Of a DNA stretch of 64,000 nt, positions 1-64,000 are shown one piece after another (positions within the stretch are counted from its first letter, which is position 1; every line of letters begins with the position of its first letter). This DNA comes from a bacterium. GTDB taxonomy: Bacteria; Zhuqueibacterota; QNDG01; DSAB01. The notes beneath the pieces were generated by a model, which worked only from the letters and a program-made list of their open reading frames with translations, was not told the DNA's origin and did no database searches. The stretch is taken from positions 18,851-82,850 of the forward strand of contig JAFGDT010000041.1 of NCBI GenBank assembly GCA_016931965.1, in the 5' to 3' direction. Made by a program: the position numbers and the translations under genes.

Positions 1-109
1 AAACCTGAGGTGTAAAGGTGGAACGGGTCAATTTTTGAATCCGCTTGACCGCTTCTTCACCCGCAGAGATATCGACACCGGCATGCTTATATTTTATCTG
101 TTTTTTCAA
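1..109 (-). CDS. purM: Phosphoribosylformylglycinamidine cyclo-ligase (PurM), N-terminal 36 codons only; the rest runs off the window edge. Starts on TTG at 109..107
   Basis: Hand translation of the minus strand gives MKKQIKYKHAGVDISAGEEAVKRIQKLTRSTFTPQV. This matches the PurM N-terminal signature YK(D)AGVDI.AG..V.RIK......R.EV. The TTG start overlaps the upstream TGA stop as TTGA. Confidence 0.5.
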   Translation of the reverse strand, partial: MKKQIKYKHAGVDISAGEEAVKRIQKLTRSTFTPQV

Positions 110-636
110 CGACTGCTTTCCTCTTGAACATATTTTTTTCTTACACGATGGAAAAAGGATAGAGCCAGATCTGTCTGGTAATCGGGATAAGTCCAGTGGG
201 ATGTAAAAAATTGATTGTGCCTGTACTGAAGCTGGACATCTCCATATATCCCGTCGGAGAGATAGATCCTGTGCGCAAAATCCTTTGTCGAAGCCAGGAC
301 CAGTTTGGCACCGGTCAGGTATCCGGGATCGAGATTGATCGATCGCCTATTGTTAACCGACCATAATGCTTCAATTTGATTTGTCCTTATTTTAATCTTC
401 GCCAAATCTCCCGGATGGATGCATTTGACAAAGCTTAAAAACATTTTTTTAAGATCAACGCCCATTTCTTGCTCATAATAATCCGTAAAAACAAAATCAA
501 AAACGGGCGTTTGATCATCGACAGGTCCCAACACGTCCACCAGATGCTGTATCACTTTGGAGTGATTGACACTCTTCGTGAAAATAAAGCCGCAAATGGG
601 TTTCACAACCTGAACGGTTCGAATATCCCCCATCAC
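106..636 (-). CDS. DUF4416 family protein, a conserved uncharacterised family
   Basis: 176-aa ORF. Motifs FDFVFTDYYEQEMG, NLDPGYLTGAKLVLASTKDFAHRIYL and WTYPDY resemble what I recall of DUF4416 proteins. Its stop overlaps the purM start. Confidence 0.55.
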   Translation of the reverse strand: MMGDIRTVQVVKPICGFIFTKSVNHSKVIQHLVDVLGPVDDQTPVFDFVFTDYYEQEMGVDLKKMFLSFVKCIHPGDLAKIKIRTNQIEALWSVNNRRSINLDPGYLTGAKLVLASTKDFAHRIYLSDGIYGDVQLQYRHNQFFTSHWTYPDYQTDLALSFFHRVRKKYVQEESSR

Positions 637-849
637 GAATCCTCAGAGGAGCAACAGTCCATAAGCACCCCCCCTCTACCCAATCCTTCTCCTTTTATTT
701 TAAACAATTTAATATCGAAAATTCGATCTAAAATGTCAAGGGAATTCAGGCCATATCTTGACAAATCTCCATAACTTTCTATTGCCTTTCTCAACCAATT
801 TGAATACATTGTTTTGGCATCTCGAAGAATCTTCGAACGGGAGTCAGCA

Positions 850-3800
850 ATGCAGAAACATCTTTCGTTAATACTACTTTGGTTCATGACATCTTCCACC
901 ATCTCACTATTTGCAGTAGAAGGTCGATTGATGCGGTATCCCGATATCCATAACGAACAGATTGTCTTCACCTATGAAGATGATCTATGGCTCGTATCAA
1001 GTCAGGGCGGAACCGCTGTGCGAATCACTTCGCATCCGGGAACAGAACAATATGCAAAATTCTCACCGGACGGAGAATGGATTGCCTTTACAGGAGAATA
1101 CGATGGGGGAAGAGATATTTATGTAATTCCAGCCTCAGGGGGAGAACCGAGACGGCTGACATACCATCCTGCCGACGATGAGGTAGTGGAATGGAAACCG
1201 GACGGAAAAGCGATCTTATTTCGATCAAAAAGGGACCTGGAAACCAGAGGATACCTCGTATCCATTGATGGAACCTTTCCGGAAATGTTACCGGTGGACC
1301 GACTGCGTTACGGCTCATTTTCCCCTGACGGTTCGCAAATAGCCTACAACAGAAACAACTCGGATCGCATGAACTGGAAAGGGTATAAAGGAGGCAGACA
1401 GCAGGATATCTGGATTGCCGATTTCAAGGATTCCCTCTTTCAAAAAATGACAACGTATCGCGGATATGATAATTTTCCCATGTGGTATGAAGAGACGATT
1501 TTCTTCAATTCGGATAGAGAGGATGGTCGCATGAATCTTTTCGCCTACTCGCTGGTCGATCATCAGATAACGAGAAAAACAGTTCACAAGGAATGGGACG
1601 TTGAGTTTCCTTCACTGGGATCGGAACAAATTGTGTATGGTTGTGAGGGTTATTTATGGATTTATGATATCCCTTCAGAAAAAACGGAGAAAATTTCCAT
1701 CGATATCCCATCGGATCGCTGGCTGACCCGTGAAACCCATATCGATCCATCGGAATACATACAGGACATCACACTCTCCCAAACGGGTGAAATGGCTATC
1801 GCCCAGGCCAGAGGAGATATCTACCTTCTCAAAGAAGATGAAATCATCAACATCTCACAGACTTCCCCTACACGTGAAATGGTACCCACACTCTCTCCAG
1901 ACAGTCTGTGGATTGCTTTCTTTTCCGACAAGACGGGAGAGTACGAACTCTACATCACAAAACCGGAGGAAAAACAAACCTGGATCCAACTGACGGATGG
2001 ACTCAAAACCACGCCTTATCACATTCTCTGGTCTCCCGATTCAAAAAAACTCCTCTTCGGTGATAAAGATTACAAACTCTACTGGTTGGATATCGAGGAG
2101 AAAAACCTTACAGAGATCGACCGTGCGCTCTACCAGAAAGACAATGAAATCTACTGGGAGATCTCCGAATACGATTGGTCACCCGATTCAAAATGGATTG
2201 TCTATTCCAAGTGTGAAAAGAACATGAACAGTTCGATCTTCCTCTACAATCTCGAATCAAAGCAGATCACACAGGTGACGGACGACCGGTACGATGACAC
2301 TTCCCCGGGTTTCGACAAAAATGGAGAAGTCCTCTATTTTCTCTCACTGAGAAATTTTGAACCAATGCTCGATCCATTCATGGACAACAACATCAACGGA
2401 AATATGTCCATGATCTTTTATGTAGAACTTCAATCAGAAATGGCTTCTTCTTTTACCGGAGATGGCGAAAAAGCAGAAGAACAAAAATCCATTGATTTGG
2501 ATGGATTGACCGATCGTATCTTCCCGGTCTCTGTCCGGCCGGGGACCTATAAAAGGCTGATCGGGTGTCAGAATGGTTTTTTCTATCTCGCCAAGGAACA
2601 ATTTGGCTTTCCCACTGACAGGGAATTCTACTATCCGAAATTTGTCACCACGTACAGCCTCTATAAATACGATATGCAAAGAAAACGGGAATACGATATG
2701 ATTCATGGCATTGGTTACTACAATATTTCCGGTGACGGTTCAAAAATAGCCTATTTCTCAGGTAATATCACGGGTGTGATTGATGCCGTCGGTGAAAGTT
2801 TCGTCGGTGAGGGCAGCCTTAACTGGCACGATATCCGCCAGAAGGTTAATATCTTTCAGGAGTATACCCAAATCTTTCACGATGTGTGGAGACAGATTCG
2901 GGATTTCTTTTACGATCCGCAGCTGCACGGAAAAGATTGGCCATCTATCCGCAATAAGTATGAACCACTGATTTCCTCTGTGGGAAACCGTTCAGATTTA
3001 AATTATCTACTGGGTCAGATGATCGGTGAACTGATGGCATCCCATGAATATATCCTTCATGCGGGAGACAACAGCCGCAGGGCAGAGGACAAGCAACAGG
3101 TCAACACAGGACTTCTGGGAGCCGACCTGGAGCCAGAAATGCGGAGCGGACGATATCGATTCAACCACATCATCCGTGGGATCAACTGGGACAGAAACCT
3201 GACCAATCCGCTTGAAGCACCCGATATTGAAATAAATGAAGGAGATTATCTTCTGTCGATCGATCATGTCCAGATTACAACGGAAGAAAACTACCTAAAA
3301 TATTTGATCGATAAGGGAGGGAAAGAGATCACGATAACCGTCAACTCAAAACCGGATACAGCCAATGCGCGGACCTATACAATTGAAAGCATGCCCCTCA
3401 CAAAAGAAATGGGACTCCGTCAACACGAATGGGTCGAAAACAACTACAAAAAGGTCAAAGACAAAACCAACGGACAGATCGGTTATATCCATCTTTCGGA
3501 CATGGATGAAAAGGGAATCCAGGAATTTGAACAGGGATTCAGAGCCGAACGGCTCAGAGAAGGCCTTATCATCGATGTTCGAAATAACCGCGGCGGATTT
3601 GTCTCCTGGTTTCTAATCGATAAGCTGGAAAGAAAAATTTCCAGCCTAACGCAGACACGGGATTTCAATCCCATGGCCTATCCGCACGGCGTCCATATGG
3701 GACCGACGGTTTTTATTTGTGACGAGACGACCAGTTCGGATGGGGAAATTTTTATTCATCAGGTTCAGGAAAACAGTCTTGGATTGGTGATCGGTACGGA

Positions 3801-4071
3801 TACATGGGGCGGACTGATCGGCTATATCAACATCATCCCGACGGTCGATGACGGCATGGTGACACAATCGAATGTCGGATTTGCCGATCTTGAGGGGAAT
3901 TGGCTTATTGAAAATGAAGGAGCCCATCCGGACATTGTTGTTGAAAATACGCCGGGTGATATACTGTCAGGCCGAGATCCCCAGCTTGACCGAGCCATTG
4001 AATGGATATTGGAAAATCTTGAGAAAAATCCACCGATAACGTTAAAATCACCCCCCTTTCCGGAGCGGTAA
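850..4071 (+). CDS. Tricorn protease homolog, a secreted S41-family peptidase with TolB-like beta-propellers and a PDZ domain
   Basis: ORF of about 1073 aa. It has repeated FSPDG..IAF propeller motifs, e.g. YAKFSPDGEWIAFTGEYDGGRDIYVIPASGGEPRRLTYHP, and a C-terminal S41 peptidase region. I place the start at the ATG at 850 rather than the TTG at 814, because it follows a GGGAG Shine-Dalgarno and yields the signal peptide MQKHLSLILLWFMTSSTISLFA. Confidence 0.8.
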   Translation: MQKHLSLILLWFMTSSTISLFAVEGRLMRYPDIHNEQIVFTYEDDLWLVSSQGGTAVRITSHPGTEQYAKFSPDGEWIAFTGEYDGGRDIYVIPASGGEPRRLTYHPADDEVVEWKPDGKAILFRSKRDLETRGYLVSIDGTFPEMLPVDRLRYGSFSPDGSQIAYNRNNSDRMNWKGYKGGRQQDIWIADFKDSLFQKMTTYRGYDNFPMWYEETIFFNSDREDGRMNLFAYSLVDHQITRKTVHKEWDVEFPSLGSEQIVYGCEGYLWIYDIPSEKTEKISIDIPSDRWLTRETHIDPSEYIQDITLSQTGEMAIAQARGDIYLLKEDEIINISQTSPTREMVPTLSPDSLWIAFFSDKTGEYELYITKPEEKQTWIQLTDGLKTTPYHILWSPDSKKLLFGDKDYKLYWLDIEEKNLTEIDRALYQKDNEIYWEISEYDWSPDSKWIVYSKCEKNMNSSIFLYNLESKQITQVTDDRYDDTSPGFDKNGEVLYFLSLRNFEPMLDPFMDNNINGNMSMIFYVELQSEMASSFTGDGEKAEEQKSIDLDGLTDRIFPVSVRPGTYKRLIGCQNGFFYLAKEQFGFPTDREFYYPKFVTTYSLYKYDMQRKREYDMIHGIGYYNISGDGSKIAYFSGNITGVIDAVGESFVGEGSLNWHDIRQKVNIFQEYTQIFHDVWRQIRDFFYDPQLHGKDWPSIRNKYEPLISSVGNRSDLNYLLGQMIGELMASHEYILHAGDNSRRAEDKQQVNTGLLGADLEPEMRSGRYRFNHIIRGINWDRNLTNPLEAPDIEINEGDYLLSIDHVQITTEENYLKYLIDKGGKEITITVNSKPDTANARTYTIESMPLTKEMGLRQHEWVENNYKKVKDKTNGQIGYIHLSDMDEKGIQEFEQGFRAERLREGLIIDVRNNRGGFVSWFLIDKLERKISSLTQTRDFNPMAYPHGVHMGPTVFICDETTSSDGEIFIHQVQENSLGLVIGTDTWGGLIGYINIIPTVDDGMVTQSNVGFADLEGNWLIENEGAHPDIVVENTPGDILSGRDPQLDRAIEWILENLEKNPPITLKSPPFPER

Positions 4072-4107
4072 TGCAAAGCTGAGCAGAAAGGTAGCCTTGT
4101 TTATAAT

Positions 4108-6156
4108 ATGGAAGGAGATCTTGTGGAAAATCAAGAAAAACCGGAAGGCGCATTTATCCTATGGAAATGGGAAGATCAAGAAATTGACAATCTGAAACGG
4201 TTAAGACGGCAGCTGCTCGATATTCATTCAAAGGGATTTTCCGGTGTTCTGGCAAGCCTTGGATCGACCCGATACGAATTCATTGATCCCAAGGTATTGC
4301 GTGCGGTGGCACAAGTGAGCCAATGGGCTAAAAAACGCAATATCGCATTCTGGTTTGAAACAGATCCACGACAAGCTTCACGGTCTTTAATTTCAAAAAC
4401 AGGTGAATGTACCCAAAATCTGATCATCACAAAAAGACGGAACGATGGTCTTAAGGAAACTTATCCTCATATCAGTAAAATAAAAAAGAATCGCTTCGAA
4501 TTGCGGTTCGAATATCCGAAGACCCAGTCTTCATCCCTGCTGCAGGAAAGATCCATTCATTTTGAACCGATAGGACTTGAAAAAACATACTTATTCCAGA
4601 TGAAAGGGAGTACAGTCATCAGTGATTCGGTTCGAGACATCACATCGGAAAGCCACTTCTTTGCAAACATTGAAAAAGGCTATGTGGATATATTTGGAGA
4701 TGTGCAGACTGCGGAAGATGAGGAATGGTGGGCCATGGCATTTCCCAAATTCAATACAAATGTATATGATTATGCAGGATTTGAAAGCAACAACCTTCTC
4801 TGCCTTTTCGCCGAGAACCTCTTTGACGCCTGCACCCATCTCAGTGGTATAGCATGGGGAGAAAATGGAACAGGATACGTCGTCGATATGGGTCGGTTCC
4901 CCGTCAGTCTTTCCCTGTATAACAGCTTTCGTGCAGAATACCGATACGATCTCCGGAATGTCCTTTATGGTTTGGTACTGAATCTGGACAGTGGACTTCA
5001 CATACAGATCCGGTCGGATTATTACAATCTGCTGATGCATACCGTATACAATGCCGAGAAAGAGTTCTATCAGACCATTCACGGTTTTTTTGGAAACTTG
5101 GATGTGATTGTTCACCATCACTTTCGATCTACAGTGATACAGATGGACAACTTAGTCCGGGGCAGCATCGATCCCTGGAAAAGTCTGAACTATGTTGGCT
5201 CGCCGATTGTTGAAATAGAACCTGTTGATCATCTGAAAAAAAACAGTTACCATCTCATCCCAACCATTCTGATAACAAAAAGCCTCGGTGTTTACTCAAA
5301 TACGCAGCGTGTTTTTTGTGATACCCAGCACAGTCATTATGCAAGTGAAGGATTGAACTACCTCATGGATCTGATGGCGCTCTTTTCCATTCGTTTATTG
5401 ATCAAAACCAATGGGAATAACATGGAGACTCACAAAAAAATCCCTATAAAAAAAGACAACCTGAGTCACATGAGCTGGAATGACATGGAAGGGATCAATC
5501 GTAAAATTAACCATATCCGGAACATTACGGGCTATAAATTTCCCGAAGCAAACATTGTCCTGGTCTATCCGATCGAAACGATCATGGCTATGGGATCACA
5601 AGATGCTGAAAAAATAATTGCGTCGGTCAATCAATTGATTACCCGCCTTGTCTTGGCGGGCATTCAACTGGATGTCATTTCTCCTGTCTTATTGAAGGAA
5701 TGCCATCTTTTTCCCGATGGAATAAGCATCCGTTCAAGGACATACGAATCGATCATTTTCCCTTACCCCGAGGTTGTCGATCATGAAGTTCTCGAAATCA
5801 TTTCCCTGATTGCCAGATCCAATATCCCCTTTTCCATTGGTGGTTGTGTCCCCCGCTATACCTCTTCAGGGAAACGGGTGCCTCACATATTCCCGTTAAC
5901 ATTTGATCCTCAGGATGAGGATTTATCGCCTCTTCGGAAAAAAGGGATAAAAAGATTGATGATTTTACCTGAAAACGGTCTCGGAACAATGATCTATCAG
6001 GGAGAGGATATCCTTTTTCTTATCTGCCCAAAACAGGCTGGTGAATCAGTCAATGGTCGAGTCCGATTTCAAAACATTTCTTTCTCAGTTCCTAAAAGTC
6101 AGTCACTCGTTATTTTTCGGAAACAAAAATATAAAAAGGTAGAACAGATCGTTTAA
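4108..6156 (+). CDS. Hypothetical cytoplasmic protein of 682 aa with no domain I can recognise
   Basis: A long uninterrupted ORF 36 nt downstream of the tricorn gene on the same strand. It lacks a signal peptide and its codon composition resembles its neighbours. Confidence 0.6.
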   Translation: MEGDLVENQEKPEGAFILWKWEDQEIDNLKRLRRQLLDIHSKGFSGVLASLGSTRYEFIDPKVLRAVAQVSQWAKKRNIAFWFETDPRQASRSLISKTGECTQNLIITKRRNDGLKETYPHISKIKKNRFELRFEYPKTQSSSLLQERSIHFEPIGLEKTYLFQMKGSTVISDSVRDITSESHFFANIEKGYVDIFGDVQTAEDEEWWAMAFPKFNTNVYDYAGFESNNLLCLFAENLFDACTHLSGIAWGENGTGYVVDMGRFPVSLSLYNSFRAEYRYDLRNVLYGLVLNLDSGLHIQIRSDYYNLLMHTVYNAEKEFYQTIHGFFGNLDVIVHHHFRSTVIQMDNLVRGSIDPWKSLNYVGSPIVEIEPVDHLKKNSYHLIPTILITKSLGVYSNTQRVFCDTQHSHYASEGLNYLMDLMALFSIRLLIKTNGNNMETHKKIPIKKDNLSHMSWNDMEGINRKINHIRNITGYKFPEANIVLVYPIETIMAMGSQDAEKIIASVNQLITRLVLAGIQLDVISPVLLKECHLFPDGISIRSRTYESIIFPYPEVVDHEVLEIISLIARSNIPFSIGGCVPRYTSSGKRVPHIFPLTFDPQDEDLSPLRKKGIKRLMILPENGLGTMIYQGEDILFLICPKQAGESVNGRVRFQNISFSVPKSQSLVIFRKQKYKKVEQIV

Positions 6157-6171
6157 GGCACAATCAATCGA

Positions 6172-7023
6172 TTATTTTTCTTCAGGCCACTCCGTAACTT
6201 GGATATAACACCCTTCGGGATCAGTGATTCCTTTCAAACAGTAAAGACTGCGGTATCTTTTTTCTTCTCTATCTCTTCGATCGGTCACATCAGCCAACCC
6301 TCCCCACGGACACGACAGACAGTGCTCAGGCTGTTTTTGAAAGGATGTTGCCGTTTTCAGGGACACCAACGCCTGATCACGATGATAAGAGACTGTAGAG
6401 CCCTGTTTCACGATCTCTATATTTCTGGGTTTGTGGATGACAATTCTGCCCCGGTCTTCACGGATTTCCCCTTCCATTTCCACCACCATTCTGGATGCAA
6501 ACTGAAACGTCTGCATCATTTTTTCTGAAATACGAACATAAAAAGTATCATCAAAGGATTCAACGCCGATGAATCCTCTTTTAAATACAAGAAGATAGCC
6601 CCGAAGCTTGATATGGGAGGCTTTATGGCAAAGGACCTGTTCGAACCAGGGTTTGATATAATGAATTTGCCCGCCGAACATTCGCCGCTTATAACGGATA
6701 TTTTCCAACCAGTTTTCGAAATCCTCAAGATCTTCCATAAAACGGCTATATTGATCCTCCGTCAACAACAATCTGGGCTGAAGATGAACCTTCTCTTCAA
6801 TGTAATAGGTGCAGCCTTTACAGTTTTTCCCTATATACTGGTATCGATGAATACACCTGTTCCCTTTTTCCATGAGAATACAATGCCATTTAAAATAGAG
6901 ACACCCTTGAGGGTAACAGTTTTTCTCTTTCATGACATGGAAAACCGAAACTTTTCCCTCAAATCGTTTATGGGCTTCCTGACTGCAACGAAAAACATCG
7001 TCTCTTTTATATTGATTAATCAT
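6172..7023 (-). CDS. Hypothetical Cys/His-rich protein
   Basis: 283-aa ORF with clustered Cys at both ends: CYPQGCLYFKWHC, CIHRYQYIGKNCKGC, and C-terminal CLSCPWGG...CLKG...C. It looks like a metal-binding protein. No family recognised. Confidence 0.5.
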   Translation of the reverse strand: MINQYKRDDVFRCSQEAHKRFEGKVSVFHVMKEKNCYPQGCLYFKWHCILMEKGNRCIHRYQYIGKNCKGCTYYIEEKVHLQPRLLLTEDQYSRFMEDLEDFENWLENIRYKRRMFGGQIHYIKPWFEQVLCHKASHIKLRGYLLVFKRGFIGVESFDDTFYVRISEKMMQTFQFASRMVVEMEGEIREDRGRIVIHKPRNIEIVKQGSTVSYHRDQALVSLKTATSFQKQPEHCLSCPWGGLADVTDRRDREEKRYRSLYCLKGITDPEGCYIQVTEWPEEK

Positions 7024-7056
7024 AATGGATTGAACGGCAGTGGATGAGGAGATGTT

Positions 7057-7941
7057 TCACCCATCATTTTTGTGATCTGGAGGATCGCTGATATGGAGTT
7101 TATTTCTTCTCGCTTCCAGCAGATGATTTTCTTCTCCTCTATATTCAGCCACAGTCTGAATGTTCACATGATACTGATTGGCCAGAGCAAAAAGGGGTTC
7201 AATATGATGCTTCCAATGCATATCTCTCAACAAATGATGGTCAATGATGATCGTTGTTACTTTTGTTTTTTCAATCATCCTTTTAATATGGGTTAGCGAT
7301 TTCTTCAGTATCTTTTGTAAATCATCCTTTTTGTGATTGATAGTGAAGAGGCCGTCTAAATAGAGAAACAATGGATTTTGTGATAAAATAAATTCCAACT
7401 GGTCTTCTCGACAGGCTCCTTCGATGTCCGAGCTGAAAAGAAATGATTGATCATCTTCATGAATGGCCATCTGAATGACAAATCCATGGTCTTCTGTTAG
7501 ACCATGAGGTACCGGTGGAGAAAAAATGATCCGTGTATTTTTTAATGATACTGTTTTTTCATCTACATAATGAATCTCTCTGGGTATGCCTTGTATCTTT
7601 TTTAAAAAGGCGAAAGCACGGTTTCTTTGGGAAAGGTTTATCTTCTGGTTTGGATTTTTAAGCAAGAGCAATTTATTGCGATAAAGCTCCCCATTATCGG
7701 GAATAAAATGGCTTAAATGAAAATGGGTGATAACAACAACATCAGCCAAATGAGCAAAAAGGTGAAGCCGTTCTCTCTGTTTTTTGAAAGCCCACTTTTC
7801 AAATGGATGGGGCGGTAGTCCGTATCGATTTTGTACCAGTGTGACACCCGGATCAACCAAAATGTTAAGGTCTCGGGTCTCGATAAAAACAGCCATTGAA
7901 CGGCTGCCCATCGATTCGGCTGCAATGGGTGTAATTTTCAT
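7057..7941 (-). CDS. MBL-fold metallo-hydrolase, archaeal-type UPF0282/COG2248-like
   Basis: N-terminus MKITPIAAESMGSRSMAVFIE..LVDPGV..RYGLPPHP plus ITHFHLSHF matches the COG2248 pattern ESLGVRS ... DPGV ... GLPPHP ... HYHYDH. Confidence 0.55.
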   Translation of the reverse strand: MKITPIAAESMGSRSMAVFIETRDLNILVDPGVTLVQNRYGLPPHPFEKWAFKKQRERLHLFAHLADVVVITHFHLSHFIPDNGELYRNKLLLLKNPNQKINLSQRNRAFAFLKKIQGIPREIHYVDEKTVSLKNTRIIFSPPVPHGLTEDHGFVIQMAIHEDDQSFLFSSDIEGACREDQLEFILSQNPLFLYLDGLFTINHKKDDLQKILKKSLTHIKRMIEKTKVTTIIIDHHLLRDMHWKHHIEPLFALANQYHVNIQTVAEYRGEENHLLEARRNKLHISDPPDHKNDG

Positions 7942-8039
7942 TTACGATCACACTTCAAACAAAAACGGTCACACCACATTACTCTATATCACAATCTGCT
8001 TAAATCAATTCAATAGATGCCTGTTGAGGATTGCTATCG

Positions 8040-9446
8040 TTACAAATGGCTCAAGGGATGTTTGCCCAAGGGATAGACATTGAATCCAATTTCAAATAGT
8101 TTGCGGTGATCCAGTATATTACGGCCGTCAAAAATGAATGGCGGTTTCTCCATATGTTGGAATATGCTTTGATAATCTAAAGTTTTGTATGCCTCCCATT
8201 CCGTCACGACGGCGATCGCATGTGCGTTGACTGCAGCTTGATAAGGATCTGCCTGGAATTCGAGATTTCCGTCAAGTCCTTCCAATTCGAGCCTGGCATT
8301 CTCGATGGCCTTGGGATCTGTGATGACAACACAGGCTCTTTCCTCTAATAATTTTTTCGTAATATAAATGGCCGGAGATTCACGGGTATCACCTGTATTG
8401 GCCTTAAACGCAAATCCAAACAGTGCAATGCGTTTATTGGCTATGGTGTTAAAGAGTGCTTTGTTAATGGTTTGAACAAACCGGCTTTCCTGATATTCGT
8501 TGATCGAAACAACCCTCTCCCAATATTCAGCCACCTCGCTTAGACCATAGGATTCACAAATATAAACCAGATTGAGTATATCCTTTTTAAAACAGGAACC
8601 GCCAAAACCGACACTTGCATTCAGAAATTTTTCCCCGATACGGCTGTCTTTCCCAACCGCATGAGCCACTTCACCGATATCGGCTTCGGTTTTTTCACAT
8701 AAAGCAGAAATGCTGTTGATTGAGGAAATACGTTGCGCAAGAAACGCATTGGCAACCAGTTTGGATAATTCCGAGCTCCAGATATTGCTGGTGATAATTC
8801 TCTCCCGCGGCACCCAATTCTCATAAATCTCGACAATTTCACGACACGCATTTTGCCCTTCCTCTGTCTGTTGGGCACCAATCAGAACCCTGTCCGGATT
8901 TTCAAGATCGTTGATAGCCGATCCTTCAGCCAAAAACTCAGGGTTGGATACCACTTCAAAGTGAATGCCTTTATCATTGGAATTGAGAATTCGCTCCATG
9001 GCACTTGCCGTTCTTACAGGCAGGGTGCTTTTTTCGACGATGATTTTATCCGATTCAGAAACCCTTAATATATCTCTTGCCGTCTTTTCCCAATATTGCA
9101 GATCGGCGGTTTTCCCGGCTCCTTCCCCAAACAATTTGGTCGGTGTATTGACCGATACAAAAATAATATCCGCTTTTCTAATATTCTCTTCAATTGCCGC
9201 AGAATAAAAAAGATTTTTCCCTCTTGCACTTTTTACCACATCCAAAAGACCCGGTTCATAAATGGGGAGATTATCCGATTGCCAGCGTTTGACCTTTTCT
9301 TGATTAATATCCACAACGATAACCAGATACTGGGGACAGCGGGCAGCAATCACGGCCATTGTGGCGCCACCGACATACCCGGCACCAATACATAAAATGT
9401 GTTTTTTAAATTTCTTTGTATTGATCCGTTCATTTGATCTCTTCAT
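8040..9446 (-). CDS. ugd: UDP-glucose 6-dehydrogenase
   Basis: N-terminal Rossmann motif ILCIGAGYVGG, catalytic-Cys region GFGGSCFKKD, and the typical length of 468 aa. Confidence 0.85.
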   Translation of the reverse strand: MKRSNERINTKKFKKHILCIGAGYVGGATMAVIAARCPQYLVIVVDINQEKVKRWQSDNLPIYEPGLLDVVKSARGKNLFYSAAIEENIRKADIIFVSVNTPTKLFGEGAGKTADLQYWEKTARDILRVSESDKIIVEKSTLPVRTASAMERILNSNDKGIHFEVVSNPEFLAEGSAINDLENPDRVLIGAQQTEEGQNACREIVEIYENWVPRERIITSNIWSSELSKLVANAFLAQRISSINSISALCEKTEADIGEVAHAVGKDSRIGEKFLNASVGFGGSCFKKDILNLVYICESYGLSEVAEYWERVVSINEYQESRFVQTINKALFNTIANKRIALFGFAFKANTGDTRESPAIYITKKLLEERACVVITDPKAIENARLELEGLDGNLEFQADPYQAAVNAHAIAVVTEWEAYKTLDYQSIFQHMEKPPFIFDGRNILDHRKLFEIGFNVYPLGKHPLSHL

Positions 9447-9629
9447 TCATGATCTCCTTATCAAGATCAACACACCCTCATGCAATCAGAATGTTGCTGT
9501 TCGCGTTGTATCGATGATTCATCTCCATTTAAAGGATCGTTTTTCTACTGCCACTGGCGATGATTTCTCAAAACGGGAACAAGAATCACACCATAAAGTA
9601 AGTACTTTTTTCAGTCGCAGCCATATCGA

Positions 9630-12039
<2,410 letters not shown>

Positions 12040-12081
12040 AAGCGAACTCCTCTGTATGAACCTGAATTAGAATACACATAA

Positions 12082-13149
12082 TCATTGAGATTCTTTTAAC
12101 AATTGTTCCTTTAAAAAATCGATATTCTCTATGGTTGTTGGATCCACACCATAGAGAATGGCCAGATAATAACTCACCCAGTCGCCAAAAAAGACGAGAT
12201 AGAGCAATTGGCTCAATAGATCCTCTCCTTCTGCCACAACATCCAGAATCTGACCCCTATTCTGGTGGACCAGCTCCTTCATGATATCCATCCGCAATTT
12301 CAGACGGGGATGATCCGAAGGCAACCGTAATAGAACCATGACCAAATCGGGGAAATAGCGTTTTGTCCCTGGAAGAGAATCCCAGGGAACAATCTCATTG
12401 TGATTCATCTCGGGGATGGGCAGATAGAATGCGTGTATTTTACTGTTTTCATTGAGCTGCGTCTTCCAGCGAAATCCAACGGCTTCCAAACGATCAATAG
12501 AAGAATAAATGAGGGGAATTTTGTTTTGGAGTTTTTTGGCTAAAACAAGAGGCTGATTTTTAGAATCCGTCATCTTTTTCCAGTCCTTCCCATTTTGTTC
12601 TAAAAAGGTGATCGCATCGGTTACCTTTTGATCATCCGTGTGACCGAAACCCAATCGATTAAAAATTGAGAGAAGAATGCCGATTCCGTATCCAAGAGCC
12701 GCTCTCGGTGGATACCCCTTTGGTAATAGAATCAAGGGATACTTTTTCTGTTCTGCTACCTTTTGAAGGTGTCCGCCCGAAGTTATGCAAATAATGAAGC
12801 AACCCTTTCTCTGAGCCCCTTCCAGTGCAGAAAGTGTCTCTTCGGTATTCCCCGAATAACTCGAAGCGATAAAGAGTGTCTGTGTATCGCAAAAAGAGGG
12901 TACCCGGTAGCTTCGATTGACGATAAACGGTATGGTGAGATGATCTCCAGACAGGGACCGAACAATATCTCCCCCGATGGCCGATCCACCCATACCCGAT
13001 AGAACAATATGTTTCAATCCCGTGATTTTTTGGAGTTCAAGATTATCTTTACCCATCTTCCATCCGCGAAAAAGCTGTATTGGAAATTCCAGAATTTTCT
13101 GAAACATACCGGATTGATCGATTGAAGTCATGCGTTTTTCAGAGAGCAT
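12082..13149 (-). CDS. Bifunctional phosphoglucose/phosphomannose isomerase, SIS-domain and archaeal-type
   Basis: SIS motif VLSGMGGSAIGGDIV, and about 355 aa as for the TIGR02128-like PGI/PMI family. Confidence 0.65.
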   Translation of the reverse strand: MLSEKRMTSIDQSGMFQKILEFPIQLFRGWKMGKDNLELQKITGLKHIVLSGMGGSAIGGDIVRSLSGDHLTIPFIVNRSYRVPSFCDTQTLFIASSYSGNTEETLSALEGAQRKGCFIICITSGGHLQKVAEQKKYPLILLPKGYPPRAALGYGIGILLSIFNRLGFGHTDDQKVTDAITFLEQNGKDWKKMTDSKNQPLVLAKKLQNKIPLIYSSIDRLEAVGFRWKTQLNENSKIHAFYLPIPEMNHNEIVPWDSLPGTKRYFPDLVMVLLRLPSDHPRLKLRMDIMKELVHQNRGQILDVVAEGEDLLSQLLYLVFFGDWVSYYLAILYGVDPTTIENIDFLKEQLLKESQ

Positions 13150-13155
13150 GCTGTT

Positions 13156-13422
13156 TCATTCCTCATGAAATTTACCTTCCAAAAGGTCGGTCAGTGCTTT
13201 CGCCAGTTCTTTCTCTTCTTTACCTTCCACTTTGAGCAGAACTTCACTTCCTTTCTCCGCTGCCAGCATCATCACACCCATGATGCTTTTACCATTCACT
13301 TCCAATCCGTCTTTACTGATGGTCACATCCGCATCATACCTAGAAGCGGTCTGCACAAACAGAGCTGCCGGTCTGGCATGTAACCCGTATCTATTTTTAA
13401 TTATGAGTTTTTTGACAATCAT
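13156..13422 (-). CDS. ptsH: Phosphocarrier protein HPr
   Basis: 88 aa. The GLHARPAA motif contains the active-site His, and NGKSIMGVMMLAA is the serine-phosphorylation region. Confidence 0.85.
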   Translation of the reverse strand: MIVKKLIIKNRYGLHARPAALFVQTASRYDADVTISKDGLEVNGKSIMGVMMLAAEKGSEVLLKVEGKEEKELAKALTDLLEGKFHEE

Positions 13423-13523
13423 CTATCAGTCAAATTGAGTTTAAATAATACTAAAAAAATTCAAGAAAATCAAGCATTAAAAGGCTATCTTTTGCATTTG
13501 TGGATACAAGAGATCGATTCAAT

Positions 13524-14510
13524 TCAAGAAATGCGATCCCGAATCATAAGTGTCAATCTCCTCAAACTCTCTCTCGCATCTCCTTGTTTTAATTCGCTGA
13601 GATGCTCAAGAGCCTGGGCGATTAACTCCTTGATGACTTGCTGAGTTGATTCATAGGTGCTTTCCTGAATAAATAGCTCCCGAATGCAAAGTATCTCTTT
13701 TTTCCCAAAATCCTTTTTCCTCCAAAGTGTCTGAAATTCTCTTTTAACAGAAGTGGCACTATGGTTCAAAAAATGGATGGTCGGATATGTTTTCTTTTTT
13801 TCAATGAGATCGCTTCCCATCGGTTTTCCCGATACCTTCTCCTCTGAAAAGATATCCATGAGATCATCCTGTATTTGAAACGCCTTCCCCAAACAATGGG
13901 CATACCGCTTCAAAGCCAATTGTTCTTTCTCACTTCCATTTCCTAAAATAGCCCCTATTTCACATGCCACTTCAATGAGTTTTGTGGTTTTCTTCTCAAT
14001 CATATCCTCGTATGCATCCATGGAAATCGTATCCTGAAGTTCAAACATTTTGTCGAGAGCTTGACCGACACATAAAACAAGCAAACCGTCCGTAAATATT
14101 TGAATGATGCGTTTTAAATGGGGGTGTTCCGTTTTGAGCAGCACCTGGTAGGCAATCGTCACCAATCCATCACCTACCAAAATAGCAGTCGATTCATCCC
14201 ACTTTTTATGAACCGTCGGCCTTCCCCTCCTGACATCATCATGGTCCATAATATCATCATGAACCAGTGTGAATGTATGGAGAATTTCGATGGCCAAAGC
14301 CGCATGGATACACTCTTCCAAATTGCCCCCGACAGATTGACAGGCAAGAATTAAGAGCAAGGGGCGAATCCTTTTCCCGCCTGCTTCAAACAAATAAACC
14401 ATTGGCTCATAGAGCATGCGAGGTTCCCGCGCTTGAAATTGCAAGTACAATTCCTTATCAATGCGTCGCCTCAGCAATTCAATTTGCCTTTGAATATCCG
14501 TTTGATTCAT
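13524..14510 (-). CDS. Polyprenyl diphosphate synthase (trans-isoprenyl diphosphate synthase)
   Basis: FARM motif LVHDDIMDHDDVRRGRPT and SARM motif FQIQDDLMD. Confidence 0.85.
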   Translation of the reverse strand: MNQTDIQRQIELLRRRIDKELYLQFQAREPRMLYEPMVYLFEAGGKRIRPLLLILACQSVGGNLEECIHAALAIEILHTFTLVHDDIMDHDDVRRGRPTVHKKWDESTAILVGDGLVTIAYQVLLKTEHPHLKRIIQIFTDGLLVLCVGQALDKMFELQDTISMDAYEDMIEKKTTKLIEVACEIGAILGNGSEKEQLALKRYAHCLGKAFQIQDDLMDIFSEEKVSGKPMGSDLIEKKKTYPTIHFLNHSATSVKREFQTLWRKKDFGKKEILCIRELFIQESTYESTQQVIKELIAQALEHLSELKQGDARESLRRLTLMIRDRIS

Positions 14511-14532
14511 CTTATCCCAATCGACAGTTCAG

Positions 14533-15561
14533 TTATTGACTCGATCTGTTTTTTTCAATGACACCTTCTCTGCGCAAATCCCGGATCTGAAGACTGCCCG
14601 TTAGAAACATGGCCATTTTCAACTCTTCTCGCCAGAGTTGAAGTAACGATACCAATCCTTCGATTCCTTGATGGATAAGGACTTTAAGAAGGGGAAGCGC
14701 TGCACCACACATCACAGCTCCCATTGCCAGAGCTTTTGCCATGCTGACACCGTTATCAATTCCACCCGATGCAATAACCCGGGTTCCCTTGACCCGGGAG
14801 ACCATCTCCACGGATCTCGCTGTGGGAATACCCCAGTCCCAGAATCGTTCCACCAGTGACTTCTTTTCAACCCTGAAAGATTCTATGCCGGCCCACGATG
14901 TCCCGCCTGCTCCGGCAACATCAATATAGGATACACCGGCATTAACCAATTTCCGTGCCACCTTCTCTGAGATACCGCAACCCACCTCTTTGACAATAAC
15001 AGGAACTTTCAGTCCATTGACCATTTTTTCAATCCCTTTTAAAACCCCTTTAAATTGGGCTTGCCCTTCCGGTTGGAGGACTTCCTGGAGTGGATTGAGA
15101 TGAACGGCAATACCATCCGCTTCAATCAAATCAACCATTCGATCAAAAACAGATAGATCATCGGTTTCTGTTACTTGAACAGCACCGATATTGCCAATAA
15201 TAATACCATCTGGATTTATTTTTCTAGCAATGCGATAGCTCTCCAAAAAACAATTATTCTCAATGATTGGCCGCTGGCTGCCTACGCCAAGGGCGATATT
15301 TTCGGATCGGCAGACTTCAGCCAACTGACCATTGATCGTTGTCGCGCCGTCATATCCGCCTGTCATGGAGGATATCATGAGGGGAAAAGAGATTTTCTTA
15401 GATAAAAATATGGTCTCGCATGCCACATCGTCAAAGTTCATTTCCGGCAAAGCACAATGAACGAGGTCATAGTCTTCGAAACCTGTCGATTTCTTTCTGA
15501 AACGGACATCCTTTTCCACTGCAATCGAAAAATGTTCAGATTTTCTCTTGGCAATCTCCAT
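14533..15561 (-). CDS. fni: Type 2 isopentenyl-diphosphate delta-isomerase (FMN-dependent)
   Basis: N-terminal KSEHF...FEDYDLVHCALPE, SSMTGG and a Gly-rich FMN motif are typical of IDI-2. It sits next to the polyprenyl synthase. Confidence 0.85.
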   Translation of the reverse strand: MEIAKRKSEHFSIAVEKDVRFRKKSTGFEDYDLVHCALPEMNFDDVACETIFLSKKISFPLMISSMTGGYDGATTINGQLAEVCRSENIALGVGSQRPIIENNCFLESYRIARKINPDGIIIGNIGAVQVTETDDLSVFDRMVDLIEADGIAVHLNPLQEVLQPEGQAQFKGVLKGIEKMVNGLKVPVIVKEVGCGISEKVARKLVNAGVSYIDVAGAGGTSWAGIESFRVEKKSLVERFWDWGIPTARSVEMVSRVKGTRVIASGGIDNGVSMAKALAMGAVMCGAALPLLKVLIHQGIEGLVSLLQLWREELKMAMFLTGSLQIRDLRREGVIEKNRSSQ

Positions 15562-15769
15562 ACAAATTCAATGATCTTTTAGCCTAAAAATGAAAATTCT
15601 TTGCATAAAAAGCAAGAAGAATCTTTCAGAGAATATCGATAACATCTATAAAAATAATTCCTCATCATTGAATCAACGATTTACACTTTCCCATTTCTGG
15701 GTCACTGAGCTTATTTCCTGTAATCGCCTATTCAAATCAATAGGATCGGCTGATGCCATACAACTTAAC

Positions 15770-15800
15770 AAAAAAGCCGAAGGATTGCATTCCCTCGGCC
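15770..15800 (-). terminator. Intrinsic terminator downstream of the pentapeptide-repeat gene
   Basis: Minus strand reads GGCCGAGGGAATGCAATCCTTCGGC followed by TTTTTT. The stem is 8 bp with one mismatch and the loop is 8 nt. Confidence 0.5.
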
Positions 15801-15837
15801 TACTTGAGATATGAGAACCTTATGAATGTTTAAATGA

Positions 15838-16434
15838 CTATTTCACACAATCTGTAAAATCCGCTTTTTCCGTTTTTGCGCCGGTTAAATCTGTATTTGT
15901 TAAATTGGCTCCTCTAAATATTGTACCTGTACAATTCGCATTTTTTAACACGGCCCTCTGAAGATGCGCCCCGCTTAAATCGGCGCCTTTTAAGTTGGCA
16001 TTGACCATACTCGCCCTTTTCAATTTGGCTTCACAGAGCAAGACTCCTTCCAGATTGGCTTCATCCAATTGAGCGCCAAACAAGGAAAGCTTTCTCAGGT
16101 CCACTCCTTTCAAGTTTGCTCTTTCAAGGTTTGTATCCTGCAGATTGGTTCCTTCAAACAGAGCCCCTTCCAGATTGGCTCCCCTTAGGTTCGCGCCAAA
16201 GAGAAATGCACTACCCAAATCGGCCCCTTTGAGATTGGCGTCTTCCAGGTTCGCATTTTGAAGGTGGGCCCCCTTTAAATTTGCTCCACTAAAATTACCC
16301 TTCTTCAGATTGGAATAAGATAGATCAGCGTGAGAAAGGTTTTGTCCGGATAGTGACTCTCCCTTTTCCACTTTTTTCATCACATCTTCTCTTGTCAACG
16401 CTTCCATATCACCCTCCTGATGCGAAACTTTCAA
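15838..16434 (-). CDS. Pentapeptide-repeat protein
   Basis: Tandem A(N/D)L..A.L repeats throughout, e.g. ANLKGAHLQNANLEDANLKGADL. The start may be the internal ATG at 16407 (MEALTRED), which would remove the 26-nt overlap with the STAS gene. Confidence 0.8.
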   Translation of the reverse strand: MKVSHQEGDMEALTREDVMKKVEKGESLSGQNLSHADLSYSNLKKGNFSGANLKGAHLQNANLEDANLKGADLGSAFLFGANLRGANLEGALFEGTNLQDTNLERANLKGVDLRKLSLFGAQLDEANLEGVLLCEAKLKRASMVNANLKGADLSGAHLQRAVLKNANCTGTIFRGANLTNTDLTGAKTEKADFTDCVK

Positions 16435-16756
16435 CCGCTTGATCTACAGCCTTAAACATTTCGATCACCCGGTCAAGTTTGGTAATCTCAATGGGTCGAA
16501 GTACGCGTTTGTTTACATTGGCAAGTTTTAGATCTCCTCCACTCCCTCGAAGTGTTGTGATACTGGCCATAATGATACCCAGACCGGCACTGTTCATCCA
16601 CTTGATTCCACCCATATCCAGTACGACGTCAATCGTGTTTTCTTCAATGGCCTTGTAAATTCTATCCTGGACAATTTGTGAACCTTCCCCTCCCATCAGT
16701 TCTCCTTCCAACTTGAGGACCAACACGTCTCCTTTTTTTATCTCTTTCATTTTCAT
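16409..16756 (-). CDS. STAS-domain protein, an anti-sigma-factor antagonist (SpoIIAA/RsbV-like)
   Basis: 115 aa. The segment VVLDMGGIKWMNSAGLGII carries the conserved Ser. It has the size and pattern of an anti-anti-sigma factor. Confidence 0.8.
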   Translation of the reverse strand: MKMKEIKKGDVLVLKLEGELMGGEGSQIVQDRIYKAIEENTIDVVLDMGGIKWMNSAGLGIIMASITTLRGSGGDLKLANVNKRVLRPIEITKLDRVIEMFKAVDQAVESFASGG

Positions 16757-16795
16757 AAAGTGACCTCCCCAAACAATAAAGTATGATATAATTGA

Positions 16796-18016
16796 CTATT
16801 CATATCTCAAAGCTTCAATGGGATCCATCTTGCTTGCCTTGTTGGCTGGATACACGCCGAATATGAGCCCGACAAGCGAACAAAACACAAAACCAATCAC
16901 AATCATTCCCACAGGAATGGCTGAAGGGATGGGCGAAATGAGAGCAACCAATTGACTGATGCCGATACCAATGAGAATCCCGATGATACCCCCAATATTG
17001 GACAACAATATCGCTTCAACCAAGAATTGAAACAGGATGTCGCGACGCTTCGCCCCGATGGCCAGACGGATGCCGATTTCCCGTGTCCGTTCCCGCACAG
17101 AGACAAGCATGATATTCATAATACCGATGCCGGCAACCAGTAAAGCAAACGATACAATGACGATCGCTCCGATTCGAATCATCCGGGTCATATCATTAAA
17201 CGTTTCCATTAATGTTTCACTTGAAAAGATTTCAAAATCATTCGGTTCATCCAGGGGCACTTTTCTTACGGTACGCAATACACCGATCACTTCCTCTTGT
17301 GCGGTCTCCATCAACTCCGGACTTCTGGCCTGAACCGCAATGGTGAGCGATCGATTTCTGCCATAGTACTTCTGAAAAGTAGTCAGCGGAATAATCAATA
17401 TATCATCTTGACTCTGTCCAAACATCGAACCTTGCTCTTCCAAAACACCAATCACTTGATAGCGGTGTCCGTCAAAAATAATATCTTCACCGATGGGATC
17501 CTGATAGGGAAAGAGTTCTTCAACCACATTAATCCCGACAACAACCACCTGCCGATTGTTATCAACATCAACTTCGGTAATGGCCCTTCCCTCTGCGACA
17601 AAAAGACCATTATTTGGAAAATAGGCGGGAAAAGCCGCTACCAGGTAATTTGTTGGACTTGTTTTTCGGTCCTTATATTTTGCCGTGATTCCAAACTGTC
17701 CATCTTCCGGACCGACCTGGACTACCGAGGGACAGTACTGTTCAATAGCAACAGCTTCTTTTAGTGTGATGTCCTTCCGGTTCCGGTACTCTTCATCATC
17801 ACCCATCTGAATGGCAGGATATTTATTCACATAGAATACATTGGTTCCCAACTGTTCCAATTCCGATTCAAGATTTTTTTGAAAACCATCGATCAAGGAT
17901 TGCATGCCAATGATGGCTGTCACACCGATAATAACTCCGAGAAGTGTGAGAAACGAACGCATTTTATGGCTGCGTATCACATCAACCGCAATGAAGATAC
18001 TTTCACCAATCTGCAT
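16796..18016 (-). CDS. ABC transporter permease of the FtsX/MacB type with a large periplasmic domain
   Basis: N-terminal transmembrane segment, a periplasmic domain of about 220 aa, then three C-terminal transmembrane segments. Ends ...DPIEALRYE. Confidence 0.8.
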   Translation of the reverse strand: MQIGESIFIAVDVIRSHKMRSFLTLLGVIIGVTAIIGMQSLIDGFQKNLESELEQLGTNVFYVNKYPAIQMGDDEEYRNRKDITLKEAVAIEQYCPSVVQVGPEDGQFGITAKYKDRKTSPTNYLVAAFPAYFPNNGLFVAEGRAITEVDVDNNRQVVVVGINVVEELFPYQDPIGEDIIFDGHRYQVIGVLEEQGSMFGQSQDDILIIPLTTFQKYYGRNRSLTIAVQARSPELMETAQEEVIGVLRTVRKVPLDEPNDFEIFSSETLMETFNDMTRMIRIGAIVIVSFALLVAGIGIMNIMLVSVRERTREIGIRLAIGAKRRDILFQFLVEAILLSNIGGIIGILIGIGISQLVALISPIPSAIPVGMIVIGFVFCSLVGLIFGVYPANKASKMDPIEALRYE

Positions 18017-18066
18017 GCCAATCCCTTACTCTATAAAACCCATACACGTTGATAAGTGTCCATACT

Positions 18067-19305
18067 CTATTCATAACGGAGCGCTTCAACCGGATCCAAC
18101 CGTGCAGCTTTCGAAGCAGGGTAAAGTCCGAAAAATATACCGATGGTGACCGTGAATGCAATGCCTAAAAATAAGACCCAGAGGGAAATATTAACAGGTA
18201 TCGGTGTGGCGGAACGGACAATCATTGCAATGCCCATCGAAATCAGGATACCGATAGTAACACCAATGGCCGAAACAAACATCGATTCAACCAGAAACTG
18301 CCACATAATGACACGGTTTTTTGCTCCCAGAGCTTTTCGTATGCCGATTTCCCGGGTTCTCTCCGTAACGGATACCAACATGATGTTCATAATACCGATG
18401 CCTCCCACAACAAGGGATATCGATCCAATACCGATCAACACAATATATAAAATTTGGGTGATACTGTTATACAGATCCATAATCTCGCTTTGCTGATTAA
18501 TCGAGAAATCATTCGGCTCACCTGCTCCAAGACTCCTTGCCCTCCTCATAATACCGATCAATTCATCGATCAATTCTTCCAATATGTCTGGATTTCTTGC
18601 TTTAACCTGTACTTCTAATGATCTTCTGTTTCCGTATATTTTTTCAAATACACTGTAGGGAATAATCGTCATATTGTCCAGGCTCTGTCCAAATACCTGA
18701 CCCCGTTCTTCAAGCACACCGATTATGGAAAATGTGTTGGCTCCAATTTTAATTCGCTCTCCAATGGGATCCCTATCCTCAAACAGAATGCTGGCCACTT
18801 CATAACCGATCACACAGACATTTTTTCTAAAATTCACCTCACTGGGTGTAAAAAACCTTCCATACTCTGCAACCACATTTTGTGTGGTTACATAATCCTC
18901 GGATGTACCTGTAATAATGACATCATCCAAAGATTCGCTTCCGTATTTAACCGTCCTCCTGGTCGCAATTTCGAGTGATATTGCTTCATCCAGTGTGGCA
19001 TATCTTTTAACAAATTCATAATGATCCTCAGTAATGCGTTTTCGTTTGGTGTACTCTAGATATTCTTCATAATCTGTAATCGTCCACGGCATTCGTGAAA
19101 TATAAACAGTGTCCGCACCCAGAAAGGATATTTCTCCTTTTACATAAGCATTCAATCCCTGAATGACGGAGATAATCACCGTGATGACAACCACACCGAT
19201 AAAGATACCCAGCGTTGTCAGAATAGTACGCAACCGGTTGGACTTTAGTGCCTGAAAAGCAATCCCCAAGCCTTCAGCTATTTCACTCCAGGAAAAGAAT
19301 TTCAC
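18067..19305 (-). CDS. ABC transporter permease of the FtsX/MacB type, second paralog
   Basis: Same architecture as the 16796..18016 gene, and also ends ...DPVEALRYE. Confidence 0.8.
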   Translation of the reverse strand: MKFFSWSEIAEGLGIAFQALKSNRLRTILTTLGIFIGVVVITVIISVIQGLNAYVKGEISFLGADTVYISRMPWTITDYEEYLEYTKRKRITEDHYEFVKRYATLDEAISLEIATRRTVKYGSESLDDVIITGTSEDYVTTQNVVAEYGRFFTPSEVNFRKNVCVIGYEVASILFEDRDPIGERIKIGANTFSIIGVLEERGQVFGQSLDNMTIIPYSVFEKIYGNRRSLEVQVKARNPDILEELIDELIGIMRRARSLGAGEPNDFSINQQSEIMDLYNSITQILYIVLIGIGSISLVVGGIGIMNIMLVSVTERTREIGIRKALGAKNRVIMWQFLVESMFVSAIGVTIGILISMGIAMIVRSATPIPVNISLWVLFLGIAFTVTIGIFFGLYPASKAARLDPVEALRYE

Positions 19306-19392
19306 CTACTGCACCTGCAAATCATTTAAACAACCTCATCCATGTTACCTATAAATGACAAAATTGATATTCCCCACGTGATGATTGAATTT

Positions 19393-20070
19393 TTATGCCG
19401 CTTCGTCTCTTTCAACCATTCCATCTCGTAACCGAATAATACGATCGGAGTGTTCTGCAATATACTCTTCATGCGTAACCAGAATGATGGTGTTACCCGC
19501 ATCATGGAGATCTTCACAGATCTCCATAATTTCATCGCCAGTACGGGTATCCAGATTACCCGTCGGTTCATCCGCAAGGATAATGGATGGATTGTTTACC
19601 AACGCCCGCGCAATCGCAACCCTCTGTCTCTGCCCGCCGGATAATTCATTTGGACGGTGGTTCATTCTATCCTTTAATCCAACTTTTTCTAAGGATTTTT
19701 CGGCCATTTCCCTTCTCTGAGCAGCCGGAGTTCCATTGTAAATGAGTGGAAGTTCGACATTATGAAGCGCCGTTGCCCTGGGTAAAAGGTTGAATGTTTG
19801 AAACACAAATCCAATTTCCCGATTCCGAATTTCAGCCAGTTCATCGTCATTCATCGTACTGACCTGTGCATTATTCAATTTATAGATACCCGCCGTTGGG
19901 GTATCAAGACAACCCAGTATGTTCATAAGGGTCGATTTACCCGATCCGGAAGGACCCATGATGGCTACATACTCCCCTTTGTTGATCTGTAAATCGATTG
20001 TACAAAGCGCATGCACTTTTTCCAATCCCACCTGATAATCTTTCACGATCCCCTTGAGATCAATTAGCAT
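19393..20070 (-). CDS. ABC transporter ATP-binding protein (MacB/LolD-type ATPase)
   Basis: Walker [10 protein letters not shown], signature LSGGQRQR, Walker [13 protein letters not shown]. Confidence 0.9.
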
Positions 20071-20105
20071 TGTTTTTGCTCCTTTCTCATTCAGTTGCTT
20101 GACTT

Positions 20106-21344
20106 TTACTCTTCTTCTTCACTCAGTTCTTTTAATGAATTATCCACCTTTACCGGATTCCCATCTTGAAGCTGTCTGGAAAGCACGCGGTAACTCCCGC
20201 TGACCACTTCATCTCCTTCTTCTAAACCACTGAGAATTTCCCATTCCGTATCACTTGAAATACCTGTTTTGACAGGCGTTTGATAAGCGATTCCATCCCG
20301 AACCACAAATACAACTTCAATTTGCGCTTCTTCATCCTCGGATGATTCCTTTTTCGATTCGGATGAATCTTCCTGACCGGTTGTTGCACCCCCTTCCGAT
20401 TCAATCGGTTCCCGCATGGTAATGCACTGAATCGGTATTTTAAGCACATCATCGCACGTTTCCGTGATAATATCAACGGTAGCTGACATACTCGGCCTTA
20501 ATCGCTCCGGCCTTTCCAGCATCGACACTTTAACCAAAAAATTGGTCACTTGTTCCTGGGTACCTGCTCCGATTGTCGTACCGGTGTTGGCGATCTCCTT
20601 GACAATACCGCGAAAGGTGGTATCCGGAAATGCATCGACGGTGATAACTGAAGAATCTCCAACGGAGACATGCACCACATCGTTTTCGTCGATCTCAGTC
20701 TCTGCCAGCATCTTATTCAAATCGGCAACAACCATGATCACATCCAGAGTGAACTCTGAGCCCATAGCCATTTCACCGACCTTCTTGTTGAGTTGACTGA
20801 CTGTTCCATCCATTGGAGCATAAATCGTCGTTTTACTTAGGTTATCTCTGTATTGGTTCAATCCGGCTTCAGACTGTTCAACCTGCGCTTTGGATTGTTC
20901 ATAGGTTGATTTGGCAATTTCGAGTTCCGCACTGGAAATGAGATTGTCTTCAAACAATTTCATTGAACGTTCATACTCATTGAGGGCTTTCTCATATCCC
21001 GCTCTTGCATAATTCAAGTTAGAACTGGCCTGATCCACCGCCGACAGATAAAATTCTTGATCAAGCTGTGCGAGAAATTGGCCTTTTGTGACATAGTCTC
21101 CTTCAGCCACACCCAGTTCGATGATTTGACCACTCACTTTGGCCGATATCTTCACCTGGACTTCCGGTTGAATCTTGGCTGATCCGGAAACCGATTCCTG
21201 CAGATCACCGCGGATCACCGTCTCGGTCTGGACAGTCACTTTTCCCCCGCTCTTACTGAGATTGCCCACAATAAAAATGAGAAGAATAACGACTGCTCCG
21301 ATAAAGATAAAGAGTTTCTTTTTCTTTAATTTTGCCATCCTCAT
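20106..21344 (-). CDS. Periplasmic adaptor (membrane-fusion protein) of the HlyD/MacA family
   Basis: N-terminal transmembrane anchor, a coiled-coil region, beta-barrel segments and an acidic Ser/Glu-rich linker. Its position between the ABC genes and the TolC-like gene fits this role. Confidence 0.8.
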
Positions 21345-21373
21345 GCCTCACTTTCAATCATTAAACATAATCT

Positions 21374-22705
21374 CTATTCTTCAAGTGTCCCCATTGCCTG
21401 TTCCAAACGGGCAATAGCCTTTTTATATGCATAAAGGGATTGAATATAATCGCTCTGCGCCGTGGCATAGGATACCTGTGCATCGATTAATTCCAGCATG
21501 GTACCCGATCCGAGATTGTATTTTTCGGTATTCAACCTCAAATCTTCCTCGGCCGATGTAACCTGATTCCGTGTAACCTCAATGGATTTCTTAGACTGTT
21601 CAACATCAAAATAGGCCTGTTTGACTTCCAAAGCCACATCCCTTTTGATCTGTTCAAAAGCCTCAACGCTCGACTGGTAATTGAGTTTGGCTCTGCTGAG
21701 ATTAGCGATTCTTGAAAAACCCTGAAAAATCGGCAGTGAAAGGCTGACACCCATATACCAGCTGTAATCTGAATCGAATAGATTATTGACCATACCAAAA
21801 TCTTTATGCCGCCAGTTGTATCCATAAAATGCAGAAACAGAAGGCAAATATTGACTGATCGACATGCCAACACCGGCTTTCGAAGCTTTTACATCAAATT
21901 CCCGACTGATCAGACTCGGATGATACAGGAATGTGTTCTCGACAGCGTCCTCATAACTGACCTCGATTTCCGGCACTTCCAGATCATCAACAACCTGAAT
22001 TTGGTCATCGACGTCAAAACCCAGAATGTGATTAAGAGAAGCCCGGGCGATCGAGAGACTGTTTTGGGACTGAATCAAGTTCAATTGACTGGTTCCCAGC
22101 TGGACTTCAGCTTTAAGCACATCCGATTTTGAAGTTTTTCCGACTTCAAAGAGCGCCTCTGCCCTCTTGTATGACTCTTCTGAAGACAATAATGTCTCTT
22201 CGGCTACTCCCAGTAGTTTTTCAGCTGCCAGCAGATTGTAATACCGTTCCTTAACAACAAATATAACTGTTTGCTTTGTATTTTCAAATATGTATTCGGC
22301 ACTCTTTTGCAGGGCACGGCTTCGACTGTAATTAAAGAGATTATACCCACCATTGAAAATGGTCTGATTGATGGATATCCCAATGCTGGACGACCAGGAC
22401 GCAATTTCATTCGGCTGAATGGGAACCAGGATGCCGGTCTGGGGATCGATGCGCAGTGCGGAAGAGGGACCCACAACAGAATGGCTGTACTGCAAGCTGG
22501 ATGACACATAAGGCAGAAAATTGGACATGGCCACGGTCACATCTTTACCGGCCATCTTAACAGTGAATTCTCCGCGGATAATGTCGGGATTTTGCTCAAG
22601 TGCAATCTCAACACAGTCATCCACTGTGAGCTGGGCTTCCTGCCCGTATACACCAACAATAAAACCAAAAATGGTCAACATAACGATAAAGAGATACTGC
22701 TTCAT
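21374..22705 (-). CDS. TolC-family outer-membrane efflux protein
   Basis: Signal peptide MKQYLFIVMLTIFGFIVGVYGQ followed by a tandem repeat architecture of about 440 aa. I place the start at the ATG at 22705. The 55-codon upstream extension in the ORF track is rejected. Confidence 0.75.
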   Translation of the reverse strand: MKQYLFIVMLTIFGFIVGVYGQEAQLTVDDCVEIALEQNPDIIRGEFTVKMAGKDVTVAMSNFLPYVSSSLQYSHSVVGPSSALRIDPQTGILVPIQPNEIASWSSSIGISINQTIFNGGYNLFNYSRSRALQKSAEYIFENTKQTVIFVVKERYYNLLAAEKLLGVAEETLLSSEESYKRAEALFEVGKTSKSDVLKAEVQLGTSQLNLIQSQNSLSIARASLNHILGFDVDDQIQVVDDLEVPEIEVSYEDAVENTFLYHPSLISREFDVKASKAGVGMSISQYLPSVSAFYGYNWRHKDFGMVNNLFDSDYSWYMGVSLSLPIFQGFSRIANLSRAKLNYQSSVEAFEQIKRDVALEVKQAYFDVEQSKKSIEVTRNQVTSAEEDLRLNTEKYNLGSGTMLELIDAQVSYATAQSDYIQSLYAYKKAIARLEQAMGTLEE

Positions 22706-22737
22706 GATAAAATCCTCTCTATTTATTCTAAATTCAC

Positions 22738-23472
22738 TCACATACCCATAAAACCACCAAAAAGACTTCCAAAGGTCACACTGAGAATAATATAAATCGC
22801 CCATAGAGAGATCACGAGTGTAGCCGCCTTTTTGGTTGTAAATTGGTAAACAACCGCCAAACCAATACAATAGAGCGCTATGGTCCAGATGGTAAACAGA
22901 TCAAATCGGGTAAACAATTGATAGAGAAAAGATGGATTTTCTCCCGGTTCGGGCAGGGGAAGAAGAATAGCCAGACTTGTTGTCACACCCTGCATGGTGC
23001 CTTTTGAAAGAATAAGGGGTATTTTGATAAGTCCGCCCAAAATGCCGATGAGACTGGTCCATGCGACCACACTAAAAATTTTCTTGAATTTGGCCTCGCC
23101 CCCCATAACGGTATTCCCCCCGAAAAGAAACACAGCTGACACAACAACCCAGCTAACCAGTGTACCGATGATTATGAAAACACCACTTACATACTTTCCA
23201 ATTGTCTGATAGTTCGACTGCGCCTCTATCTGCTCCTGAGAAACGCCCCTGGCCTGCTGCTGGGCAATTTGATCTTTAAGCACAATATCCATCGCTAAAA
23301 AAGTGAAAACAATAGCAAACAAGATACTGATGATAAATGGAACCAGCCATGTCGGTTTTTGACGAATACTCTCAAATGTTTCTCGCGGCGACGTAAATAT
23401 TCCGATGATTCGGCCAACAGGACTGATCTCTTTTGTTGACTGAGTTTCAGGATTCGTGGTATTATTGGCCAT
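22738..23472 (-). CDS. Yip1-family integral membrane protein
   Basis: 244 aa with five or more transmembrane segments, a cytoplasmic N-terminal segment and a DUF1282/Yip1-like layout. Confidence 0.5.
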   Translation of the reverse strand: MANNTTNPETQSTKEISPVGRIIGIFTSPRETFESIRQKPTWLVPFIISILFAIVFTFLAMDIVLKDQIAQQQARGVSQEQIEAQSNYQTIGKYVSGVFIIIGTLVSWVVVSAVFLFGGNTVMGGEAKFKKIFSVVAWTSLIGILGGLIKIPLILSKGTMQGVTTSLAILLPLPEPGENPSFLYQLFTRFDLFTIWTIALYCIGLAVVYQFTTKKAATLVISLWAIYIILSVTFGSLFGGFMGM

Positions 23473-23776
23473 TGGATCCTCCTTTACTGAATAACCGGTC
23501 GACTAATGACTGACCAGTCAGTCATACTATTGGTACGTTGTTCTACAAAATATGTTTCATAAAAATGCCCATATCTCTGAAAAATGATATAAATAGATAT
23601 TTCCTTCACGACATACCCGCATTGTTCGTCAAATGGAACGACTACTAAAAATGGATACGAAATTCAGATACCATATGTTTCAAAACAAAGCCCTTACATT
23701 CATACAAAATGATCCCTATAATATTAAACAATGAAAACGCATATAAACTTGTTTATAGATGAATAAAATGGGACTT

Positions 23777-25261
23777 TTACACTCCATGACTGTTCCCCTG
23801 TTGCGCATGGCTCCCCATTTTTGAATCTGTGTCTGCCTTCTCATTGCAGTGTGAAAGCACATCATCCTTGATCGTCATCAGATACCGGTAGGCCGCATCA
23901 TGCTCATTTTTGACTTGGCCCTCCAGAATGGCCTCTTCAATCATGCTTTTCAATTTTCCCACAAGTGGACCGGGACCGATACCACAGACCTCCATGATTT
24001 CCTCCCCGCGGACAGGTGATTGAAACGCGCGTATGCGGTCTTTTTCTTCCACCTCTTTCATTCGATTAATCAAATACTCAAAATTGTTCAAATATCTCTT
24101 TACCCACTTCGGATTTCCTGATGTGATATCCGCCCTGCAGAGTTTCATCAGATCGTCAATCTTTTCCCCGGCCTGAACGATGAGACGGCGAATGGCCGAA
24201 TCGGTCACTTCCTCTCCGATCAACTGAATCGGACGCATATGCAGATGGATCAACTTCTGACTGTACTTTCGATATTCTTTGGGAAGTTTCAACCGGTTGC
24301 ATATTTTTTTAGACAGCCTTTCACCGACGAGTTCATGCCCATGAAAAGTCCACCCTGTTCCTTCTACAAATTGTTTCACTCTTGGCTTTCCAATATCGTG
24401 AATCAGGCCGACAAATCTTAAACGAGGATTGTCGCTTATCCTGGCTAAATTGTCCACCACCTTCATCGTATGTTCAAATACATCCTTGTGGTGATAGGTA
24501 TCCCTCTGTTCGATACCGACCAAATCGATGAGTTCGGGGAAAACGATATCCAGTACGTGTGTTTGTTTGAGTATTTGAAATCCAACGGAAGGACGAGGAT
24601 GGGAGAGAATCCTGAACAGTTCATCGGTAATTCTTTCCTGTGAAACGATTTTGAGACGTTCTCTCTGGTTCTCCATGGATCTGATAATTTGGGGATTAAC
24701 CCGAAAAGAAAGTTGACTGGCAAAACGGGCTGCACGCAGGATGCGCAGTGGATCATCAGAAAATGTCCGATCAGGATCCAAAGGCGTACGAATCGTCTTT
24801 GCTTTCATGTCTTTCAGACCACCGAAAGGATCAAGAATCTTGCCAAAATTGTCCTTGTTGATACCCAAAGCCAGCGTATTGATTGTGAAATCCCTGCGCT
24901 CAAGATCGGACAGGATGTCACTTTTTTCAATAATCGGTTTTCGCGATTCTTTCTCATAACGCTCCTCCCTGGCAGTTACAAATTCCAGTTTGACATCATC
25001 GACAATAAGAGAGGCCGTCCCAAACTGTTCATAAACAACCAGTCCGTGACCATGCAACTGTTGCTTGACCTTTTTGGCAAAGAGAGGACCATTCTCCCCA
25101 ACGACAAAATCAATTTCTTTCGTTTCCTTTTTTAAAATCTGATCACGAACATATCCGCCCACTGCATAGACCGATATCTTTTCACGATCGGCAATCTGCC
25201 CGATCTGCTTCAATATTTTTTCATGGCTTATTGGACAAATTTTTTTTACTCGATTTGTCAA
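23777..25261 (-). CDS. cca: CCA-adding enzyme (tRNA nucleotidyltransferase) with an HD domain
   Basis: N-terminal polymerase-beta head VYAVGGYVRDQIL...EIDFVV and an HD motif region LIHDIGK. Confidence 0.8.
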   Translation of the reverse strand: MTNRVKKICPISHEKILKQIGQIADREKISVYAVGGYVRDQILKKETKEIDFVVGENGPLFAKKVKQQLHGHGLVVYEQFGTASLIVDDVKLEFVTAREERYEKESRKPIIEKSDILSDLERRDFTINTLALGINKDNFGKILDPFGGLKDMKAKTIRTPLDPDRTFSDDPLRILRAARFASQLSFRVNPQIIRSMENQRERLKIVSQERITDELFRILSHPRPSVGFQILKQTHVLDIVFPELIDLVGIEQRDTYHHKDVFEHTMKVVDNLARISDNPRLRFVGLIHDIGKPRVKQFVEGTGWTFHGHELVGERLSKKICNRLKLPKEYRKYSQKLIHLHMRPIQLIGEEVTDSAIRRLIVQAGEKIDDLMKLCRADITSGNPKWVKRYLNNFEYLINRMKEVEEKDRIRAFQSPVRGEEIMEVCGIGPGPLVGKLKSMIEEAILEGQVKNEHDAAYRYLMTIKDDVLSHCNEKADTDSKMGSHAQQGNSHGV

Positions 25262-25295
25262 CGATTCACTCTACAATTCTTTTAATACAATTGAT

Positions 25296-25610
25296 TTATT
25301 CGATAACGACAGCAGTCCCATAGACCAAAATTTCAGCGGCACTGGACATCATGTAGCTCGTGGAAAAACGAACGCCAACTACGGCATTGGCGCCCAATTT
25401 TTCCGCTTCTTCAATCATTCGGTCGATGGATTGCTCACGCGCCTCGGCCATCATTTTGGTATATCCTTCAATTTCGCCTCCAACAACATTTTTTAAGGCG
25501 GCCAAAATATCCCGTCCAATGTGTCGTGCCCGTATGGTGTTTCCCCTGACCAAACCCAACGATTTGACAATCCTTTTATTCGGGATCTCTTCCAAGGTGA
25601 CATAGATCAT
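25296..25610 (-). CDS. YbjQ/UPF0145 family protein
   Basis: 104 aa with LGLVRGNTIRARHIGRDI...GGEIEGY...GANAVVGVRF...YGTAV. Its start overlaps the stop of the anti-sigma gene. Confidence 0.8.
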   Translation of the reverse strand: MIYVTLEEIPNKRIVKSLGLVRGNTIRARHIGRDILAALKNVVGGEIEGYTKMMAEAREQSIDRMIEEAEKLGANAVVGVRFSTSYMMSSAAEILVYGTAVVIE

Positions 25611-26071
25611 CTCTGAACCTCCTTGTACCTTTCATTCTTTTTCAGATACAATTTTTCACGTATAACGGAAATCAGCAAAATAAAAAGGCCGAGTAAAGTT
25701 CCAAATATGCCCAACTTGAGAATAAGAGGGATGTTTGTATCTTGCCATAAATCAGAAACCAGTTGAACGACACCATACACAATCAAAATGCCCACCCCCA
25801 CAGTGAAAATCAGCCATGCCAAACTCCGTTCAATACGGTTGTATATACTGTACCAGTAGGTTTCCCAGATTTCGGAATCGGGTTTCTTCAATGCCATTTT
25901 ATTCGTCACCTCCTTCAGCTGCTTAAATGATTGAAAATCGGACAAACAATCCGGAAATTCTTTTAAAAGGCGCTGCAACTCCTCTTTTTCAGATGGTGAG
26001 ATCTCACCATCGATTTCAGCCATCATGAGAAGATGACAACGTTCTTGTTTGTCCAATGGTTGATCAATCAT
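25607..26071 (-). CDS. Putative membrane-anchored anti-sigma factor
   Basis: 154 aa. It lies immediately downstream of the ECF sigma gene with an ATGA overlap. It has a cytoplasmic N-domain and two transmembrane helices. Confidence 0.5.
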   Translation of the reverse strand: MIDQPLDKQERCHLLMMAEIDGEISPSEKEELQRLLKEFPDCLSDFQSFKQLKEVTNKMALKKPDSEIWETYWYSIYNRIERSLAWLIFTVGVGILIVYGVVQLVSDLWQDTNIPLILKLGIFGTLLGLFILLISVIREKLYLKKNERYKEVQR

Positions 26072-26634
26072 AATTTGTTTTTGAATTGATGAGCCATTTT
26101 TTTTCTCGCAGTGTACAATCGTGACATGACAGTACCCATCGGGATTTCCAGCAGATCGGCGATTTCCCGATAGCTCATCTCTTGAAACTCCCTGAGGAGA
26201 ATGATTTCTTTTTCATTTTCCGGTAATTCCTGTATGGTTCTCCAAATACACTCTGCAAGTTCTCTCTTTTCGAATAGGCTATCAGGGTGATTGCTCTCTT
26301 CATCACGAAGTTCCAACAATTGACGGCCTGATATCTCCGAAAAAGCATATACATTCTTTTTCTGATCCCTTAAAAAATTATAACAACAATTCCGCAAAAT
26401 CTGATAAAACCATGTAAAAAATTTTTTCTCCGGATCAAATCGCTTGATGGCCTTAAAAGATCGTACAAACGCCTCTTGGGAAAGATCCATTGCATCTTCG
26501 TGAACGCCAACAAATCCCAAGGCGACAAAATAAGCCCGCTGCATGTACCGCTTGACAATGAGACCGAAAGCCTGTTTATCACCTTTTTGAGATGAAAGTA
26601 TTAGAGCTCGATCATGAATGGTATCAATTTCCAA
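26068..26634 (-). CDS. ECF-type RNA polymerase sigma-70 factor
   Basis: 188 aa with region 2 YFVALGFVGVHEDAMDLSQEAFVRSF and region 4 LSYREIADLLEIPMGTVMSRL. Confidence 0.85.
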   Translation of the reverse strand: MEIDTIHDRALILSSQKGDKQAFGLIVKRYMQRAYFVALGFVGVHEDAMDLSQEAFVRSFKAIKRFDPEKKFFTWFYQILRNCCYNFLRDQKKNVYAFSEISGRQLLELRDEESNHPDSLFEKRELAECIWRTIQELPENEKEIILLREFQEMSYREIADLLEIPMGTVMSRLYTARKKMAHQFKNKL

Positions 26635-26758
26635 ACTCCAATTTTGTTCTCATACCATGATACACACAATCCACTCAAATATTTGATACATGATAGAAAA
26701 TATCAATTTTGTTTCAGCGACAATTTCAAAAAGCAAAAATCCGGTTCATTGGAAACGC

Positions 26759-27754
26759 CTAAATTGATTGGCGCACAGCTTTTCGATACCAGTCAGCCGT
26801 TCTGCGAATGGCTTCGTCAATATGCACTTTGGGTTCATACTCCAATTCGCGGCGAGCTTTCTCAATACTGAAATGAAAATCCTTCCGAAGATGGGCAACA
26901 ATGTACCGGGTCACAGGGGGTCGGGATCGAATTCGAAAAAGACGATACACAAATTCCATTGTCGATGCCAATGCGTAGGCAATCGACGGACGGACCGACC
27001 ATCTGGGCTGGGGAACATCCAGAGCCTTTGTGAGTTTTTCAAAATACGCGCGCCAAGTCAGTCGAATGCCATCGGTGATGATATACGCTTGACCGGCGGC
27101 GTTCTTGCGGATTCCTGCCAGGATCAGTCCGTCGGCCAAATTCTCGACATAGGTAAAAGCACCTAATGTCTGTCCTCCTCCGATGGTGGCCATTTTCCCG
27201 GTTTCAAGTAATTTGGCCATTTTGAGCAGACTCGTTCGATCCCCCGGTCCAAACACATCTCCCGGCCTGACAACCGTTGCCTCTATCTGTTTTTGATGAT
27301 GCACTTCCATTACCAGCGCTTCGGTCTCCCGTTTGGTTTGACAGTACGGAAAGGGCGTTGGCAGCTGCGGAGAATCCTCGCTCATTTCTTGAGCACCAAT
27401 GAAACTGTGAACAGCAACCGAACTGACATAGACAAAACGGTTGACTCCTGCACGGATGGAGGCATTGAGCAAATTTCGCGTACCTTCAACATTGACCCTT
27501 CGAAACATCTTGAGGGATCCCCAATCCGAAACAGCCGATGCCACATGATAAACCAGCTCAATCCCATCGACGGCACGGTCCAAGGATTCGGGGGATTCCA
27601 ATGATCCCACCACTTTTTGAATAGAGATGCCCTCAAGCAATGTCAGATCACTTGTTTCCCTGACCAGCCCCCGAACCCGGTCTCCCCGCTCAACAAGTTT
27701 TTTACAGAGAGCTGCTCCAACAAACCCGTTCGCTCCTGTAACCAGGACCTTCAT
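26759..27754 (-). CDS. NAD-dependent epimerase/dehydratase of the SDR superfamily
   Basis: N-terminal VLVTGANGFVGAAL Rossmann motif and the extended-SDR length of 331 aa. Confidence 0.8.
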   Translation of the reverse strand: MKVLVTGANGFVGAALCKKLVERGDRVRGLVRETSDLTLLEGISIQKVVGSLESPESLDRAVDGIELVYHVASAVSDWGSLKMFRRVNVEGTRNLLNASIRAGVNRFVYVSSVAVHSFIGAQEMSEDSPQLPTPFPYCQTKRETEALVMEVHHQKQIEATVVRPGDVFGPGDRTSLLKMAKLLETGKMATIGGGQTLGAFTYVENLADGLILAGIRKNAAGQAYIITDGIRLTWRAYFEKLTKALDVPQPRWSVRPSIAYALASTMEFVYRLFRIRSRPPVTRYIVAHLRKDFHFSIEKARRELEYEPKVHIDEAIRRTADWYRKAVRQSI

Positions 27755-27764
27755 ACCGAATCAC

Positions 27765-28532
27765 TCACCCGCTCAATCGCAAAGTCACAAAAATATCTGT
27801 TCCAATACCGACAATGGCATGCAGAATAATCGGATAGATAATCGACCGTGTTTTTATGGCCAAATAGCCGAAAGCGAGACCGGCAAATATGGCCCCAAAG
27901 CTTTCACTCGCGGGTTTACCGACGTGAATAATCGCCGACGGAATCATCTGGATCAATATGGCTGTGGATGCACCAAAACGCTTCTCAAGTCCGAATAACA
28001 TAAAGCCTCTGAATAAAAACTCCCAGCTCATATAGTAAATGAGATAGAAAACCTCCACGATTAAAAAGAGATAAATGTGCCCCATTGAGCTTTTTGCCAA
28101 CGGATATTCCGACTGGATGCCTGAACCGGAAGAACCGACATAGGCTGCCCAGATAAAAACCGGCAACACCAGGGCAATGAATCGCCACCCATATCGGGCA
28201 TCCCCTTTTTGAAATCCAAAATCGCGTATTCGTTTTTTAAAAAACATTCTGATAATAAAAAAGGGGACCCAGAACATGAGAAGAAACGCGGTTAAATATT
28301 CATATACGGCGCTGTAAAAATCTTGATTCCATCGACTGTGAAATCCCTTAAAAACCTGACCGAAATCGGCCTGTTTCCCGTAGTAGACCCATATGGTCAG
28401 GATGACGGGCACGATCAAAAGGATAAAAGAGGATTCCGGATCGCGTTGTTTAAAAAGCGACTTAAAGTTAATGGCATTGTTCTCTTTTCCCCTTTTTTGT
28501 TTTTCTGTCATTTCAGAATATTTGCTCTCCAT
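27765..28532 (-). CDS. CPBP-family intramembrane metalloprotease (CAAX protease/Abi)
   Basis: Multi-transmembrane protein with EE..FR-like and HxxxN/H motifs: WEFLFRG and IILHAIVG. Confidence 0.65.
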   Translation of the reverse strand: MESKYSEMTEKQKRGKENNAINFKSLFKQRDPESSFILLIVPVILTIWVYYGKQADFGQVFKGFHSRWNQDFYSAVYEYLTAFLLMFWVPFFIIRMFFKKRIRDFGFQKGDARYGWRFIALVLPVFIWAAYVGSSGSGIQSEYPLAKSSMGHIYLFLIVEVFYLIYYMSWEFLFRGFMLFGLEKRFGASTAILIQMIPSAIIHVGKPASESFGAIFAGLAFGYLAIKTRSIIYPIILHAIVGIGTDIFVTLRLSG

Positions 28533-28598
28533 AAGATCACCTCAATCAGTGAGACTTTTTGAATGGGTATAGGTCAGCCAATGGGTTGTTGACGACGC

Positions 28599-29912
28599 TC
28601 AAGGTTTATCCAAAACGCTTCCCTTCTTAAGATCATTTTTCTTCAACAACAACGCAAAAGCCAATCCACATAAACCCAGCATAGCGAACATGATCATACT
28701 TGTCATATAGGATTGGGTCAGATCCCTGAGGACGCCGTTCAAAAGAGGGAAAAGACCCAAACCGATATTTTGAATCATCGTCATGAGTCCATAAGCCGTT
28801 CCGACATATTTTTTTTGAACAATAAGGGGAACGGAGGGCCACATAGCTGCAGGCACAAAGACAAATGCGATACCCAAAAAAATCATGGGATAGGCTGGAT
28901 AAACAGAAGTCAGCCCAAGGATTAAATAACTGGGTATCATGACAATCGACCCAAATATCATCAATGAGGCACGACGTCCAACTTTATCAACCAGGTGTCC
29001 TGCAAAAGGAGCCAATATCATCGATGCAAAAATGATAATTGACGTGATTCCTCCCGAAGTGCTGAACATATGCAAAAAATTGTTGAATATCTGACTTAGA
29101 AAATATCCCGAGACCTCTGCGGTTCGTGCAATACCCCATTTATCGACAAAGAAATCTGTGGAAAGTGCGGTGAAAGGGAATATGGCTGAATAAAAGGCGG
29201 TACAGAGCAGTGTGATCATCCAGAAGCTTCCACCAAAATATTTGATATCGCGAAGCACGATCTTTTCCTCACCCTCTTCATCCTTCAATTTCAAAACGGT
29301 CTCACCATGTTTGTCCATGAGAATATAGACAATATTCGCCAAAAGAGAAATGAGACAAAACAGCATGGCGGCAATCAATGCGTAATGGTAGCCGCCGAAA
29401 TGGCTGGCAATGAGTTCACCCGTATTGAAACTGAACAGAGTACCGAGACGACTGACGGTCAGCGTAATACCAAAAGCAAGAGCCATCTCCTTTCCCTTGA
29501 ACCACCGCGCGACGATAGCCACCTGCGCCACAATGAGCGGCTCGGAACCGGCCCCAAAAACAAACCGTCCGATAAAAAGAACGGGCAGGCTATTGGAGAA
29601 TGCGACAATACAGGCCCCCACAAAGACAAGAATGGAAAATGCGATGCTGGCTATCCTTGTACCCAATCGGTCAATCAGAAAGCCACCAATAAAAACAGAA
29701 AGAATGGCAGCGATACTGTACATGGTGTACATCGTGCCGACCGTCCCCCTTTGAGCACCCATCTCTTCGATGAGACTCGGAGCTACGGCTCCAATGACAT
29801 CATAGGCAAAGTAGCTTCCAAATGTGAGCAGACTCACAAACAGCAATATGGTAAATCGGTAAAGTTTCGTAGCGGGATGGAAAAAGGAGTTCGAGTCGAG
29901 TGATTCTTTCAT
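28599..29912 (-). CDS. MFS transporter
   Basis: 437 aa with about 12 transmembrane segments and a D-R/K motif FLIDRLGTR after TM2. Confidence 0.8.
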   Translation of the reverse strand: MKESLDSNSFFHPATKLYRFTILLFVSLLTFGSYFAYDVIGAVAPSLIEEMGAQRGTVGTMYTMYSIAAILSVFIGGFLIDRLGTRIASIAFSILVFVGACIVAFSNSLPVLFIGRFVFGAGSEPLIVAQVAIVARWFKGKEMALAFGITLTVSRLGTLFSFNTGELIASHFGGYHYALIAAMLFCLISLLANIVYILMDKHGETVLKLKDEEGEEKIVLRDIKYFGGSFWMITLLCTAFYSAIFPFTALSTDFFVDKWGIARTAEVSGYFLSQIFNNFLHMFSTSGGITSIIIFASMILAPFAGHLVDKVGRRASLMIFGSIVMIPSYLILGLTSVYPAYPMIFLGIAFVFVPAAMWPSVPLIVQKKYVGTAYGLMTMIQNIGLGLFPLLNGVLRDLTQSYMTSMIMFAMLGLCGLAFALLLKKNDLKKGSVLDKP

Positions 29913-29921
29913 GGTTGTACC

Positions 29922-32900
29922 TCAAACCTTAATGGAATGATATCCCTGAAGATGACCCACTTCTAGATTTTTTGCCTGAAGCGTCCTGATGGCTTGAACA
30001 GTAGCCCACGAAGCCGATAATGTGGTCAAACAGGGAACATGATAGGTCATGGCCACGCGTCCGATCATATATTCATCGTATCGTGATACTTTTCCAAGAG
30101 GTGTATTGATGATGATCTGTATCTCGCCATTGATAATCAAATCCAAAGAATTGGGTCTGCCCTCTTTCACTTTGCAAACGGACTTTGCAGGGATACCGGC
30201 TCTCCGGAATGCACGATAAGTCCCCTGGGTAGCCAGAATACCGAATCCCAATTCATACAATTGCCTGGCGATAGCCTTGGCTTTTTCTTTATCATTGTCA
30301 TTCACACTGATGAATGCATTGCCTTTTGTGGGAATATCCTGGCCTGCTGCGAATTGTGCCTTGGCAAACGCGCCACCGAAAGTAAAATCCATTCCCATGA
30401 CTTCCCCGGTCGAGCGCATCTCCGGGCCGAGATAGGTTTGTACATTGGGAAACTTGATAAAAGGGAAAACCGGTGTTTTTACAGCGATATGGTTATTACG
30501 AGGCGGCTCTTTAATTCCCAGCTCTTTGAGCGTTCTTCCAATCATAATTTTGGCTGCAATTTTTGCCCAGGGAATACCTGTCGCTTTGCTGACAAAGGGA
30601 ATGGTTCGGGATGCCCTGGGATTGACTTCCAAGACATAGATAACGCCGTCTCTCAGAGCAAATTGCACGTTGATCAATCCCTTGACGTTAAGCATCTGTG
30701 CAAGCAATTTTGTCTGTTCGACGATCGTTTCATAATCTTCATCACTGATCATATAGGGAGGCAGTACGCAGGAACTGTCCCCTGAATGGATGCCTGCCTC
30801 CTCGATATGCTGCATAAAACCGCAGATGAGTGTTTCATGACCATCACAAATGGCATCGATATCAAATTCAAAGGCGTCCTCTAAAAAAGTGTCTATCAAA
30901 ATGGGATGATCGGGTGACACCGAAGCTGCTTCATGAATGTATTTTTCGAGAGATCCTTCATCATAGACGATTTCCATGGCTCGACCGCCTAAAACATATG
31001 AGGGTCTTACCAGCACAGGATATCCAATTTTTGAAGCCACTTTTTTGGCCTCTGCAAAATCAAATGCGGTTCCCCAATCGGGCTGTTTGATATTCGAATT
31101 CTTAATCAAACTCCCGAACCGTTTTCGATCCTCTGCCAGATCGATCGACTCCGGAGAGGTGCCCAAAATCGAAATGCCTGCCCTCTCCAAACCTTTCGCC
31201 AATTTTAACGGTGTTTGACCGCCAAACTGAACAATGACACCATCCGGTTTTTCGAAAAAAATGATATGAAGAACATCTTCAAGTGTCAATGGTTCAAAGT
31301 ACAACTTATCCGCTGTATCATAATCGGTTGAAACGGTCTCCGGATTGTTGTTGATCATAATGGTTTCATAACCCTCTTCACGAAGGGCCATAACAGCATG
31401 AACACAGCAATAATCAAATTCAATACCCTGGCCGATACGATTTGGCCCGCTTCCCAAAATAATAGCCTTGGGTCGATCGTTACACCGCACCTCATTCTCT
31501 GTTTCATAAGTCCCATACAGATAGGAAGTCTCCGATTCAAATTCCGCACCACACGTATCCACGGTTTTATAGACAGGCAAAATGCCACTCTTTTCTCTCA
31601 TGCGTCGGATTTCTTCCTCCGAACTCCCGATCAATTGTGCCAAACGTCGATCAGAAAAACCCAATCGTTTACTTTTCTTCAGAACGATCGGATCTTTTAT
31701 GTGCTTGGCGTTGAACTGTTTTTCAAAAAGAATAATCTCGTTTAACTGGCCTAAAAACCAGGGATCGACACCGGTCATTTTATGCACATATTCGATCTCG
31801 ATTCCCCTCCGCAGTGCTTCGCCAATTTGCCATAACCGTTGATCAGAGGGTTTTCTCATTTCATCAATGAGTTTTTCTTGATCCATTCCCGTTTCAAATT
31901 CAAACCCATAACAATCGATCTCAAGCGACCTCAATGCTTTCTGCATCGCTTCCTTAAAAGTTCGGCCAATGGCCATGGTCTCACCCACTGATTTCATCTG
32001 GGTACCGAGGAGGCGGTCGGTCTGAGGAAATTTTTCAAAATTCCAGCGTGGCACTTTGACAACGACATAATCAATGGTCGGTTCAAATGAAGCGGGTGTT
32101 TTGCCTGTAATATCATTGGGAATTTCATCTAATGTAAGACCCACGGCCAATTGGGCCGCGATCTTGGCAATTGGGAATCCCGTCGCTTTCGACGCCAGAG
32201 CGGAACTTCTCGAAACCCTGGGATTCATTTCAATCACAACCATACGGCCGGTTTTCGGATTGACCGCAAACTGAATATTTGATCCTCCAGTCTCCACGCC
32301 GATCTCACGGATAATGGCTTTGGCCGCATCTCGCATGAGTTGATATTCACGATCGGTCAGGGTCTGCACAGGTGCCACTGTAATGGAATCGCCCGTATGA
32401 ATCCCCATGGCATCAAAATTCTCTATGGAACAGATGATGACAACATTGTCTTTCAGGTCGCGCATCACCTCCAGCTCAAATTCCTTCCAGCCGATAATCG
32501 ATTCTTCAATAAGCACTTCGCCGATGGGACTGTTGTTTAATCCCCATTTGACCTGTTCCCTGTACTCTTCGACATTGAAAGCGATGCTGCCACCCGTACC
32601 TCCCAGCGTGTAAGCGGGTCGGATAATGGCCGGAAAACCCACTTCCTGAATCAAATCGGCGGCTTCATCCAAATTTTTGGCGAATCTCCCCTTCGGCAAG
32701 TCGAGTCCGATTTTCACCATAGCCTTTTTAAAGAGTTCCCGGTCTTCGGCCTTTTGAATGGCTTCCAGCTGAGCACCGATCAGCTCGACTTTGTACTGAT
32801 CCAAAAACCCTGACTCGGCCAATTCCACCGTCACATTGAGACTGGTCTGACCTCCCATTGTGGGCAGCAGAGCATCCGGCCGCTCTTTTTCGATCACTTT

Positions 32901-33125
32901 TTTTACAGTTATTGCATTAATCGGTTCAACATATGTCCGGTCCGACAACTCTGGATCGGTCATAATGGTTGCCGGATTTGAATTGATCAGAACCGTTTCA
33001 TATCCCAATTTTTTGAGCGCTTTGACGGCTTGCGTTCCCGAATAATCAAACTCACAGGCCTGGCCTATGACGATCGGCCCAGACCCGATAATGAGTATCT
33101 TTTTGATGTCCGTCCTTTTGGGCAT
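29922..33125 (-). CDS. carB: Carbamoyl-phosphate synthase large subunit
   Basis: 1067 aa with duplicated ATP-grasp halves ([21 protein letters not shown] and [18 protein letters not shown]) and a C-terminal MGS-like domain. Confidence 0.95.
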
Positions 33126-33170
33126 TCATCTCCTATCTACGTTAATGTGAAATGAACAACATCCGGTTGT

Positions 33171-34301
33171 TTATGATTGTTCTTGACCCGCCATCATGGT
33201 ATAAAATTGTTTAAAAAGATACAACGAATCATGCGGACCGGGAGAAGCTTCGGGATGGTACTGCACGGCAAATATGGGCAGTTCTTGATGGGCGATCCCT
33301 TCCACAGTGCCGTCATTCAGGTTACGGTGTGTGACAGCCAGCCCTGCTCGATCCAATTGACCGGCATCGACGGCAAAATTGTGATTTTGCGCGGTGATTT
33401 CTATCTCCCCGGTTTTCAAACACATGACGGGATGATTGCTTCCGTGATGCCCGAACTTCATTTTGTACGTCTTGATACCGAATGCGAGACTGATAATCTG
33501 GTTTCCCAGACAGATGCCAAAGATGGGATAGTCATCGCGTAATTTTCGGACATTTTCAATCACATAGGCAATGCCTTCCGGGTCTCCGGGACCGTTCGAA
33601 AGAAAAATACCATCCGGTTTCATCTCGCGGATCTCCTCGGCCATGGTTGAAGCGGGAACAACCCGGATATCCATGCCGAACGAATACATTAATCGACAGA
33701 TGTTCTGTTTGATGCCAAAATCATAGGCAACAACCTGAAACCGTTTATGCCCCACTGGGCGAATGGAATTATAATACCAGCTCGGTTGAATATCGGTTTG
33801 CCACTTTTCCTGTTTCCTCTGGGTGACAAATTGCACCAGATCCCTTCCCACGATCTTGGGGGATTCTTCAATGCGTCTGCTCAATTCTGCAATGGTCAAG
33901 CCTTCCGTTGAAAGGACGCCCATCATGGATCCTCTTTCCCGGATATGCCGAGTCAGCTCGCGTGTATCAATCTGATGAATCCCCTGAACAGAAAATCGTT
34001 TCAAATAATGATCCAAATTCTCTTCGGATCGATAGTTGCTCGGGACAGTGCACAATTCTCTCACGATAAGTGCTTCAATCTGCGGCTTGGTGGACTCCAC
34101 ATCCTCATGATTCATGCCGTAATTGCCGATATGGGGATAAGTCATGGTGACCATTTGCCCTTTGTACGAAGGATCTGTAATGACCTCTTGATACCCCGTC
34201 ATGGCGGTATTGAAAACAACTTCACCCACTGCTGTCCCCTCAGCTCCGAATCCCTCACCGTAAAACATTTTTCCATCTTCTAAATAGAGCACTGCTTCCA
34301 T
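33171..34301 (-). CDS. carA: Carbamoyl-phosphate synthase small subunit (glutamine amidotransferase)
   Basis: 376 aa. GATase catalytic Cys in GICLGNQ, and His/Glu near the C-terminus. It lies immediately upstream of carB. Confidence 0.95.
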
Positions 34302-34470
34302 GATGATTGGCCATCCTTTTATTCGATTGCTTCATCCGGTTGTACGGATTGTTTAATTTTTTAATATACCAAAGTGGTTCACCTTATGCAAGAAACAAAA
34401 AAGCCCTCATTCGCAAACAAGTGAAAAAGGGCCAACCACAGACATTTCTTTGATCTCACTCTCCCCAAAT

Positions 34471-35568
34471 TCACTGCTCCTCTTTCAATCTTTCATCACG
34501 TTCGGCAATCTGAAGCTGCTCAAGAATCTCATCCAGATTTCCTGCTAAAATTTCGGGCAACCGGTAGAGAGTCAGATTGATGCGGTGGTCTGTAACCCTT
34601 CCCTGGGGAAAATTAAACGTCCTGATCTTTGCGCTGCGGTCGCCAGATCCGATCATCGATCGTCTGCTGGCTGCCAGCTTTTTTTCCTCCTCTTTTCGTT
34701 TTAAATCATAAAGTCTTGCCCGCAAGACCTTCATGGCTTTCGATTTATTTTTATGTTGCGATTTTTCGTCCTGGCAGGTTACCACCATGCCGGACGGGAT
34801 ATGCGTAATCCGAACGGCCGAATCGGTGGTATTGACACTCTGTCCTCCGGGACCGGATGAACGATAGACATCGATCCTGAGATCCTTGGGATCGATATCG
34901 ACATCCACTTCTTCAGCTTCGGGAAGTACGACGACAGAGGAAGCCGAAGTGTGAATACGACCGCCGGTTTCAGTCGAGGGGACTCTCTGGACACGATGGA
35001 CACCGCTCTCGTATTTCATTTCACCATAAACATGGTGTCCGGAAATTGCAAAGACAATCTCTTTAAAACCACCCAGATCGGTCGGACTGGAACTGAGAAC
35101 CTCTTTCTTCCATCCTTTTTTCTCAATGTATTTCGAGTACATTCTGTAAAGATCTCCTGCAAAAAGGGCGGCTTCCTCACCGCCTGTTCCCGCTCTGATT
35201 TCCATAATTGCATTTTTCTGATCGCTCGGGTCTTTGGGGATCAGCAACAGCTTTAATTGCTGTTCGAGATCTTCCTGTGCGGATCGGTTCTCCTCCAGTT
35301 CTTGCTTGGCCAATTCTCTTAATTCGACATCTGAAGATGTCTGTAGAAGTTTTTTATCTTCTTCAATTTTCCCAAGTATTTTTTTATACGCTTTGGATCT
35401 TTCGACAATCGTCAACAAATGCCGGTGTTCTTTCGTTAAAGTGGCGATCTTTTCCGGTTTCCGCAATACACCGGGATCTTCAAGACTTTTCTCCACTTCT
35501 TGAAGCCGCTTCTCAACCCGGGAAATTTTTTGAATCAGACTGTTCTTTTCCATTTTTCCGATGATCAA
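34471..35568 (-). CDS. prfA: Peptide chain release factor 1
   Basis: GGQ motif [18 protein letters not shown] and the RF1-type codon-recognition tripeptide P-S-T in [19 protein letters not shown]2 would have SPF. There is no in-frame interruption or frameshift. Confidence 0.85.
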
Positions 35569-35579
35569 TGATCTATCGA

Positions 35580-36509
35580 TTAAGTTGTTATCATCTCCAC
35601 TTTGGTTTCGATCTTCTGATTTAAGACGCTTTTCAATGCGACCAACGATACTTCCAATTGCTTGTCATCCGGTTCTTTGGTTGTAATGCGCTGCAGCCAG
35701 AGACCCGGAGCCGTTAAAATCTGGGCAATCCATTTACCAAAACGTTTCCCTGACAATCGGATAATTTCATAGGAAATGCCGCCGATGATAGGAATAAAGA
35801 GAAACCGAATGAAACGGTCTCCCATATCCTGCGGCTTCCCCAAAATGATAAAAACGACCAGTGCAACAAGCATCACCACCAGAAGAAAACTGGTACCACA
35901 CCGGGGATGATGGGTTTTAAATGGCTGAACACCTTTCAATGTCAGCGGTTTGCCTTCCTCGTAGGCAAAAATCGATTTATGTTCTGCACCATGATATTCA
36001 AAGATGCGGCGAATTTCCTTCCAGAGACTGATTAATCCCAGATAGACGATAAAAAAGATTAACCGGATCAAACCATCGAGGAGATTAAACATCACGCCGC
36101 CTTTTACACCGGTCAGTTCAGTGAGCAAAAGTGGAAGAAAAAAGAAAATACCCATTCCGAGTGCCAAAGCCAGTATAACAGTAAGTCCAGTCCATAGTTT
36201 GGATAATTTCTCCGAACGTTTTTTATTTTTCTTCGGTTTGTCTTTATCCAATTCTTTCATGGCTATTTCACTGGAAAAGTTCAGTGCTTTAATACCTAAA
36301 ACCATGGACTCGATCAGAATGACGCCTCCACGAAAAAAGGGCAGTCCCAATATGCGATACCGCTTGGTCCAGGAAACATAACGATCCCGTTTTAAGACAA
36401 TTTGACCATCCGGTTTGCGCACGGCCACCGAAACATATTCCGGGGAGCGCATCATCACCCCTTCGATAACGGCCTGACCTCCCACCTGTATTTTTTGCGA
36501 AACATCCAT
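35580..36509 (-). CDS. DUF1385-family membrane-associated protein
   Basis: Begins [31 protein letters not shown], the classic DUF1385 opening. I place the start at the internal ATG at 36509. It lies between prfA and rpmE, as in many bacteria. Confidence 0.7.
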
Positions 36510-36590
36510 ATTCTCAACCCTATTAGCCAGGTATAAAAAAACGGAACACGATATAAACATCGCATCCCGTCCCAGACATTTTCCATTCCG

Positions 36591-36842
36591 CTATGATGAT
36601 TTCTTTTCTTCCTTCTTTCTCTGGTCTGATTGATCCTCATTCTTCTTGATCTTATACTTTTTCATATACTTCTCAACCCGACCAGCCGAATCAACCAATT
36701 TTTGTTTTCCTGTAAAAAATGGATGACAGTTCGAGCAAATCTCAACATGCATATCGCCCACAGTACTTCGTGTTTGAAATGTATTCCCGCACGCACAGGA
36801 TACGGTTCCCATTTTTAACTCAGGATGTATCTTTTTTTTCAA
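36591..36842 (-). CDS. rpmE: 50S ribosomal protein L31
   Basis: [10 protein letters not shown]...CACGNTF..RST...[13 protein letters not shown], the L31 Zn-ribbon. The true start is the TTG at 36842, not the upstream TTG at 36857 that the ORF track used. Confidence 0.85.
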
Positions 36843-36850
36843 TCTTGAAA

Positions 36851-36855
36851 CCTCC
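36851..36855 (-). promoter_or_regulatory. Shine-Dalgarno (GGAGG) for rpmE
   Basis: Minus strand reads TTGGAGGTTTCAAGATTGAAAAAAAAG, so GGAGG sits 8 nt upstream of the TTG start. Confidence 0.6.
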
Positions 36856-37252
36856 AATCAATCGAATCTTTTTCAAACTTTAAAGATAATAAAACAAACG
36901 ACTCAAAGCAAGAAAAAATTCAAGTTTACAATTCATTTTTATCTTCTTTACTCCCAGCAGCACAGCTACAAGACGACTGCGGGTGGCAACCATTTTCTCG
37001 ATATCGGCAAAATGGTCAGTTACTTTTTCTTTCTCGTTCCAGTGTTCTACGTTGGAACGAGAAGAGTACTCCTCTCCACTCAAGTTGATGGCATGCTTGA
37101 AGCAGTGCAATGATTGCCCTGGATTCCCTTGTCCAGGGCAAATAACTATGGGGCTTCTGACCCATAAGACAATACAGCATCAAGTTTTTGAATTTGGGGA
37201 GGATACCTTGTTGATCGTTCATGGGGGCTTTTTGCCGCTGAACGAATTATTT

Positions 37253-37276
37253 GGAGGGCTGAGCCCTCCCTTTTTT
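37253..37276 (+). terminator. Plus-strand intrinsic terminator with no upstream plus-strand gene, so possibly the end of an ncRNA
   Basis: GGAGGGC-tga-GCCCTCC forms a 6-7-bp GC stem, followed by C and then TTTTTT. Confidence 0.45.
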
Positions 37277-37483
37277 ACGCCTAGGGGTATAGGAGCCTGT
37301 CCAAGAACCCCAAAAAAGCGTTATAATATCATAGATTTTTGAATATATAAAGATTTCATATTAATTGTTACCAAAAATATTCCAATTTTTTCTAGTTCTT
37401 AGACAAGCTCCATAGCCCATTGGCGATCAGAACTTGAGTCTGGTGCAACGCTTATTCGTTTAGGCTTGTTTTATAATATTTTA

Positions 37484-38278
37484 TCATTCTGTGTATTTGA
37501 ATATATAACCTTTATGCGAATTTCGTTTTCCGTGCAAACAACTATTGATATGACTGAAATCTAAATTCAAATACCTAGCACATTGTCTTTGTGTAAGCCA
37601 CTCACCTATATATTTTTCATTTTTAAAAACTAGAAAAGATTTAGCTCCGCGTTGAATTGAATGAATCTTTCTATTTTGGGGGTCAGATAAATACTTACGC
37701 ATTTCTTCTGCTGTTTTCTCTCTTTCAGATTCTTTATTATATCGCATTAACATAAATTTTGAATGTTCTTTTGCTTGTTCAGGATTATCTTGGTGAGCTT
37801 TTTTATTTGCTAAAGATTGCATTCGCCTATTTTCTGGATTTTGGAATAACTTTTTCCTTATTTCGGAATTTCTTTTACACCATTCTTCGTCATACTTAAG
37901 ACCATAAGTTCCTTCCCCACCTAAAGTCAGATTGTAACCATTTGTAAAACTATCATAAAATCGGATATATTTTTTTTCTAGTTCACAGAGTTCTTTCCAT
38001 TCTGTAGCTCTGTCAATTATTTCCCAACTGATATTTTTAGAATCATATTTTCTTATTGCATCGTGAAATGGTGTCCTTGAACCCTTTTTTACACTTCGTA
38101 AATGAATTCGGATTCTTTCTTTTAGCGTTGTTATTGTAATACCAATATAGATTTTTCCACTGGGTGAAGTGGCTTTATATACTATTCCATTAATTGATTT
38201 TTTCTTTTCCATAAATTTACTTACAAGCCTAACGATTATTTCTGCGGCGCGCCAAACCGACGGGTGACCATTATTCAT
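37484..38278 (-). CDS. GIY-YIG homing endonuclease of I-TevI/Seg-like architecture: GIY-YIG domain, NUMOD3-like repeats and a NUMOD1-like HTH
   Basis: GIY-YIG core NGIVYKATSPSGKIYIGITITTLKERIRIH...FHDAIRKY...LEKKYIRFYDS..NGYNLTLGGEG. C-terminal tail CARYLNLDFSHINSCLHGKRNSHKGYIFKY matches the ...NG+RK.A.GY.W.Y DNA-binding motif of homing endonucleases. The start may be the internal ATG at 38212 (MEKKK). Confidence 0.75.
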   Translation of the reverse strand: MNNGHPSVWRAAEIIVRLVSKFMEKKKSINGIVYKATSPSGKIYIGITITTLKERIRIHLRSVKKGSRTPFHDAIRKYDSKNISWEIIDRATEWKELCELEKKYIRFYDSFTNGYNLTLGGEGTYGLKYDEEWCKRNSEIRKKLFQNPENRRMQSLANKKAHQDNPEQAKEHSKFMLMRYNKESEREKTAEEMRKYLSDPQNRKIHSIQRGAKSFLVFKNEKYIGEWLTQRQCARYLNLDFSHINSCLHGKRNSHKGYIFKYTE

Positions 38279-38287
38279 TTTCGTGTG

Positions 38288-38307
38288 GCACTGCTTTTAA
38301 GCAGTGC
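38288..38307. repeat. Perfect 20-bp palindrome GCACTGCTT-TT-AAGCAGTGC, 10 bp upstream of the GIY-YIG start codon
   Basis: Read directly from the sequence. A degenerate copy GCATGCTTGAAGCAGTGC lies at 37091..37108, and a related GCTTTTAAAAGC palindrome at 39759..39770. Confidence 0.6.
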
Positions 38308-38405
38308 TTTAATTATTTGTTCATTCAACACGATATTTTACAAATATCACACTGACCAGGGCACCCTGCGAATTGATGCGGTAGTTATGTAAAGTTATTT
38401 GACTA

Positions 38406-39500
38406 TCAATCAAGCAACTCCTTGAATATTTTATAATCATGATCCGAAAGACTGAATTTGGCATTAAGCTTATTCAGCATTTGGCCCGAGTTGAACCAGG
38501 ATATGAATGTATCGACATTGCCGGCAAACCCTCTTGCACATTTGTCAGATATCGTCTGGTAATCCTGAACTTCTGGGAACAATTTTAAAGTCTGATGAGT
38601 TGCAGATGGGAAATCGAAACCTTGCTTCATGTAATACAAAACACTATAAATATGCCGCAGACGAATTTCTAGATGACTTTCAAATGGAATATTGGCAATT
38701 TTTTCTGACGCTGATAAATTTTCAAATGATTGATGATCAAGTCTTTGTGTTTGATGATGGATTATTCTTCTTCTGGGTGTTCTTTCCGGTTTTTCGACCG
38801 CGCCAATTTGTTGTTTTATTTCTTCTCTCTCTGAAATCTCAATGTGAACTTGCTGCAGTGCCTCAGAGAAAGTCTCGTCATCGGTATCTGGAAATTCATT
38901 TCTCAGGTAACCCACTACTTTCTGTTTTACTTCGAATGAAGTTAATTGTTGAATTAGTGCGATGACTTCCCGTTTTTTGTTAAATTTATCGAGCTTGTTT
39001 TTTAAATATTCATTATACCTATTTTCTTCTATACTACTCTTGTTGAAAATACCTATAAAATTTATGCCTTGCTCTGATCCTTTTTCAAAGTCAATTTTTT
39101 CTAACAATATTGGGTCGGTGTGAGGGTTCAATGGTCCATCATAAAAAATTCTAAGATCTGGTCCAATTAAAAACCCGAAATCGGATTTCATTTGCCTCAT
39201 ATAGGATCTCAGTTGTCCTATTACATAATCACGTTTTATATCCTCTGCAGGCCTCTTGACCTCCACGACAATTAGACATTTCCTATCATTACCATAAATA
39301 ATTAAATCCGGACGAAGCGTGCCCTCACGCCCAAGTTGCACTTTCGGTTGTCTTTCTATCTCATTCTTATATTCCCGCCAACCGAGGACCTCAATGGCTC
39401 TAACCACTTGATTTTCAAAATCCCTTTCAGACAAATTTTGCTTGATATTTTCCGATAACAGAAAACAAATCTCATCCCATTTTTCAGAATTACAATTCAT
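38406..39500 (-). CDS. PD-(D/E)xK nuclease-fold protein with an HsdR-N-like N-terminal domain and an unrecognised C-terminal domain of about 240 aa
   Basis: GTLRPDLIIYGNDRKCLIVVEVKRP matches the D...(E/D)xK motif of the N-terminal domain of type I restriction R subunits (PF13588-like). The rest has no match I recognise. The gene is AT-rich like the adjacent GIY-YIG gene. Confidence 0.6.
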   Translation of the reverse strand: MNCNSEKWDEICFLLSENIKQNLSERDFENQVVRAIEVLGWREYKNEIERQPKVQLGREGTLRPDLIIYGNDRKCLIVVEVKRPAEDIKRDYVIGQLRSYMRQMKSDFGFLIGPDLRIFYDGPLNPHTDPILLEKIDFEKGSEQGINFIGIFNKSSIEENRYNEYLKNKLDKFNKKREVIALIQQLTSFEVKQKVVGYLRNEFPDTDDETFSEALQQVHIEISEREEIKQQIGAVEKPERTPRRRIIHHQTQRLDHQSFENLSASEKIANIPFESHLEIRLRHIYSVLYYMKQGFDFPSATHQTLKLFPEVQDYQTISDKCARGFAGNVDTFISWFNSGQMLNKLNAKFSLSDHDYKIFKELLD

Positions 39501-39672
39501 AATTTGCCTCTGATTCTCTCACATAACACAGGTTTATCCACCCTATATGCATTACATATGCTTTTCAAAATAATCTTTGAATTTGAATACAATCATTTCC
39601 TTCAAATCAAGACACATGGAGCCAACTTGCCCCCTTCATCTATTTCTTTGATAGCCATTTTTCTGTTGAAAT

Positions 39673-39780
39673 GCAGACAAGAATCGGGAATCGATTGAAA
39701 GAATATTTTATTCCGCATGATTTAATACACAAAAATCAGAAAATCAATCAAAACTTCCGCTTTTAAAAGCAGACAAGAAT
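39673..39780. repeat. Two direct copies of GCAGACAAGAAT, 96 bp apart, upstream of the PD-(D/E)xK gene. The second abuts the palindrome GCTTTTAAAAGC at 39759..39770
   Basis: Read from the sequence: 39673..39684 and 39769..39780, with a 12-bp perfect palindrome at 39759..39770. Confidence 0.45.
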
Positions 39781-39970
39781 GCACAATAGTCATTCTCCCT
39801 CTAAAAGCAAAGTCAATGGCTTTAAAAATAACGACTGGAAATGGTTATCTGTATCTTAAGCCCGTTTGATTTTACAAATTGTGAAATTTTTACCTTGACA
39901 TTCGATAAAACCTTTTATATTATGTAATATAAATTCTTTAAATCCATAAAATCAAAAAGAGCCGATTTGA

Positions 39971-40264
39971 ATGAACACCCATCAGAAAGATAAAATGAAA
40001 AGCAGCGATTATCTCTCAGAAGAAGAACAGCAAGAGAGCAAGCAACAACTGTTTTTCTACAATATATGTCTCATTGCGGGCAGTGTCCTTATCCTATTTT
40101 CTCTCATTTATCTTTTACAACATTTAGGCAACAATTCGGTTTACTGGATTGGATTTTTGGGGTTATTCTGTGCAATTCCTTTCTTCATCATATACGGAAT
40201 CGGCATGAAATCGATCAAAAACAAAACGAATTCAAACCCCAAAAACCAGAAACATAAAGCATAG
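39971..40264 (+). CDS. Small membrane protein (97 aa, two transmembrane segments), hypothetical
   Basis: Acidic N-terminal SEEEQQESKQQ stretch, then two hydrophobic helices and a basic C-tail. Confidence 0.45.
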   Translation: MNTHQKDKMKSSDYLSEEEQQESKQQLFFYNICLIAGSVLILFSLIYLLQHLGNNSVYWIGFLGLFCAIPFFIIYGIGMKSIKNKTNSNPKNQKHKA

Positions 40265-40440
40265 CAGCAACCGATTACAGATCATTATCAAGACACACAT
40301 TGTCGACGATACATCCAAGTTTCAATAGACTGTCCTTTTATAACAAGGGTGATGAACCATACAAGGAGAAAAACAAACACCTGGATGGATAATCCATTTT
40401 TTTAAGTAAACACCTGATCTATAATAAAGGGTATAAAACA

Positions 40441-40968
40441 ATGGCATTAGTACCCTGCCGAGAATGTCAGAAAAAAATCAGTGAAAACGCCGTAAGCTGT
40501 CCAGAATGTGGAGCCCCTTTTCCCTCGAGAAGAGAATGGAGGGGGCCAGGATTCGAATGGAAATCCCAAAAAACACTGTTCGGTCATCCGCTGATCCATA
40601 TTGCATTTGGTCGAAATGAAAAAGGAAAATTGAGGGTCGCCAAGGGATTCATTGCCATCGGGCAATTTGCCGTCGGTGCGTTTACAGTCGCCCAATTTGG
40701 CATCGGACTCATTTTCGGTTTGGGTCAATTTATTTTTGGCCTGACGGCAGTGGCTCAGATCGCAATTACCGCACTGTTTGGATGCGGCCAGGTTGCCATC
40801 GGATATGTGGCTGTGGGCCAGCTGGTTTTTGGTTACTACGGATTGGCCCAGGTCGGTATTGCCAAATATCTCTGGTCATTTGGAAGAAAAGATCCCGAAG
40901 CCCTGGACTTTTTCAGCCGATTAGGCGAAAAAATTGGATTGTCCCTGGACCAATACTTCAGAAAATAA
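40441..40968 (+). CDS. Zinc-ribbon protein with a repetitive Gly-rich hydrophobic region of about six 11-residue repeats
   Basis: N-terminal CRECQ...x13...CPECG zinc ribbon. Then IAIGQFAVGAF/TVAQFGIGLIF/GLGQFIFGLTA/VAQIAITALFG/CGQVAIGYVAV/GQLVFGYYGLA with period 11. Confidence 0.6.
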   Translation: MALVPCRECQKKISENAVSCPECGAPFPSRREWRGPGFEWKSQKTLFGHPLIHIAFGRNEKGKLRVAKGFIAIGQFAVGAFTVAQFGIGLIFGLGQFIFGLTAVAQIAITALFGCGQVAIGYVAVGQLVFGYYGLAQVGIAKYLWSFGRKDPEALDFFSRLGEKIGLSLDQYFRK

Positions 40969-41004
40969 AATGCCTAACAAATATAAAAAGGGAAGAATAA
41001 TGTT

Positions 41005-43200
41005 ATGCAGAGATTACTGCTGGTATCCAACCGATTGCCCATTACAATAGAAAAACAAAAAGGGGCCATGCACTTTCACCAGAGTGTCGGTGGACTGGCT
41101 ACCGGTCTCGGTTCCTTCTATAAAAAGTATGACAGCATGTGGATCGGCTGGTGCGGGCTGGCTTCCAACAACCTGGATCACCAGACACGAAGAAACATCG
41201 AATCGGAACTGCTGACCCAGCACCACAGTTATCCCATTTTTCTGTCCAAATACGATATTAAGATGTTTTACGCGAGCTTTTGTAACAAAACACTCTGGCC
41301 TCTTTTCCACTATTTCACGGATTATACGATATTTGACCACGAATCATGGAAAGCCTATCAAAATATCAACAAACTCTTCCTTCACGACATCTTGCGCATT
41401 GCTCGACCGGACGACATTATCTGGATCCACGACTACCATTTGATGCTGCTACCACAAATGATCCGCGAGCATCTACCCCACACACAGATTGGATTTTTCC
41501 TCCACATTCCATTTCCGTCATTCGAAATTTTTCGTTTACTCCCCTGGAGGAAAGAAATCATAGAGGGACTTTTGGGATCTGATCTGATTGGATTTCATAC
41601 TTACGATTATGTCCGCCATTTTTTCAGCAGCGTTCGCCGCTTATTGGGATACGACAACACATTCGGTCAAATTATGGTGAATCATCGCATCGTCAAAGCG
41701 GATGCTTTTCCGATGGGCATTGATTATGACCGCTTTTCCAAAGGAACTTCCGACCCGGACTGGTTAAAAGAAATCAATAAAAGATGTTCGGACTGCAAAA
41801 TTATTCTTTCGGTCGATCGGCTGGACTACACAAAAGGGATCCCAGAAAGGCTGGAGGCATTCGATTATTTTCTTGAAGAATATCCTGAGTACCGGAGTCA
41901 GGTCACATTGATTATGATCGCCACCCCTTCACGGATGGGGGTTGAACAATACCAACATTTAAAACAACGTGTCGACGAACTGGTCGGCCGCATCAACGGC
42001 AAACACGGCACGATCGACTGGACTCCTGTGACCTATCTCTACCGTTCCCTGTCATTTGAAAAAATTGTGACATTGTACAACATTGCCGATGTGGCCATGG
42101 TCACACCGCTCAGAGATGGCATGAATCTGATAGCTAAAGAGTATCTTGCAGCTCGAAAAAACAACAGGGGTGTTTTGGTGCTCAGCGAGATGGCCGGAGC
42201 CAAAAGTGAACTGATCGAGGCCATCATTGTCAATCCACACAACAAACAAGAAATAGCCGAATCATTGAAAGCAGCATTAACCATGGCGGATGAAGAACAG
42301 ATAGAGCGAAATACATTGATGAAAGACCGTTTAAAACGGTACGATATTACAACATGGGCCAATGACTTTATGGGGAGTTTGGCCAGGGTAAGAAATCAAC
42401 AAGAAGAGATTGGAATCAAAATACTCACAAAAAATAAACGGAAAAATCTATTAAAGAAGTATCAGGCTAGCAATAATCGATTAATCTTTTTGGATTATGA
42501 CGGCACGCTTGTTCCCTTTGTCGACAAACCCGAATTGGCTGAACCCGATGAAGAAATTTCGGCTCTGCTTAAAATTTTGAACAAAGATTCAAAAAACGAG
42601 GTAATTCTTGTCAGCGGAAGAGACAGACACACGCTGGACAACTGGTTCGGCCATCTGAAAGTGAGTTTATCGGCTGAACATGGTGTATGGCTGAAAGAGA
42701 AAGGAAGCTCGTGGCATTTGATTGAACCAATTAAAAGTGAATGGAAGGGTGAAATCAAACCCATTCTTGAAGCTTACGTCGATAAAACACCGGGTGCCAG
42801 AATCGAAGAGAAATCATACTCCCTTGTATGGCACTACAGGAGGGTTCACCCGGAACTGGGAACCATCAGAGCCATAGAATTAAAAGAAGACTTATTGCAT
42901 CTCACAGCCAACCTGAATCTGGTGGTGTTGGAAGGCAGCAAAGTCATCGAAATCAAAAATGGAGGAATCAACAAAGGGCGCGCAGCCCTGCACTGGATAC
43001 CCAAGAAAGAGTGGGATTTCATCCTGGCGATAGGTGACGACTGGACGGATGAAGATCTTTTTGAAGCCCTTCCGGAATCGGCCTATTCGATCAAGGTTGG
43101 ATTAACCTTTTCAAAATCTAGATTCTGTTTGACAAACCACCTGGAGGTCAGGGAACTTTTGCAGCAGTTCAGCAGTATTCAAAAACCAGTTCCAAAATAG
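41005..43200 (+). CDS. otsA: Bifunctional trehalose-6-phosphate synthase (GT20) and trehalose-6-phosphate phosphatase (HAD) fusion
   Basis: N-terminal LLLVSNRLPIT... and GFFLHIPFPS GT20 motifs. The C-terminal 250 aa carry the HAD motif LIFLDYDGTL and GDDWTDEDLF. Confidence 0.85.
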   Translation: MQRLLLVSNRLPITIEKQKGAMHFHQSVGGLATGLGSFYKKYDSMWIGWCGLASNNLDHQTRRNIESELLTQHHSYPIFLSKYDIKMFYASFCNKTLWPLFHYFTDYTIFDHESWKAYQNINKLFLHDILRIARPDDIIWIHDYHLMLLPQMIREHLPHTQIGFFLHIPFPSFEIFRLLPWRKEIIEGLLGSDLIGFHTYDYVRHFFSSVRRLLGYDNTFGQIMVNHRIVKADAFPMGIDYDRFSKGTSDPDWLKEINKRCSDCKIILSVDRLDYTKGIPERLEAFDYFLEEYPEYRSQVTLIMIATPSRMGVEQYQHLKQRVDELVGRINGKHGTIDWTPVTYLYRSLSFEKIVTLYNIADVAMVTPLRDGMNLIAKEYLAARKNNRGVLVLSEMAGAKSELIEAIIVNPHNKQEIAESLKAALTMADEEQIERNTLMKDRLKRYDITTWANDFMGSLARVRNQQEEIGIKILTKNKRKNLLKKYQASNNRLIFLDYDGTLVPFVDKPELAEPDEEISALLKILNKDSKNEVILVSGRDRHTLDNWFGHLKVSLSAEHGVWLKEKGSSWHLIEPIKSEWKGEIKPILEAYVDKTPGARIEEKSYSLVWHYRRVHPELGTIRAIELKEDLLHLTANLNLVVLEGSKVIEIKNGGINKGRAALHWIPKKEWDFILAIGDDWTDEDLFEALPESAYSIKVGLTFSKSRFCLTNHLEVRELLQQFSSIQKPVPK

Positions 43201-43238
43201 ATCGATTATCTTGTCATTTTTAAAAAGGAGAATGCATC

Positions 43239-44915
43239 ATGAGAAAATCAATAACCGCGATTTTATCGGTTTCCGTAGTTATGGTACTGGGATGTGGCCA
43301 AAATGCAGAGGAGAACCAATTGAACAACTTTATTGATCAACATGTTGAAAAAGTAAAACCGCTTTACAGAGAGGTCAGTCTCGCCTACTGGCAGGCGGCA
43401 ACAACCGGCAACGATGAAGATTACCAGAGATACAGTGACCTTGACCTCGAGATGCGTCAAATATACAGCAATTCAGAGGATTTCAAATATCTTGATGAAA
43501 CAAAGAAATCTGGAAAAGTCAATGATGCCACACTGGCCCGTGAACTTGACGTATTGTACAACAGTTATCTTGAAAATCAGATCGAACCCGCATTGCTCAA
43601 AGAAATCGTTCAATTGGGATCCGAAGTGGAAAAGAAGTTCAGTACATTTCGGGGCACAATTGAAGGCCAGAAGGTAACAGACAATCAAATTAAGGACATT
43701 TTAAAGAAAGAGACCAACTCAACCAAAAGAAAAGCAGCATGGCTTGCCAGCAAACAGGTCGGACCTGTAGTGGCTGGAGACATCATTGAACTGGTTAAAT
43801 TAAGAAACGAAGCTGCTCAGAAGCTGGGTTTTGAGAATTACCATACACTCTCTCTGACAACCGGTGAACAAAGCAAAGAACAGCTGAATCGGATATTTCA
43901 AGAATTATACGAATTGACCAACGAACCATTTGGACAACTCAAAAATGAGTTGGACAGCATTCTCGCCGAAAAATATGGGATCGAGCCATCCCTTCTGATG
44001 CCCTGGCATTATCACGATCCGTTTTTCCAGGAGACACCCCTTGTCTATGAACTCGATCTGGATCAATACTACTTGGACCAGGATGTAAAAGAACTGGCTT
44101 CCCGTTTCTATACGGGCATCGATTTACCGGTCGAATCGATTCTTGCCGCAAGTGATCTGTACGAGAGGGAAGGGAAAAATCCACACGCATTCTGCATGGA
44201 TGTCGATCGTGAGGGAGATATACGTATATTGTGCAATTTAAAAAATAACGAACAGTGGATGGAAACCATGCTCCATGAGCTGGGGCATGCAGTTTATGAT
44301 AAATATGAAAATCCTGAAACACCCTTTCTGTTGCATCGACCTGCCCACATATTCACAACCGAGGCCATTGCCATGTTTTTTGGACGTCTCAGTCGCGATG
44401 CATCATGGATGCAATCCATGCTGGGACTCTCCGACGATCAACGGTCTGAAATTAATCGGGTAAGTACCAAATATGCCCAGCTCAAACAATTGATATTTGC
44501 CCGTTGGGCCATGGTCATGTATAATTTCGAAAAAGAGCTGTACGCAGATCCCGATCAAGATTTAAATACACTGTGGTGGCAAATGGTTGAGAAATATCAA
44601 TTGATTAATAAACCTTCAGGAAGGAATACGCCAGATTGGGCGGCCAAAATTCATTTCGCCATCGCACCCTGTTACTATCACAATTACCTGCTTGGAGAGC
44701 TGCTTGCCTCACAATTGCACCATTATATGGTTCAGAACCTATTGGACGATGGTTCCGACGAGAACATCAATTATGTGGATCAGAAACAAGTCGGTCAATA
44801 TCTCCGTAAAAATATATTTGAAGCCGGTGCACTTTATACATGGAATGAGATGATCGAACGCGCCACAAAAGAACCCCTCAATCCACAGTATTTTGTGGAA
44901 CAGTTCGTAAAATAG
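43239..44915 (+). CDS. Lipoprotein zinc metallopeptidase, probably M2 (ACE-like dipeptidyl carboxypeptidase) family
   Basis: Lipobox VMVLGC. HELGH followed by TEAIA places a downstream Glu about 24 residues after the HExxH (gluzincin spacing, one residue longer than the ACE HEMGH...EAIGD spacing). An M32 peptidase is an alternative. Confidence 0.45.
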   Translation: MRKSITAILSVSVVMVLGCGQNAEENQLNNFIDQHVEKVKPLYREVSLAYWQAATTGNDEDYQRYSDLDLEMRQIYSNSEDFKYLDETKKSGKVNDATLARELDVLYNSYLENQIEPALLKEIVQLGSEVEKKFSTFRGTIEGQKVTDNQIKDILKKETNSTKRKAAWLASKQVGPVVAGDIIELVKLRNEAAQKLGFENYHTLSLTTGEQSKEQLNRIFQELYELTNEPFGQLKNELDSILAEKYGIEPSLLMPWHYHDPFFQETPLVYELDLDQYYLDQDVKELASRFYTGIDLPVESILAASDLYEREGKNPHAFCMDVDREGDIRILCNLKNNEQWMETMLHELGHAVYDKYENPETPFLLHRPAHIFTTEAIAMFFGRLSRDASWMQSMLGLSDDQRSEINRVSTKYAQLKQLIFARWAMVMYNFEKELYADPDQDLNTLWWQMVEKYQLINKPSGRNTPDWAAKIHFAIAPCYYHNYLLGELLASQLHHYMVQNLLDDGSDENINYVDQKQVGQYLRKNIFEAGALYTWNEMIERATKEPLNPQYFVEQFVK

Positions 44916-44962
44916 GGACAAGAACATTGGAACGAAAATCGCTAAACTGGAGGAAGTAAAAC

Positions 44963-45676
44963 ATGAACAGATTCAGAACATGCATCAGTATTCTGGCAAT
45001 TGTCTTGCTGTCGACATTACATGTGTATGGACAGGCCTCTTTTCAGGCGGGTGGCAACTTTACGCTCGGATTTCCACAAAACGAGTTTAAAAACAATATT
45101 GACAACATTGGATACGGAGGAACAGGATTTTTTGCCTACCGTTTCCCCCAATCCCCCCTGCTCGTAGGTGCTTCGGCATGCTTTTTGGTCTACGGAAGAG
45201 AAACGCGGGAAGAACCCTTCAGCTTAACAATACCCGATGTCTTTGTTGATGTGACCACTACCAACAGCATTATCATGGGTCATCTGTTTCTTCGGTTACA
45301 GCCTCCCCGGGGATCCATACTGCCCTATCTGGATGGCCTGTTTGGATTCAACTACCTTTCGACAAGAACCACAATCGAAAATCAGGCCAACAATGAGGAA
45401 GTGGCCAGTTCAACCAATTTCGACGACATTACGTTCAGTTATGGCGTTGGGGGTGGCCTGATGATTCGTGTGTTCCAGCCCACTCAAGATGATCTGAAAA
45501 AAAATGAACTCCAGGCTGTCTATGTCGATCTGGGAATACGCTACATCAAGAGTGGCGAGGCTGAATACTTGAAAAAGGGATCCATTTTAATTGAGAATGG
45601 AAAAGTCACCTATGATATCAGCAAATCGGCAACGGATCTGGTCACCGGGCACATTGGTGTCGTTTTTACATTTTGA
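44963..45676 (+). CDS. Outer-membrane beta-barrel protein
   Basis: Signal peptide, alternating amphipathic strands and a C-terminal ...GVVFTF ending in Phe. Confidence 0.5.
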   Translation: MNRFRTCISILAIVLLSTLHVYGQASFQAGGNFTLGFPQNEFKNNIDNIGYGGTGFFAYRFPQSPLLVGASACFLVYGRETREEPFSLTIPDVFVDVTTTNSIIMGHLFLRLQPPRGSILPYLDGLFGFNYLSTRTTIENQANNEEVASSTNFDDITFSYGVGGGLMIRVFQPTQDDLKKNELQAVYVDLGIRYIKSGEAEYLKKGSILIENGKVTYDISKSATDLVTGHIGVVFTF

Positions 45677-45700
45677 GACATATCCAACATACCAATGAAA

Positions 45701-45733
45701 AAGGTCTTGCAATAACCGGCAAGACCTTTTTTT
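45701..45733. terminator. Bidirectional intrinsic terminator between two convergent genes
   Basis: AAGGTCTTGC-aataaccg-GCAAGACCTT forms a 10-bp stem. It is flanked by an upstream A-run and a downstream TTTTTTT. Confidence 0.6.
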
Positions 45734-45748
45734 ATGTCCTGTTTCAGA

Positions 45749-46501
45749 TTAATATCCTGTAGGTAAGTCGATAAAAACAGTCTCCAAGTCAAACGCTTCT
45801 TGGATCATTTCACCAACAGCTTGAACACCCAGTGTTTCTGTTGCGTAATGTCCTCCAAAAAGAACATTGATCGCCGCTTCCTTCGCTGTCCAGTACCACT
45901 CATGTTTTGGTTCACCTGTGATATAGGCATCAAATTGGAGGCGAATGGCCTGATCGAGAAAGCTGATGGCTCCCCCGCTGACACAGCCCAGACGAACGAT
46001 CTTATCCGGACCAAAATCCCATAGTGTGGGTTCGCAACCCAGCCCTTTTTGAAATTGATCAACCAGTCTGGACAAGGGAATCGGTTTTTGAAAATGGACC
46101 TCTTTCCCGATCACTGAACCATGATAGGCTCCAAAATCCTTGACAACCGGCCATTCCATCACCTTGCAGATCTGGGCATTATTCCCCAATGTGGGATGAA
46201 GATCCAGCGGAAGGTGCACCGCATAGAGTGCCATATCCGATTCGATCAACAATTTGATTCTTCTGTATAAAAATCCGGACAGAGAAACCGGTTTACCCCA
46301 AAGAAGTCCATGATGAACGAATAGCAGATCGGCTCCCGTGTCTTTTGCCTTCTGGATCGCCTCGAAGGATCCATCAACGGCCAGGGCGACCTTTTTCACA
46401 ACACCCGAATTTTCAACCTGAAGTCCGTTGAGACTGTCATCTTCCACGTCGTTTATTTTTAATAGATCGTCTAAATACTCAACCAATTTGATCGTTTTCA
46501 T
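45749..46501 (-). CDS. Nif3-family dinuclear metal-centre protein (GTP cyclohydrolase 1 type 2 homolog)
   Basis: MKTIKLVEYLDDLLKI...DDSLNGLQVENSG...ADLLFVHHGLLWG. I place the start at the ATG at 46501. Confidence 0.8.
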   Translation of the reverse strand: MKTIKLVEYLDDLLKINDVEDDSLNGLQVENSGVVKKVALAVDGSFEAIQKAKDTGADLLFVHHGLLWGKPVSLSGFLYRRIKLLIESDMALYAVHLPLDLHPTLGNNAQICKVMEWPVVKDFGAYHGSVIGKEVHFQKPIPLSRLVDQFQKGLGCEPTLWDFGPDKIVRLGCVSGGAISFLDQAIRLQFDAYITGEPKHEWYWTAKEAAINVLFGGHYATETLGVQAVGEMIQEAFDLETVFIDLPTGY

Positions 46502-46799
46502 CTGTTTCAACCTCGGCAATTTCAAAAATGACTGTACCCCCTCCTGTGTATTCACATGGATCCAGACATTGAACACGGGCTGGTTGCTCTTTGTCTGGCG
46601 ACAATCCCAGATCCTTTGGATTCACGCCATGACTGAGTGCGACATAATAGGGCAATAGCGAAACCAATCCATGCATACAGACAGCACACGATTTTTGAGT
46701 GTCCAAGATATATCCCTCTCTGAGATAAAATACATCCCCTTGTCGATACACGGGACAATGCCCCTTTATTTCAACAATAACAATTTTTAAATACTTCAT
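46479..46799 (-). CDS. TIGR04076-like small Cys-rich protein
   Basis: EIKGHCPVY..GD.F....Y......CMHGL.SLLPYY.AL..G.....LGL......QCLDPCEYTGGGTVIFEI matches my recollection of that family. It overlaps the Nif3 start by 23 nt. Confidence 0.5.
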   Translation of the reverse strand: MKYLKIVIVEIKGHCPVYRQGDVFYLREGYILDTQKSCAVCMHGLVSLLPYYVALSHGVNPKDLGLSPDKEQPARVQCLDPCEYTGGGTVIFEIAEVETDENDQIG

Positions 46800-46841
46800 T
46801 TTTTACATCGATGAAAGTTGAAGGATGTTCGACAGTTTAAT

Positions 46842-47570
46842 TCAGGGATACCTTATCTCTTCCCCATCTGTAAAGAGAAGACCATATACCCTTTCCCACA
46901 ACTGTTCGGTGAATCGCGCCAGCGTTTCCCGATAAGAACCTTGAATATGGTCTTCAATATGAAGCGGTGGACCAATATCGAGAGAAAGGGTACGATGCGG
47001 CAAAAAGAATCGATGTGTTCCCTTGATGGCGGCGGGAAAAACCGGAATAGATCCATACCCCTCTTCCCGAAGATCATAAACAATCTTGGCAAGCCCTCGC
47101 TTGAATTTCTTCAATTTGCCGACAACGCCGGTGCCCCCCTCAGGGAAAAGACACACCAGTTTTTTCTCTTTTAAACCGGACTCAACCGACTCAAACATAT
47201 CCTTTGGCAATCCGCTTCTTTTAACAGGAATCGCACCGACAGCACGAATGCGATGAGAAATAATCGGGGCCAAATTTCTTGCCAAGAATTCAGCGGGCAC
47301 ACGAAACCAATGGCCCAATTTCTGTATCATATAATCCACACTGTATTCATAGCACCGTTTCGTATCAAAAAGTTCATAAGTTCCCACAAAATGGATTTGC
47401 CTGGGCACAAGAGCACCCAAGAAGAAAACATCTTTCCAGTTCAGATGATTGGGTGCGAGTATCCCTGGTCCACTCCGAGGCAGCCAGTTTAAACCTGACA
47501 CAGCAATGCGCTGGGTTTTCACCACACTGATCGTTCTTCTTTTCCAGACTTCATACGCATTCATACCCAA
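46842..47570 (-). CDS. plsC: 1-acyl-sn-glycerol-3-phosphate acyltransferase (PlsC family)
   Basis: HxxxxD acyltransferase motif NHLNWKD, a downstream FPEGG motif, and a length of 242 aa. Confidence 0.75.
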   Translation of the reverse strand: MGMNAYEVWKRRTISVVKTQRIAVSGLNWLPRSGPGILAPNHLNWKDVFFLGALVPRQIHFVGTYELFDTKRCYEYSVDYMIQKLGHWFRVPAEFLARNLAPIISHRIRAVGAIPVKRSGLPKDMFESVESGLKEKKLVCLFPEGGTGVVGKLKKFKRGLAKIVYDLREEGYGSIPVFPAAIKGTHRFFLPHRTLSLDIGPPLHIEDHIQGSYRETLARFTEQLWERVYGLLFTDGEEIRYP

Positions 47571-48544
47571 TCCTCATCCCTGACTTGATGCAGCCGGTCG
47601 AGAAGCTGTTTCATGTCTTCCGGCAGGTCCGAATCAAAAAAATGTTCCTTCCCGGTGGCAGGATGAACAAAACCCAGCGTTTTTGCATGAAGAGCCTGAC
47701 GTTTCATCATTTGTAACAGTTCCATTCCAAGTGCTGTCTGCTTTTTATTGAGTCCTCCCAATTGCCGTCCCCTGCCCCCATAGGTATGATCACCAAATAC
47801 AGGATGTCCCATGTGCGCAAGATGCACACGGATTTGATGGGTTCTGCCCGTTTCCAAACGAAGAGTAATTAACGAAGTCAGTGGTAATCTCTCCTCCACT
47901 TCAAAATGGGTCACTGCATTCTTTCCTGTTGATGTAACTCCGATTTTTTTTCTGTCTCGAATGCTTCGAGCCAAAAATGTTTCAACAGTCCCGGATGATT
48001 TCCTGACATGTCCCCAGACAATGGCGACATATTGTCGCAAGACTTTTTTATCCCGAAACTGGTTGGCCAACTGCTCATGGACAGTATTGTTTTTCGCTAC
48101 AACCAGCAGCCCCGACGTATCCTTGTCTATGCGATGCACGATTCCTGGGCGGTAGGGATCATTGACACTCGAAAGTTTCAGGCAGTGGACCAGCAACGCA
48201 TTGACCAGTGTTCCACTGGAATGGCCAAAGGCAGGATGAACGACCATTCCTGCCTTTTTATTGATGACAAGAAGATCCCCATCTTCATAAATAATGTCAA
48301 GGGGAATATCTTCCGGAACGACATCCGGAACCCGCTGTTTTGGAAAAACAACAACAATTTTTTCCAATGGCCGAACGACATGATGAGCTTTTACCCTCTT
48401 TCCGTCAACCTGAACAAAACCTTCTTTAATCAGTTTCTGTATCTGACTTCTCGAAATATGGCTGATCTGATTGACTAAAAAAGTGTCCAGTCTCTCTTGT
48501 GTTTTGTGTCCGGGAACGGAAATGATGATGCGTTCTTCTTCCAT
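47561..48544 (-). CDS. rluD: RluA-family 23S rRNA pseudouridine synthase (RluD-like)
   Basis: N-terminal S4 domain (RLDTFL), catalytic motif HRIDKDTSGLLVVAK, and 327 aa. It overlaps the plsC start by 10 nt. Confidence 0.85.
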   Translation of the reverse strand: MEEERIIISVPGHKTQERLDTFLVNQISHISRSQIQKLIKEGFVQVDGKRVKAHHVVRPLEKIVVVFPKQRVPDVVPEDIPLDIIYEDGDLLVINKKAGMVVHPAFGHSSGTLVNALLVHCLKLSSVNDPYRPGIVHRIDKDTSGLLVVAKNNTVHEQLANQFRDKKVLRQYVAIVWGHVRKSSGTVETFLARSIRDRKKIGVTSTGKNAVTHFEVEERLPLTSLITLRLETGRTHQIRVHLAHMGHPVFGDHTYGGRGRQLGGLNKKQTALGMELLQMMKRQALHAKTLGFVHPATGKEHFFDSDLPEDMKQLLDRLHQVRDEDWV

Positions 48545-48588
48545 GGCTCACGATATCGATACGGTGCTGTCTGCCGATATCCCGAATT

Positions 48589-49083
48589 CTATTTTTTCAG
48601 CATGACCTGAAGATCTTCATCAAGAGCCTGCAAATCCTCTTCATGTTCAACTTCATCTTCCAGAATTTGTACAGCTAAATTATAGGTCACCGGATCTTTC
48701 AGCCCGACCTGTTCAATGATGCTGTTATAGACCGTAATCGCACATTGTTCACCTTTGATGTTCTGTTCCAGTATCTTTTTTACAAAAGGGTCATCGGGTG
48801 GGTCATATCCGCAGTTGGTCTGTTCCAGCCATTTTTTCGGTGTGGTTAAGGGCGTGCCGCCGAGCTGGATAATGCGTGTCGAAACCATATCGGCATGCCG
48901 CAGTTCATCAGCCGCATGCTGAATCAGCTCAGCAATGACCGCATCCTTCATCGGCCCGGCAACCACTTTTGCACCCAGCCAGTATTGATAGTAGGCCAGC
49001 CATTCATCCGCAAAAGCCTTATTCAACAGTGTCAGAACTTTGTTGATATCCATACCGACAATTTCGCGACCTTTTGTTCCCAT
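48589..49083 (-). CDS. Ferritin-like protein (bacterioferritin/Dps superfamily)
   Basis: LNKAFADEWLAYYQYWLGA...AELIQHAADELRHADMVSTRIIQLGGTP parallels the bacterioferritin helix A/B di-iron ligand spacing. The start is more likely MDINK at 49053. Confidence 0.5.
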   Translation of the reverse strand: MGTKGREIVGMDINKVLTLLNKAFADEWLAYYQYWLGAKVVAGPMKDAVIAELIQHAADELRHADMVSTRIIQLGGTPLTTPKKWLEQTNCGYDPPDDPFVKKILEQNIKGEQCAITVYNSIIEQVGLKDPVTYNLAVQILEDEVEHEEDLQALDEDLQVMLKK

Positions 49084-49170
49084 CTGTAACTCCTTTCTTT
49101 TAATGTTGATAACATAACACTGAATAATTATGAAAAATAATTACACAATTGTATCAATCCAAATTGAATA

Positions 49171-50118
49171 TTAAGACGACTTCCTCCCTTGTAATTTTTT
49201 CTCCATAATCGGCTTCAATCTGTCCATCAAATCGACTCCAATCAGCTGCCCAAAAAATCGAATCAAAACCCATAGGACAACCAGTGGAACGATGATCGTT
49301 TTAAGAATAAACACCACAATGAGGTCGATAATGTAATCAATATACCCCGAGATGGTGTTTTTCAGATTCTGTATCCTCTCCTCAATATTGGCAGCCATTT
49401 CAATACTATTGAAAAAATTTTTAATCCTCTGGATCAGATTGGGATCGCTTTCGACATCGGGCAGACCGGTTTCATCCTCATCAATCTCCATACTGGCTTC
49501 TTCGAGCGATTGCGCCGCCCTTTCATATTGATCCTCCAGGAAAAGCGAGTCTATCTGACTGGTAGCCAATGCAACGAGTGGAATGCAGAATCGGACCAGT
49601 ATGGCAATCACCATGAGCCTGTATCCAAAACCCGCAAAATTCCATTTGAACAGATTGGACAGCCAGATATCCACCAAAATCGCCAACAACGACAGAGAGA
49701 GCAGAACTTTGAATCCCAGCCAGATCCCGATCGTCATCAGTATCTTCTGTATCCCCAGAGATGTGGTGCTGGCCAGAATCACCCAGGAAAACCGCTCGAT
49801 CAGATCATTGAGGGGATCCAATATTTCACCCACAGCGATGGTGATCCCGACTCCTGCCGGCGATACGGCCACATCGCTGGCCTGTACGACAGAAATAATG
49901 GCATTGATACCGCGAACCACGGCGAAAGTATAGAGTGCGTTTTTCATGGTTTTATCAAAATAGCTATTGGCTTCACTGTCGATTTTGTTGAGAAATGTTT
50001 TTTCAACGAGGAGATGGTTGAGCAGTCCGGTATAGGCCAAAATGCCAACCAGGATAACAATGATACTGATGATGATTTTTTTCAAAAGAGGACGGATCAC
50101 GATATCTCTACTCCTCAA
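49171..50118 (-). CDS. Hypothetical integral membrane protein
   Basis: 315 aa with five or six transmembrane helices and an acidic cytoplasmic loop EEASMEIDEDETG. Confidence 0.45.
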   Translation of the reverse strand: MRSRDIVIRPLLKKIIISIIVILVGILAYTGLLNHLLVEKTFLNKIDSEANSYFDKTMKNALYTFAVVRGINAIISVVQASDVAVSPAGVGITIAVGEILDPLNDLIERFSWVILASTTSLGIQKILMTIGIWLGFKVLLSLSLLAILVDIWLSNLFKWNFAGFGYRLMVIAILVRFCIPLVALATSQIDSLFLEDQYERAAQSLEEASMEIDEDETGLPDVESDPNLIQRIKNFFNSIEMAANIEERIQNLKNTISGYIDYIIDLIVVFILKTIIVPLVVLWVLIRFFGQLIGVDLMDRLKPIMEKKLQGRKSS

Positions 50119-50620
50119 CCGAACGGAATTGTTAAGTATGAATAAATATCTCAGAAAATAATAATAAATTTACAGTTGATATGCAAGCAAAAAGAGGCTA
50201 AAAGCAAACGAAACCTGATAAAAATGTAAACATCAAATGTTCCACAGAAGTTTGATTCTTGTAAATTTTGAATTTTCCCTTGAAATTGATAAAATGATTT
50301 ATTATAATTTGATGATTTCATCCCATTATCCAAACAAAAATCATCGTTGGAAATTGAGTATAAGACTTTTAATAGATGAAACAATAAATACGCAGAAAAA
50401 ATTCTATCCCGAGAAATTCTATTTGCTCCCACGGACAAGGATTGCACATAAAAAAAGCCTTTGGGAGAACATACGGACTACAATTTTAACTCACCAGCCA
50501 GACTATCAAAACGGTACATCCTGATACTGATTACATGCTTTTTACAAAGTAAATATCAACAAGAGATATCAAAAAACATGGTATAAAAGTTCAACAAATG
50601 AGATTTTATAAGGAAGAAAA

Positions 50621-52249
50621 ATGACAAGAAAAATACTTCTTATAATGGGTTTTATAGGGACAGCCTTCTTTTTACACTGTCCAACCAGTATAAACAGTAT
50701 CGAACAGTGGAATATTTTTGAAACCCAATTTACCAGCTCGAAAAGATATGAGAACCCTGTACAGGATGTGAAAATCGAAGTCACGTTCGTGTCACCCAGT
50801 CAGGATGTACGGACTTTTCTTGCATTCTGGAATGGAGACGATGAATGGCGGGTGCGGTTTAGTCCTGATGAAATCGGAAGGTGGATTTACTTGACATCCT
50901 GTTCTGATAGTTCAAACGGAGGACTGCATCAACAGTCCGGGACTTTTCAATGCGTGGCATATACTGGCGATAATGCTCTATATCAGAACGGTGAACTGCA
51001 GCTTTCTCAAAACAGGCGTTATTTTGTTCATCAAAACGGCAAACCCTTTTTCTTTATGGCGTGCACAGCCTGGTGCGGTCCAGCCCTTGCTGCATACGAT
51101 GATTGGCAGGTTTACCTGCAGGATCGGGTTGATAAAGCATTCACAGCCATTCAGTTTGTGATGACCCAGTGGCGTATGTTTGACAGGGACGCCGATGGCA
51201 ATGAAACCTTTACCGGAATAGAAAAAATAGAAATCAATCCGGCTTACTTCCAGCGGATGGACCGCTATGTGGACGCCATCAATGAAGCCGGTTTGTTAGC
51301 TGTCCCTGTCGTCTTGTGGGCCATAGCCGGAGATACCAATCCCGGATACATCCTGCCCGAAGATCAGAAAATCGTACTGGCTGAGTATATTGTCGCCCGA
51401 TATGGCGCCCACCAGGTCCTCTGGTTTCTTGGGGGTGACGGGAATTATGAAAACGAGCGTGCAGAACCCTGGAAAAAGGTGGGCCGTGCTGTCTTCAAAG
51501 AGGACCAACACAGGCTGGTTTCCATGCACGCGCGGGGGAGAAGCTGGGTTGGTGATGAATTCCGAGGAGAGACCTGGTTTGATTTCATCGTCTACCAGAG
51601 CGGACATGGAGACGATGAGGCTACATTCCGCTGGTTAACCCAGGGACCTCCTGCAACCCAATGGAATGAAGAACCCATGTTGCCGGTGATTAATGCCGAA
51701 CCGAATTATGAAGCGCACAACGGTTACACATACCGGAAAGTGCACAATGACCATGCTGTGCGAAGAGCAGCCTACTGGAGTCTTCTGGCATCCCCGACCG
51801 CAGGTGTGACCTATGGAGGGCAGGGTATCTGGGGATGGCATACAGAAGTACAACTACCGGCGAATCATCCATCAGCAGGACTGGGTTCACCCTGGTATCA
51901 GGCAATCGATCTGCCAGGGGCCTTCAGCATGCAAGAACTGGTCGAGCTGTTTACTTCAATTGACTGGTGGCGTCTGAAACCGGCTCAGAAACTGATTGTC
52001 AGCCAGCCGGGCGAGAAAGATGCTTCAAAATATGTCGCTGCAGCCAAATCGGAGGACGGAACTGCGGCCGTTATCTATATGCCTGAAGGTATGCCGATTC
52101 AAATACGAACCGAATTGCTGAACGTCACCAAAGCCCGATGGTATCATGCCCGGACGGGAGGATGGGTGGATGGAGGAGAAGTGATTCAACCCAGACAGAC
52201 ATTCGAACCGGCTGACCGCAACGACTGGGTACTGGTATTCAGCCGGTGA
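50621..52249 (+). CDS. Secreted putative glycoside hydrolase with a DUF5060 N-domain, a DUF4038 (GH140-like) TIM barrel and a collagen-binding-like C-domain
   Basis: Signal peptide. The DUF5060-like segment is FLAFWNGDDEWRVRFSPDEIGRWIY. GKPFFFMACTAW and VLWFLGGDGNYENE resemble DUF4038. Confidence 0.6.
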   Translation: MTRKILLIMGFIGTAFFLHCPTSINSIEQWNIFETQFTSSKRYENPVQDVKIEVTFVSPSQDVRTFLAFWNGDDEWRVRFSPDEIGRWIYLTSCSDSSNGGLHQQSGTFQCVAYTGDNALYQNGELQLSQNRRYFVHQNGKPFFFMACTAWCGPALAAYDDWQVYLQDRVDKAFTAIQFVMTQWRMFDRDADGNETFTGIEKIEINPAYFQRMDRYVDAINEAGLLAVPVVLWAIAGDTNPGYILPEDQKIVLAEYIVARYGAHQVLWFLGGDGNYENERAEPWKKVGRAVFKEDQHRLVSMHARGRSWVGDEFRGETWFDFIVYQSGHGDDEATFRWLTQGPPATQWNEEPMLPVINAEPNYEAHNGYTYRKVHNDHAVRRAAYWSLLASPTAGVTYGGQGIWGWHTEVQLPANHPSAGLGSPWYQAIDLPGAFSMQELVELFTSIDWWRLKPAQKLIVSQPGEKDASKYVAAAKSEDGTAAVIYMPEGMPIQIRTELLNVTKARWYHARTGGWVDGGEVIQPRQTFEPADRNDWVLVFSR

Positions 52250-52293
52250 TTGACCGGTAACCCTGAAGTCGACACGGATGAAAAACTTGAAGA

Positions 52294-54111
52294 TTGGAAT
52301 ATGAAATGAAACATGGTTTAACAACGGGTTTTTTAATATTGCTTTTCGGAATGGAATGGGCCAACCCCGTCAAAGTAGCAGAGATCAGCGGAGAATTAAA
52401 AACCTGGTATAAAATCACGCTGACATTCACAGGTCCTGAGACAGATGAGCAGGCCAATCCGAATCCATTCCTGGATTACCGTCTGAACGTCACCTTTACA
52501 CGGGAGGACAAATCCTATTTGGTTCCGGGATATTTTGCAGCAGATGGCAATGCCGCCAACAGTTCGGCGGATTCCGGGAATCAATGGCAGGTTCATTTTG
52601 CACCGGACCAGACAGGGATATGGAAATACGAAGTCTCCTTTCGCAGGGGCGAAAATATTGCCGTAAGTGACGATCCGAATGCGGGCCGCAGTGCCGGTTT
52701 TATGGATGGTGAAACCGGTTCTTTTACGGTAGAGCCCACCGACAAAACCGATCGCGATTTCCGGGGCCGGGGTCGTTTGGAATATGTGGGGGAGCATGTT
52801 CTGCGCTTCGCTGAAACAGGGGAATATTTCCTGAAAGCCGGCGCGGATGCCCCGGAGAATTTCCTGGCCTATCAGGATTTTGATGGCGATTTCAAGAACG
52901 ACGGACACCACGACGAACTCGTGAAAACCTGGCAGCCGCATGTCAGGGATTGGCATTCCGGTGATCCTGCCTGGCAGAACGGCAAGGGCAAAGGGATCAT
53001 CGGCGCCATCAACTATCTGGCCTTGCAGGGGATGAATGTCTTTTCCTTTTTGACATTAAACATAGCCGGGGATGACCAGAATGTTTTCCCGTACACGTCG
53101 TACGACGAACGGGTGCGGATGGACATATCCAGACTGGCCCAATGGGAGATTGTCTTTGAGCATGCCGACAGACTGGGCCTGTACCTCCATTTCAAAACCC
53201 AGGAAGCCGAAAATCAGGAACTGCTGGACGGCGGTGCGCTGGGTGTGGAACGCAGGCTCTACTACAGGGAGCTCATCGCCCGATTCAGTCACCATCTGGC
53301 ATTGAACTGGAATCTGGGCGAAGAAAACGGTGCCTGGGGAAATCATGAAGGACAAACGACAGCAGAACGCCGGGCCATGGCGGGATATTTCTGGGAGCAC
53401 GATCCCTATCAGCATCATATCGTGATACACAACGGACAATCCTTTGATGATCTGTTGGGGGACAGATCGGCATTGACCGGGGTTTCCGTACAGACCAACA
53501 GGCCGGATTTTAGCCAGGTACACGATGCCATACTGCACTGGGTAGATGAATCGGAAAAAGCGGGAAAACCATGGGTGGTGGCCATTGATGAACCCGGTGA
53601 TGCACAGCATGCGCTGATTCCGGATCAAGAGGATCCAAACCACGACAATGCCCGTCAAAATGCACTCTGGGGTATGTTTATGTCCGGCGGAGCCGGTGTG
53701 GAGTGGTACTTCGGATATGCCCATCCGGAATCCGATCTCACCTGTCAGGACTGGCGCTCCCGGGCGAATATGTGGGATCAGTGCAGGTATGCACTGGAAT
53801 TTTTCAGGGAGTACAACATCCCGTTTACGGAAATGACCAACGGGGATGAGCTCACAACGGATCAGAACGATTACTGCTTTTATAAGGCCGGTGAGCTGTA
53901 CCTGGTTTACATGAAATCTGCCGGGGATAATCGAATTGACCTGGAAGCTCATAACACGACTTTTCAGGTCTATTGGTTCAATCCCCGCTCGGGAGGAAAG
54001 TTAGAGAGAGGAACCGTCCACTCCATATCCGGACCAGATGCGCAGAATATAGGCAATCCGCCTGAAGCACCTGAACAGGACTGGCTGGTGGTGATTCGCA
54101 GGGAAGAGTAA
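52294..54111 (+). CDS. Secreted putative glycoside hydrolase with a DUF5060 N-domain and a GH-A-clan (cellulase-like) TIM barrel
   Basis: DUF5060-like WQVHFAPDQTGIWKYEVSF. LHFKT...NWNLGEENG resembles a GH5-like acid/base region. Signal peptide present. Confidence 0.55.
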   Translation: MEYEMKHGLTTGFLILLFGMEWANPVKVAEISGELKTWYKITLTFTGPETDEQANPNPFLDYRLNVTFTREDKSYLVPGYFAADGNAANSSADSGNQWQVHFAPDQTGIWKYEVSFRRGENIAVSDDPNAGRSAGFMDGETGSFTVEPTDKTDRDFRGRGRLEYVGEHVLRFAETGEYFLKAGADAPENFLAYQDFDGDFKNDGHHDELVKTWQPHVRDWHSGDPAWQNGKGKGIIGAINYLALQGMNVFSFLTLNIAGDDQNVFPYTSYDERVRMDISRLAQWEIVFEHADRLGLYLHFKTQEAENQELLDGGALGVERRLYYRELIARFSHHLALNWNLGEENGAWGNHEGQTTAERRAMAGYFWEHDPYQHHIVIHNGQSFDDLLGDRSALTGVSVQTNRPDFSQVHDAILHWVDESEKAGKPWVVAIDEPGDAQHALIPDQEDPNHDNARQNALWGMFMSGGAGVEWYFGYAHPESDLTCQDWRSRANMWDQCRYALEFFREYNIPFTEMTNGDELTTDQNDYCFYKAGELYLVYMKSAGDNRIDLEAHNTTFQVYWFNPRSGGKLERGTVHSISGPDAQNIGNPPEAPEQDWLVVIRREE

Positions 54112-54145
54112 AAAGCATCCGTTATGTTTAGATCAAAGGTCAGGA

Positions 54146-55786
54146 ATGATGAAACGTCTACATGTTCTTTTCGTCCTATTGGCATTTTTGATGTGTACTT
54201 TAGACATCCTGTTTGCAGATGAAATTGCAGAAGGTAAATTGTATTCGGTGATCGAACTCGCATTCGAAGGTCCCCTGCAGACCCCGAAGGACACACCGGC
54301 CCGGGACATCGATTTCTGGGTGGAATTTCAGCACGAAAGCGGTTCCCCTGTTCACCGGATATATGGATTCTGGGATGGGGACGGCAGGGGCCATGCAACC
54401 GGTAATGTCTTCAAGGTCCGGTTTTGCCCGACTGAAACGGGAAAATGGATCCTGTCCGAGGTCCATTCCAATGCAGCGTCATTGGACAATCAGCATCAGG
54501 GAGATCACATCACTGTGGGTCAATCGGACCATCCCGGCTTCTGGATGGCGGATCCTGCAAGTACGGGAAAGCGGTGGTATCGGCGTTCGGACGGTTCGCA
54601 TCTCTACATCATCGGAAACACGCACTACAGTTTTCTTTCAGGGTACATGAAAGGCGGAATGCCCTCAGGCAATACAATTGACGGCGATATTCGCGGCAAT
54701 GCCGATTTTTTTAAAAAATTGCGTTTCGGACTCTCAGGCGATTATTACCTCAATCCTGTGGAGAAGCCCTATTTTGATGACGAGGGGCAGCCAACCGATT
54801 GGGGAGACTATGCACACCGTCCCAATCCCCAGTGGTTTCACAATCGGGTTGATCTGGCTGTGCAGACCGCCTATGAGGTGGATTTAATTACCGACATTAT
54901 CCTTGCCGGACCGGACAATGAATGGGCCCGCTCCACATTGCGGGCGAAATACAACGGAGGGGATCCGACGCCTTTTCTGAAATATATCGCCGCCCGCTAT
55001 GGGAGCTATCCCAATGTCTGGATCTGCCTGTGCAACGAGTACGAGATCCGTGAGCCTGTCTACAGCGAAAAAGAAATCGCCGAATTCGGTCGGATCATAC
55101 TTAATTACCTGCCCTATCAAACACCGCTCAGCGTGCACGCCACGCCGAATACACTGTGGGCAGATGCATTTGAAGACCTGCCGCCCTGGAACGACCACAT
55201 CATCATTCAAAAGAAACTTCGCCACCTTTCCCCTGCCGCAGATGTCATCCAGAATGTCTGGGAAAATCAAAACCATCCCTTGTACAAACCGGTGATCAAC
55301 GACGAACTGAGTTATGAGGGTGATGGGGACAGCCACAATGAAGGCGACTCCATTGAATCGCATCTGGGTGCCTTTCTCGGAGGAGGATACGGAACCACCG
55401 GCGAAAAATCCGCCAGCAAAGAAGGCCAGTATTTTAAGGGAAATTTCAATGCCGATGAACATACGGCTGCGGACAACCTGAAATATCTTCGGGAAGTGAT
55501 CGACCAGCACATCACTTTCTGGAAAATGGCTCCAGGCCGGGACATTTTTTCCAATCTGGCCGAGGGATTCCGCGGGATGGCCTGGCCGGGCCATGAATAT
55601 GTCCTGGGAACCAATGAAGCACATCAAGGTCTGACGGCACAATTGCCATCGGGTTCATGGAAGGTGACCCGGTATGATATGATCAACAAGGTCGAAACGA
55701 CATTGTCGGAAAATGCTGTAGGCCGATTTGTGTTTGATTCTCCGGGCAGTCGTGCTGTCTTGTTTCATTTCAAATACAATCAGTGA
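54146..55786 (+). CDS. Secreted putative glycoside hydrolase with DUF5060 and DUF4038-like domains (third paralog)
   Basis: Signal peptide. FKVRFCPTETGKWIL, HLYIIGNTHY and WICLCNEYE, plus a C-terminal beta-sandwich. Confidence 0.55.
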   Translation: MMKRLHVLFVLLAFLMCTLDILFADEIAEGKLYSVIELAFEGPLQTPKDTPARDIDFWVEFQHESGSPVHRIYGFWDGDGRGHATGNVFKVRFCPTETGKWILSEVHSNAASLDNQHQGDHITVGQSDHPGFWMADPASTGKRWYRRSDGSHLYIIGNTHYSFLSGYMKGGMPSGNTIDGDIRGNADFFKKLRFGLSGDYYLNPVEKPYFDDEGQPTDWGDYAHRPNPQWFHNRVDLAVQTAYEVDLITDIILAGPDNEWARSTLRAKYNGGDPTPFLKYIAARYGSYPNVWICLCNEYEIREPVYSEKEIAEFGRIILNYLPYQTPLSVHATPNTLWADAFEDLPPWNDHIIIQKKLRHLSPAADVIQNVWENQNHPLYKPVINDELSYEGDGDSHNEGDSIESHLGAFLGGGYGTTGEKSASKEGQYFKGNFNADEHTAADNLKYLREVIDQHITFWKMAPGRDIFSNLAEGFRGMAWPGHEYVLGTNEAHQGLTAQLPSGSWKVTRYDMINKVETTLSENAVGRFVFDSPGSRAVLFHFKYNQ

Positions 55787-55871
55787 TTAGCTTTGTGTAT
55801 CCCGTTGCACTTTGTATGAGTGTGTGAAGCTTAACCAAGAATCATAAAAACGCACATATGGGAGCGACGAA

Positions 55872-57554
55872 TTGATGAACAAATACAATGAAAAAGTAAA
55901 ATTTCCAATTTATACTGTTCTAATTGGATTGCTGCTTTGCGGTTGTCAAAATCAATCCGCCGTCAATGCGAAGAAAATGAGTGCCGATGTCATTGTTTAT
56001 GGAGGCACCTCGGCGGCTATGACAACGTCTGTTCAGGTTGCCCGGATGGGAAAGTCCGTCATCATCGTTTCACCCGACAAACATCTTGGAGGTCTTTCCT
56101 CATCCGGTTTGGGATTCACCGATACCGGGGACAAAAGCGTCATCGGAGGTCTATCCAGGGAATTTTATCACCGCATTTATGAACATTATCAAAAGCCGGA
56201 ATCCTGGACATGGCAGGAAAAGGAAGCCTATGGCAACGTCGGTCAGGGAACACCGGCAATCGACGGCGAAAACAGAACCATGTGGATATTTGAACCCCAT
56301 GCCGCCGAAAGTGTTTTCGAAGATTTTGTGAGGGAACATCATATCCAAGTGATCCGTGATGAATGGCTGGACAGAGAACACGGCGTCGTCAAAGAGAACG
56401 GAAAAATCCGATCGATTACGACCCTCAGCGGCCAAATATACGAGGGGAAAATATTTATCGATGCCACATACGAAGGCGACCTGATGGCTGCCGCCGGTGT
56501 AAGTTATTGTGTCGGCAGAGAAACCAATTCCCTTTATGATGAGGAATGGAACGGCGTGCAGACAGGAGTGCTTCACCATGGCCATCATTTTAGCAACAGG
56601 AATATCAGTCCCTATGTCGTGCCGGACAATCCCGCCAGCGGGATCTTGCCCCGCATTTCAGCTGCGGATCCCGGTAAAAAAGGCGAAGGAGACGATAAAA
56701 TACAAGCTTACTGCTTCAGGATGTGTTTGACCCAAAACGAGGAAAACCGTGTTCCCTTCGAAAAACCGGATGGATATGACCCCTCACAATATGAGCTTCT
56801 GATCAGGATATTTGAGTCCGGCTGGCGGCAAACGTTCAATAAATTCGATCCCATCCCCAATCTAAAGACCGATGTCAACAATCACGGCCCGTTCAGTTTT
56901 GACAACATCGGCATGAATGATGATTATCCGGAAGCATCATACGAAAGAAGAAAAGAAATCATCAGGGAACATGAAACCTATCAAAAGGGATTGCTCTATT
57001 TTATTGCCACGGATCCCCGTGTGCCGAAAGAGATCCAGGATGAAATGAACAAATGGGGACTGGCCAGGGACGAATTTGTGGATAACGGCCACTGGCCGCA
57101 CCAGTTGTACATTCGCGAAGCCAGAAGAATGATCGGAGAGGTTGTGATGACCGAAAATGAAATTATGGGAAAGAATCCCGTGAAACAGTCCATCGGCATG
57201 GGATCCTACACCATGGATTCCCACAATGTGCAGCGGTACATCACGCCGGAAGGATATGTACAAAATGAGGGAGACATCGGCGTGAGCCCTCCAGAACCCT
57301 ATCAGATTGCGCTGGGCACCATTCTACCCAAAAAAGAGGAGTGCACGAACCTGCTTGTTCCGGTGGCCGTTTCAAGCTCGCACATTGCTTTTGGATCGAT
57401 TCGCATGGAGCCCGTTTTTATGATACTGGGTCAGAGTGCCGGAACCATCGCGGCGATGGCAGTAGAAAAAAATATCGGGATTCATGACATCCCTTATGAT
57501 GGAATCAAAATGCAATTGATCGAAGACGGTCAAATTTTGGAAATAAACAGATGA
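55872..57554 (+). CDS. FAD-dependent oxidoreductase lipoprotein of the PF12831 (FAD_oxidored) type
   Basis: Lipobox LLLCGC. Dinucleotide motif DVIVYGGTSAAMTTSVQVARMG. This type is frequently encoded in polysaccharide-utilisation loci. Confidence 0.65.
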   Translation: MMNKYNEKVKFPIYTVLIGLLLCGCQNQSAVNAKKMSADVIVYGGTSAAMTTSVQVARMGKSVIIVSPDKHLGGLSSSGLGFTDTGDKSVIGGLSREFYHRIYEHYQKPESWTWQEKEAYGNVGQGTPAIDGENRTMWIFEPHAAESVFEDFVREHHIQVIRDEWLDREHGVVKENGKIRSITTLSGQIYEGKIFIDATYEGDLMAAAGVSYCVGRETNSLYDEEWNGVQTGVLHHGHHFSNRNISPYVVPDNPASGILPRISAADPGKKGEGDDKIQAYCFRMCLTQNEENRVPFEKPDGYDPSQYELLIRIFESGWRQTFNKFDPIPNLKTDVNNHGPFSFDNIGMNDDYPEASYERRKEIIREHETYQKGLLYFIATDPRVPKEIQDEMNKWGLARDEFVDNGHWPHQLYIREARRMIGEVVMTENEIMGKNPVKQSIGMGSYTMDSHNVQRYITPEGYVQNEGDIGVSPPEPYQIALGTILPKKEECTNLLVPVAVSSSHIAFGSIRMEPVFMILGQSAGTIAAMAVEKNIGIHDIPYDGIKMQLIEDGQILEINR

Positions 57555-57600
57555 TCATCATAAAATAAATTACTTTCATACAAAAAAGGAGATTCCGAAC

Positions 57601-59673
57601 ATGAAACGTTTCACAATCTTTATCTGTCTGTTCATCTGCTCCGCAACTTCCCTGTTCGCTCAAAAGCGAGCCTTTACCCTCGAGGATCTCTATCGGATTC
57701 AGGGAATCGGCGATCCTCAAATTTCCCCGGAAGGCGACAGAATCGCATTTACAGTCACAAAATACAATCTGAGAGAAGGAACCCAAAACACGAATATCTG
57801 GATGATGCAGGCCGACGGATCCGACCCCAGGCAGATGACCCGAAGTGACCAATCGGACGGTCACCCCCGCTGGTCTCCCGATGGAACAACTTTGATGTTT
57901 CTTTCCAGCAGAAACGATGACAGTCAAATCTGGCTGTTGCCTGTGACGGGTGGTGAACCGTACAAGCTGACGGACATCTCCACATCCATTTCCGATCCTA
58001 TCTGGACAGCGGACGGAAAATCCATTGTTTTTGCCTCAGAAGTATTTCCCGAATACGGGGCGGTCGATTCATTAAACAAAAGGGATCTGGAATCCATGGA
58101 AGAAGGCCCTGTCCATGCCCATATGGCCGATGAACTCCTTTACCGCCACTGGACCAGCTGGGATGACGGTCTCAAAATCCATACGCTGATCATCGACGTG
58201 GATTCGGGTGAAATGCGCGATTTGACGCCCGGACCTTATCATGCCCCCCGCTTCTCTCTGGGAAATCGGGGTTTTCAGGTCTCGCCGGACAGCAAAGAAC
58301 TCTGCGTGGTTTCCGATCACAGTGCGGATCCGTGGTCATCCACCAATGCGGATTTGTGGGTGACTCCGCTGGACGGGGGTGAATACATCAACATCACCGC
58401 TGACAATGCAGCTTACGATGGAGATCCCCTCTATTCCCCGAATGGTCAGTACATTGCCTACCGGAAACAACTGATTCCCCGTTATGAAGCAGACCGGTTC
58501 CGTCTGGCGATCTATGATCGGGAAACACAAACACACCGCATTTTAACAGAACCATTTGATTATTGGGTTGAGGACTTCAGATGGTCACCGGACAGCAAAA
58601 CGATTTACTTCATAGCCACAGTCCAGGGACATCTTCCCCTTTATTCAGTGGATATCCGCAGCGGGAATATCACCCTTGTCTTGGATGTCAAAACCATCAA
58701 TAACTTCGAAATCTCTCCGGATGGGAAATGGATGGCTATTACCCGACGATCCATCGGCGAGCCCACATCACTGGTTCGTGTGCAGACAGACGGGAAAGAT
58801 CTGAAGCGGTTGGAATTTTTCAATGAAACCCTTGAAAATGAAGTGGACATCCGTCCTGCAGAAGAGATGTGGGTTGAAGGTGCAGAAGGCCACCCGGTCC
58901 ATGTCTATATCATTAAACCGCACGATTTTGATCCAACCAAGAAATACCCCACTATTATGAATATCCACGGAGGTCCACAGAGCCTATGGCTGGATTCATT
59001 CCGCGGAGACTGGCAGGTTTACCCGGGTGCGGGATATGTGTTGGTTCTGCCCAATCCCCACGGCTCAACAGGTTACGGACAGGATTACACGTCTGCCATT
59101 TCCAAAGACTGGGGAGGCCGCGTTTATGAGGACATCATGAAAGTGACCGATGCCGTAAGTGAACTCCCCTATGTGGATGCAGACCGCATGGGTGCCATGG
59201 GGTGGAGCTATGGTGGGTATATGATGATGTGGCTGCAGGGGCACACGGATCGCTTTAAAGCCATGGCTTGCATGATGGGAGTTTATGATTTAAAGTCCAA
59301 GTATGGTGCTACTGAAGAACTCTGGTTCCCCGAATGGGATCTGGGGGGACAGCCCTGGAATTCTGAGTATTATGAAAAGTGGTCGCCATCCAATTTTGTC
59401 GAAAACTTCCAAACACCCTGTCTGGTCATCACCGGTGAGCTCGATTACCGCGTTCCCTATACACAGAGTCTGCATTTCTTTACCGATCTGCAAAAAATGC
59501 ATGTGACTTCGCGGTTGATCGTTTTTCCGAATGACGGTCACTGGCCCAATTATGTACGATCCATGCCCCTCTATTACAATGCCCATCTGGATTGGTTTCA
59601 CAAATATCTGGGAGGAGGTTCGGCACCGTGGGACATGACAGACATGATCAGAAATCGCCATTTTGTAGAATAG
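57601..59673 (+). CDS. S9-family serine peptidase (prolyl oligopeptidase/DPP-like) with an N-terminal beta-propeller
   Basis: Signal peptide, SPDG/SPDS propeller repeats and the nucleophile elbow GWSYGGYM. Downstream Asp and His lie in VFPNDGHW. Confidence 0.8.
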   Translation: MKRFTIFICLFICSATSLFAQKRAFTLEDLYRIQGIGDPQISPEGDRIAFTVTKYNLREGTQNTNIWMMQADGSDPRQMTRSDQSDGHPRWSPDGTTLMFLSSRNDDSQIWLLPVTGGEPYKLTDISTSISDPIWTADGKSIVFASEVFPEYGAVDSLNKRDLESMEEGPVHAHMADELLYRHWTSWDDGLKIHTLIIDVDSGEMRDLTPGPYHAPRFSLGNRGFQVSPDSKELCVVSDHSADPWSSTNADLWVTPLDGGEYINITADNAAYDGDPLYSPNGQYIAYRKQLIPRYEADRFRLAIYDRETQTHRILTEPFDYWVEDFRWSPDSKTIYFIATVQGHLPLYSVDIRSGNITLVLDVKTINNFEISPDGKWMAITRRSIGEPTSLVRVQTDGKDLKRLEFFNETLENEVDIRPAEEMWVEGAEGHPVHVYIIKPHDFDPTKKYPTIMNIHGGPQSLWLDSFRGDWQVYPGAGYVLVLPNPHGSTGYGQDYTSAISKDWGGRVYEDIMKVTDAVSELPYVDADRMGAMGWSYGGYMMMWLQGHTDRFKAMACMMGVYDLKSKYGATEELWFPEWDLGGQPWNSEYYEKWSPSNFVENFQTPCLVITGELDYRVPYTQSLHFFTDLQKMHVTSRLIVFPNDGHWPNYVRSMPLYYNAHLDWFHKYLGGGSAPWDMTDMIRNRHFVE

Positions 59674-59711
59674 GAAAATCAACTCCACAGCGGCAAGAGA
59701 CTCTGCAGTGT

Positions 59712-60581
59712 GTGAAGTTCATAAAACCGTATGAAAGGAAAGTCATAAAAAGAATCATCATAAGAACGATTTTAGCACTGGTTTTCTTCATGATGTGCCG
59801 ACCCTGTGAGATCAAATCTCAGGTCGAATTGCCTCCCAAAGAAAATTTCCATCTGTTTTTGCTGGCCGGTCAATCCAACATGGCAGGCCGGGGAAAATTG
59901 ACAGAAAAAGATACGCAAGTACATCCAAGGGTTTATGCACTGTCGTGGAATGGGAAATGGATACCTGCTGCGGATCCGATTCATTACGACAAGCCAACGG
60001 CCGGTGTCGGACTGGGAAAATCATTTGCGATTGCTCTGGCGGAACGGGACAGCAGCATAGCCATTGGCCTCGTGCCCGCTGCCTGCGGTGGTTCACCGAT
60101 TGCCATCTGGGAACAGAGGGTCTATTTTGACCAGACAGACAGTTATCCCTATGATGATGCCATTCAGCGTATCCGCTATGCACTGAAAGACGGTATGCTG
60201 AAGGGGATCCTGTGGCATCAGGGTGAATCTGACAGCAATCCGCAGCGCGCCGGAGAATACAAGGGGAAACTGAAAAACCTGATAGAGCGTTTCCGCAAGG
60301 ATTTGAATACCCCGTCATTACCGTTCATCATCGGACAATTGGGACAGTTCCCAGAGAGTCCATGGGATGATTTTAAAAGACTCATCAATGAAGCCCACGT
60401 TACAATAGCCGATGAAATGGATTTTGTCGGGTTTGTTTCTTCAGAGGATCTCTCCTGCATGGAAGATAACATTCATTTTAATTCTGAGTCGTTGAGACAG
60501 TTCGGACAACGATATGCAGAAATATATATGGAAATAAAGAAACACGATACCTCAGAAAATAAATCTGCCGCGCAACCATAA
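59712..60581 (+). CDS. SASA/DUF303-family carbohydrate esterase (sialate O-acetylesterase-like SGNH hydrolase)
   Basis: GQSNMAGRG motif, then WHQGESD. The start is uncertain. The ORF track begins at 59592, inside the peptidase gene. I propose the GTG at 59712, which gives the signal peptide MKFIKPYERKVIKRIIIRTILALVFFMMC. The ATG pair at about 59790 is an alternative. Confidence 0.65.
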   Translation: MKFIKPYERKVIKRIIIRTILALVFFMMCRPCEIKSQVELPPKENFHLFLLAGQSNMAGRGKLTEKDTQVHPRVYALSWNGKWIPAADPIHYDKPTAGVGLGKSFAIALAERDSSIAIGLVPAACGGSPIAIWEQRVYFDQTDSYPYDDAIQRIRYALKDGMLKGILWHQGESDSNPQRAGEYKGKLKNLIERFRKDLNTPSLPFIIGQLGQFPESPWDDFKRLINEAHVTIADEMDFVGFVSSEDLSCMEDNIHFNSESLRQFGQRYAEIYMEIKKHDTSENKSAAQP

Positions 60582-60583
60582 AT

Positions 60584-62728
60584 ATGATGATGCCGATACC
60601 AACAAAAGGAAACAGGATGAGGAAAAGAATCTATCTTATTATCATTCTTTGCTTTATTTGTTCTTTCGTTCAAGTAGTGTATTTCCATGCACAGCGTGCT
60701 GAAAGAATCTCTCTTCACAAAGTACCGCTCTGGGGCCAATTCGAGATGTCCTGCCGGAACAGCCATGCCTATCACGATCCATTTCGTGATGTTTCTCTGG
60801 ATGTAATCTACACACGTCCGGACAGCAGTACAATCCAATTCCACGGATTTTATGTAGGAGATCAATTGTGGAAATTCCGCTTTATGCCGGATCAACTGGG
60901 TGTATGGACTTACAAAGCAACTTTTTCGGATGGACAGGCCGGAAAAGATGGCACCTTCGATGTCGTACCCTCCGATTTACACGGACCTATTGTGAAAGAT
61001 GCATCCAACCCGAGATGGTTCGGATTTGCAGACGGCAGCCATGTGTTGCTGAGGAGCTTTCATTGTGGAGACCGCTTTTTTGCAGAAAACTGGCCGGAAC
61101 AGGAACGGCGGGCATTCCTGGATTGGGCTGAGATCCACGGATACAACCTGTTGTCCGTTGCCAGCCACTATCTCAACCGGGATGTACCCGGACGGGGCCA
61201 AGGATGGGCGACACCTGATTTATGGGATGACGAAGAGCGAAAGGTCAATCCTGCTGAGTATGATCAAATGGAAGTCATACTCAGAGACCTGGCTGAAAGA
61301 AAGATTATGGTATTTCCCTTTGCCGGTTTTTTCGGACAGAGTTCAGATTTTCCCCGGAATCCCACGGATCAGGCATTTTACATCCGTTACACCCTCTCAC
61401 GCATCGCCTGTTTCTGGAACCTGCTTTTCAACGTGGCCGGTCCGGAGCCGGATGCCAAACCGGATGAATTTTACGGATCCATGACCATGGACGATGTGGA
61501 CCACCTGGGATCGTTGATCGACAGTCTGGATATTTTTAACCACCTGATCTCCATTCACACACGACCCGACCGTGACGATCCTTTCTCGAATGAGGAATGG
61601 TCCGGATATGCAACACTCCAGGGTGCTCGGGGAACCGACTGGCAACAGGTTAACCGGTTCATGCTGGATAACCATACCGGTCAAAAACCGGTCTATGCGC
61701 ATGAGGTGTTCTGGCCGGGCAATTCACTACATCAGATTTCAACCCTGGAAGAGGTTCGGAAAAAAGCCTTTGTCCTTCTTTTTTCTGCGGCAACCATCAA
61801 TCTCGGCGATATGAACGGGAATTCCTCATCAGGATTCAGCGGCAGCCTCGATTTATCGCAATGCAATCAGGATCTGCACAACACAATGAAAGGGGTGTGG
61901 GATTGGTTTGAAAGGCTACCTTTTTATCGGATGTCCCCACAGCAGAATCTTGTTTCCAATGGCATTTGTCTTGCTCAGGAGGGCATCTGTTATGCCGTTT
62001 ACCTGCCAGAGGGTGGCATAACGACACTGAACCTCAAAAGTGCAAAGGGACAATATACTTTAAGATGGTACAATCCCCGGATCCGATCCTATCAGGAATC
62101 AGATAACCTTTATAATGGAAACCAGCCATTGACCTTGGAGTCTCCCTCGGATGAAGACTGGGTAGTCCTACTCAACCGCACTCAAATCCCTATTCACAAA
62201 CAAATCAATGGTATTATCTCAATTGAAGCGGAGCATTATGTGGCCGGGACAGGTTGGTGTGAAGTTGAAGGGATCAGTGGAACAGCCATGCGGGATCCAG
62301 ACGACAGCGATTCCGGGCACCTGGTCTACGAAATTGAATTTAATCAAGCTGGCGATTACTGGGTCTATGGATTAATGCGCCGGACAGATCTCGAACATGC
62401 CGACAGAGCCAATGACACGTTTTTTGACCTGAACGGTTGGAAGCTCTACGGCATCGACGGAAAAACCCGCCCGGATGGACTGCGTTGTACACACACGGAT
62501 TTCACATGGCAGAGCGGACCGAAAGGGCCCGGCCCGCACACGCCGCGTGATATCATTGGCCAGCCTGTTTATGTGCACATTCCGGGTCCGGGCAGGTATT
62601 CGGTTCACATCACCAAGCGAAGCATCGGGTTCGAAATCGACAAGTTTGTTTTTCTTCCGGAAAACATTGCCCCACAGAACAGCGGTCCGGATGAAACGCT
62701 TTTCATTGAAGACAATAATGAATATTAG
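60584..62728 (+). CDS. Secreted putative glycoside hydrolase with a DUF5060 N-domain, a GH-A-like barrel and a C-terminal carbohydrate-binding-like domain (fourth paralog)
   Basis: Signal peptide. FHGFYVGDQLWKFRFMPDQLGVWTYKATF is DUF5060-like. The C-terminal 180 aa, IEAEHYVAGTGW...GWKLYG, look like a lectin/CBM beta-sandwich. Confidence 0.55.
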   Translation: MMMPIPTKGNRMRKRIYLIIILCFICSFVQVVYFHAQRAERISLHKVPLWGQFEMSCRNSHAYHDPFRDVSLDVIYTRPDSSTIQFHGFYVGDQLWKFRFMPDQLGVWTYKATFSDGQAGKDGTFDVVPSDLHGPIVKDASNPRWFGFADGSHVLLRSFHCGDRFFAENWPEQERRAFLDWAEIHGYNLLSVASHYLNRDVPGRGQGWATPDLWDDEERKVNPAEYDQMEVILRDLAERKIMVFPFAGFFGQSSDFPRNPTDQAFYIRYTLSRIACFWNLLFNVAGPEPDAKPDEFYGSMTMDDVDHLGSLIDSLDIFNHLISIHTRPDRDDPFSNEEWSGYATLQGARGTDWQQVNRFMLDNHTGQKPVYAHEVFWPGNSLHQISTLEEVRKKAFVLLFSAATINLGDMNGNSSSGFSGSLDLSQCNQDLHNTMKGVWDWFERLPFYRMSPQQNLVSNGICLAQEGICYAVYLPEGGITTLNLKSAKGQYTLRWYNPRIRSYQESDNLYNGNQPLTLESPSDEDWVVLLNRTQIPIHKQINGIISIEAEHYVAGTGWCEVEGISGTAMRDPDDSDSGHLVYEIEFNQAGDYWVYGLMRRTDLEHADRANDTFFDLNGWKLYGIDGKTRPDGLRCTHTDFTWQSGPKGPGPHTPRDIIGQPVYVHIPGPGRYSVHITKRSIGFEIDKFVFLPENIAPQNSGPDETLFIEDNNEY

Positions 62729-62738
62729 AAAGGTTCTC

Positions 62739-63104
62739 ATGTTTAAATTTGTATTATCCATTTTGATGATAATTACCCAGTTGGTGATGTCACAGGAAAC
62801 TGAAAAAGTACTGGTCATATCAATGGACGAATATCAGGACCGCTGTGAAGCTGTCTGGACCGCCCAGATGGTCGGTCATTTTTTTGGCATATCCCCCTTT
62901 GAGCATAACCAGGCCGCCATGAAATGGGTGGATGATTATTCCGAAGAAATCCAAGAACATATTCGGGAAAACGGAGGTGTGGGATACGTCGATGATGACT
63001 GGTACTATGAAATAGTCAACCTCCAGGCCTTGGAAAAATACGGCCCCGATATGACACTTGAGGAACTGGGGCAGCAGTGGATAGAAAACAATGTGGGTGT
63101 CTGA
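62739..63104 (+). CDS. Short secreted protein of 122 aa, possibly a truncated and degenerate ADP-ribosylglycohydrolase-like N-terminal fragment
   Basis: The ATG at 62739 has a GAAAGG ribosome-binding site and a signal peptide. DRCEAVWTAQMVGHFFGISPFE has the same spacing as the ARH N-terminal motif DR.........VGDALG.P.E, but the metal-ligand Asp is replaced by His. The ORF stops after 122 aa. Confidence 0.3.
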   Translation: MFKFVLSILMIITQLVMSQETEKVLVISMDEYQDRCEAVWTAQMVGHFFGISPFEHNQAAMKWVDDYSEEIQEHIRENGGVGYVDDDWYYEIVNLQALEKYGPDMTLEELGQQWIENNVGV

Positions 63105-63233
63105 GGATCGAGCGGACTGGCGCAGAGCAAGTAAAAAGATAAAAAACCAATTGCTATCATAAGAAGGATTACTGTATTTGCCAAGGCGAAAAATGGATGT
63201 CATTCATTAGATTCATTAACTGAAGGGAAACGA

Positions 63234-64000
63234 TGAGGTTTCAATCCAAGAATGTTTTAATAACCGGAGCTTCACGGGGGATCGGTTTATCAATAGCCAA
63301 AGCTTTTGCCGCAGAAGGTGCCCATGTATTCATGACAGCTCGCTCAGAAGAAAGACTGAAAGCCGAAGCTGCAGCAATTAACAACACAGGTGGATCTGCT
63401 TGTTGGTACATCATGGATGTTGCCAGCGATAAATCGGTTAAACAAACAACACAGGCAGTGCTAACAGATTTTGGCCAAATCCACATTTTAATCAATAATG
63501 CAGCCATTGCTCATCAGGAGTTATTTCTAAAAAATGATGCGTCCATTGCACGCATGGAGATGGAGGTTAATTATTTCGGCCTTCTGCGAGTTGCAAGGGC
63601 TATTCTGCCTTCCATGATTGAAAAAAATGAGGGAACACTCGTTGTTGTATCATCTGTAACAGGCAGGGTTCCCTATCCAACACAATCAACCTATAGCGCC
63701 AGTAAAGCTGCCATTATTGCATTTTCCGAAGCATTGCGGGGAGAAGTGAAACCATTTGGAATAAAAGTGATCGTGATTCTTCCTGGCGTAACAGATACCG
63801 AAATGGCTAAAGACATAATTATAGATGGACCTCCGCCGCAGAAGCCAGAGAAAGTGGCGAGAATCGTCGTGGACGCCGTTGCCTCTGGGAAAAAAGAGGT
63901 TATCACAAATTTCCCAAGTAGAATGTTCATTATCTTAAAAAAGCTGGTTCCCAACATCACGGACAGGATTATGATATCTAGCAGTAAGAGATTTATTGGC
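63234..64000 (+). CDS. Short-chain dehydrogenase/reductase (classical SDR), 3'-partial at the window edge
   Basis: Hand translation gives MRFQSKNVLITGASRGIGLSIA... (TGxxxGIG), NNAAI and the YSASK catalytic motif. The reading frame stays open to position 64000. Confidence 0.8.

Follow-up and report, generated by a model that had tools for sequence, protein, structure and literature searches.

Two nuclease genes in a low-GC chromosomal block of a KSB1-like bacterium are probably integron-type gene cassettes stranded outside any integron

How did two adjacent nuclease genes of low GC content come to lie in a core region of the chromosome of a poorly sampled KSB1-like lineage, and do their products act as a unit? 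In the window (the whole stretch of DNA that was analysed, 64 kb in length), the block at 36858-39970 has a GC content of 0.351, compared with 0.450 for the rest, in line with the initial annotation. It coincides in part with the 3.1-kb segment of the window that is poorest in GC. Among all 3113-bp segments of the 64 kb, the minimum was found at 37301-40413 (0.341), and the next non-overlapping minimum was 0.407. The low-GC tract was redrawn as ~37301-40440; it takes in a small membrane ORF on the right and leaves out 36918-37300, whose GC content (0.454) is host-like. The two nuclease genes, ORF2 and the GIY-YIG gene, are on the same strand with a gap of 193 bp, and both are AT-rich across all their hosts (GC content 0.36 and 0.31). 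The neighbouring genes (rpmE, a membrane protein and otsAB), the non-coding flanks of 626 and 470 bp (given the ORF calls used) and a block without integrase or transposase were all as first described, and the DNA is indeed foreign-looking and horizontally acquired. The hairpins reported for the block are real, but the “shared palindromes” are merely short repeats at chance level. The features are listed in Table 1.

Table 1. Features of the block and its flanks (positions in the window)
Feature	Position	Strand	Remarks
rpmE	36591-36842	-	TTG start, GGAGG ahead of start
rpmE promoter and leader	36843..36917	-	last part colinear with L189
Highly structured 320-nt element, candidate orphan non-coding RNA gene	36960..37280	+	intrinsic terminator 37253-37269 and T run
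Putative attC remnant of the GIY-YIG cassette	37302..37465	-	R''-like GCCTAAAC, then AT-rich DNA with an AAC...GTT inverted repeat (TGTCTAAGAAC ... GTTCTTGGACA)
GIY-YIG homing-type endonuclease, 242 aa	37484..38212	-	start ATG 38212
Inter-cassette spacer, 164 nt, at the attC position of the ORF2 cassette	38227..38390	-	R'' ACATAAC (38390-38384) to R' GTTAGGC (38233-38227)
ORF2, 364 aa, candidate stand-alone restriction-like (defence) nuclease	38406..39500	-	
GTTATGT core, R'-type, 5' boundary of the ORF2 cassette	39521..39527	-	crossover G/TT at 39527/39526
AT-rich spacer upstream of the ORF2 cassette	39528..39970	.	GC 0.31; divergent promoter-like sites
97-aa two-TM membrane ORF	39971..40264	+	GC 0.36 (0.361); inside low-GC tract
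Zinc-ribbon membrane protein	40441-40968	+	
otsA/otsB fusion	41005-43200	+	

Both nucleases are intact. The GIY-YIG product, which is 100% identical to the deposited protein JW824_04175 [bacterium], combines a catalytic domain like that of I-TevI with a NUMOD-like linker and a C-terminal DNA-binding module resembling that of I-HmuI. With 59.5 bits it exceeds the cut-off (56.05) of TIGR01453, “group I intron endonuclease”, and it also matches PF22083 and PHROG 314 (5e-26). A profile of the family retrieved 1MK0/1LN0 (E 2e-12), the catalytic domain of I-TevI, as well as the DNA-binding region of I-HmuI (1U3E, E 5e-10), and the residues Y12, Y22, G24, R33, E79 and N94 are invariant and align with those of I-TevI. 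The gene is complete, as had been proposed. Its product would be a monomeric enzyme with the catalytic domain tethered to the C-terminal DNA-binding module. In ORF2, residues 1-225 form an HsdR-N/type IIG-like PD-(D/E)xK nuclease domain, which a disordered, basic linker (aa 228-262) joins to a helical C-terminal domain (aa 262-364). The restriction-endonuclease fold is kept with its E, PD and (D/E)xK catalytic residues; the catalytic residues of both proteins are intact. For the C-terminal domain of ~100 aa, also in agreement with the initial annotation, no Pfam family was found, and no strong PDB match. The dN/dS ratios of the two genes (0.08-0.12, with 0.08 for GIY-YIG) indicate purifying selection.

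The DNA homology of each gene to other genomes ends with that gene. DNA homology to ORF2 was detected at 14 loci in other genomes (Desulfatitalea, Desulfosarcina BuS5 and unassigned metagenome contigs) with 75-87% nucleotide identity, and it extends only from 38366/38373 to 39526/39531, i.e., it is gene-sized. GIY-YIG likewise has homologues at 14 loci, over 37483-38235 only, the closest of them with 74-89% identity; at one of these, L188, the match (87%) covers 38235-37483 only. At all 14 ORF2 loci the homology sets in at 39526-39531: the upstream sequences are unrelated between contexts, and conservation runs from GTTATGTGAG on. The core located here, GTTATGT, departs from the consensus GTTRRRY at one position. 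For GIY-YIG, the onset is at (TC)GTTAGGC, 38233, again with unrelated sequences upstream in the different contexts, and the cassette begins G/TTAGGC (38233/38232).

According to the cassette rule of the integron literature (Stokes/Hall), the 3' inverse core RYYYAAC is the complement of TTRRRY at the cassette's own 5' end, owing to the circular permutation of attC. Both genes follow this rule. 3' of ORF2, ACATAAC complements the GTTATGT core at the 5' end of this cassette at 7/7 positions; the similarity to the attC sites of other ORF2 cassettes ends just past this R'', at 38366-38373. Downstream of GIY-YIG, GCCTAAAC (37465-37458) complements the 5' core of that cassette, GTTAGGC, 7/7 with one inserted A. 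The string AAAACAAGCCTAA(A)C also occurs in the L188 cassette; there, GCCTAAC and GTTAGGC pair with each other inside a folded attC.

The folded hairpins themselves were seen in related loci and not in the window. Our covariance model, R1, detected arrays in L085, L003 and L175 and none in the window, where the best E-value was 0.65. Its training set comprised 12 sites from one or two classes of attC, and because this set is narrow, an attC of another class could escape detection. A custom scanner gave scores inside the range of shuffled sequences in the window, which is noise level. The 164-nt spacer between ORF2 and GIY-YIG folds no better than shuffles (z -1.2), with R'' and R' unpaired in the MFE structure and a hairpin that is degenerate or non-canonical, and the region downstream of GIY-YIG gave a fold z of -2.2. 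In L085, at least eight co-oriented cassettes, one of them carrying Gabija, are divided by hairpins of 60-75 nt spanning ...AAC to GTT.... These hairpins are 77.5% paired, compared with 24-36% in slid controls, and show compensatory changes at 11 pairs; none of 500 shuffles matched the observed covariation score or percentage paired. The complement rule for the cassette's own core is perfect (7/7 positions) in five of the seven L085 cassettes. In addition, R1, which was built from sites of this kind in the arrays, located sites on which it had not been trained directly 3' of the genes adjoining the ORF2 homologue in the Desulfosarcina BuS5 chromosome. Folded attC sites also lie on either side of the GIY-YIG homologue in both L175 and L188, and those of L175 are of the same class as the sites of the ORF2 cassettes.

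In summary, the window has G/TT boundaries at GTTRRRY cores and inverse cores that complement the 5' core of their own cassette, while no folded attC was found in it. Gene-limited homology, GTTRRRY cores, each gene's own inverse core and covarying attC arrays elsewhere together constitute an integron-cassette signature. We therefore consider it probable that the block consists of two co-oriented integron-type gene cassettes outside any integron, independent modules that would match a two-cassette, CALIN-like remnant. This reading builds on observations, namely the boundaries of the cassettes, arrays of attC sites in related loci, intact catalytic residues, purifying selection and the defence-gene neighbourhoods of the homologues. 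Cassette 1 would run from 39526 to 38233 and carry ORF2, and cassette 2 from 38232 to ~37450-37300 with the I-TevI-like GIY-YIG endonuclease, both on the minus strand. The two may have arrived by IntI-mediated insertion at a secondary genomic site, or they may be what is left of a decayed or rearranged array. The attC recombination hairpins appear to have decayed in this genome, and since no integrase is nearby either, the cassettes are probably no longer mobile.

No complete integron (intI, attI, Pc) was identified, as no recombinase is present in the block or the flanks checked. The ~10 kb on the left of the block and the ~17 kb on its right contain no integrase, and there is no recombinase among the ORFs checked rightward from 44.9 to 57.5 kb; leftward, the syntenic genes to ~26.8 kb are all housekeeping in L189, the nearest relative with a spanning contig. 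The spacer upstream of the ORF2 cassette contains no attC, attI or integrase remnant, no R1 hit and no ORF of substance; a promoter scan of it gave TTGACA-17-TATTAT at 39895-39923 (plus strand) and TTGATT-18-TATATT at 39955-39926 (minus strand). On the related contigs examined there was no integron integrase (divergent genes were tested there and proved to encode a transposase and a sigma factor), so the arrays are to be regarded as attC clusters without demonstrated IntI.

The alternative that survives best, although we regard it as unlikely, is a generic acquired island at a rearrangement breakpoint, i.e., a larger foreign fragment with old cassettes brought in by homologous or illegitimate recombination, with no integrase involved. 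The comparison with L189 (DUF1385 protein 81% identical) agrees with such an event. The blastn match between the two runs over 36535-36917 and aligns TTGATT-17-TATATT of L189 with the promoter-like TTGCTT-17-TATCTT of rpmE in the window, and upstream of rpmE L189 has rpmB and MFS ... PriA, none of which occurs in the window, instead of otsAB. Hence, the block lies at a synteny breakpoint (~36917), and a clean insertion between rpmE and otsAB, which adjacency of the two in relatives had been expected to reveal, cannot be demonstrated. The degenerate attC hairpins and the integrase-free surroundings also fit this alternative, as does the low-GC tract, which continues past the cassettes as far as 40440 and so takes in a membrane ORF that is unrelated to them. 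The product of this ORF has a marginal match to DUF3899 (23.7 bits, Pfam cut-off 23.4) in its N-terminal half only, no hits in PADLOC and only sub-threshold matches in NCBIfam. A generic island is, however, compatible with the cassette identity of the two genes and differs in the arrival route only.

Still less probable is a free-standing homing-endonuclease islet, one of the two readings first offered. In this case, GIY-YIG would have homed here alone, ORF2 would be co-converted cargo or simply a bystander, and the GTTRRRY motifs would be there by coincidence. The protein has the architecture of free-standing I-TevI/Seg-type enzymes, its phage relatives share 30-33% identity with it from end to end, and gene-limited homology is also typical of free-standing homing endonuclease genes. 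Nevertheless, the closest homologues lie between folded attC sites with perfect GCCTAAC/GTTAGGC cores, or with the same attC class as other cassettes, and the window copy retains both cores; there is no known cleavage target or allele without the gene. Each of the two genes is instead a separate module with its own cassette boundaries.

The other reading first offered, a defence or addiction locus in which the PD-(D/E)xK and GIY-YIG proteins cooperate, we consider very improbable. The genes are adjacent, co-oriented and both intact, and in L085 the ORF2 homologue likewise precedes a gene of the GIY-YIG superfamily (T5orf172). However, the L085 protein is not homologous to the GIY-YIG enzyme of the window (no tblastn hit), and its gene belongs to a cassette of its own, preceded by an attC (6560-6634). 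In the window, the cassette boundary GTTAGGC separates the two genes, and the homology ends with each of them; the downstream neighbour of ORF2 homologues differs in every context. None of the 14 ORF2 loci has GIY-YIG and none of the 14 GIY-YIG loci has ORF2, and this lack of co-occurrence in 28 other loci largely refutes a two-gene system. Finally, an ancestral segment of odd composition is hardly credible in spite of the purifying selection on both genes, as the spanning relative L189 lacks them at this locus, they are 75-88% identical at the nucleotide level to genes in Desulfobacterota and other contexts (compared with at most 63% identity between housekeeping proteins of this genome and those in reference genomes), and the GC content is 9-14 points under that of the genome.

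With the cassettes taken as independent modules, the defence role suggested for the pair is plausible for one nuclease, ORF2, and not for a two-nuclease unit. The neighbours of ORF2 homologues include Gabija, PDC-S33, PDC-S06, type III R-M, TA modules and IS elements, and the family, with 112 protein clusters, is strongly conserved, cassette-borne and almost absent from viral contigs. ORF2 was rejected as a type I or type IIG restriction-modification system: it has no helicase/translocase, methyltransferase or TRD domain, a methyltransferase as conserved neighbour is absent in six independent contexts, and an HsdM/HsdS partner is found in no context examined. It was also rejected as PADLOC PDC-S02, since the match (E 3e-5 to 1e-2) covers only the nuclease core, aa 18-106, and not the full length. 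ORF2 is a plausible candidate for a single-gene defence nuclease. Because no ORF2 context has a methyltransferase partner, the enzyme is most likely self-sufficient, type-IV-like or otherwise self-restrained, and would act against phages or mobile genetic elements, with the helical C-terminal domain as the swappable part that most likely gives DNA target recognition. The GIY-YIG endonuclease may be selfish cargo or else another nuclease weapon.

Outside the cassettes, with host-like GC content, lies the structured 320-nt element. Its MFE is -123.8 kcal/mol (z -6.5 on the plus and -5.9 on the minus strand), and among 1593 windows it is the top GC-adjusted outlier, at -4.3 SD. No Rfam family, conserved ORF or further copy was found for it.

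A more ambitious proposal, in three parts, can be put forward only tentatively: that ORF2 is the founding member of a so far uncharacterised family of restriction-like defence nucleases that act as single proteins without a methyltransferase, with an HsdR-N-type core and exchangeable DNA-reading C-terminal modules (helical here; RAMA or wHTH in relatives), crossing phyla as an integron cassette; that I-TevI-like homing endonucleases have cassettes as a second vehicle; and that the 320-nt element is a new non-coding RNA. On the cassette reading, what had appeared as an odd two-nuclease island can be recognised as the stranding of integron cassettes in a core chromosome region, and it becomes a natural example for the recently described exit route of cassettes from integrons. 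Events of this kind are known already; no new two-nuclease system is involved, and current understanding is not overturned. The ORF2 family is a reasonable, cheaply testable candidate for defence by a single nuclease gene whose target recognition is modular.

Integron integrases are known to put cassettes into genomic GWT “attG” sites, giving rise to SALIN and CALIN elements (10.1101/2022.09.11.507474; PMC4889954). The block resembles CALIN/SALIN (Cury et al. 2016, PMC4889954) and attC x attG insertions (10.1101/2022.09.11.507474) in its promoterless-looking, co-oriented single-gene modules bounded by G/TTRRRY, in the RYYYAAC core complementary to the own 5' end after each gene, in having no integrase nearby and in its homologues in covarying attC arrays. 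Unlike in a CALIN, its stem-loops are unrecognisable, so that with R1, a narrow 12-site model, it falls short of two attC sites detected by covariance model; it also differs from the described cases in that no IntI occurs on the related contigs examined and the host is KSB1-like, not a proteobacterium.

Integron cassettes also encode phage-defence systems, with close homologues outside integrons (10.1101/2024.07.02.601719). As a small single-gene cassette with a predicted nuclease, found in arrays with bona fide defence systems, ORF2 is similar to these BRiCs and to the defence cassettes of sedentary chromosomal integrons. However, the main text of that study mentions no nuclease, and in PADLOC ORF2 shows only weak similarity to PDC-S02. 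Its nuclease domain is comparable to the N-terminal domains of EcoR124I HsdR (2W00), BpuSI (3S1S) and DrdV (7LO5) and to PF13588 (HSDR_N_2), but the helical C-terminal domain on its disordered basic linker replaces the helicase/translocase, methyltransferase and TRD of the HsdR and type IIG enzymes. GIY-YIG, in turn, is like the I-TevI/Seg-type enzymes (TIGR01453; 1MK0, 1LN0), with an I-HmuI-like NUMOD/HTH tail (1U3E), in its catalytic residues, domain order, size (242 aa) and free-standing, non-intron location. It is distinguished from them by its modest identity to the phage enzymes, given above, and by being carried as an integron cassette in bacterial chromosomes rather than in a phage genome or a group I intron.

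DNA homologous to ORF2, the gene of the HsdR-N-like PD-(D/E)xK nuclease (364 aa), was found in 14 loci from other genomes at 75–87% identity, and only over 38366/38373–39526/39531, that is, the gene itself with ~27 bp upstream and ~35 bp downstream. DNA homology of the GIY-YIG gene was likewise limited to 37483–38235. In the flank alignments, the shared sequence starts at GTTATGTGAG (39527) for ORF2 and at GTTAGGC (38233) for the GIY-YIG gene, and the DNA upstream of both starts is unrelated from context to context. Downstream of the ORF2 stop codon lies the exact inverse, ACATAAC (38390–38384), and downstream of the GIY-YIG stop lies GCCTAA(A)C (37465–37458). By their sequence, these boundary motifs belong to integron attC recombination sites, as the core (GTTRRRY) and the inverse core (RYYYAAC). 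They are arranged as is typical of an integrated cassette, whose first six bases come from the end of the attC of that same cassette, so that the inverse core downstream is the complement of its 5′ terminus.

The same organization was observed in related loci. In L085, a locus from another genome, the ORF2 homologue (88% identical) lies within a run of co-oriented ORFs, each of which precedes an imperfect hairpin of 60–75 nt that starts ...AAC and ends GTT..., and in five of the seven cassettes the 5′ GTTNNNN perfectly complements the inverse core of the same cassette. Because RNAalifold returned no structure for an alignment of 12 attC sites, the hairpin was taken from single-sequence folds and then tested by pair counts on that alignment. 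With the specified hairpin, 77.5% of the cells were paired, versus 24–36% when the partners were slid; compensatory changes occurred in 11 of the 23 pairs, and none of 500 shuffles reached either the observed covariation score or the percentage paired. In the chromosome of Desulfosarcina BuS5, R1, a covariance model built from these 12 sites, detected untrained sites directly after genes that neighbor the ORF2 homologue, one of them following a reverse-oriented ParE/Phd module. A strict attC scanner (6/7 core complementarity plus MFE pairing) missed sites evident by eye and was discarded. As for the second nuclease, an attC of the ORF2-cassette class, with the loop motif TCCGCTGCGCTNCAT in common, precedes a GIY-YIG homologue in locus L175, while in locus L188 the homologue (89% identical protein) is bracketed by attC sites of ~185 nt, with base pairing between their GCCTAAC and GTTAGGC cores in the predicted fold. 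The GIY-YIG homologues, too, are cassettes.

Defense genes are abundant in the cargo of these arrays. L085 carries a complete Gabija system, GajA/GajB (PADLOC E-values of 1e-204 and 9e-215), flanked by two attC-like sites, which makes Gabija an integron-type cassette of ~4.5 kb in its own right, in an ORF2-homologue array that also holds PDC-S33 and PDC-S57-like genes. The ORF2 homologue of Desulfatitalea has PDC-S06 as its neighbor, and further contexts include type III R-M, TA pairs, IS elements, and integrases of other elements. A divergent integrase was sought beside the L175 and L085 arrays, but the genes there encode a DDE transposase and a sigma factor. L085 also has a tandem duplication (GTTATGTGAGAAAAT TATGTGAGAAAATC) of the untranslated 5′ start of its ORF2 cassette, located right at the recombination core. 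In the L003 locus (Desulfosarcina sp. BuS5, CP087952.1, 8733–10918), the ORF2 homologue is 5′-truncated (305 aa, aligning from residue 63) and directly adjoins an IS (DDE_Tnp_1) gene, so an IS insertion probably inactivated that copy; attC-like sites follow the next three gene modules, among them a reverse-oriented ParE/Phd pair.

The initial annotation had described a GC dip, two nucleases, and the flanking genes rpmE on one side and the otsA/otsB region on the other, and all of these were confirmed. The GC content of 36858–39970 is 0.351 versus 0.450 in the rest of the window, and the lowest-GC 3.1-kb stretch in all 64 kb is 37301–40413 (0.341), the next lowest non-overlapping one having 0.407. 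Segment by segment, the tract is heterogeneous. The first gene of the minus-strand run rpmE-DUF1385-prfA-carA-carB is rpmE, and to the right of the block, on the plus strand, are a zinc-ribbon membrane protein and an otsA/otsB fusion. An exact-sequence look-up of rpmE gave no match, possibly because the query began at the upstream TTG (36857) and not at 36842. Neither Rfam, at gathering and permissive thresholds, nor ARAGORN gave a match in the block. The 97-aa ORF, part of the low-GC tract and outside both cassettes, has two predicted transmembrane helices, is without a meaningful family match, and is preceded by a near-consensus promoter, TTGACA-17-TATTAT (11/12), within 39895–40264. In the AT-rich spacer between it and ORF2, two copies of a 19-nt direct repeat lie 96 bp apart, and may represent an operator, a vestige, or chance.

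Coordinates of features in the window and in related loci
Feature	Position	Strand	GC content or remark
rpmE	36591-36842	-	
Left part of the 626-bp flank	36918-37300		0.454, host-like
Structured element	36960-37280		host-like
33-aa hydrophobic ORF	37012-37113		inside the structured element
Intrinsic terminator	37253-37277	+	closes the structured element
GIY-YIG gene	37484-38212	-	0.309
ORF2	38406-39500	-	0.364
Right spacer	39501-39970		0.313
Direct repeat TTGAAATGCAGACAAGAAT / TTTAAAAGCAGACAAGAAT	39666-39684 and 39762-39780		
97-aa membrane ORF	39971-40264		0.361
L085, hairpin sites	2710-2769, 4094-4157, 4797-4860, 5352-5420, 6560-6634, 7228-7300, 7712-7786, 12330-12389		
L085, duplicated cassette start	5408-5441		
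L085, T5orf172 gene	6661-7233		190 aa
L085, Gabija cassette	7712-12389		

With the DUF1385 protein as query, no close relative was found among species-representative genomes (the best, a KSB1 MAG, was 63% identical), and the JGI metagenomes gave one contig at 81%, which begins within the gene and does not reach across the junction. A protein search led to L189, a 66-kb contig of a relative whose DUF1385 protein is 81% identical; DUF1385 proteins of 89–90% identity are also known. L189 is colinear with the window from an epimerase through carB, carA, prfA, and DUF1385 to rpmE, and the DNA similarity extends through the rpmE promoter and stops at window position 36917. Upstream of this point L189 has rpmB, an MFS transporter, and further genes up to PriA, none of which is present anywhere in the window, and it lacks otsAB, the membrane ORFs, ORF2, and the GIY-YIG gene within 10 kb. 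The block is therefore located at a synteny breakpoint. In L189, rpmB precedes rpmE by 142 bp and sits behind a terminator of its own (window 36843–36917 versus L189 9662–9737), and since rpmB is absent from the 64 kb, the usual rpmB-rpmE neighborhood is broken exactly where the foreign DNA starts. An insertion between rpmE and otsAB had been proposed; the comparison with L189 makes it clear that the genes are not ancestral here, although, with the block at a breakpoint, a clean insertion is not demonstrable.

Left of the cassettes lies a 320-nt element that is more structured than any other stretch of this length in the window (MFE −123.8 kcal/mol; z-scores of −6.5 for the plus and −5.9 for the minus strand; GC-adjusted residual −4.3 SD). 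No Rfam family, conserved ORF, or second copy was found for it. A group I/II intron, a MITE, or an attC was rejected, as it lacks an Rfam match and a second copy and its hairpins are GTT...AAC, not AAC...GTT. The conserved rpmE promoter is downstream of the element, which is thus not the rpmE leader. The ORFs of the left spacer (76, 68, and 33 aa) were dismissed as genes or pseudogenes, having no family match and no relatives in 1.84 billion representative proteins; the 33-aa ORF is without a Shine-Dalgarno sequence. On the plus strand, the element is a candidate orphan non-coding RNA, divergent from rpmE.

Both 5′ cores and both inverse cores are retained in the window, and the hairpins between them are degenerate. 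Scanning the window with R1 revealed no attC (best E-value 0.65), and a home-made attC scanner gave scores only at the shuffle level. The 164-nt spacer between ORF2 and the GIY-YIG gene folds no better than shuffles (z −1.2), homology with the attC of other ORF2 cassettes ends a few bases past the inverse core, and the region downstream of the GIY-YIG gene has a modest AAC...GTT inverted repeat (z −2.2). As the initial annotation had noted, there is no integrase: no recombinase was found in the block, in the right-hand ORFs up to 57.5 kb, or among the colinear housekeeping genes on the left side. With the cores kept, the hairpins degenerate, and no recombinase, the two cassettes are stranded outside an integron, in what may be a CALIN, and have probably lost their mobility.

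ORF2 has a marginal PF13588 match, and its residues E29, P64, D65, E80, and K82 do not vary among 57 homologues. In some homologues, RAMA (PF18755) or winged-helix domains replace the C-terminal domain, which is how an exchangeable target-recognition module behaves. The family comprises 112 homologue clusters, several of them named from Desulfobacterota, with Desulfatitalea tepidiphila, Desulfosarcina sp. BuS5, and Syntrophobacteraceae among the sources. One distant relative only was found among 2.9 million viral contigs, a plasmid search gave no match, and an exact-sequence look-up showed that the sequence is not on record. At the sequence level, these comparisons establish that ORF2 is an intact nuclease of the restriction fold that is conserved, carries an exchangeable C-terminal module, is rare in viruses, and moves as a single-gene cassette among defense genes. 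It would act as a self-sufficient DNA endonuclease, the C-terminal domain picking the target and the N-terminal domain cutting. Because ORF2 never has a methyltransferase partner, self would most likely be told from non-self in a type-IV-like manner, by recognition of modified or otherwise foreign DNA. This cargo family is uncharacterized and merits a defense assay.

The GIY-YIG protein starts at ATG 38212 (242 aa), is identical to a deposited protein, and passes NCBIfam TIGR01453, PF22083, and PHROG 314. Single-sequence PDB searches gave no match and a family profile was required: the profile of 40 members matches both the I-TevI catalytic domain (1MK0/1LN0, E-value 2e-12) and the I-HmuI DNA-binding region (1U3E, E-value 5e-10). 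Residues Y12, Y22, G24, R33, E79, and N94 are invariant across the family and coincide with I-TevI catalytic positions. With such residues invariant in both nucleases and dN/dS at ~0.1 for each gene against its homologues, the loss of catalytic residues considered in the initial annotation was found in neither ORF. The protein would work like I-TevI, with a long site bound by the C-terminal module and a tethered catalytic domain cutting nearby, and could be either selfish cargo or a weapon. A 71%-identical homologue is present in L185 (GCA_040961635.1, contig JBFOMZ010000425.1, 399–1300), a locus that differs from that of the window and is followed by an attC-like repeat, ACCCAAC ... GTTGTTC. 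Because L185 and L189 come from one MAG, the family also occurs in relatives of the window organism, elsewhere in the genome.

We found no evidence that ORF2 and the GIY-YIG gene form one nuclease system, one of the two possibilities raised in the initial annotation. The GIY-YIG gene is in none of the 14 ORF2-homologue loci and ORF2 in none of the 14 GIY-YIG-homologue loci, the two genes are on either side of a cassette boundary, and the downstream neighbor of ORF2 is different in every context. One suggestive parallel is the T5orf172 (GIY-YIG-superfamily) gene after the ORF2 homologue in L085, but its product is not homologous to the GIY-YIG protein of the window, and it is a cassette of its own. 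This T5orf172 protein has an N-terminal HTH and a weak PDC-S57 match. Nucleases appear to be common cargo in arrays of this type. The observation in the initial annotation stands, and its interpretation finds partial support. The two cassettes may have arrived by IntI-mediated insertion at a genomic GWT site, as has been described (10.1101/2022.09.11.507474), or may have been carried in on a larger fragment. The feature is of a known kind, namely integron cassettes located outside an integron, here with nucleases as cargo.

Follow-up and report, generated by a model that had tools for sequence, protein, structure and literature searches.

Within the 64,000-nt stretch of DNA that was analysed (hereafter the window), rpmE, encoding the ribosomal protein L31, and a GIY-YIG homing-endonuclease gene are separated by a gap which is non-coding and whose two flanking genes both lie on the minus strand. 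The start of rpmE is most likely the TTG at 36842, with an SD sequence GGAGG at 36851-36855, and the product translated from this codon is 100% identical to the database protein P0001 (83 aa); given this start, the gap spans positions 36843-37483. The rpmE promoter is made of a -35 element TTGCTT (36906-36911) and a -10 element TATCTT (36883-36888) separated by a spacer of 17, both hexamers are kept in six aligned genomes, and the 5'UTR set by this conserved promoter is approximately 34 nt.

Three close relatives were obtained through the homologues of L31 and a look-up of their contigs, namely L162 (L31 94% identical), L163 (88%) and L166 (83%, a short contig), and L164, L165 and L168 served as outgroups. 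The promoter block is 94% identical to that of L163 and 90-94% identical to those of L162 and L166. The group is poorly sampled, the nearest named lineages being the candidate division KSB1 and Caldithrix, and the nearest sequences of the neighbouring DUF1385 protein in the genome and metagenome collections are 63% and 81% identical, on contigs neither of which extends over the gap. DNA nearly identical to that of the window occurs in sequenced samples, among them SRR13394437. The remark made in the preliminary description, that such a gap would be rare in so compact a genome, finds no support in this uncultured and poorly sampled KSB1/Caldithrix-like organism. The features of the locus are collected in Table 1.

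Table 1. Features between and around rpmE and the endonuclease unit (window coordinates), with the aligned parts of the blocks and their identity to the relatives.
Feature	Position	Strand	Structure or basis	Aligned part and identity
rpmE (L31, 83 aa)	36591-36842	-	Pfam L31, E 5e-30; translation checked	
rpmE promoter block	36844-36930	-	conserved in relatives	
Block D	36987-37019	+	palindrome ACCATTTT-N12-AAAATGGT; also in L162 and L163	blocks B-D, 37066-36987: 89% to L162
Block B	37030-37069	+	11-bp perfect stem 37031-37063	37071-37030: 97.6% to L163
Linker and block F	37070-37108	+	weak hairpin GCATGCTTGAAGCAGTGC, related to block F2	F-linker-B, 37107-37030: 86% to L166, colinear over 78 nt
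Block C	37109-37187	+	hairpins C2 37114-37141 (10 bp) and C1 37146-37167	37166-37109: 81% to L163, same locus
Pre-terminator hairpin	37215-37246	+	folding	only the 3' part common to L163
Block A, predicted orphan intrinsic terminator with conserved flanks	37239-37281	+	stem 37253-37269, T-tract 37270-37276	37281-37239: 95% to L163, 91% to L162, same orientation
AT-rich imperfect hairpin, ~150 nt	37278-37425		40-nt arms, 73% complementary	
GIY-YIG/NUMOD free-standing homing-endonuclease unit	37457-38234	-	Pfam and PADLOC HEase matches	
Block F2 and flank	38279-38370	+	terminator-like hairpin 38287-38308, T-rich tail	38333-38279: 93% (55 nt) to L163, adjacent genes differ

The endonuclease ORF (37484-38212) starts at the ATG at 38212 and encodes 242 aa, like its homologues, of which there are 67. 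Inverted repeats of 11-12 bp (38223-38234 and 37457-37469) flank the unit, and its nearest copy, in L167, is 87% identical at the nucleotide level over 38235-37483 only, stands in an unrelated gene context and is likewise flanked by an 11-12-bp inverted repeat. Judged by this sequence comparison, the endonuclease gene is an ORF-only mobile insertion. The genes found beyond block A differ from genome to genome, with the endonuclease and the gene of a PDDEXK/HSDR_N-like protein in the window, an esterase and an nSTAND1 NTPase in L162, and one gene without assigned identity in L163; therefore the gap borders a hotspot of accessory-gene insertion. Block F2 directly adjoins the endonuclease unit, which is framed by A and F2 in the window, and the esterase of L162 is inserted between blocks C and A. 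The insertions land just past the terminator of block A.

The hairpin blocks themselves are of several kinds. Across the relatives, block D keeps its 8-bp arms invariant around a variable 12-nt centre, and it lies approximately 90 bp upstream of the rpmE -35 element in the window, beside block B in L162 and approximately 480 nt upstream of the rpmE promoter in L163. The palindromes at 36989-37016 and 37059-37076 have no loop, and a further palindrome is found at 37146-37167. On the plus strand, the stem of block B reaches approximately 16 pairs by means of G.U pairs (A.C on the other strand), and the loops of several blocks are pyrimidine-rich (UUCCCUUG, CUUCUG, UCU). The perfect stems reported earlier as 8 bp long are present but longer, with 11 bp in block B and 10 bp in hairpin C2, and the stem reported at 37284-37311 exists as well, but as one arm of the 150-nt AT-rich hairpin. 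The latter is present in the window genome only, without homology to L162 or L163; the whole AT-rich sequence 37282-37483 was also compared with the equivalent spacer of L163, and the homology was not significant (global alignment, z 1.9).

On the plus strand block A reads GGAGGGC-TGA-GCCCTCC and then CTTTTTT (37253-37276), which confirms the canonical plus-strand terminator of the preliminary description. The sequence predicts a 7-bp stem with 6 GC pairs, a 3-nt loop and a U-tract; an intrinsic terminator is defined by a GC-rich stem no shorter than 5-7 bp that is closed by a short loop and followed at once by a U-tract on the transcribed strand. The tail on the minus strand is AAATAATT, and therefore the predicted terminator would act in one direction. 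Under strict criteria, three terminator-like sites were found on the plus strand of the 64 kb: a bidirectional one at 45700 between convergent genes, one inside an ORF, and the site of block A, which is the sole such strict plus-strand site remote from a gene, 3.7 kb from any plus-strand ORF end. Elsewhere in the window genuine gene-end terminators are present at 45700, 15774 and 36540 (just after rpmE), so that the organism uses such terminators at the ends of its genes and the orphan terminator becomes meaningful. As noted earlier, no plus-strand gene precedes the terminator. L162 and L163, the two close relatives with contigs long enough to include it, have retained its sequence, its orientation and its position; in all three genomes block A lies approximately 310-330 nt from the promoter block.

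When the 626 nt were compared with shuffled sequences, a fold z-score of -7.05 was obtained on the plus strand and of -5.53 on the minus strand, which bears out the earlier view of a hairpin-rich gap; the window fold energies are -126.3 kcal/mol on the plus and -115.0 kcal/mol on the minus strand. In a GC-corrected scan of the whole window with sliding segments of 150 nt, the region 37001-37300 is the top plus-strand outlier (z -3.9) and supplies four of the eight best plus-strand segments, but ranks only eleventh on the minus strand. The z-scores of the favoured and of the other strand are -5.73/-5.60, -6.79/-4.57 and -7.23/-5.66 in the three genomes, and 15 of the 20 block copies, including all five copies of block B, are more stable in the plus-strand sense. 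A double change in hairpin C2 turns U-A into G.U in L162, where the pairing is preserved only on the plus strand. Over 3-5 sequences per block, 136 pair-cells are unchanged, 2 changes are compensatory, 15 are one-sided and compatible and 11 are disruptive, with approximately equal counts on either strand, and the stem of block B is weaker in L162 and L166. The conservation in relatives that the preliminary description required is found at the level of sequence, the blocks being 81-98% identical, but so small a number of compensatory changes does not prove an RNA structure.

These block identities (window against L162, L163 and L166) are measured over 32-88 nt, and blocks B of L162 and L163 are 95-97% identical to each other. 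In comparison, identity at the four-fold degenerate sites is no higher than 61-67% for DUF1385 and carA and 57-70% for rpmE. Unconstrained DNA at such a distance is expected to be barely alignable, and the stretches that separate the blocks cannot be aligned among the relatives. The blocks, being far above the identity of the four-fold sites, have therefore been either selected or recently exchanged. Besides the match given in Table 1, the F2 flank has a second one to L163 (81%, 43 nt), both falling within L163 533-646. The nearest outgroups have the rpmE promoter without the blocks, and their gap is not unusually structured (z -1.0 and -1.5), L164 showing no significant structure; in more remote genomes the place directly upstream of rpmE is taken by rpmB (L168) or by rho (Caldithrix, L003).

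Read towards rpmE, the window carries F2, the endonuclease, the AT-rich hairpin, A, C, F, B, D and the promoter; L163 carries F2, D', A, B, E, C, B and the promoter; L162 a D'-like block, C, the esterase, A, E, B, D and the promoter; and L166, whose contig stops at F, has F, B and the promoter. From block A onwards the orders are A-C-F-B-D in the window, A-E-B-D in L162 and A-B-E-C-B in L163, so that both the number and the order of the blocks vary between genomes of approximately 87% nucleotide identity, and the four genomes present a mosaic of short palindromic units in variable number. The shared blocks all have one orientation relative to rpmE. Block B is doubled in L163, where its two copies are 100% identical to each other, and a copy of block C (76%) is found in a different gap of L162, between convergent genes. 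No further copy of blocks A-F was found in the remaining 63 kb of the window by blastn-short and pattern searches, nor by blastn-short in approximately 160 other fetched loci, the sequence searched from the clade itself amounting to approximately 16 kb, and the phage, plasmid and viral collections gave no DNA resembling the blocks or the region. Block E, which is absent from the window, was considered as a micro-ORF, five of its seven substitutions between L162 and L163 being at third codon positions; this excess is not significant once six frames are allowed for.

The region was compared with known RNAs and proteins. At the gathering threshold, Rfam 15 gave no family in the whole 64-kb window, the families covered including those brought up in the preliminary description (group I introns, tmRNA, 6S and riboswitches) as well as group II introns and OLE, ROOL, GOLLD and HEARO. 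With the limit relaxed to E<=10, only chance miRNA and snoRNA matches appeared on 36300-38500, the miRNA-like ones on the long hairpin; the Rfam search of L162-L166 gave nothing, and ARAGORN found no tRNA or tmRNA. Pfam and three-frame translations of the homologous regions revealed no conserved small ORF on either strand of the gap, the relatives having stops or frameshifts in every frame; thus a 76-aa minus-strand ORF is frameshifted in L166, and a 119-aa plus-strand ORF, which runs across the terminator, has no homologue among 5.8 billion proteins. A protein-coding gap was rejected on the ground that this latter ORF lacks homologues and is broken in the relatives. A remnant of rho or rpmB was sought by tblastx and blastn against 80 loci, and nothing was found. 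A crude scan for RNA-RNA duplexes with the 102 translation-start regions of the window gave no meaningful target, rpmE scoring below the average.

Taken together, these data make a plus-strand transcript the simplest reading, because the terminator is conserved without a plus-strand gene and no ORF is conserved. We tentatively propose, as a possibility that falls somewhat short of being probable, that a clade-specific non-coding RNA of approximately 330-380 nt is transcribed from the plus strand at approximately 36894-37276 and ends at the orphan terminator. The region is non-coding, has its own predicted terminator and is conserved above the neutral background, which are the marks of an sRNA gene. 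The RNA polymerase would start at or beside the rpmE promoter, where a plus-strand hexamer GATAAT (36885-36890) overlaps the rpmE -10 element in a bidirectional layout; -10 elements overlapping on opposite strands are the typical geometry of bidirectional promoters (PMC10268837). In the six-genome alignment, GATAAT is intact only in the four genomes which bear the blocks, while the two outgroups that lack them have GATAAC or GATAAG at this place; no conserved and convincing -35 element for a plus-strand promoter was found. Transcription would then proceed away from rpmE through the largely independent hairpins D, B, F and C, and the transcript would be released at the conserved GC-hairpin and U-tract of block A. 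Since stems and loops are kept in sequence while the number and order of the blocks drift, we propose that each block may function on its own as a recognition hairpin whose partner is a protein or the ribosome-binding site of an mRNA; a single globular fold is improbable. The terminator of block A may also prevent transcription that comes from the strong ribosomal-protein promoter from running into the neighbouring accessory genes. The candidate transcription unit corresponds to the GC-normal part of the gap. The feature itself is real, probably selectively maintained and in no curated family, the function being the part that we propose; elements of this kind are familiar, and only the instance is new.

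Several observations count against a transcript and lead to the consideration of other explanations. The varying content and order of the blocks are unusual for a single functional RNA, the loop-less palindromes and the half-sites of block D look like a protein-binding DNA site, and the high identity of the blocks could be explained by recent exchange instead of selection. One of these is a mosaic acting at the DNA level, in which palindromic cassettes serve as recombination substrates or protein-binding sites at the border of the hotspot and any transcript is incidental, an explanation that we consider rather unlikely. The perfect duplication of B in L163, the presence of C elsewhere in L162, the different genes just beyond block A in each genome and the invariant half-sites of D around a variable 12-nt spacer are in agreement with it, identity far above neutral being also a mark of mobile or exchanged DNA; moreover, the region is absent from the distant relatives in which rpmB or rho lies directly upstream of rpmE, the contigs of several relatives end inside or just short of the gap, and a precedent exists in the promoter-terminator stem-loop cassettes (PeSLs) which mediate gene shuffling in T4-type phages (PMC2839356, PMC4122927). 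Such a mosaic is less easily reconciled with the absence of a dispersed repeat family from the other 63 kb, the approximately 160 loci and the phage, plasmid and viral sets, with the common orientation and colinear order of the shared blocks relative to rpmE, with the conserved orientation of the terminator and the preference of the folding for one strand, or with the lack of a recombinase or transposase among the neighbouring ORFs scanned. An insulator alone would leave the divergent RNA from the rpmE promoter without function, terminators A and F2 being selected against antisense run-through and the other hairpins being remnants. Symmetry of promoters commonly gives rise to divergent transcription as a by-product (PMC10268837), the set of internal blocks is not constant between genomes, and A and F2 are two plus-strand terminator-like hairpins conserved in spite of differing flanking genes; we nevertheless hold this explanation to be unlikely, as generic terminators need no conservation of sequence, B, C, D and F are equally conserved with their loops included, and remnants should have decayed at a neutral divergence of 30-40%.

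The position immediately upstream of rpmE, the resemblance of block D to a dimer-binding site approximately 90 bp upstream of the -35 element and the autoregulation of E. coli L31 through a stem-loop of the 5'UTR (PMC7297116) would suggest hairpins in a long 5'UTR, or in an upstream operator, controlling L31 synthesis. The hairpin blocks are however upstream of the conserved promoter TTGCTT-17-TATCTT, which leaves a UTR of approximately 34 nt, and therefore are no rpmE leader; in addition, the terminator points the wrong way, the structure is stronger on the opposite strand, and more distant relatives share this promoter but have none of the hairpins, all of which makes such a control highly unlikely. 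An antisense RNA to the 3' end of the endonuclease gene, suggested earlier, does not agree with the terminator, which would stop transcription 208 nt before that gene. An overlap in antisense with the rpmE leader, also suggested earlier, would depend on where the plus-strand transcript begins. Least credible of all, and in our opinion barely so, is a degraded group I intron or ribozyme core tied to the endonuclease, as also suggested in the preliminary description, or else an unannotated gene for a small protein. Introns often encode enzymes of the GIY-YIG/NUMOD type, and the homologues of this one carry the label 'group I intron endonuclease' in some database sources; yet there is no Rfam match at E<=10 and no split host gene on either strand, the homology of the endonuclease is confined to its ORF, its nearest copy having only this in common in another context, and relatives with no copy of the endonuclease also carry the blocks. 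As for a small protein, the 119-aa plus-strand ORF is available, but it crosses the terminator, has no homologues and is broken in the relatives.

The plus-strand transcript, if real, would be among the first sRNA candidates in KSB1/Calditrichota-like lineages, for which Rfam, to our knowledge, describes no regulatory RNA. In addition, it would represent an RNA gene evolving by whole-block swaps between genomes diverged by approximately 13%, and such swapping would bear on the origin of young sRNAs at island borders. If instead the DNA-level mosaic is right, a recombination-prone border element would lie beside the rpmE-prfA-carAB cluster and would account for the defence-like or accessory genes found there, which are different in each relative. 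A further hypothesis, which we hold to be doubtful, is a chromosomal 'hairpin cassette' system of a kind not described before, in which distinct stem-loops of conserved sequence, some acting as terminators in one direction, both mark and mediate the exchange of accessory genes beside the ribosomal-protein operon and are transcribed as a modular RNA; just as doubtful is its corollary that the cassettes themselves are shuffled, duplicated and exchanged, the composition of the RNA evolving by gain and loss of blocks. If true, it would be a bacterial chromosomal counterpart of the PeSLs of phages, united with an sRNA gene. Whichever reading holds, the gain in practice is modest and consists of a well-delimited and testable non-coding element and two corrected gene starts.

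Among the known systems, the leader of E. coli rpmE with its bL31 stem-loop (PMC7297116) likewise places a structured non-coding sequence beside rpmE, but here the hairpins are situated upstream of the conserved promoter, and the better fold is that of the opposite strand. The REP/BIME elements of enterobacteria and pseudomonads (PMC2817692) and the pneumococcal BOX elements (PMC3049150) are, like our blocks, extragenic palindromic units of 20-40 nt which form mosaics of variable number with a strong predicted RNA structure, and they are often transcribed with their neighbours. They differ in being dispersed, with more than 100 copies per genome for the REPs (PMC2817692), whereas none of our blocks recurs in the 64 kb, the mosaic being confined to a single locus and to one nearby gap in L162; seven different sequences are involved here instead of one repeated unit, and no RAYT-type transposase was seen nearby. 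With the PeSLs of T4-type phages (PMC2839356, PMC4122927), the locus shares conserved stem-loops or terminators bordering segments of differing genes, and a free-standing homing endonuclease among the inserted genes. The PeSLs are, however, one composite promoter-terminator motif repeated at each cassette in the hyperplastic regions of phages, whereas several unrelated hairpins are found here on a chromosome, A and F2 are not copies of each other, no promoter part was identified, and no motif-to-motif recombination junction was demonstrated.

The Salmonella Isr RNAs come from a search of island-associated gaps for orphan terminators, by which 19 sRNAs were found and confirmed (PMC2330248), and the same logic has been used for sRNA discovery in other studies (PMC2573895, PMC2790875). 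The element proposed here belongs to the class that such searches have confirmed repeatedly at the borders of islands (PMC2330248). In comparison with these RNAs, our candidate is predicted from sequence and has no clear promoter, and its hairpin blocks change order and number between relatives. Like them, it has an intergenic Rho-independent terminator without a gene, stands at the edge of horizontally acquired variable genes, is conserved in close relatives only and would be a few hundred nucleotides long.

The GIY-YIG/NUMOD endonuclease is a mobile unit made of the ORF alone (the features described here are collected in the table). In L167, which carries its nearest copy, the endonuclease is 87% identical and lies between unrelated genes, the homology being restricted to window positions 38235-37483, and an inverted repeat of 11-12 bp (GTTAGGCTTGT / ACAAGCCTAAC) is found on either side of the gene in both the window and L167. 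The family comprises at least 67 members, and the true start of the window protein is M23 of the longest ORF. Similar units of ~60 nt (…TTCAAGGTnGTnnTGCTATGAAAnTATTTnTGTAATTAT… CGTTAGGC) were also observed on both sides of the L167 endonuclease, at 1290-1400 and 2250-2330 of that locus. The L167 copy may have inserted where upstream regions are repeated as an array.

Coordinates of features in and around the gap and at gene ends
Feature	Position	Strand	Description
12-bp hairpin then TTTTT	36540-36571	minus	20 nt past rpmE stop codon, ahead of DUF1385 start
Imperfect AT-rich hairpin	37278-37425		~150 nt, 40-nt arms; between terminator A and endonuclease unit
GIY-YIG/NUMOD endonuclease unit	37457-38234; ORF 37484-38212	minus	homology to L167 copy, flanking inverted repeat
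Second terminator-like hairpin	38287-38308 + T-rich tail	plus	within 38279-38370
364-aa protein	38406-39500	minus	N-terminal HSDR_N_2/PDDEXK nuclease-like domain; weak PADLOC PDC-S02 matches
11-bp hairpin	45700-45729		A- and T-runs at its sides; 22-24 nt past two convergent ORFs

Just upstream of the endonuclease, window 38279-38370 shares 81-93% identity with positions 533-646 of the close relative L163 despite different flanking genes. This stretch, with its terminator-like hairpin, could mark where a second plus-strand non-coding unit ends, and in L163 the candidate unit also carries a palindrome resembling block D of the gap. The gene for the 364-aa protein adjoins the endonuclease, in DNA of low GC content (31-37% vs about 45%), and is a possible defence gene inside the variable segment. 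The AT-rich hairpin was seen in the window genome only, and the sole weak Rfam matches, to plant miRNA precursors, fall on it.

Block E, which is absent from the window, lies at 2366-2435 in L162 and 972-1041 in L163. Read in the rpmE orientation, it could encode a conserved 22-codon peptide start (MSF.PRCFVSA.WQRLSMTCFR); between the two relatives, five of the seven substitutions fall at third codon positions, a bias that has no significance once six frames are allowed for. In several independent relative assemblies (L081, L164, L165 and L166) the contig ends inside the gap or just short of it, within block F in L166 and within rpmE in L081; breaks of this kind would follow from repeats at the locus or from a heterogeneous population.

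The hairpin past rpmE suggests that this gene may form a separate or attenuated transcription unit in the rpmE-DUF1385-prfA cluster, the real start of DUF1385 being 36509. The 45700-45729 hairpin, placed between convergent ORFs ending at 45676 and 45749, is by its sequence a textbook bidirectional terminator, and it was taken as the positive control for terminator usage in the window organism.

Follow-up and report, generated by a model that had tools for sequence, protein, structure and literature searches.

A GIY-YIG homing-type endonuclease gene in a bacterial chromosome as a probable integron cassette of a decayed, integrase-less cluster

The persistence of homing endonuclease genes is ascribed to homing, from introns, inteins or free-standing phage loci. 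Phage ICP1 provides an instance of domestication, its origin-directed nuclease Odn being a homing-type nuclease directed against rival mobile DNA. The gene cassettes of integrons are delimited by a GTTRRRY core, within which recombination takes place between the G and the TT, and together with the inverse core RYYYAAC this core defines the cassette boundaries and the ends of the attC site (PMC3053210); the definitions of cassette and attC applied in this study were taken from PMC3053210 and PMC4889954. Clusters of attC sites that have no integrase (CALIN) have been proposed as a step between integron capture and genome stabilisation (Cury et al., PMC4889954). Defence functions and endonucleases abound among integron cassettes (PMC7370490; bioRxiv 10.1101/2024.07.02.601719). 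HNH endonuclease families are among the abundant integron-associated genes of metagenomes (PMC7370490), and a GIY-YIG-domain cassette, orf6 of a class 4-like chromosomal integron of Aeromonas, has received a passing mention (PMC10609294). None of the family accessions sought, PF01541 and TIGR01453 included, appeared in the accessible part of the supplements to PMC7370490. In the literature consulted, the coverage of which is incomplete and leaves novelty unproven, no I-TevI-like family of homing type was described as a recurrent integron cargo.

From the evidence assembled here, an I-TevI-like endonuclease gene in the 64-kb stretch of DNA under analysis (the window) probably entered its chromosome in the form of an integron gene cassette and not through homing, and would now be part of a decayed cluster devoid of an integrase. 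The surroundings are those of a bacterial chromosome, as an earlier note made from the DNA letters had described it, with the gene situated between housekeeping genes. The minus-strand genes carB, carA, prfA, a DUF1385 gene and rpmE lie to one side; to the other, on the plus strand, there is a 175-residue zinc-ribbon/membrane ORF (40441-40968), followed by a trehalose-phosphate synthase/phosphatase fusion. The island between them (~37.25-40.4 kb) has a GC content of 0.31-0.37, compared to 0.44 for the window, with the endonuclease gene itself at 0.31, and it holds three ORFs: the endonuclease, a 364-residue ORF on the same strand and a 97-residue membrane ORF on the opposite strand. The ORFs checked within about 10 kb include no tyrosine recombinase or integrase. 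Upstream of the endonuclease gene there was no convincing promoter, and the cassette promoter (Pc) was absent. Broken ORFs at 36880-37342 were considered as the remains of a disrupted target gene; they gave no family match and so provide no evidence of one. Downstream of the endonuclease cassette, an imperfect hairpin of 169 nt (37262..37430, minus strand) folds as DNA at -24.7 kcal/mol (z -4.67). The same hairpin is a sub-threshold look-alike of an Rfam microRNA.

The endonuclease ORF runs on the minus strand from 38278 to 37484, through 264 codons without interruption, and the initial description had placed the start of a 264-residue protein at 38278. Most likely, the true start is instead the ATG at 38212, which gives a coding sequence of 37484..38212 (minus strand; 242 residues, with the TGA stop at 37484-37486 counted in). 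This ATG was taken as the start because the 100% identical protein in the NCBI record ('hypothetical protein JW824_04175 [bacterium]') has 242 residues, because DNA similarity of the locus to relatives begins in blastn at ~38235, some 23 nt 5' of the ATG, and because the relatives (50 of 50) begin a few residues before the GIY motif. The first 22 codons, an in-frame 5' extension at 38213..38278 (minus strand) that takes in the cassette junction and the last part of the attC remnant before it, are probably untranslated and would represent read-through into the upstream junction. The NCBI record of the identical protein belongs to a contig of 149.8 kb, which places the window in the MAG of an uncultured bacterium. 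Ratios dN/dS of 0.07-0.10, obtained in comparisons to seven relatives for which dS was unsaturated or close to it, indicate purifying selection on the protein. Some of the relatives have a GC content of 0.41-0.50, and this drift suggests a long stay in other hosts.

The encoded protein is, by prediction, an I-TevI-like modular nuclease built from a catalytic N-domain (residues ~9-98), a linker of five helices (~109-187) and a C-terminal helix-turn-helix (HTH) domain of the I-HmuI/NUMOD-like type (~190-242). The NCBIfam model TIGR01453 'group I intron endonuclease' matches it with 59.1 bits over residues 32-259 (cutoff, 56.05), PHROG_314 'homing endonuclease' matches at 5.8e-28, and the PADLOC 'HEase' profile does so at 2.2e-15, as a single-protein match. 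Pfam PF01541 gave no match in the window's endonuclease at E<=0.1; among 50 relatives it was present in 38 and PF22083 (I-HmuI_NUMOD-like) in all. In the window's protein, PF22083 covers residues 209-239 at 2.2e-10, within the C-terminal GKRNSHKGYIFKY tail. In an alignment of 37 family sequences (242-residue numbering), Y12, Y22, G24, T26, R33 and E79 show no variation, and the conservation of H37 and N94 is at least 90%. A PDB search with the profile of the family alignment, from which the residue mapping was derived, places Y12, Y22, R33, H37, E79 and N94 on Y6, Y17, R27, H31, E75 and N90 of I-TevI; it found the I-TevI catalytic domain (1MK0, 1LN0) at E about 1e-8 and residues 97-171 of I-HmuI (1U3E), its DNA-binding C-terminus, at E 1e-7. 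The AlphaFold model (pLDDT 88.5) presents in order an alpha/beta N-domain, a low-confidence loop (99-106), the linker with its five helices and, at the C-terminus, a small beta/HTH domain. Its top Foldseek matches were 1MK0 and 1LN0 (target TM 0.78-0.81), then 1U3E, and the predicted N-domain superposes on 1MK0 with a target TM of 0.81 and an rmsd of 2.5 A.

These results bear out the assignment made in the earlier note of an intact GIY-YIG endonuclease of the I-TevI/Seg kind, given the TIGR01453 score above cutoff, the aligned catalytic residues and the fold match to 1MK0. A complete core inclusive of the Arg and the Glu was likewise recognised correctly (R33 and E79, on I-TevI R27 and E75), as was the HTH tail, seen in PF22083 and in the alignment to I-HmuI 1U3E. 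The NUMOD3-like repeats that had also been proposed are not supported: PF07460 and PF07453 are absent from the endonuclease (E<=0.1) and from 50 relatives (E<=0.01), PF07460 being carried by distant relatives only (P0057-P0067), and the linker, predicted as five helices, contains no Cys4 or Cys2His2 pattern. Pfam NUMOD1 was found in 0 of the 50 relatives.

The cassette reading is based on what the locus has in common with others. In blastn of the island against the fetched loci, similarity to at least 15 of them was limited to 38235..37483, that is, to the ORF and ~20 nt upstream, and for relatives at 70-89% amino acid identity the DNA similarity ended with the ORF. At the upstream limit there is a core site, GTTAGGC (38227..38233, minus strand), of the GTTRRRY type, which would join the preceding cassette (cassette 1, described below) to that of the endonuclease, G38233 and T38232 being the bases on either side of the crossover. 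Beyond the stop codon, at 37438..37469 (minus strand), lies the candidate attC 5' half of the endonuclease cassette, made up of the inverse-core-like GCCTAAAC (RYYYAAC with one extra A) and then GAATAAGCGTTGCACCAGAC. The core-site region forms the left arm CGTTAGGCTTGT (38223-38234, minus strand) of an inverted repeat whose right arm ACAAGCCTAAAC (37458-37469, minus strand) falls within this 5' half. Other copies of these arms are absent from the 64-kb window, on which count a repeated extragenic palindrome was dismissed.

Relatives reproduce these boundaries. The L254 homology to the endonuclease locus starts at 38235, a few bases before GTTAGGC, and the bracket of CGTTAGGCTTGT and ACAAGCCTAAAC in L254 is identical to that in the window. 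Both L254 and L257 have the core site, and its distance to the ATG, as found in the window. The arms of L257 (TCGTTAGGTTTT/AAAACCTAACGA) and of L258 (GTTATGCAC/GTGCATAAC) differ from those of the window and still pair with each other. A stretch of ~20-21 nt that follows the window's inverse core is also present in the L257 attC, a pattern expected 0 times by chance. Local alignment of the region downstream gave no partner arm for the attC of the endonuclease cassette with a score better than shuffles; as far as the sequence can be read, the 3' half of this attC is missing or eroded.

The 364-residue gene directly upstream (38406..39500, minus strand), the product of which has an N-terminal nuclease domain of the HsdR_N_2/PDDEXK-like type (Pfam PF13588, 9.9e-6) and gives weak, single-protein matches to PADLOC PDC-S02 at about 3e-5, has a family with up to 88% identity and, as judged from its matches to clear arrays, is an integron cassette too. 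A core-like site GTTATGT (39521..39527, minus strand) marks the left boundary of cassette 1, with the crossover after G39527. Between 39526 and 38373 the window is 87% identical in DNA to L263. This match opens on the nucleotide that follows the G of GTTATGT, includes the stop codon and reaches into the R''-L'' segment of the attC (ACATAAC TACCGCATCAAT). In L263 the GTTATGT heptamer ends a classical attC, and the 364-residue homologue has a classical attC on either side; RelA_SpoT and T5orf172 cassettes are part of this array too, and OLD-family and UvrD (Gabija-like) genes come after it on the same strand. Desulfatitalea tepidiphila (L267) has the homologue followed by an attC at E 1.7e-12, in a defence island beside type III restriction-modification genes. 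Two adjacent genes on the same strand would thus each begin at an integron crossover point.

Arrays of this kind recur among the relatives of the endonuclease. In L254 (89% amino acid identity) its gene forms one of the units in a tandem series, with repeats of ~187 nt (GCMTAAC...GTTAGGC) that form a long imperfect hairpin and are spaced 961-962 nt apart; the repeats (RYYYAAC...GTTRRRY) also flank an unrelated peroxiredoxin-like gene. Classical attC sites of 57-94 nt directly follow stop codons in L004, L184 and L263, L184 having five attC sites and five same-strand ORFs, and longer sites, again directly after stop codons, are present in L255, L257, L258 and L177. A covariance model (R1) built from four short classical attC sites recovered 14 further sites; those in L263, L184 and L267, for which positions were compared, all lie in short gaps after same-strand ORFs. 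For the endonuclease family, an attC after the ORF is present in L254, L255, L257, L258, L177, L004 and L184, and with attC sites separating same-strand ORFs, at least seven distinct contexts of the family are cassette arrays. No attC was found in the four relative contexts L001, L174, L175 and L176. The models R1 and R2 were made from short classical sites only, because MAFFT misaligned the hand-trimmed seeds of long sites, and they do not see long or decayed attC sites; the long sites of L254 scored no better than E 0.5-4 with R2. A relaxed energy scan recovers the relatives' attC sites against a background of about 1 match per 18 kb at -12 kcal/mol, and a first scan that required R''/R' complementarity returned no sites. 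There was no confirmed integron integrase in the window or beside any related array, a recombinase of the Xer/IntI-like type in L004 reaching 80.5 bits compared to an IntI cutoff of 265. A related attC gave no blastn match to plasmids.

The two-cassette cluster of the window looks like a fossil that corresponds to the CALIN stage or has gone one step further. In the degenerate attC of cassette 1 (38226..38390, minus strand), both end boxes are retained, ACATAAC and TACCGCATCAATTCGCAGG on the 5' side and GTTAGGC on the 3' side, with insertions between them; the gain amounts to ~100 nt in the loop and to 16 nt ahead of the core site. Its 5' half is homologous to a classical 75-nt attC of L263, and the remnant folds no better than shuffles (z -1.5). 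What remains of attC in the endonuclease cassette is the 5' half, whose inverse core carries one inserted nucleotide. Applied to the island with filters off, R1 and R2 gave no attC match, and the energy scan of the island showed no strong attC site. With the models built here, the cluster therefore yields none of the two or more detected attC sites by which a CALIN is formally defined. There is no integrase nearby, and the decay of the attC sites has probably left both cassettes immobile.

Placed against this evidence, a classical free-standing homing endonuclease gene is quite unlikely. Such a gene would cut an endonuclease-less allele of the rpmE-side intergenic region (or of rpmE or prfA) and spread by double-strand-break repair, like the T4 seg and mob genes. 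Its domain architecture would be that of the I-TevI/Seg enzymes, as is observed, the DNA unit common to the loci barely exceeds the ORF, and certain copies are decaying as in a homing cycle (a premature stop in L175, a diverged C-terminus in L178). The distribution of the family nevertheless argues otherwise. The protein search returned 52 clusters at 47-89% identity, nearly all of 237-254 residues, compared to distant relatives only in the phage databases, where identity peaks at 33% (GenBank phages) and, over the full length, at 31% (IMG/VR), so that the description of such genes as usually phage-borne does not suit this subfamily; plasmid matches cover the catalytic domain only. The contexts of the relatives are mutually unrelated and comprise a peroxiredoxin-like gene, amidohydrolase/rsmE/Omp85, an acetyltransferase with a T9SS-tailed protein, AAA_14 with RecQ, toxin-antitoxin genes with a tyrosine recombinase beside ftsH, and terminase with portal. 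Close relatives thus occupy at least seven unrelated contexts, the flanks of which share nothing beyond attC features, and 0 of 80 genomes carrying the rpmE-DUF1385-prfA cluster have the endonuclease gene there. Both observations count against a homing site conserved at rpmE or prfA, which the earlier note had put forward as candidate cleavage targets. The gene boundaries moreover coincide with integron core sites, and purifying selection this strong, in hosts that are divergent, is more readily expected of a useful gene than of one that is purely selfish. An empty site could not be defined, because the closest relative of the flanking DUF1385 gene is only 63% identical and synteny is lost beyond rpmE; a close relative without the insertion was not found among the relatives of the flanking genes. 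With cassette boundaries at the gene and relatives in attC-separated arrays, the description as a lone, free-standing insertion is better replaced by that of a cassette.

Two further explanations were considered. That the ORF lies inside an unrecognised self-splicing intron or structured RNA, with the inverted repeat as the stem that loops it out, is extremely improbable. The repeat does enclose the ORF, both arms co-vary between loci, a 169-nt hairpin is located downstream and the TIGR01453 family bears an intron-endonuclease name. However, Rfam covariance searches of 34-42 kb at E<=1 with permissive filters returned no RF00028 and no other group I or II intron family, nor did the whole window give an intron match at the gathering threshold, in agreement with the initial statement that no intron is evident. 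No tRNA genes were found, and there is no split host gene or pair of exon halves around the ORF, which is flanked by the attC remnant on one side and by non-coding DNA on the other. The arms, tried as the stem of an intron or ribozyme, had no Rfam support; they match GTTRRRY/RYYYAAC, and in relatives they are parts of tandem attC repeats that flank unrelated genes as well. A generic horizontally acquired island, a phage or defence-island remnant without an integron in which the core-like heptamers are coincidental, is unlikely. It would agree with a window that has neither a detectable canonical attC nor an integrase, with the defence-island settings of the 364-residue gene's relatives (type III restriction-modification in L267, Gabija-like in L263) and with the one endonuclease relative near terminase and portal genes. 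Against it, the homology of both genes to cassettes of clear arrays starts at the core-site boundary and reaches into the 5' part of attC, a boundary match that is hard to obtain by chance twice in a row.

Capture as an integron cassette, the preferred explanation, implies the following course of events. The unit common to the genomes would be the ORF with its cassette ends, from a GTTRRRY crossover point and with attC after the gene, which an integron integrase may excise from and insert into the same-strand, attC-separated arrays of the relatives, movement between genomes presumably occurring by integrase-mediated attC recombination. In the window, the endonuclease cassette would have arrived directly after a second, nuclease-like cassette in the low-GC stretch beside rpmE. 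As to function, the C-terminal HTH is expected to bind specific DNA while the tethered catalytic domain cuts at a distance, as in I-TevI, and the selective value may consist in the cutting of incoming phage or other mobile DNA, like that of other cassette-borne or domesticated homing-type nucleases. By analogy to these, we infer an active nuclease on specific DNA, most plausibly that of phages or other mobile elements. A role against foreign DNA would be consistent with the defence-rich cargo of integrons and with the defence-island contexts of the 364-residue gene's relatives.

A more far-reaching proposal is offered tentatively and with more doubt than conviction: that an I-TevI-like subfamily (more than 50 clusters at 47-89% identity, under purifying selection) lives in integron arrays across distant bacteria and has exchanged homing for mobility by the integrase, its members serving as nucleases against phage and mobile DNA or, alternatively, cutting arrays that lack the gene and so securing their own retention. 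The importance of the locus would lie in an enzyme architecture of homing type that rides on integron mobility under purifying selection in many hosts. If the enzymes are active, they would bring a further class of sequence-specific nuclease into the defence-rich cargo of integrons and would be a source of new I-TevI-like specificities. What appeared as a lone homing endonuclease beside rpmE would be explained as a fossil cluster of two cassettes. The enzyme is ordinary for its family and its vehicle little documented, the copy in the window being a decayed example.

Compared to the known systems, the endonuclease resembles I-TevI and the T4 Seg proteins (TIGR01453) in its GIY-YIG domain with the catalytic Tyr, Tyr, Arg, His, Glu and Asn, in its length of ~240 residues, and in the succession of N-terminal nuclease, flexible linker and C-terminal HTH DNA-binding module; like the Seg proteins, it has no intron. 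It differs from I-TevI by an identity of ~20%, by a linker without zinc finger and without Pfam NUMOD3, and by an I-HmuI NUMOD-like C-domain. It differs from both in that its gene is located outside a phage genome or intron and that the common unit ends at integron core sites, not at a homing site. With CALIN (2016, PMC4889954) the locus shares the boundaries of GTTRRRY type, the inverse-core box after the ORF and relatives in same-strand attC arrays, besides low GC, no integrase nearby and an accessory or defence-like cargo, whereas attC decay in the window has gone too far for detection by the covariance models of this study. Orf6 of Aeromonas, likened by its reported domain alone, and the HNH cassettes of metagenomes are comparable as nuclease genes in the form of integron cassettes; unlike here, those reports note the domain only and describe neither a complete architecture of the I-TevI-like kind nor the distribution of a whole family, nor do they analyse the catalytic side. 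The analogy to Odn of ICP1 would consist in a homing-endonuclease architecture kept by selection to cut foreign DNA, a role presumed for the window's protein.

Between rpmE and the endonuclease gene of the low-GC island lies a separation of 620 nt (36858-37483 of the window), occupied only by short, overlapping ORFs in differing frames, for which Pfam returned no match; its GC content of 0.39 falls between the values of the island and the genome. Just 3' of the endonuclease cassette, this interval contains an imperfect hairpin of 169 nt on the minus strand (37262-37430), with arms of ~36 nt and a DNA fold of -24.7 kcal/mol (z -4.67). The hairpin is out of register with the inverse-core box of the attC, and its sole match in Rfam was sub-threshold, to the plant microRNA look-alike MIR2606 (E 0.15). 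Additionally, the plus-strand sequence GGAGGGCTGAGCCCTCC, trailed by T6, constitutes a strong terminator-like hairpin at 37253-37275. No convincing plus-strand gene is present 5' of it, and the element may represent the end of a small transcript or, alternatively, the relic of another cassette. Beyond the 364-aa gene, which constitutes the other cassette, the remainder of the low-GC stretch (39527-40440; GC 0.33) harbors a 97-aa membrane ORF with a weak DUF3899 match (39971-40264, plus strand), running opposite to both cassettes, and nothing in this remainder was recognized as an attC, attI or integrase remnant.

Relatives of both genes reside in cassette arrays of other genomes. The array containing the relative of the 364-aa gene (L263, 1737-12252) is defence-rich: it also comprises RelA_SpoT and T5orf172 cassettes, and genes for an OLD-family ATPase/nuclease and a UvrD helicase (Gabija-like) come next on the same strand. 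Among the loci with endonuclease relatives, L258 (943-6668) shows the endonuclease cassette flanked on both sides by attC sites, with terminase large-subunit and portal genes 3.5 kb away; the locus may represent a cassette array carried by a phage or prophage. At L004, an Xer/IntI-like tyrosine recombinase (6548-7555), preceded by an HTH_17 gene, is placed at the far end of the array and on its strand; this recombinase reaches 80.5 bits with the integron-integrase model TIGR02249, whose cutoff is 265. L254 features a closely similar pair of attC-like repeats (1229-1415 and 2190-2377), barely picked up by covariance models trained on short sites (E 0.5-4). At ~187 nt these repeats are unusually long, the length usually quoted for attC being 57-141 bp.

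What the first reader, a model, noticed from the sequence alone, without database searches (positions are those of the whole stretch)
38406..39500. Stand-alone HsdR-N-like PD-(D/E)xK nuclease fused to an unknown 240-aa C-terminal domain
Residues 60-90 (GTLRPDLIIYGNDRKCLIVVEVKRP) carry the restriction-enzyme-type D...EVK active site. No methyltransferase, specificity subunit or helicase lies nearby, and the remaining two thirds of the protein are novel. The gene is co-oriented with the GIY-YIG gene in the same AT-rich block and is separated from it by a non-coding stretch that carries a 20-bp palindrome. It may act as a nuclease effector coupled to an unknown sensor domain.
Basis: partly seen in the sequence, partly recalled or inferred. 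Interest (0 to 1): 0.65.

Follow-up and report, generated by a model that had tools for sequence, protein, structure and literature searches.

The report
Fossil integron cassette encoding restriction-type nuclease
This gene encodes an intact DNA-cutting enzyme of the restriction-enzyme type that spreads between distant bacteria as an integron gene cassette and is stranded here without its recombination machinery; its tail is a previously unnamed domain also found on other anti-phage restriction proteins.

Summary
ORF 38406-39500 (-) encodes a 364-aa protein with an intact RecB/HsdR-type PD-(D/E)xK site (E37, D65, E80-x-K82, Q96xxxY100), invariant in 43 homologues. No methyltransferase or helicase lies nearby.

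The interpretation needs revision in three ways.
1. The "240-aa unknown domain" is three parts: a helical extension of the nuclease, a disordered linker, and a ~100-aa six-helix domain.
2. That domain has no Pfam or PDB match, but it recurs on McrB-type GTPases and with Mrr_N, HARE-HTH, HEPN and NOV_C modules. On the same nuclease scaffold it is exchanged for RAMA or tandem winged-helix modules. This is the domain syntax of type IV restriction.
3. The family is an integron gene cassette. One locus has intI plus the gene plus a canonical attC, and another is an array of six attC sites. The window keeps the exact 5' cassette junction and half an attC, but has no intI and no foldable attC, so it is a fossil cassette in a ~3-kb AT-rich block missing from this site in the nearest relatives.

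The GIY-YIG neighbour is not a conserved partner.

Most likely function: a single-chain defence nuclease whose tethered C-terminal module selects the target. This is inferred, not shown. I classify it as a new variant of a known kind, of moderate interest.

The parts
38406..39500 (-). Family gene: 364-aa stand-alone PD-(D/E)xK endonuclease, an intact ORF
   Evidence: ORF listing. 112 homologous clusters. dN/dS 0.09-0.12 against six relatives. No paralogue in the window.
39126..39500 (-). Nuclease domain, residues 1-125, RecB/HsdR-N type. Catalytic E37, D65, E80-x-K82 and Q96xxxY100 lie at 39201-39392.
   Evidence: Pfam HSDR_N_2 26 bits against cut-off 25. These residues are invariant in 43 sequences. 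AF2 shows an alpha/beta core with pLDDT mostly 83-95. Best Foldseek hits are the nuclease domains of DrdV, Cas4 SSO0001, BsaXI and the R2 RLE.
38826..39125 (-). Middle region, residues 126-225: one strand plus a helical extension. It is conserved together with the nuclease in all family variants. A role in dimerisation is inferred.
   Evidence: Alignment. AF2 helices 143-216 with pLDDT 82-94. Variants with other C-termini keep about 61-67% of the query, which is this region plus the nuclease. dN/dS 0.08-0.19.
38715..38825 (-). Disordered, variable, low-complexity linker, residues 226-262
   Evidence: pLDDT below 50 for residues 226-261. Variable in length in the alignment. dN/dS 0.3-0.7.
38409..38714 (-). 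C-terminal six-helix domain, residues 263-364. An unnamed, promiscuous module associated with restriction and defence proteins.
   Evidence: AF2 on the domain alone gives pLDDT 94.9. No Pfam or PDB sequence match. No significant Foldseek match in PDB or BFVD. 182 representatives carry it, including McrB-type AAA_5 GTPases and proteins with MrcB_N, Mrr_N, HARE-HTH, HEPN_Swt1, NOV_C or MmeI_N/DUF4357. Median pI about 9.0-9.3 across copies, 6.4 for the window copy.
39501..39527 (-). Cassette 5' end: R' core GTTATGT (39527->39521) followed by a conserved leader with an AGAGG ribosome-binding site
   Evidence: Similarity among the window, L006, L015 and L013 begins exactly at GTT|ATGTGAGA and is absent upstream of it.
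38372..38405 (-). attC remnant: the R''-L'' half, TAGTCAAATAACTTT-ACATAAC-TACCGCATCAAT, with R'' at 38390->38384
   Evidence: Shared with the attC 5' halves of L006, L013 and L001. No complementary 3' half was found: fold z = +1.15 and -0.17, against -2.7 and -4.8 for intact sites. The best candidate partner arm ranks only 881 of 31,984.
38288..38307 (.). 20-nt palindrome GCACTGCTTTTAAGCAGTGC in the spacer. Its role is unresolved.
   Evidence: Hairpin of -8.8 kcal/mol, z = -4.5. It scores as terminator-like only on the + strand. It is not conserved in other family loci.
37484..38278 (-). GIY-YIG homing endonuclease gene, a neighbour and not a partner. The likely true start is the internal ATG at 38212.
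   Evidence: TIGR01453, phrog_314, PADLOC HEase and an I-HmuI NUMOD-like C-terminus. Phage relatives align only from residue 30-33. No homologue lies near other family members.
37281..40400 (.). AT-rich block of about 3.1 kb, absent from the equivalent site in the closest relatives. It holds the GIY-YIG gene, the fossil cassette and about 440 bp of non-coding DNA. The right edge is approximate.
   Evidence: GC profile. Nucleotide similarity to relative L116 (85%) runs from carA to 37069 with a last patch at 37244-37280. Relatives L115 and L116 keep rpmE-DUF1385-prfA-carA-carB but lack both genes.

Best explanation
SHOWN. The gene encodes an intact, selectively maintained RecB/HsdR-type PD-(D/E)xK endonuclease with four parts: a nuclease core, a helical extension, a flexible ~35-aa linker and a ~100-aa six-helix C-terminal domain. 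The family moves between phyla as an integron gene cassette. In the window it is a fossil cassette. The exact 5' recombination junction and the R''/L'' half of its attC survive, but there is no integrase and no foldable attC. It lies in an AT-rich block that is missing from this site in the nearest relatives.

INFERRED. It works as a single-chain, restriction-type anti-phage nuclease. The C-terminal module, tethered by the linker, selects the target. The target is most likely foreign DNA carrying a particular feature such as a base modification, which would be type IV (modification-dependent) logic and would explain the absence of a protective methyltransferase. The PD-(D/E)xK domain, probably after dimerising through the helical extension, then cuts nearby. 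The GIY-YIG gene next door is an unrelated selfish or cassette-like passenger.
For: Nuclease: HSDR_N_2 scores above the Pfam cut-off. E37, D65, E80, K82, Q96 and Y100 are invariant in 43 sequences. The fold matches the nuclease domains of DrdV, BsaXI and Cas4. dN/dS is 0.03-0.09.

Cassette: L014 has a divergent integron integrase (TIGR02249, 442.8 bits against 265) 141 bp from the gene, plus a canonical 60-nt attC with z = -4.8. L006 has six attC sites that separate the gene from its neighbours. L015 has a 127-nt attC after the gene. Similarity between loci starts exactly at the R' core. The protein is 78-81% identical across Balneolaceae, Deferrisomatales and Desulfobacteraceae MAGs. The gene is 35-37% GC in every host.

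Fossil state: no intI in the window. attC-like hairpins in the window are at background level, 4 against 1-4 in shuffles. The remnant does not fold.

Defence and targeting role: the same nuclease-plus-middle scaffold carries RAMA (57-64 bits) or tandem winged-helix modules in place of this domain. PD-(D/E)XK-wH fusions are experimentally shown m6A-dependent type IV enzymes, and RAMA is a predicted m6A reader with the same fusion partners (PMC11037411, PMC4738411). The C-terminal domain also sits at the N-terminus of McrB-type AAA_5 GTPases; in P0131 it is the only matched domain ahead of the AAA_5 module. It also occurs with Mrr_N, HARE-HTH, HEPN and NOV_C. The domain is basic in most copies, median pI about 9.0-9.3. 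Family members lie in defence islands with type I and type III R-M, Gabija-like genes, PDC-S06 and caspase-like genes. Integron cassettes are known to carry single-gene defence nucleases and to occur outside integrons with pseudo-attC sites (bioRxiv 10.1101/2024.07.02.601719).
Against: No activity, target or phenotype has been tested. The C-terminal domain has no detectable relative of known function. Foldseek gives only faint HTH-like hits, such as DnaA domain IV at TM 0.40 and E 5.7. The window copy of the domain is near neutral, pI 6.4. The window copy has no recognisable strong promoter, and two terminator-like hairpins lie upstream of it on its own strand, so expression is unknown. In two lineages the gene is followed by a conserved PDC-S06 ATPase, which raises the possibility that the nuclease does not always act alone. 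The Pfam hit is only 1 bit above the cut-off.
Confidence: 0.55

Rival explanations
1. Abortive-infection or toxin-type effector. The C-terminal domain is a sensor for a phage protein or a small-molecule cue rather than a DNA reader. It holds the nuclease inactive until infection, after which the nuclease degrades DNA indiscriminately.
For: The domain co-occurs with genuine DNA-reader domains in the same polypeptide (P0153 MrcB_N, P0129 Mrr_N, P0158 HARE-HTH), so it may add a different function. It is also fused to a HEPN RNase (P0120), a typical abortive-infection effector. The window copy of the domain is not basic. It has no structural match to known DNA-binding folds.
Against: On the same scaffold it is replaced by RAMA and winged-helix modules, which are DNA-binding or DNA-reading (PMC11037411). 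In P0131 it is the only matched domain ahead of the McrB-type AAA_5 module, the position held by the DNA-binding domain in McrB homologues (McrB layout from established knowledge). Most copies are basic.
Confidence: 0.2
2. A subunit of a two-gene system with the PDC-S06 (PrrC/RloC-like AAA_13) ATPase. On this reading the window copy is an orphan that has lost its partner and may be inert or differently regulated.
For: AAA_13 proteins directly downstream of two divergent family members (L001 with the window-type C-terminus, L134/L135 with tandem wH) are 63% identical over their full length. Both match PADLOC PDC-S06 at 940-950 bits and include a PrrC-like segment.
Against: The pairing is seen in only 2 of about 22 independent loci. 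In L001 an attC remnant separates the two genes. Most members, including those in true integron arrays, are single-gene cassettes. PADLOC treats PDC-S06 as a single-gene candidate. Purifying selection on the solitary window copy is strong.
Confidence: 0.1
3. A selfish nuclease, either homing-type or addiction-type, that promotes its own maintenance or spread, possibly together with the GIY-YIG endonuclease, and has no role in defence.
For: It is adjacent to a homing endonuclease gene. Its distribution is patchy and horizontally transferred. Modular DNA-binding tails are also typical of homing enzymes.
Against: Mobility is already explained by integron recombination. There is no intron or intein context and no conserved target-gene context. 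The GIY-YIG gene is not a conserved neighbour. The family was not found on viral contigs.
Confidence: 0.05
4. A silent relic or a housekeeping repair nuclease: the window copy is not expressed or has no specific role.
For: It has no integron Pc promoter, no convincing sigma-70 promoter close by, and terminator-like hairpins upstream. The attC is decayed. Copies in L013 and L017 are broken into two ORFs.
Against: The window ORF is intact with every catalytic residue. dN/dS against the closest relative is 0.12 at dS 0.53, so constraint persisted along the lineage. The patchy cross-phylum distribution argues against a housekeeping role.
Confidence: 0.1

Closest known systems
PD-(D/E)XK-winged-helix modification-dependent (type IV) endonucleases, such as DpnI, FcyTI and Psp4BI (PMC11037411)
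   Same: A single chain with an N-terminal PD-(D/E)xK nuclease and a C-terminal DNA-reading module, and no cognate methyltransferase. Sister variants of this family carry tandem winged-helix domains in exactly that position.
   Different: The window protein has an unrelated all-helical C-terminal domain with no match to wH models. Its nuclease is of the HsdR-N/RecB type with a QxxxY motif and a helical extension. Modification dependence has not been tested.
N-terminal endonuclease domain of type I restriction HsdR subunits (Pfam HSDR_N / HSDR_N_2)
   Same: The same nuclease class and motif layout, D...E-x-K...QxxxY. The QxxxY motif of HsdR and RecB nucleases is from established knowledge.
   Different: There is no SF2 translocase motor, no HsdM or HsdS partner and no C-terminal HsdR domains.
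Mrr-family type IV restriction enzymes (Mrr_N winged helix plus Mrr_cat)
   Same: A stand-alone PD-(D/E)xK nuclease with a separate DNA-binding domain and no methyltransferase. The C-terminal domain of this protein is found fused to Mrr_N in P0129.
   Different: The domain order is reversed. Mrr_cat scores 13.5 bits against a cut-off of 21, and there is no Mrr_N in the window protein.
Bacteriophage-resistance integron cassettes (BRiCs), such as Brc142, a putative dimeric restriction endonuclease (bioRxiv 10.1101/2024.07.02.601719)
   Same: A single-gene, promoter-less defence-type cassette bounded by attC. Homologues occur outside integrons lacking attC or keeping only a pseudo-attC, as in the window.
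   Different: BRiCs were described from mobile integrons of clinical Gammaproteobacteria. This family is in chromosomal integrons and attC arrays of sediment lineages. No sequence relationship to any BRiC was tested, and no phage phenotype is known.
McrBC type IV restriction (McrB AAA+ GTPase with a variable N-terminal DNA-reader domain)
   Same: The window protein's C-terminal domain occurs at the N-terminus of several McrB-type AAA_5 proteins (P0127, P0131, P0138, P0147, P0153, P0210).
   Different: The window protein has no AAA+ module and no McrC partner. Only the accessory domain is shared.
PADLOC candidate PDC-S02 (YhcG-like PD-(D/E)xK single-gene candidate)
   Same: A weak match over the nuclease core only (E 2.8e-5, residues 19-106).
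   Different: The match covers less than a third of the protein and lies in a different part of the PDC-S02 profiles. The rest is not shared.

Membership tests
PD-(D/E)xK nuclease superfamily, HSDR_N_2 (PF13588) type | Catalytic D...(D/E)-x-K triad with an upstream acidic residue, conserved in homologues | tested here: met
   E37, P64-D65 and E80-V-K82 are invariant in 43 sequences and present in the window protein.
PD-(D/E)xK nuclease superfamily, HSDR_N_2 (PF13588) type | Profile score at or above the Pfam gathering cut-off | tested here: met
   26.0 bits against 25 for the window protein, a margin of only 1 bit. Relatives score 24.5-30.9 bits, and some also hit HSDR_N.
PD-(D/E)xK nuclease superfamily, HSDR_N_2 (PF13588) type | Restriction-endonuclease-like alpha/beta fold | tested here: met
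   The AF2 model has the core strands and helices at pLDDT 83-95. The best Foldseek matches are PD-(D/E)xK domains of DrdV, Cas4 and BsaXI, though with weak E-values of 7e-4 to 2e-2.
Type I restriction enzyme HsdR subunit | SF2 helicase/translocase motor fused to the nuclease | tested here: not met
   The protein is 364 aa with no helicase domain.
Type I restriction enzyme HsdR subunit | Adjacent hsdM and hsdS genes | tested here: not met
   None within about 5 kb in the window. No such gene is a conserved neighbour across 18 loci.
Mrr-type type IV restriction enzyme | Mrr_cat catalytic domain and an Mrr_N winged helix | tested here: not met
   Mrr_cat scores 13.5 bits against a cut-off of 21. 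There is no Mrr_N hit.
Type IV (modification-dependent) restriction enzyme, in the general sense | A nuclease fused to a separate target-recognition module, with no cognate methyltransferase | tested here: inconclusive
   The architecture and the lack of a methyltransferase fit. Sister variants carry RAMA or wH modules. The role of the window's C-terminal domain is not established.
Type IV (modification-dependent) restriction enzyme, in the general sense | Cleavage depends on modified DNA | not testable with these tools
   This needs in vitro cleavage assays or in vivo toxicity in hosts with and without modification.
Integron gene cassette (the family as a whole) | An attC site (R''-L''...L'-R', an imperfect hairpin) directly downstream of a promoter-less ORF | tested here: met
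   L014 has a 60-nt site (z = -4.8), L006 a 75-nt site (z = -2.7) and L015 a 127-nt site.
Integron gene cassette (the family as a whole) | Association with an integron integrase and/or an array of attC sites | tested here: met
   The L014 intI matches TIGR02249 at 442.8 bits against 265, and is divergent and 141 bp away. L006 has six attC sites in a row.
Integron gene cassette (the window copy) | Cassette boundary at the R' core (G|TTRRRY) | tested here: met
   GTTATGT at 39527->39521. Similarity to other cassettes begins exactly there.
Integron gene cassette (the window copy) | An intact, foldable attC and an integrase or attC array nearby | tested here: not met
   The remnant folds no better than shuffles. 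The long-attC alternative is not significant. There is no intI in 64 kb. attC-like hairpins are at background level.
PADLOC PDC-S02 candidate defence gene | A full-length match to a PDC-S02 profile | tested here: not met
   The best hit is E 2.8e-5, covering residues 19-106 against profile positions 115-200 of 269.
McrBC system | An AAA_5 GTPase (McrB) and a McrC nuclease | tested here: not met
   Neither is in the protein or the window. Only the accessory domain is shared with McrB homologues elsewhere.

The most novel reading that the evidence does not exclude
The ~100-aa six-helix C-terminal domain is a new class of target-recognition (reader) module for restriction-type defence. It would be interchangeable with the RAMA and winged-helix adenine-methylation readers on one nuclease scaffold, and would also be used by McrB GTPases, HEPN and NOV_C effectors. 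The family would then be a new, integron-borne family of modification-dependent endonucleases with a new specificity.
Probability: 0.3. Interest if true: 0.6.

Novelty: new variant of a known kind. Interest (0 to 1): 0.45.

Why it matters
If the inference holds, this adds an uncharacterised single-chain restriction-type nuclease family and, more usefully, an unnamed accessory domain. That domain has no Pfam model and no detected structural relative, and it recurs on type IV restriction machinery (McrB, Mrr_N, HARE-HTH) and on HEPN and NOV_C nucleases. Working out what the domain recognises could reveal a new nucleic-acid or modification reader.

The finding also extends the recent observation that integrons stockpile phage-defence genes. 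Here the integrons are chromosomal ones of sediment lineages (Desulfobacterota, Balneolaceae and others). The window provides a clean example of a cassette stranded outside an integron with a pseudo-attC.

For the scan itself the lesson is practical. An AT-rich solitary gene with a precise GTTRRRY junction upstream and an RYYYAAC box downstream should be read as a cassette. Its neighbours should not be assumed to be functional partners.

Tried and rejected
1. GIY-YIG partnership. tblastn with the window GIY-YIG protein found no homologue in any family locus. All-against-all comparison of neighbours found no shared partner. Rejected.
2. Empty-site comparison through the flanking trehalose-P synthase gene. 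None of 80 metagenome loci kept rpmE/prfA nearby, so this was uninformative. It was replaced by PrfA relatives, which fixed only the left edge of the block.
3. Covariance model for attC. MAFFT misaligned the R'' ends because the loop lengths vary. I abandoned it for a constrained-folding scan calibrated on L006.
4. First attC scan. The thresholds were too strict and it confused strands. Superseded.
5. A long (142-164 nt) attC in the window with the palindrome as its terminal stem. z = -2.6 and -1.4, but the signal came from the palindrome alone; with the palindrome removed z = +0.35. The candidate 3' arm ranks 881 of 31,984. Not supported.
6. The palindrome as the terminator of the nuclease gene. 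There is no T-run on the gene's own strand; it scores as terminator-like only on the opposite strand. Unresolved.
8. Sequence profiles of the whole family and of the C-terminal domain against PDB gave nothing.
9. Viral origin. No family member was found on IMG/VR contigs.
10. Known RNA families in the non-coding parts of the block: none credible. No tRNA insertion site.
Full report
OBSERVATION. The quoted peptide is residues 60-84. Pfam HSDR_N_2 matches residues 46-109 at 26.0 bits against a gathering cut-off of 25. YhcG_C and Mrr_cat fall below their cut-offs. Residues 126-364 match nothing in Pfam, NCBIfam, PADLOC or PHROGs. No solved structure is detectable by sequence, either with the single protein or with a family profile. 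The co-oriented downstream gene (37484..38278) is a GIY-YIG homing endonuclease with an I-HmuI NUMOD-like tail. The 20-nt palindrome GCACTGCTTTTAAGCAGTGC is at 38288-38307 and forms a stable hairpin of -8.8 kcal/mol, z = -4.5. The block from about 37.3 to 40.4 kb has GC 0.29-0.39 against about 0.44 elsewhere. The flanking genes are carA, prfA, DUF1385 and rpmE on one side. On the other are a small membrane protein, a zinc-ribbon protein, a trehalose-6-P synthase/phosphatase fusion and a zinc peptidase. No methyltransferase, specificity subunit or helicase is nearby.

THE PROTEIN. A database search found 112 homologous clusters, mostly from Desulfobacterota metagenomes and MAGs. In a 43-sequence alignment E37, P64-D65, E80-x-K82 and Q96-x-x-x-Y100 are invariant. 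This is the PD-(D/E)xK triad plus the QxxxY motif typical of RecB and HsdR nucleases; the significance of that motif is from established knowledge. AlphaFold2 on this alignment (mean pLDDT 81.5) gives three parts: an alpha/beta nuclease core continued by a helical extension (residues 1-216), a disordered segment (226-261, pLDDT below 50), and a separate helical bundle (264-363). The full model's best PDB matches are the nuclease domains of DrdV, Cas4 SSO0001, BsaXI and the R2 restriction-like endonuclease. All are weak (E 7e-4 or worse) and generic for the fold. Pairwise dN/dS against six relatives is 0.09-0.12. By region it is 0.03-0.09 for the nuclease, 0.08-0.19 for the middle, 0.3-0.7 for the linker and 0.06-0.08 for the C-terminal domain. 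So both folded parts are constrained, and the window copy is intact.

An exhaustive profile search found 182 cluster representatives carrying the domain, 95 of them at E <= 1e-10. Sampled architectures place it in several settings:
- at the N-terminus of McrB-type AAA_5 GTPases (P0127, P0131, P0138, P0147, P0210);
- ahead of MrcB_N plus AAA_5 (P0153);
- with Mrr_N (P0129), HARE-HTH (P0158), HEPN_Swt1 (P0120), the NOV_C nuclease (P0128), MmeI_N/DUF4357 (P0222) and a cold-shock/zinc-finger protein (P0130).
Most copies are basic (median pI about 9.0-9.3), although the window copy has pI 6.4.

This partner list is the one described for RAMA and HARE-HTH, which are predicted readers of modified DNA fused to restriction nucleases and McrB-like AAA+ proteins (PMC4738411). 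PD-(D/E)XK-wH fusions have been shown experimentally to be m6A-dependent type IV enzymes (PMC11037411). The domain is therefore an unnamed module associated with restriction and defence. Whether it reads DNA itself is not settled, because in P0153, P0129 and P0158 it sits beside an established reader.

GENOMIC CONTEXT: AN INTEGRON CASSETTE. The gene's neighbours differ in almost every locus. They include type III R-M and an AAA_13 ATPase in Desulfatitalea, IS21 in one Syntrophobacteraceae contig, RelA/SpoT and Gabija-like genes in L006, an integrase/SSB element with a caspase-like gene in L011, and type I R-M in L012. All-against-all comparison of neighbours in 18 loci found nothing shared apart from three contigs of one lineage. 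The window's GIY-YIG protein has no homologue near any other member. The protein is 78-81% identical in MAGs of different phyla: Balneolaceae, Deferrisomatales and Desulfobacteraceae. The gene is 35-37% GC in every host.

Reading the flanks explained this pattern. Downstream of the stop codon, several loci have ...ACATAAC followed by an imperfect inverted repeat ending in GTTAGnn or GTTATnn. About 27 nt upstream of the ATG, several loci share GTTATGTGAGA. Folding confirmed canonical attC hairpins after the gene in L014 (60 nt, z = -4.8), L006 (75 nt, z = -2.7) and L015 (127 nt). L014 carries a divergent integron integrase 141 bp upstream (TIGR02249, 442.8 bits against a cut-off of 265), so there the gene is the first cassette of a complete integron. 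A constrained-folding scan found six short attC sites in L006, each in an intergenic spacer. They separate 316-aa, RelA/SpoT, 107-aa, 158-aa, family and T5orf172 cassettes. The T5orf172 (GIY-YIG-clan) neighbour there is therefore an independent cassette and not a partner. Other loci (L004, L011, L012, L018, L022, L132) show no attC. That matches published observations that defence cassettes also occur outside integrons, sometimes with pseudo-attC sites (bioRxiv 10.1101/2024.07.02.601719).

THE WINDOW COPY IS A FOSSIL CASSETTE. Alignment of the flanks shows that similarity to the other cassettes begins exactly at the R' core GTT|ATGTGAGA (window 39527->39521, minus strand), with unrelated sequence beyond it. 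At the 3' end the window shares TAGTCAAATAA-TT-ACATAAC-nACCGCATCAA with L006, L013 and L001 (R'' at 38390->38384) and then diverges. The remaining candidate attC does not fold better than shuffles (z = +1.15 and -0.17). A longer 142-164-nt version owes its score to the palindrome alone, and its putative 3' arm ranks 881 of 31,984. The window has no intI, and attC-like hairpins are at background level, 4 against 1-4 in shuffles.

The host is an uncultured bacterium. A 100% identical PrfA lies on an NCBI contig labelled only 'bacterium', and the named relatives, at about 69%, are candidate division KSB1. The two closest relatives keep rpmE-DUF1385-prfA-carA-carB but lack both the GIY-YIG gene and the family gene. 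Nucleotide similarity to L116 ends at 37069 with a last patch at 37244-37280, a conserved terminator hairpin. The left edge of the block is therefore at about 37281-37300. The right edge could not be fixed because the relatives are rearranged there, and the trehalose-P synthase route gave no synteny.

MECHANISM (INFERRED). The anatomy is a catalytically intact PD-(D/E)xK nuclease, a helical extension that could mediate dimerisation, a flexible tether, and a small swappable C-terminal module. This resembles single-chain restriction enzymes in which a recognition domain positions a nuclease. No methyltransferase accompanies the gene in the loci examined, including the solitary RAMA variant set among housekeeping genes. 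The alternative modules are readers, or predicted readers, of methylated adenine. For these reasons type IV (modification-dependent) logic is the most economical explanation. My confidence in each step is:
- nuclease with an intact active site: about 0.9;
- integron-cassette origin with fossil status in the window: about 0.9;
- a defence role: about 0.6;
- modification dependence: about 0.3.

A second rival comes from an observation made late in the work. In two divergent members (L001, L134/L135) the gene is followed by orthologous AAA_13 ATPases that are 63% identical to each other and match PADLOC candidate PDC-S06 over their full length (940-950 bits). This pairing occurs in only 2 of about 22 independent loci and is absent from the window.

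COMPARISON AND NOVELTY. The protein works like a PD-(D/E)XK-reader fusion of the DpnI, FcyTI or Mrr kind, and it travels like a BRiC. It fails the membership tests for HsdR (no motor, no HsdM/S), Mrr (below cut-off, no Mrr_N), McrBC and PDC-S02. NCBI labels relatives only as 'type I restriction enzyme HsdR N-terminal domain-containing protein' or 'hypothetical'. I found no paper describing the family.

Three things are new here: the C-terminal domain as a recognisable promiscuous module, the modular C-terminal swapping on this scaffold, and the family's cassette lifestyle. The general kinds, namely single-chain restriction-type nucleases and defence genes carried in integrons, are already known. 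I therefore classify it as a new variant of a known kind, with moderate interest (0.45).

Noticed in passing
L001:11226-13427 and L134:9198-11417 (also L002, L135): A 733/739-aa AAA_13 ATPase lies directly downstream of two divergent family members, one with the window-type C-terminus and one with the tandem-wH C-terminus. The two ATPases are 63% identical and match PADLOC candidate PDC-S06 over their full length (940-950 bits), with a PrrC-like segment. This may be a two-gene variant of the system. It is absent from the window.
   Followed up: partly
window 38210-38278 and 38227-38233: Phage relatives of the GIY-YIG protein align only from residue 30-33, so the true start is probably the internal ATG at 38212 (MEKKKSINGIVYK...). 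A canonical R'-like GTTAGGC (sense strand) lies 14 nt upstream of that ATG. This hints that the GIY-YIG gene may also once have been a cassette. No attC could be demonstrated.
   Followed up: partly
L013:10001-11095 and L017:4281-5374: The family gene is split into two ORFs (134+216 aa and 92+264 aa) in these two loci. They appear to be pseudogenised copies, which would fit a costly nuclease.
   Followed up: no
window 37253-37279 (+): A strong terminator-like hairpin, GGAGGGCTGAGCCCTCC followed by a T-run, is conserved at 89% in relative L116. It marks the last conserved sequence before the AT-rich block. The mechanical 119-aa ORF 36983-37342 runs through it and is probably not a gene.
   Followed up: partly
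window 39666-39684 and 39762-39780: A direct repeat (TTGAAATGCAGACAAGAAT / TTTAAAAGCAGACAAGAAT, 96 bp apart) lies in the 440-bp non-coding stretch upstream of the cassette junction. Two terminator-like hairpins on the gene's own strand (39773-39756, 39633-39618) lie in the same stretch. Their function is unknown.
   Followed up: no
window 40441-40968 (+): The 175-aa protein has an N-terminal zinc ribbon. Its C-terminal part is built from 15-nt periodic repeats (5 copies at 40652-40817) that encode glycine-rich hydrophobic repeats of the GQFAVG type.
   Followed up: no
L006:1737-12252: The integron-like array carrying the 88%-identical family member also has a RelA/SpoT-domain cassette. It is followed by a Gabija-like pair, an OLD-TOPRIM ATPase plus a UvrD helicase. 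The whole array looks like a defence stockpile.
   Followed up: no
L014:9860-10000: The putative attI region between intI and the first cassette contains two copies of AAGGCAAATTTGCC, which are candidate integrase-binding repeats.
   Followed up: no
window 51000-55000: This stretch has higher GC (0.51-0.525) than the rest of the window (about 0.44). It has no Rfam match, so it is not an rRNA operon. Not examined further.
   Followed up: no
P0074/P0076, P0082, P0098, P0100, P0108 (family variants): At least five further C-terminal tails on the same nuclease scaffold match no Pfam family. They may be additional unknown recognition modules.
   Followed up: no
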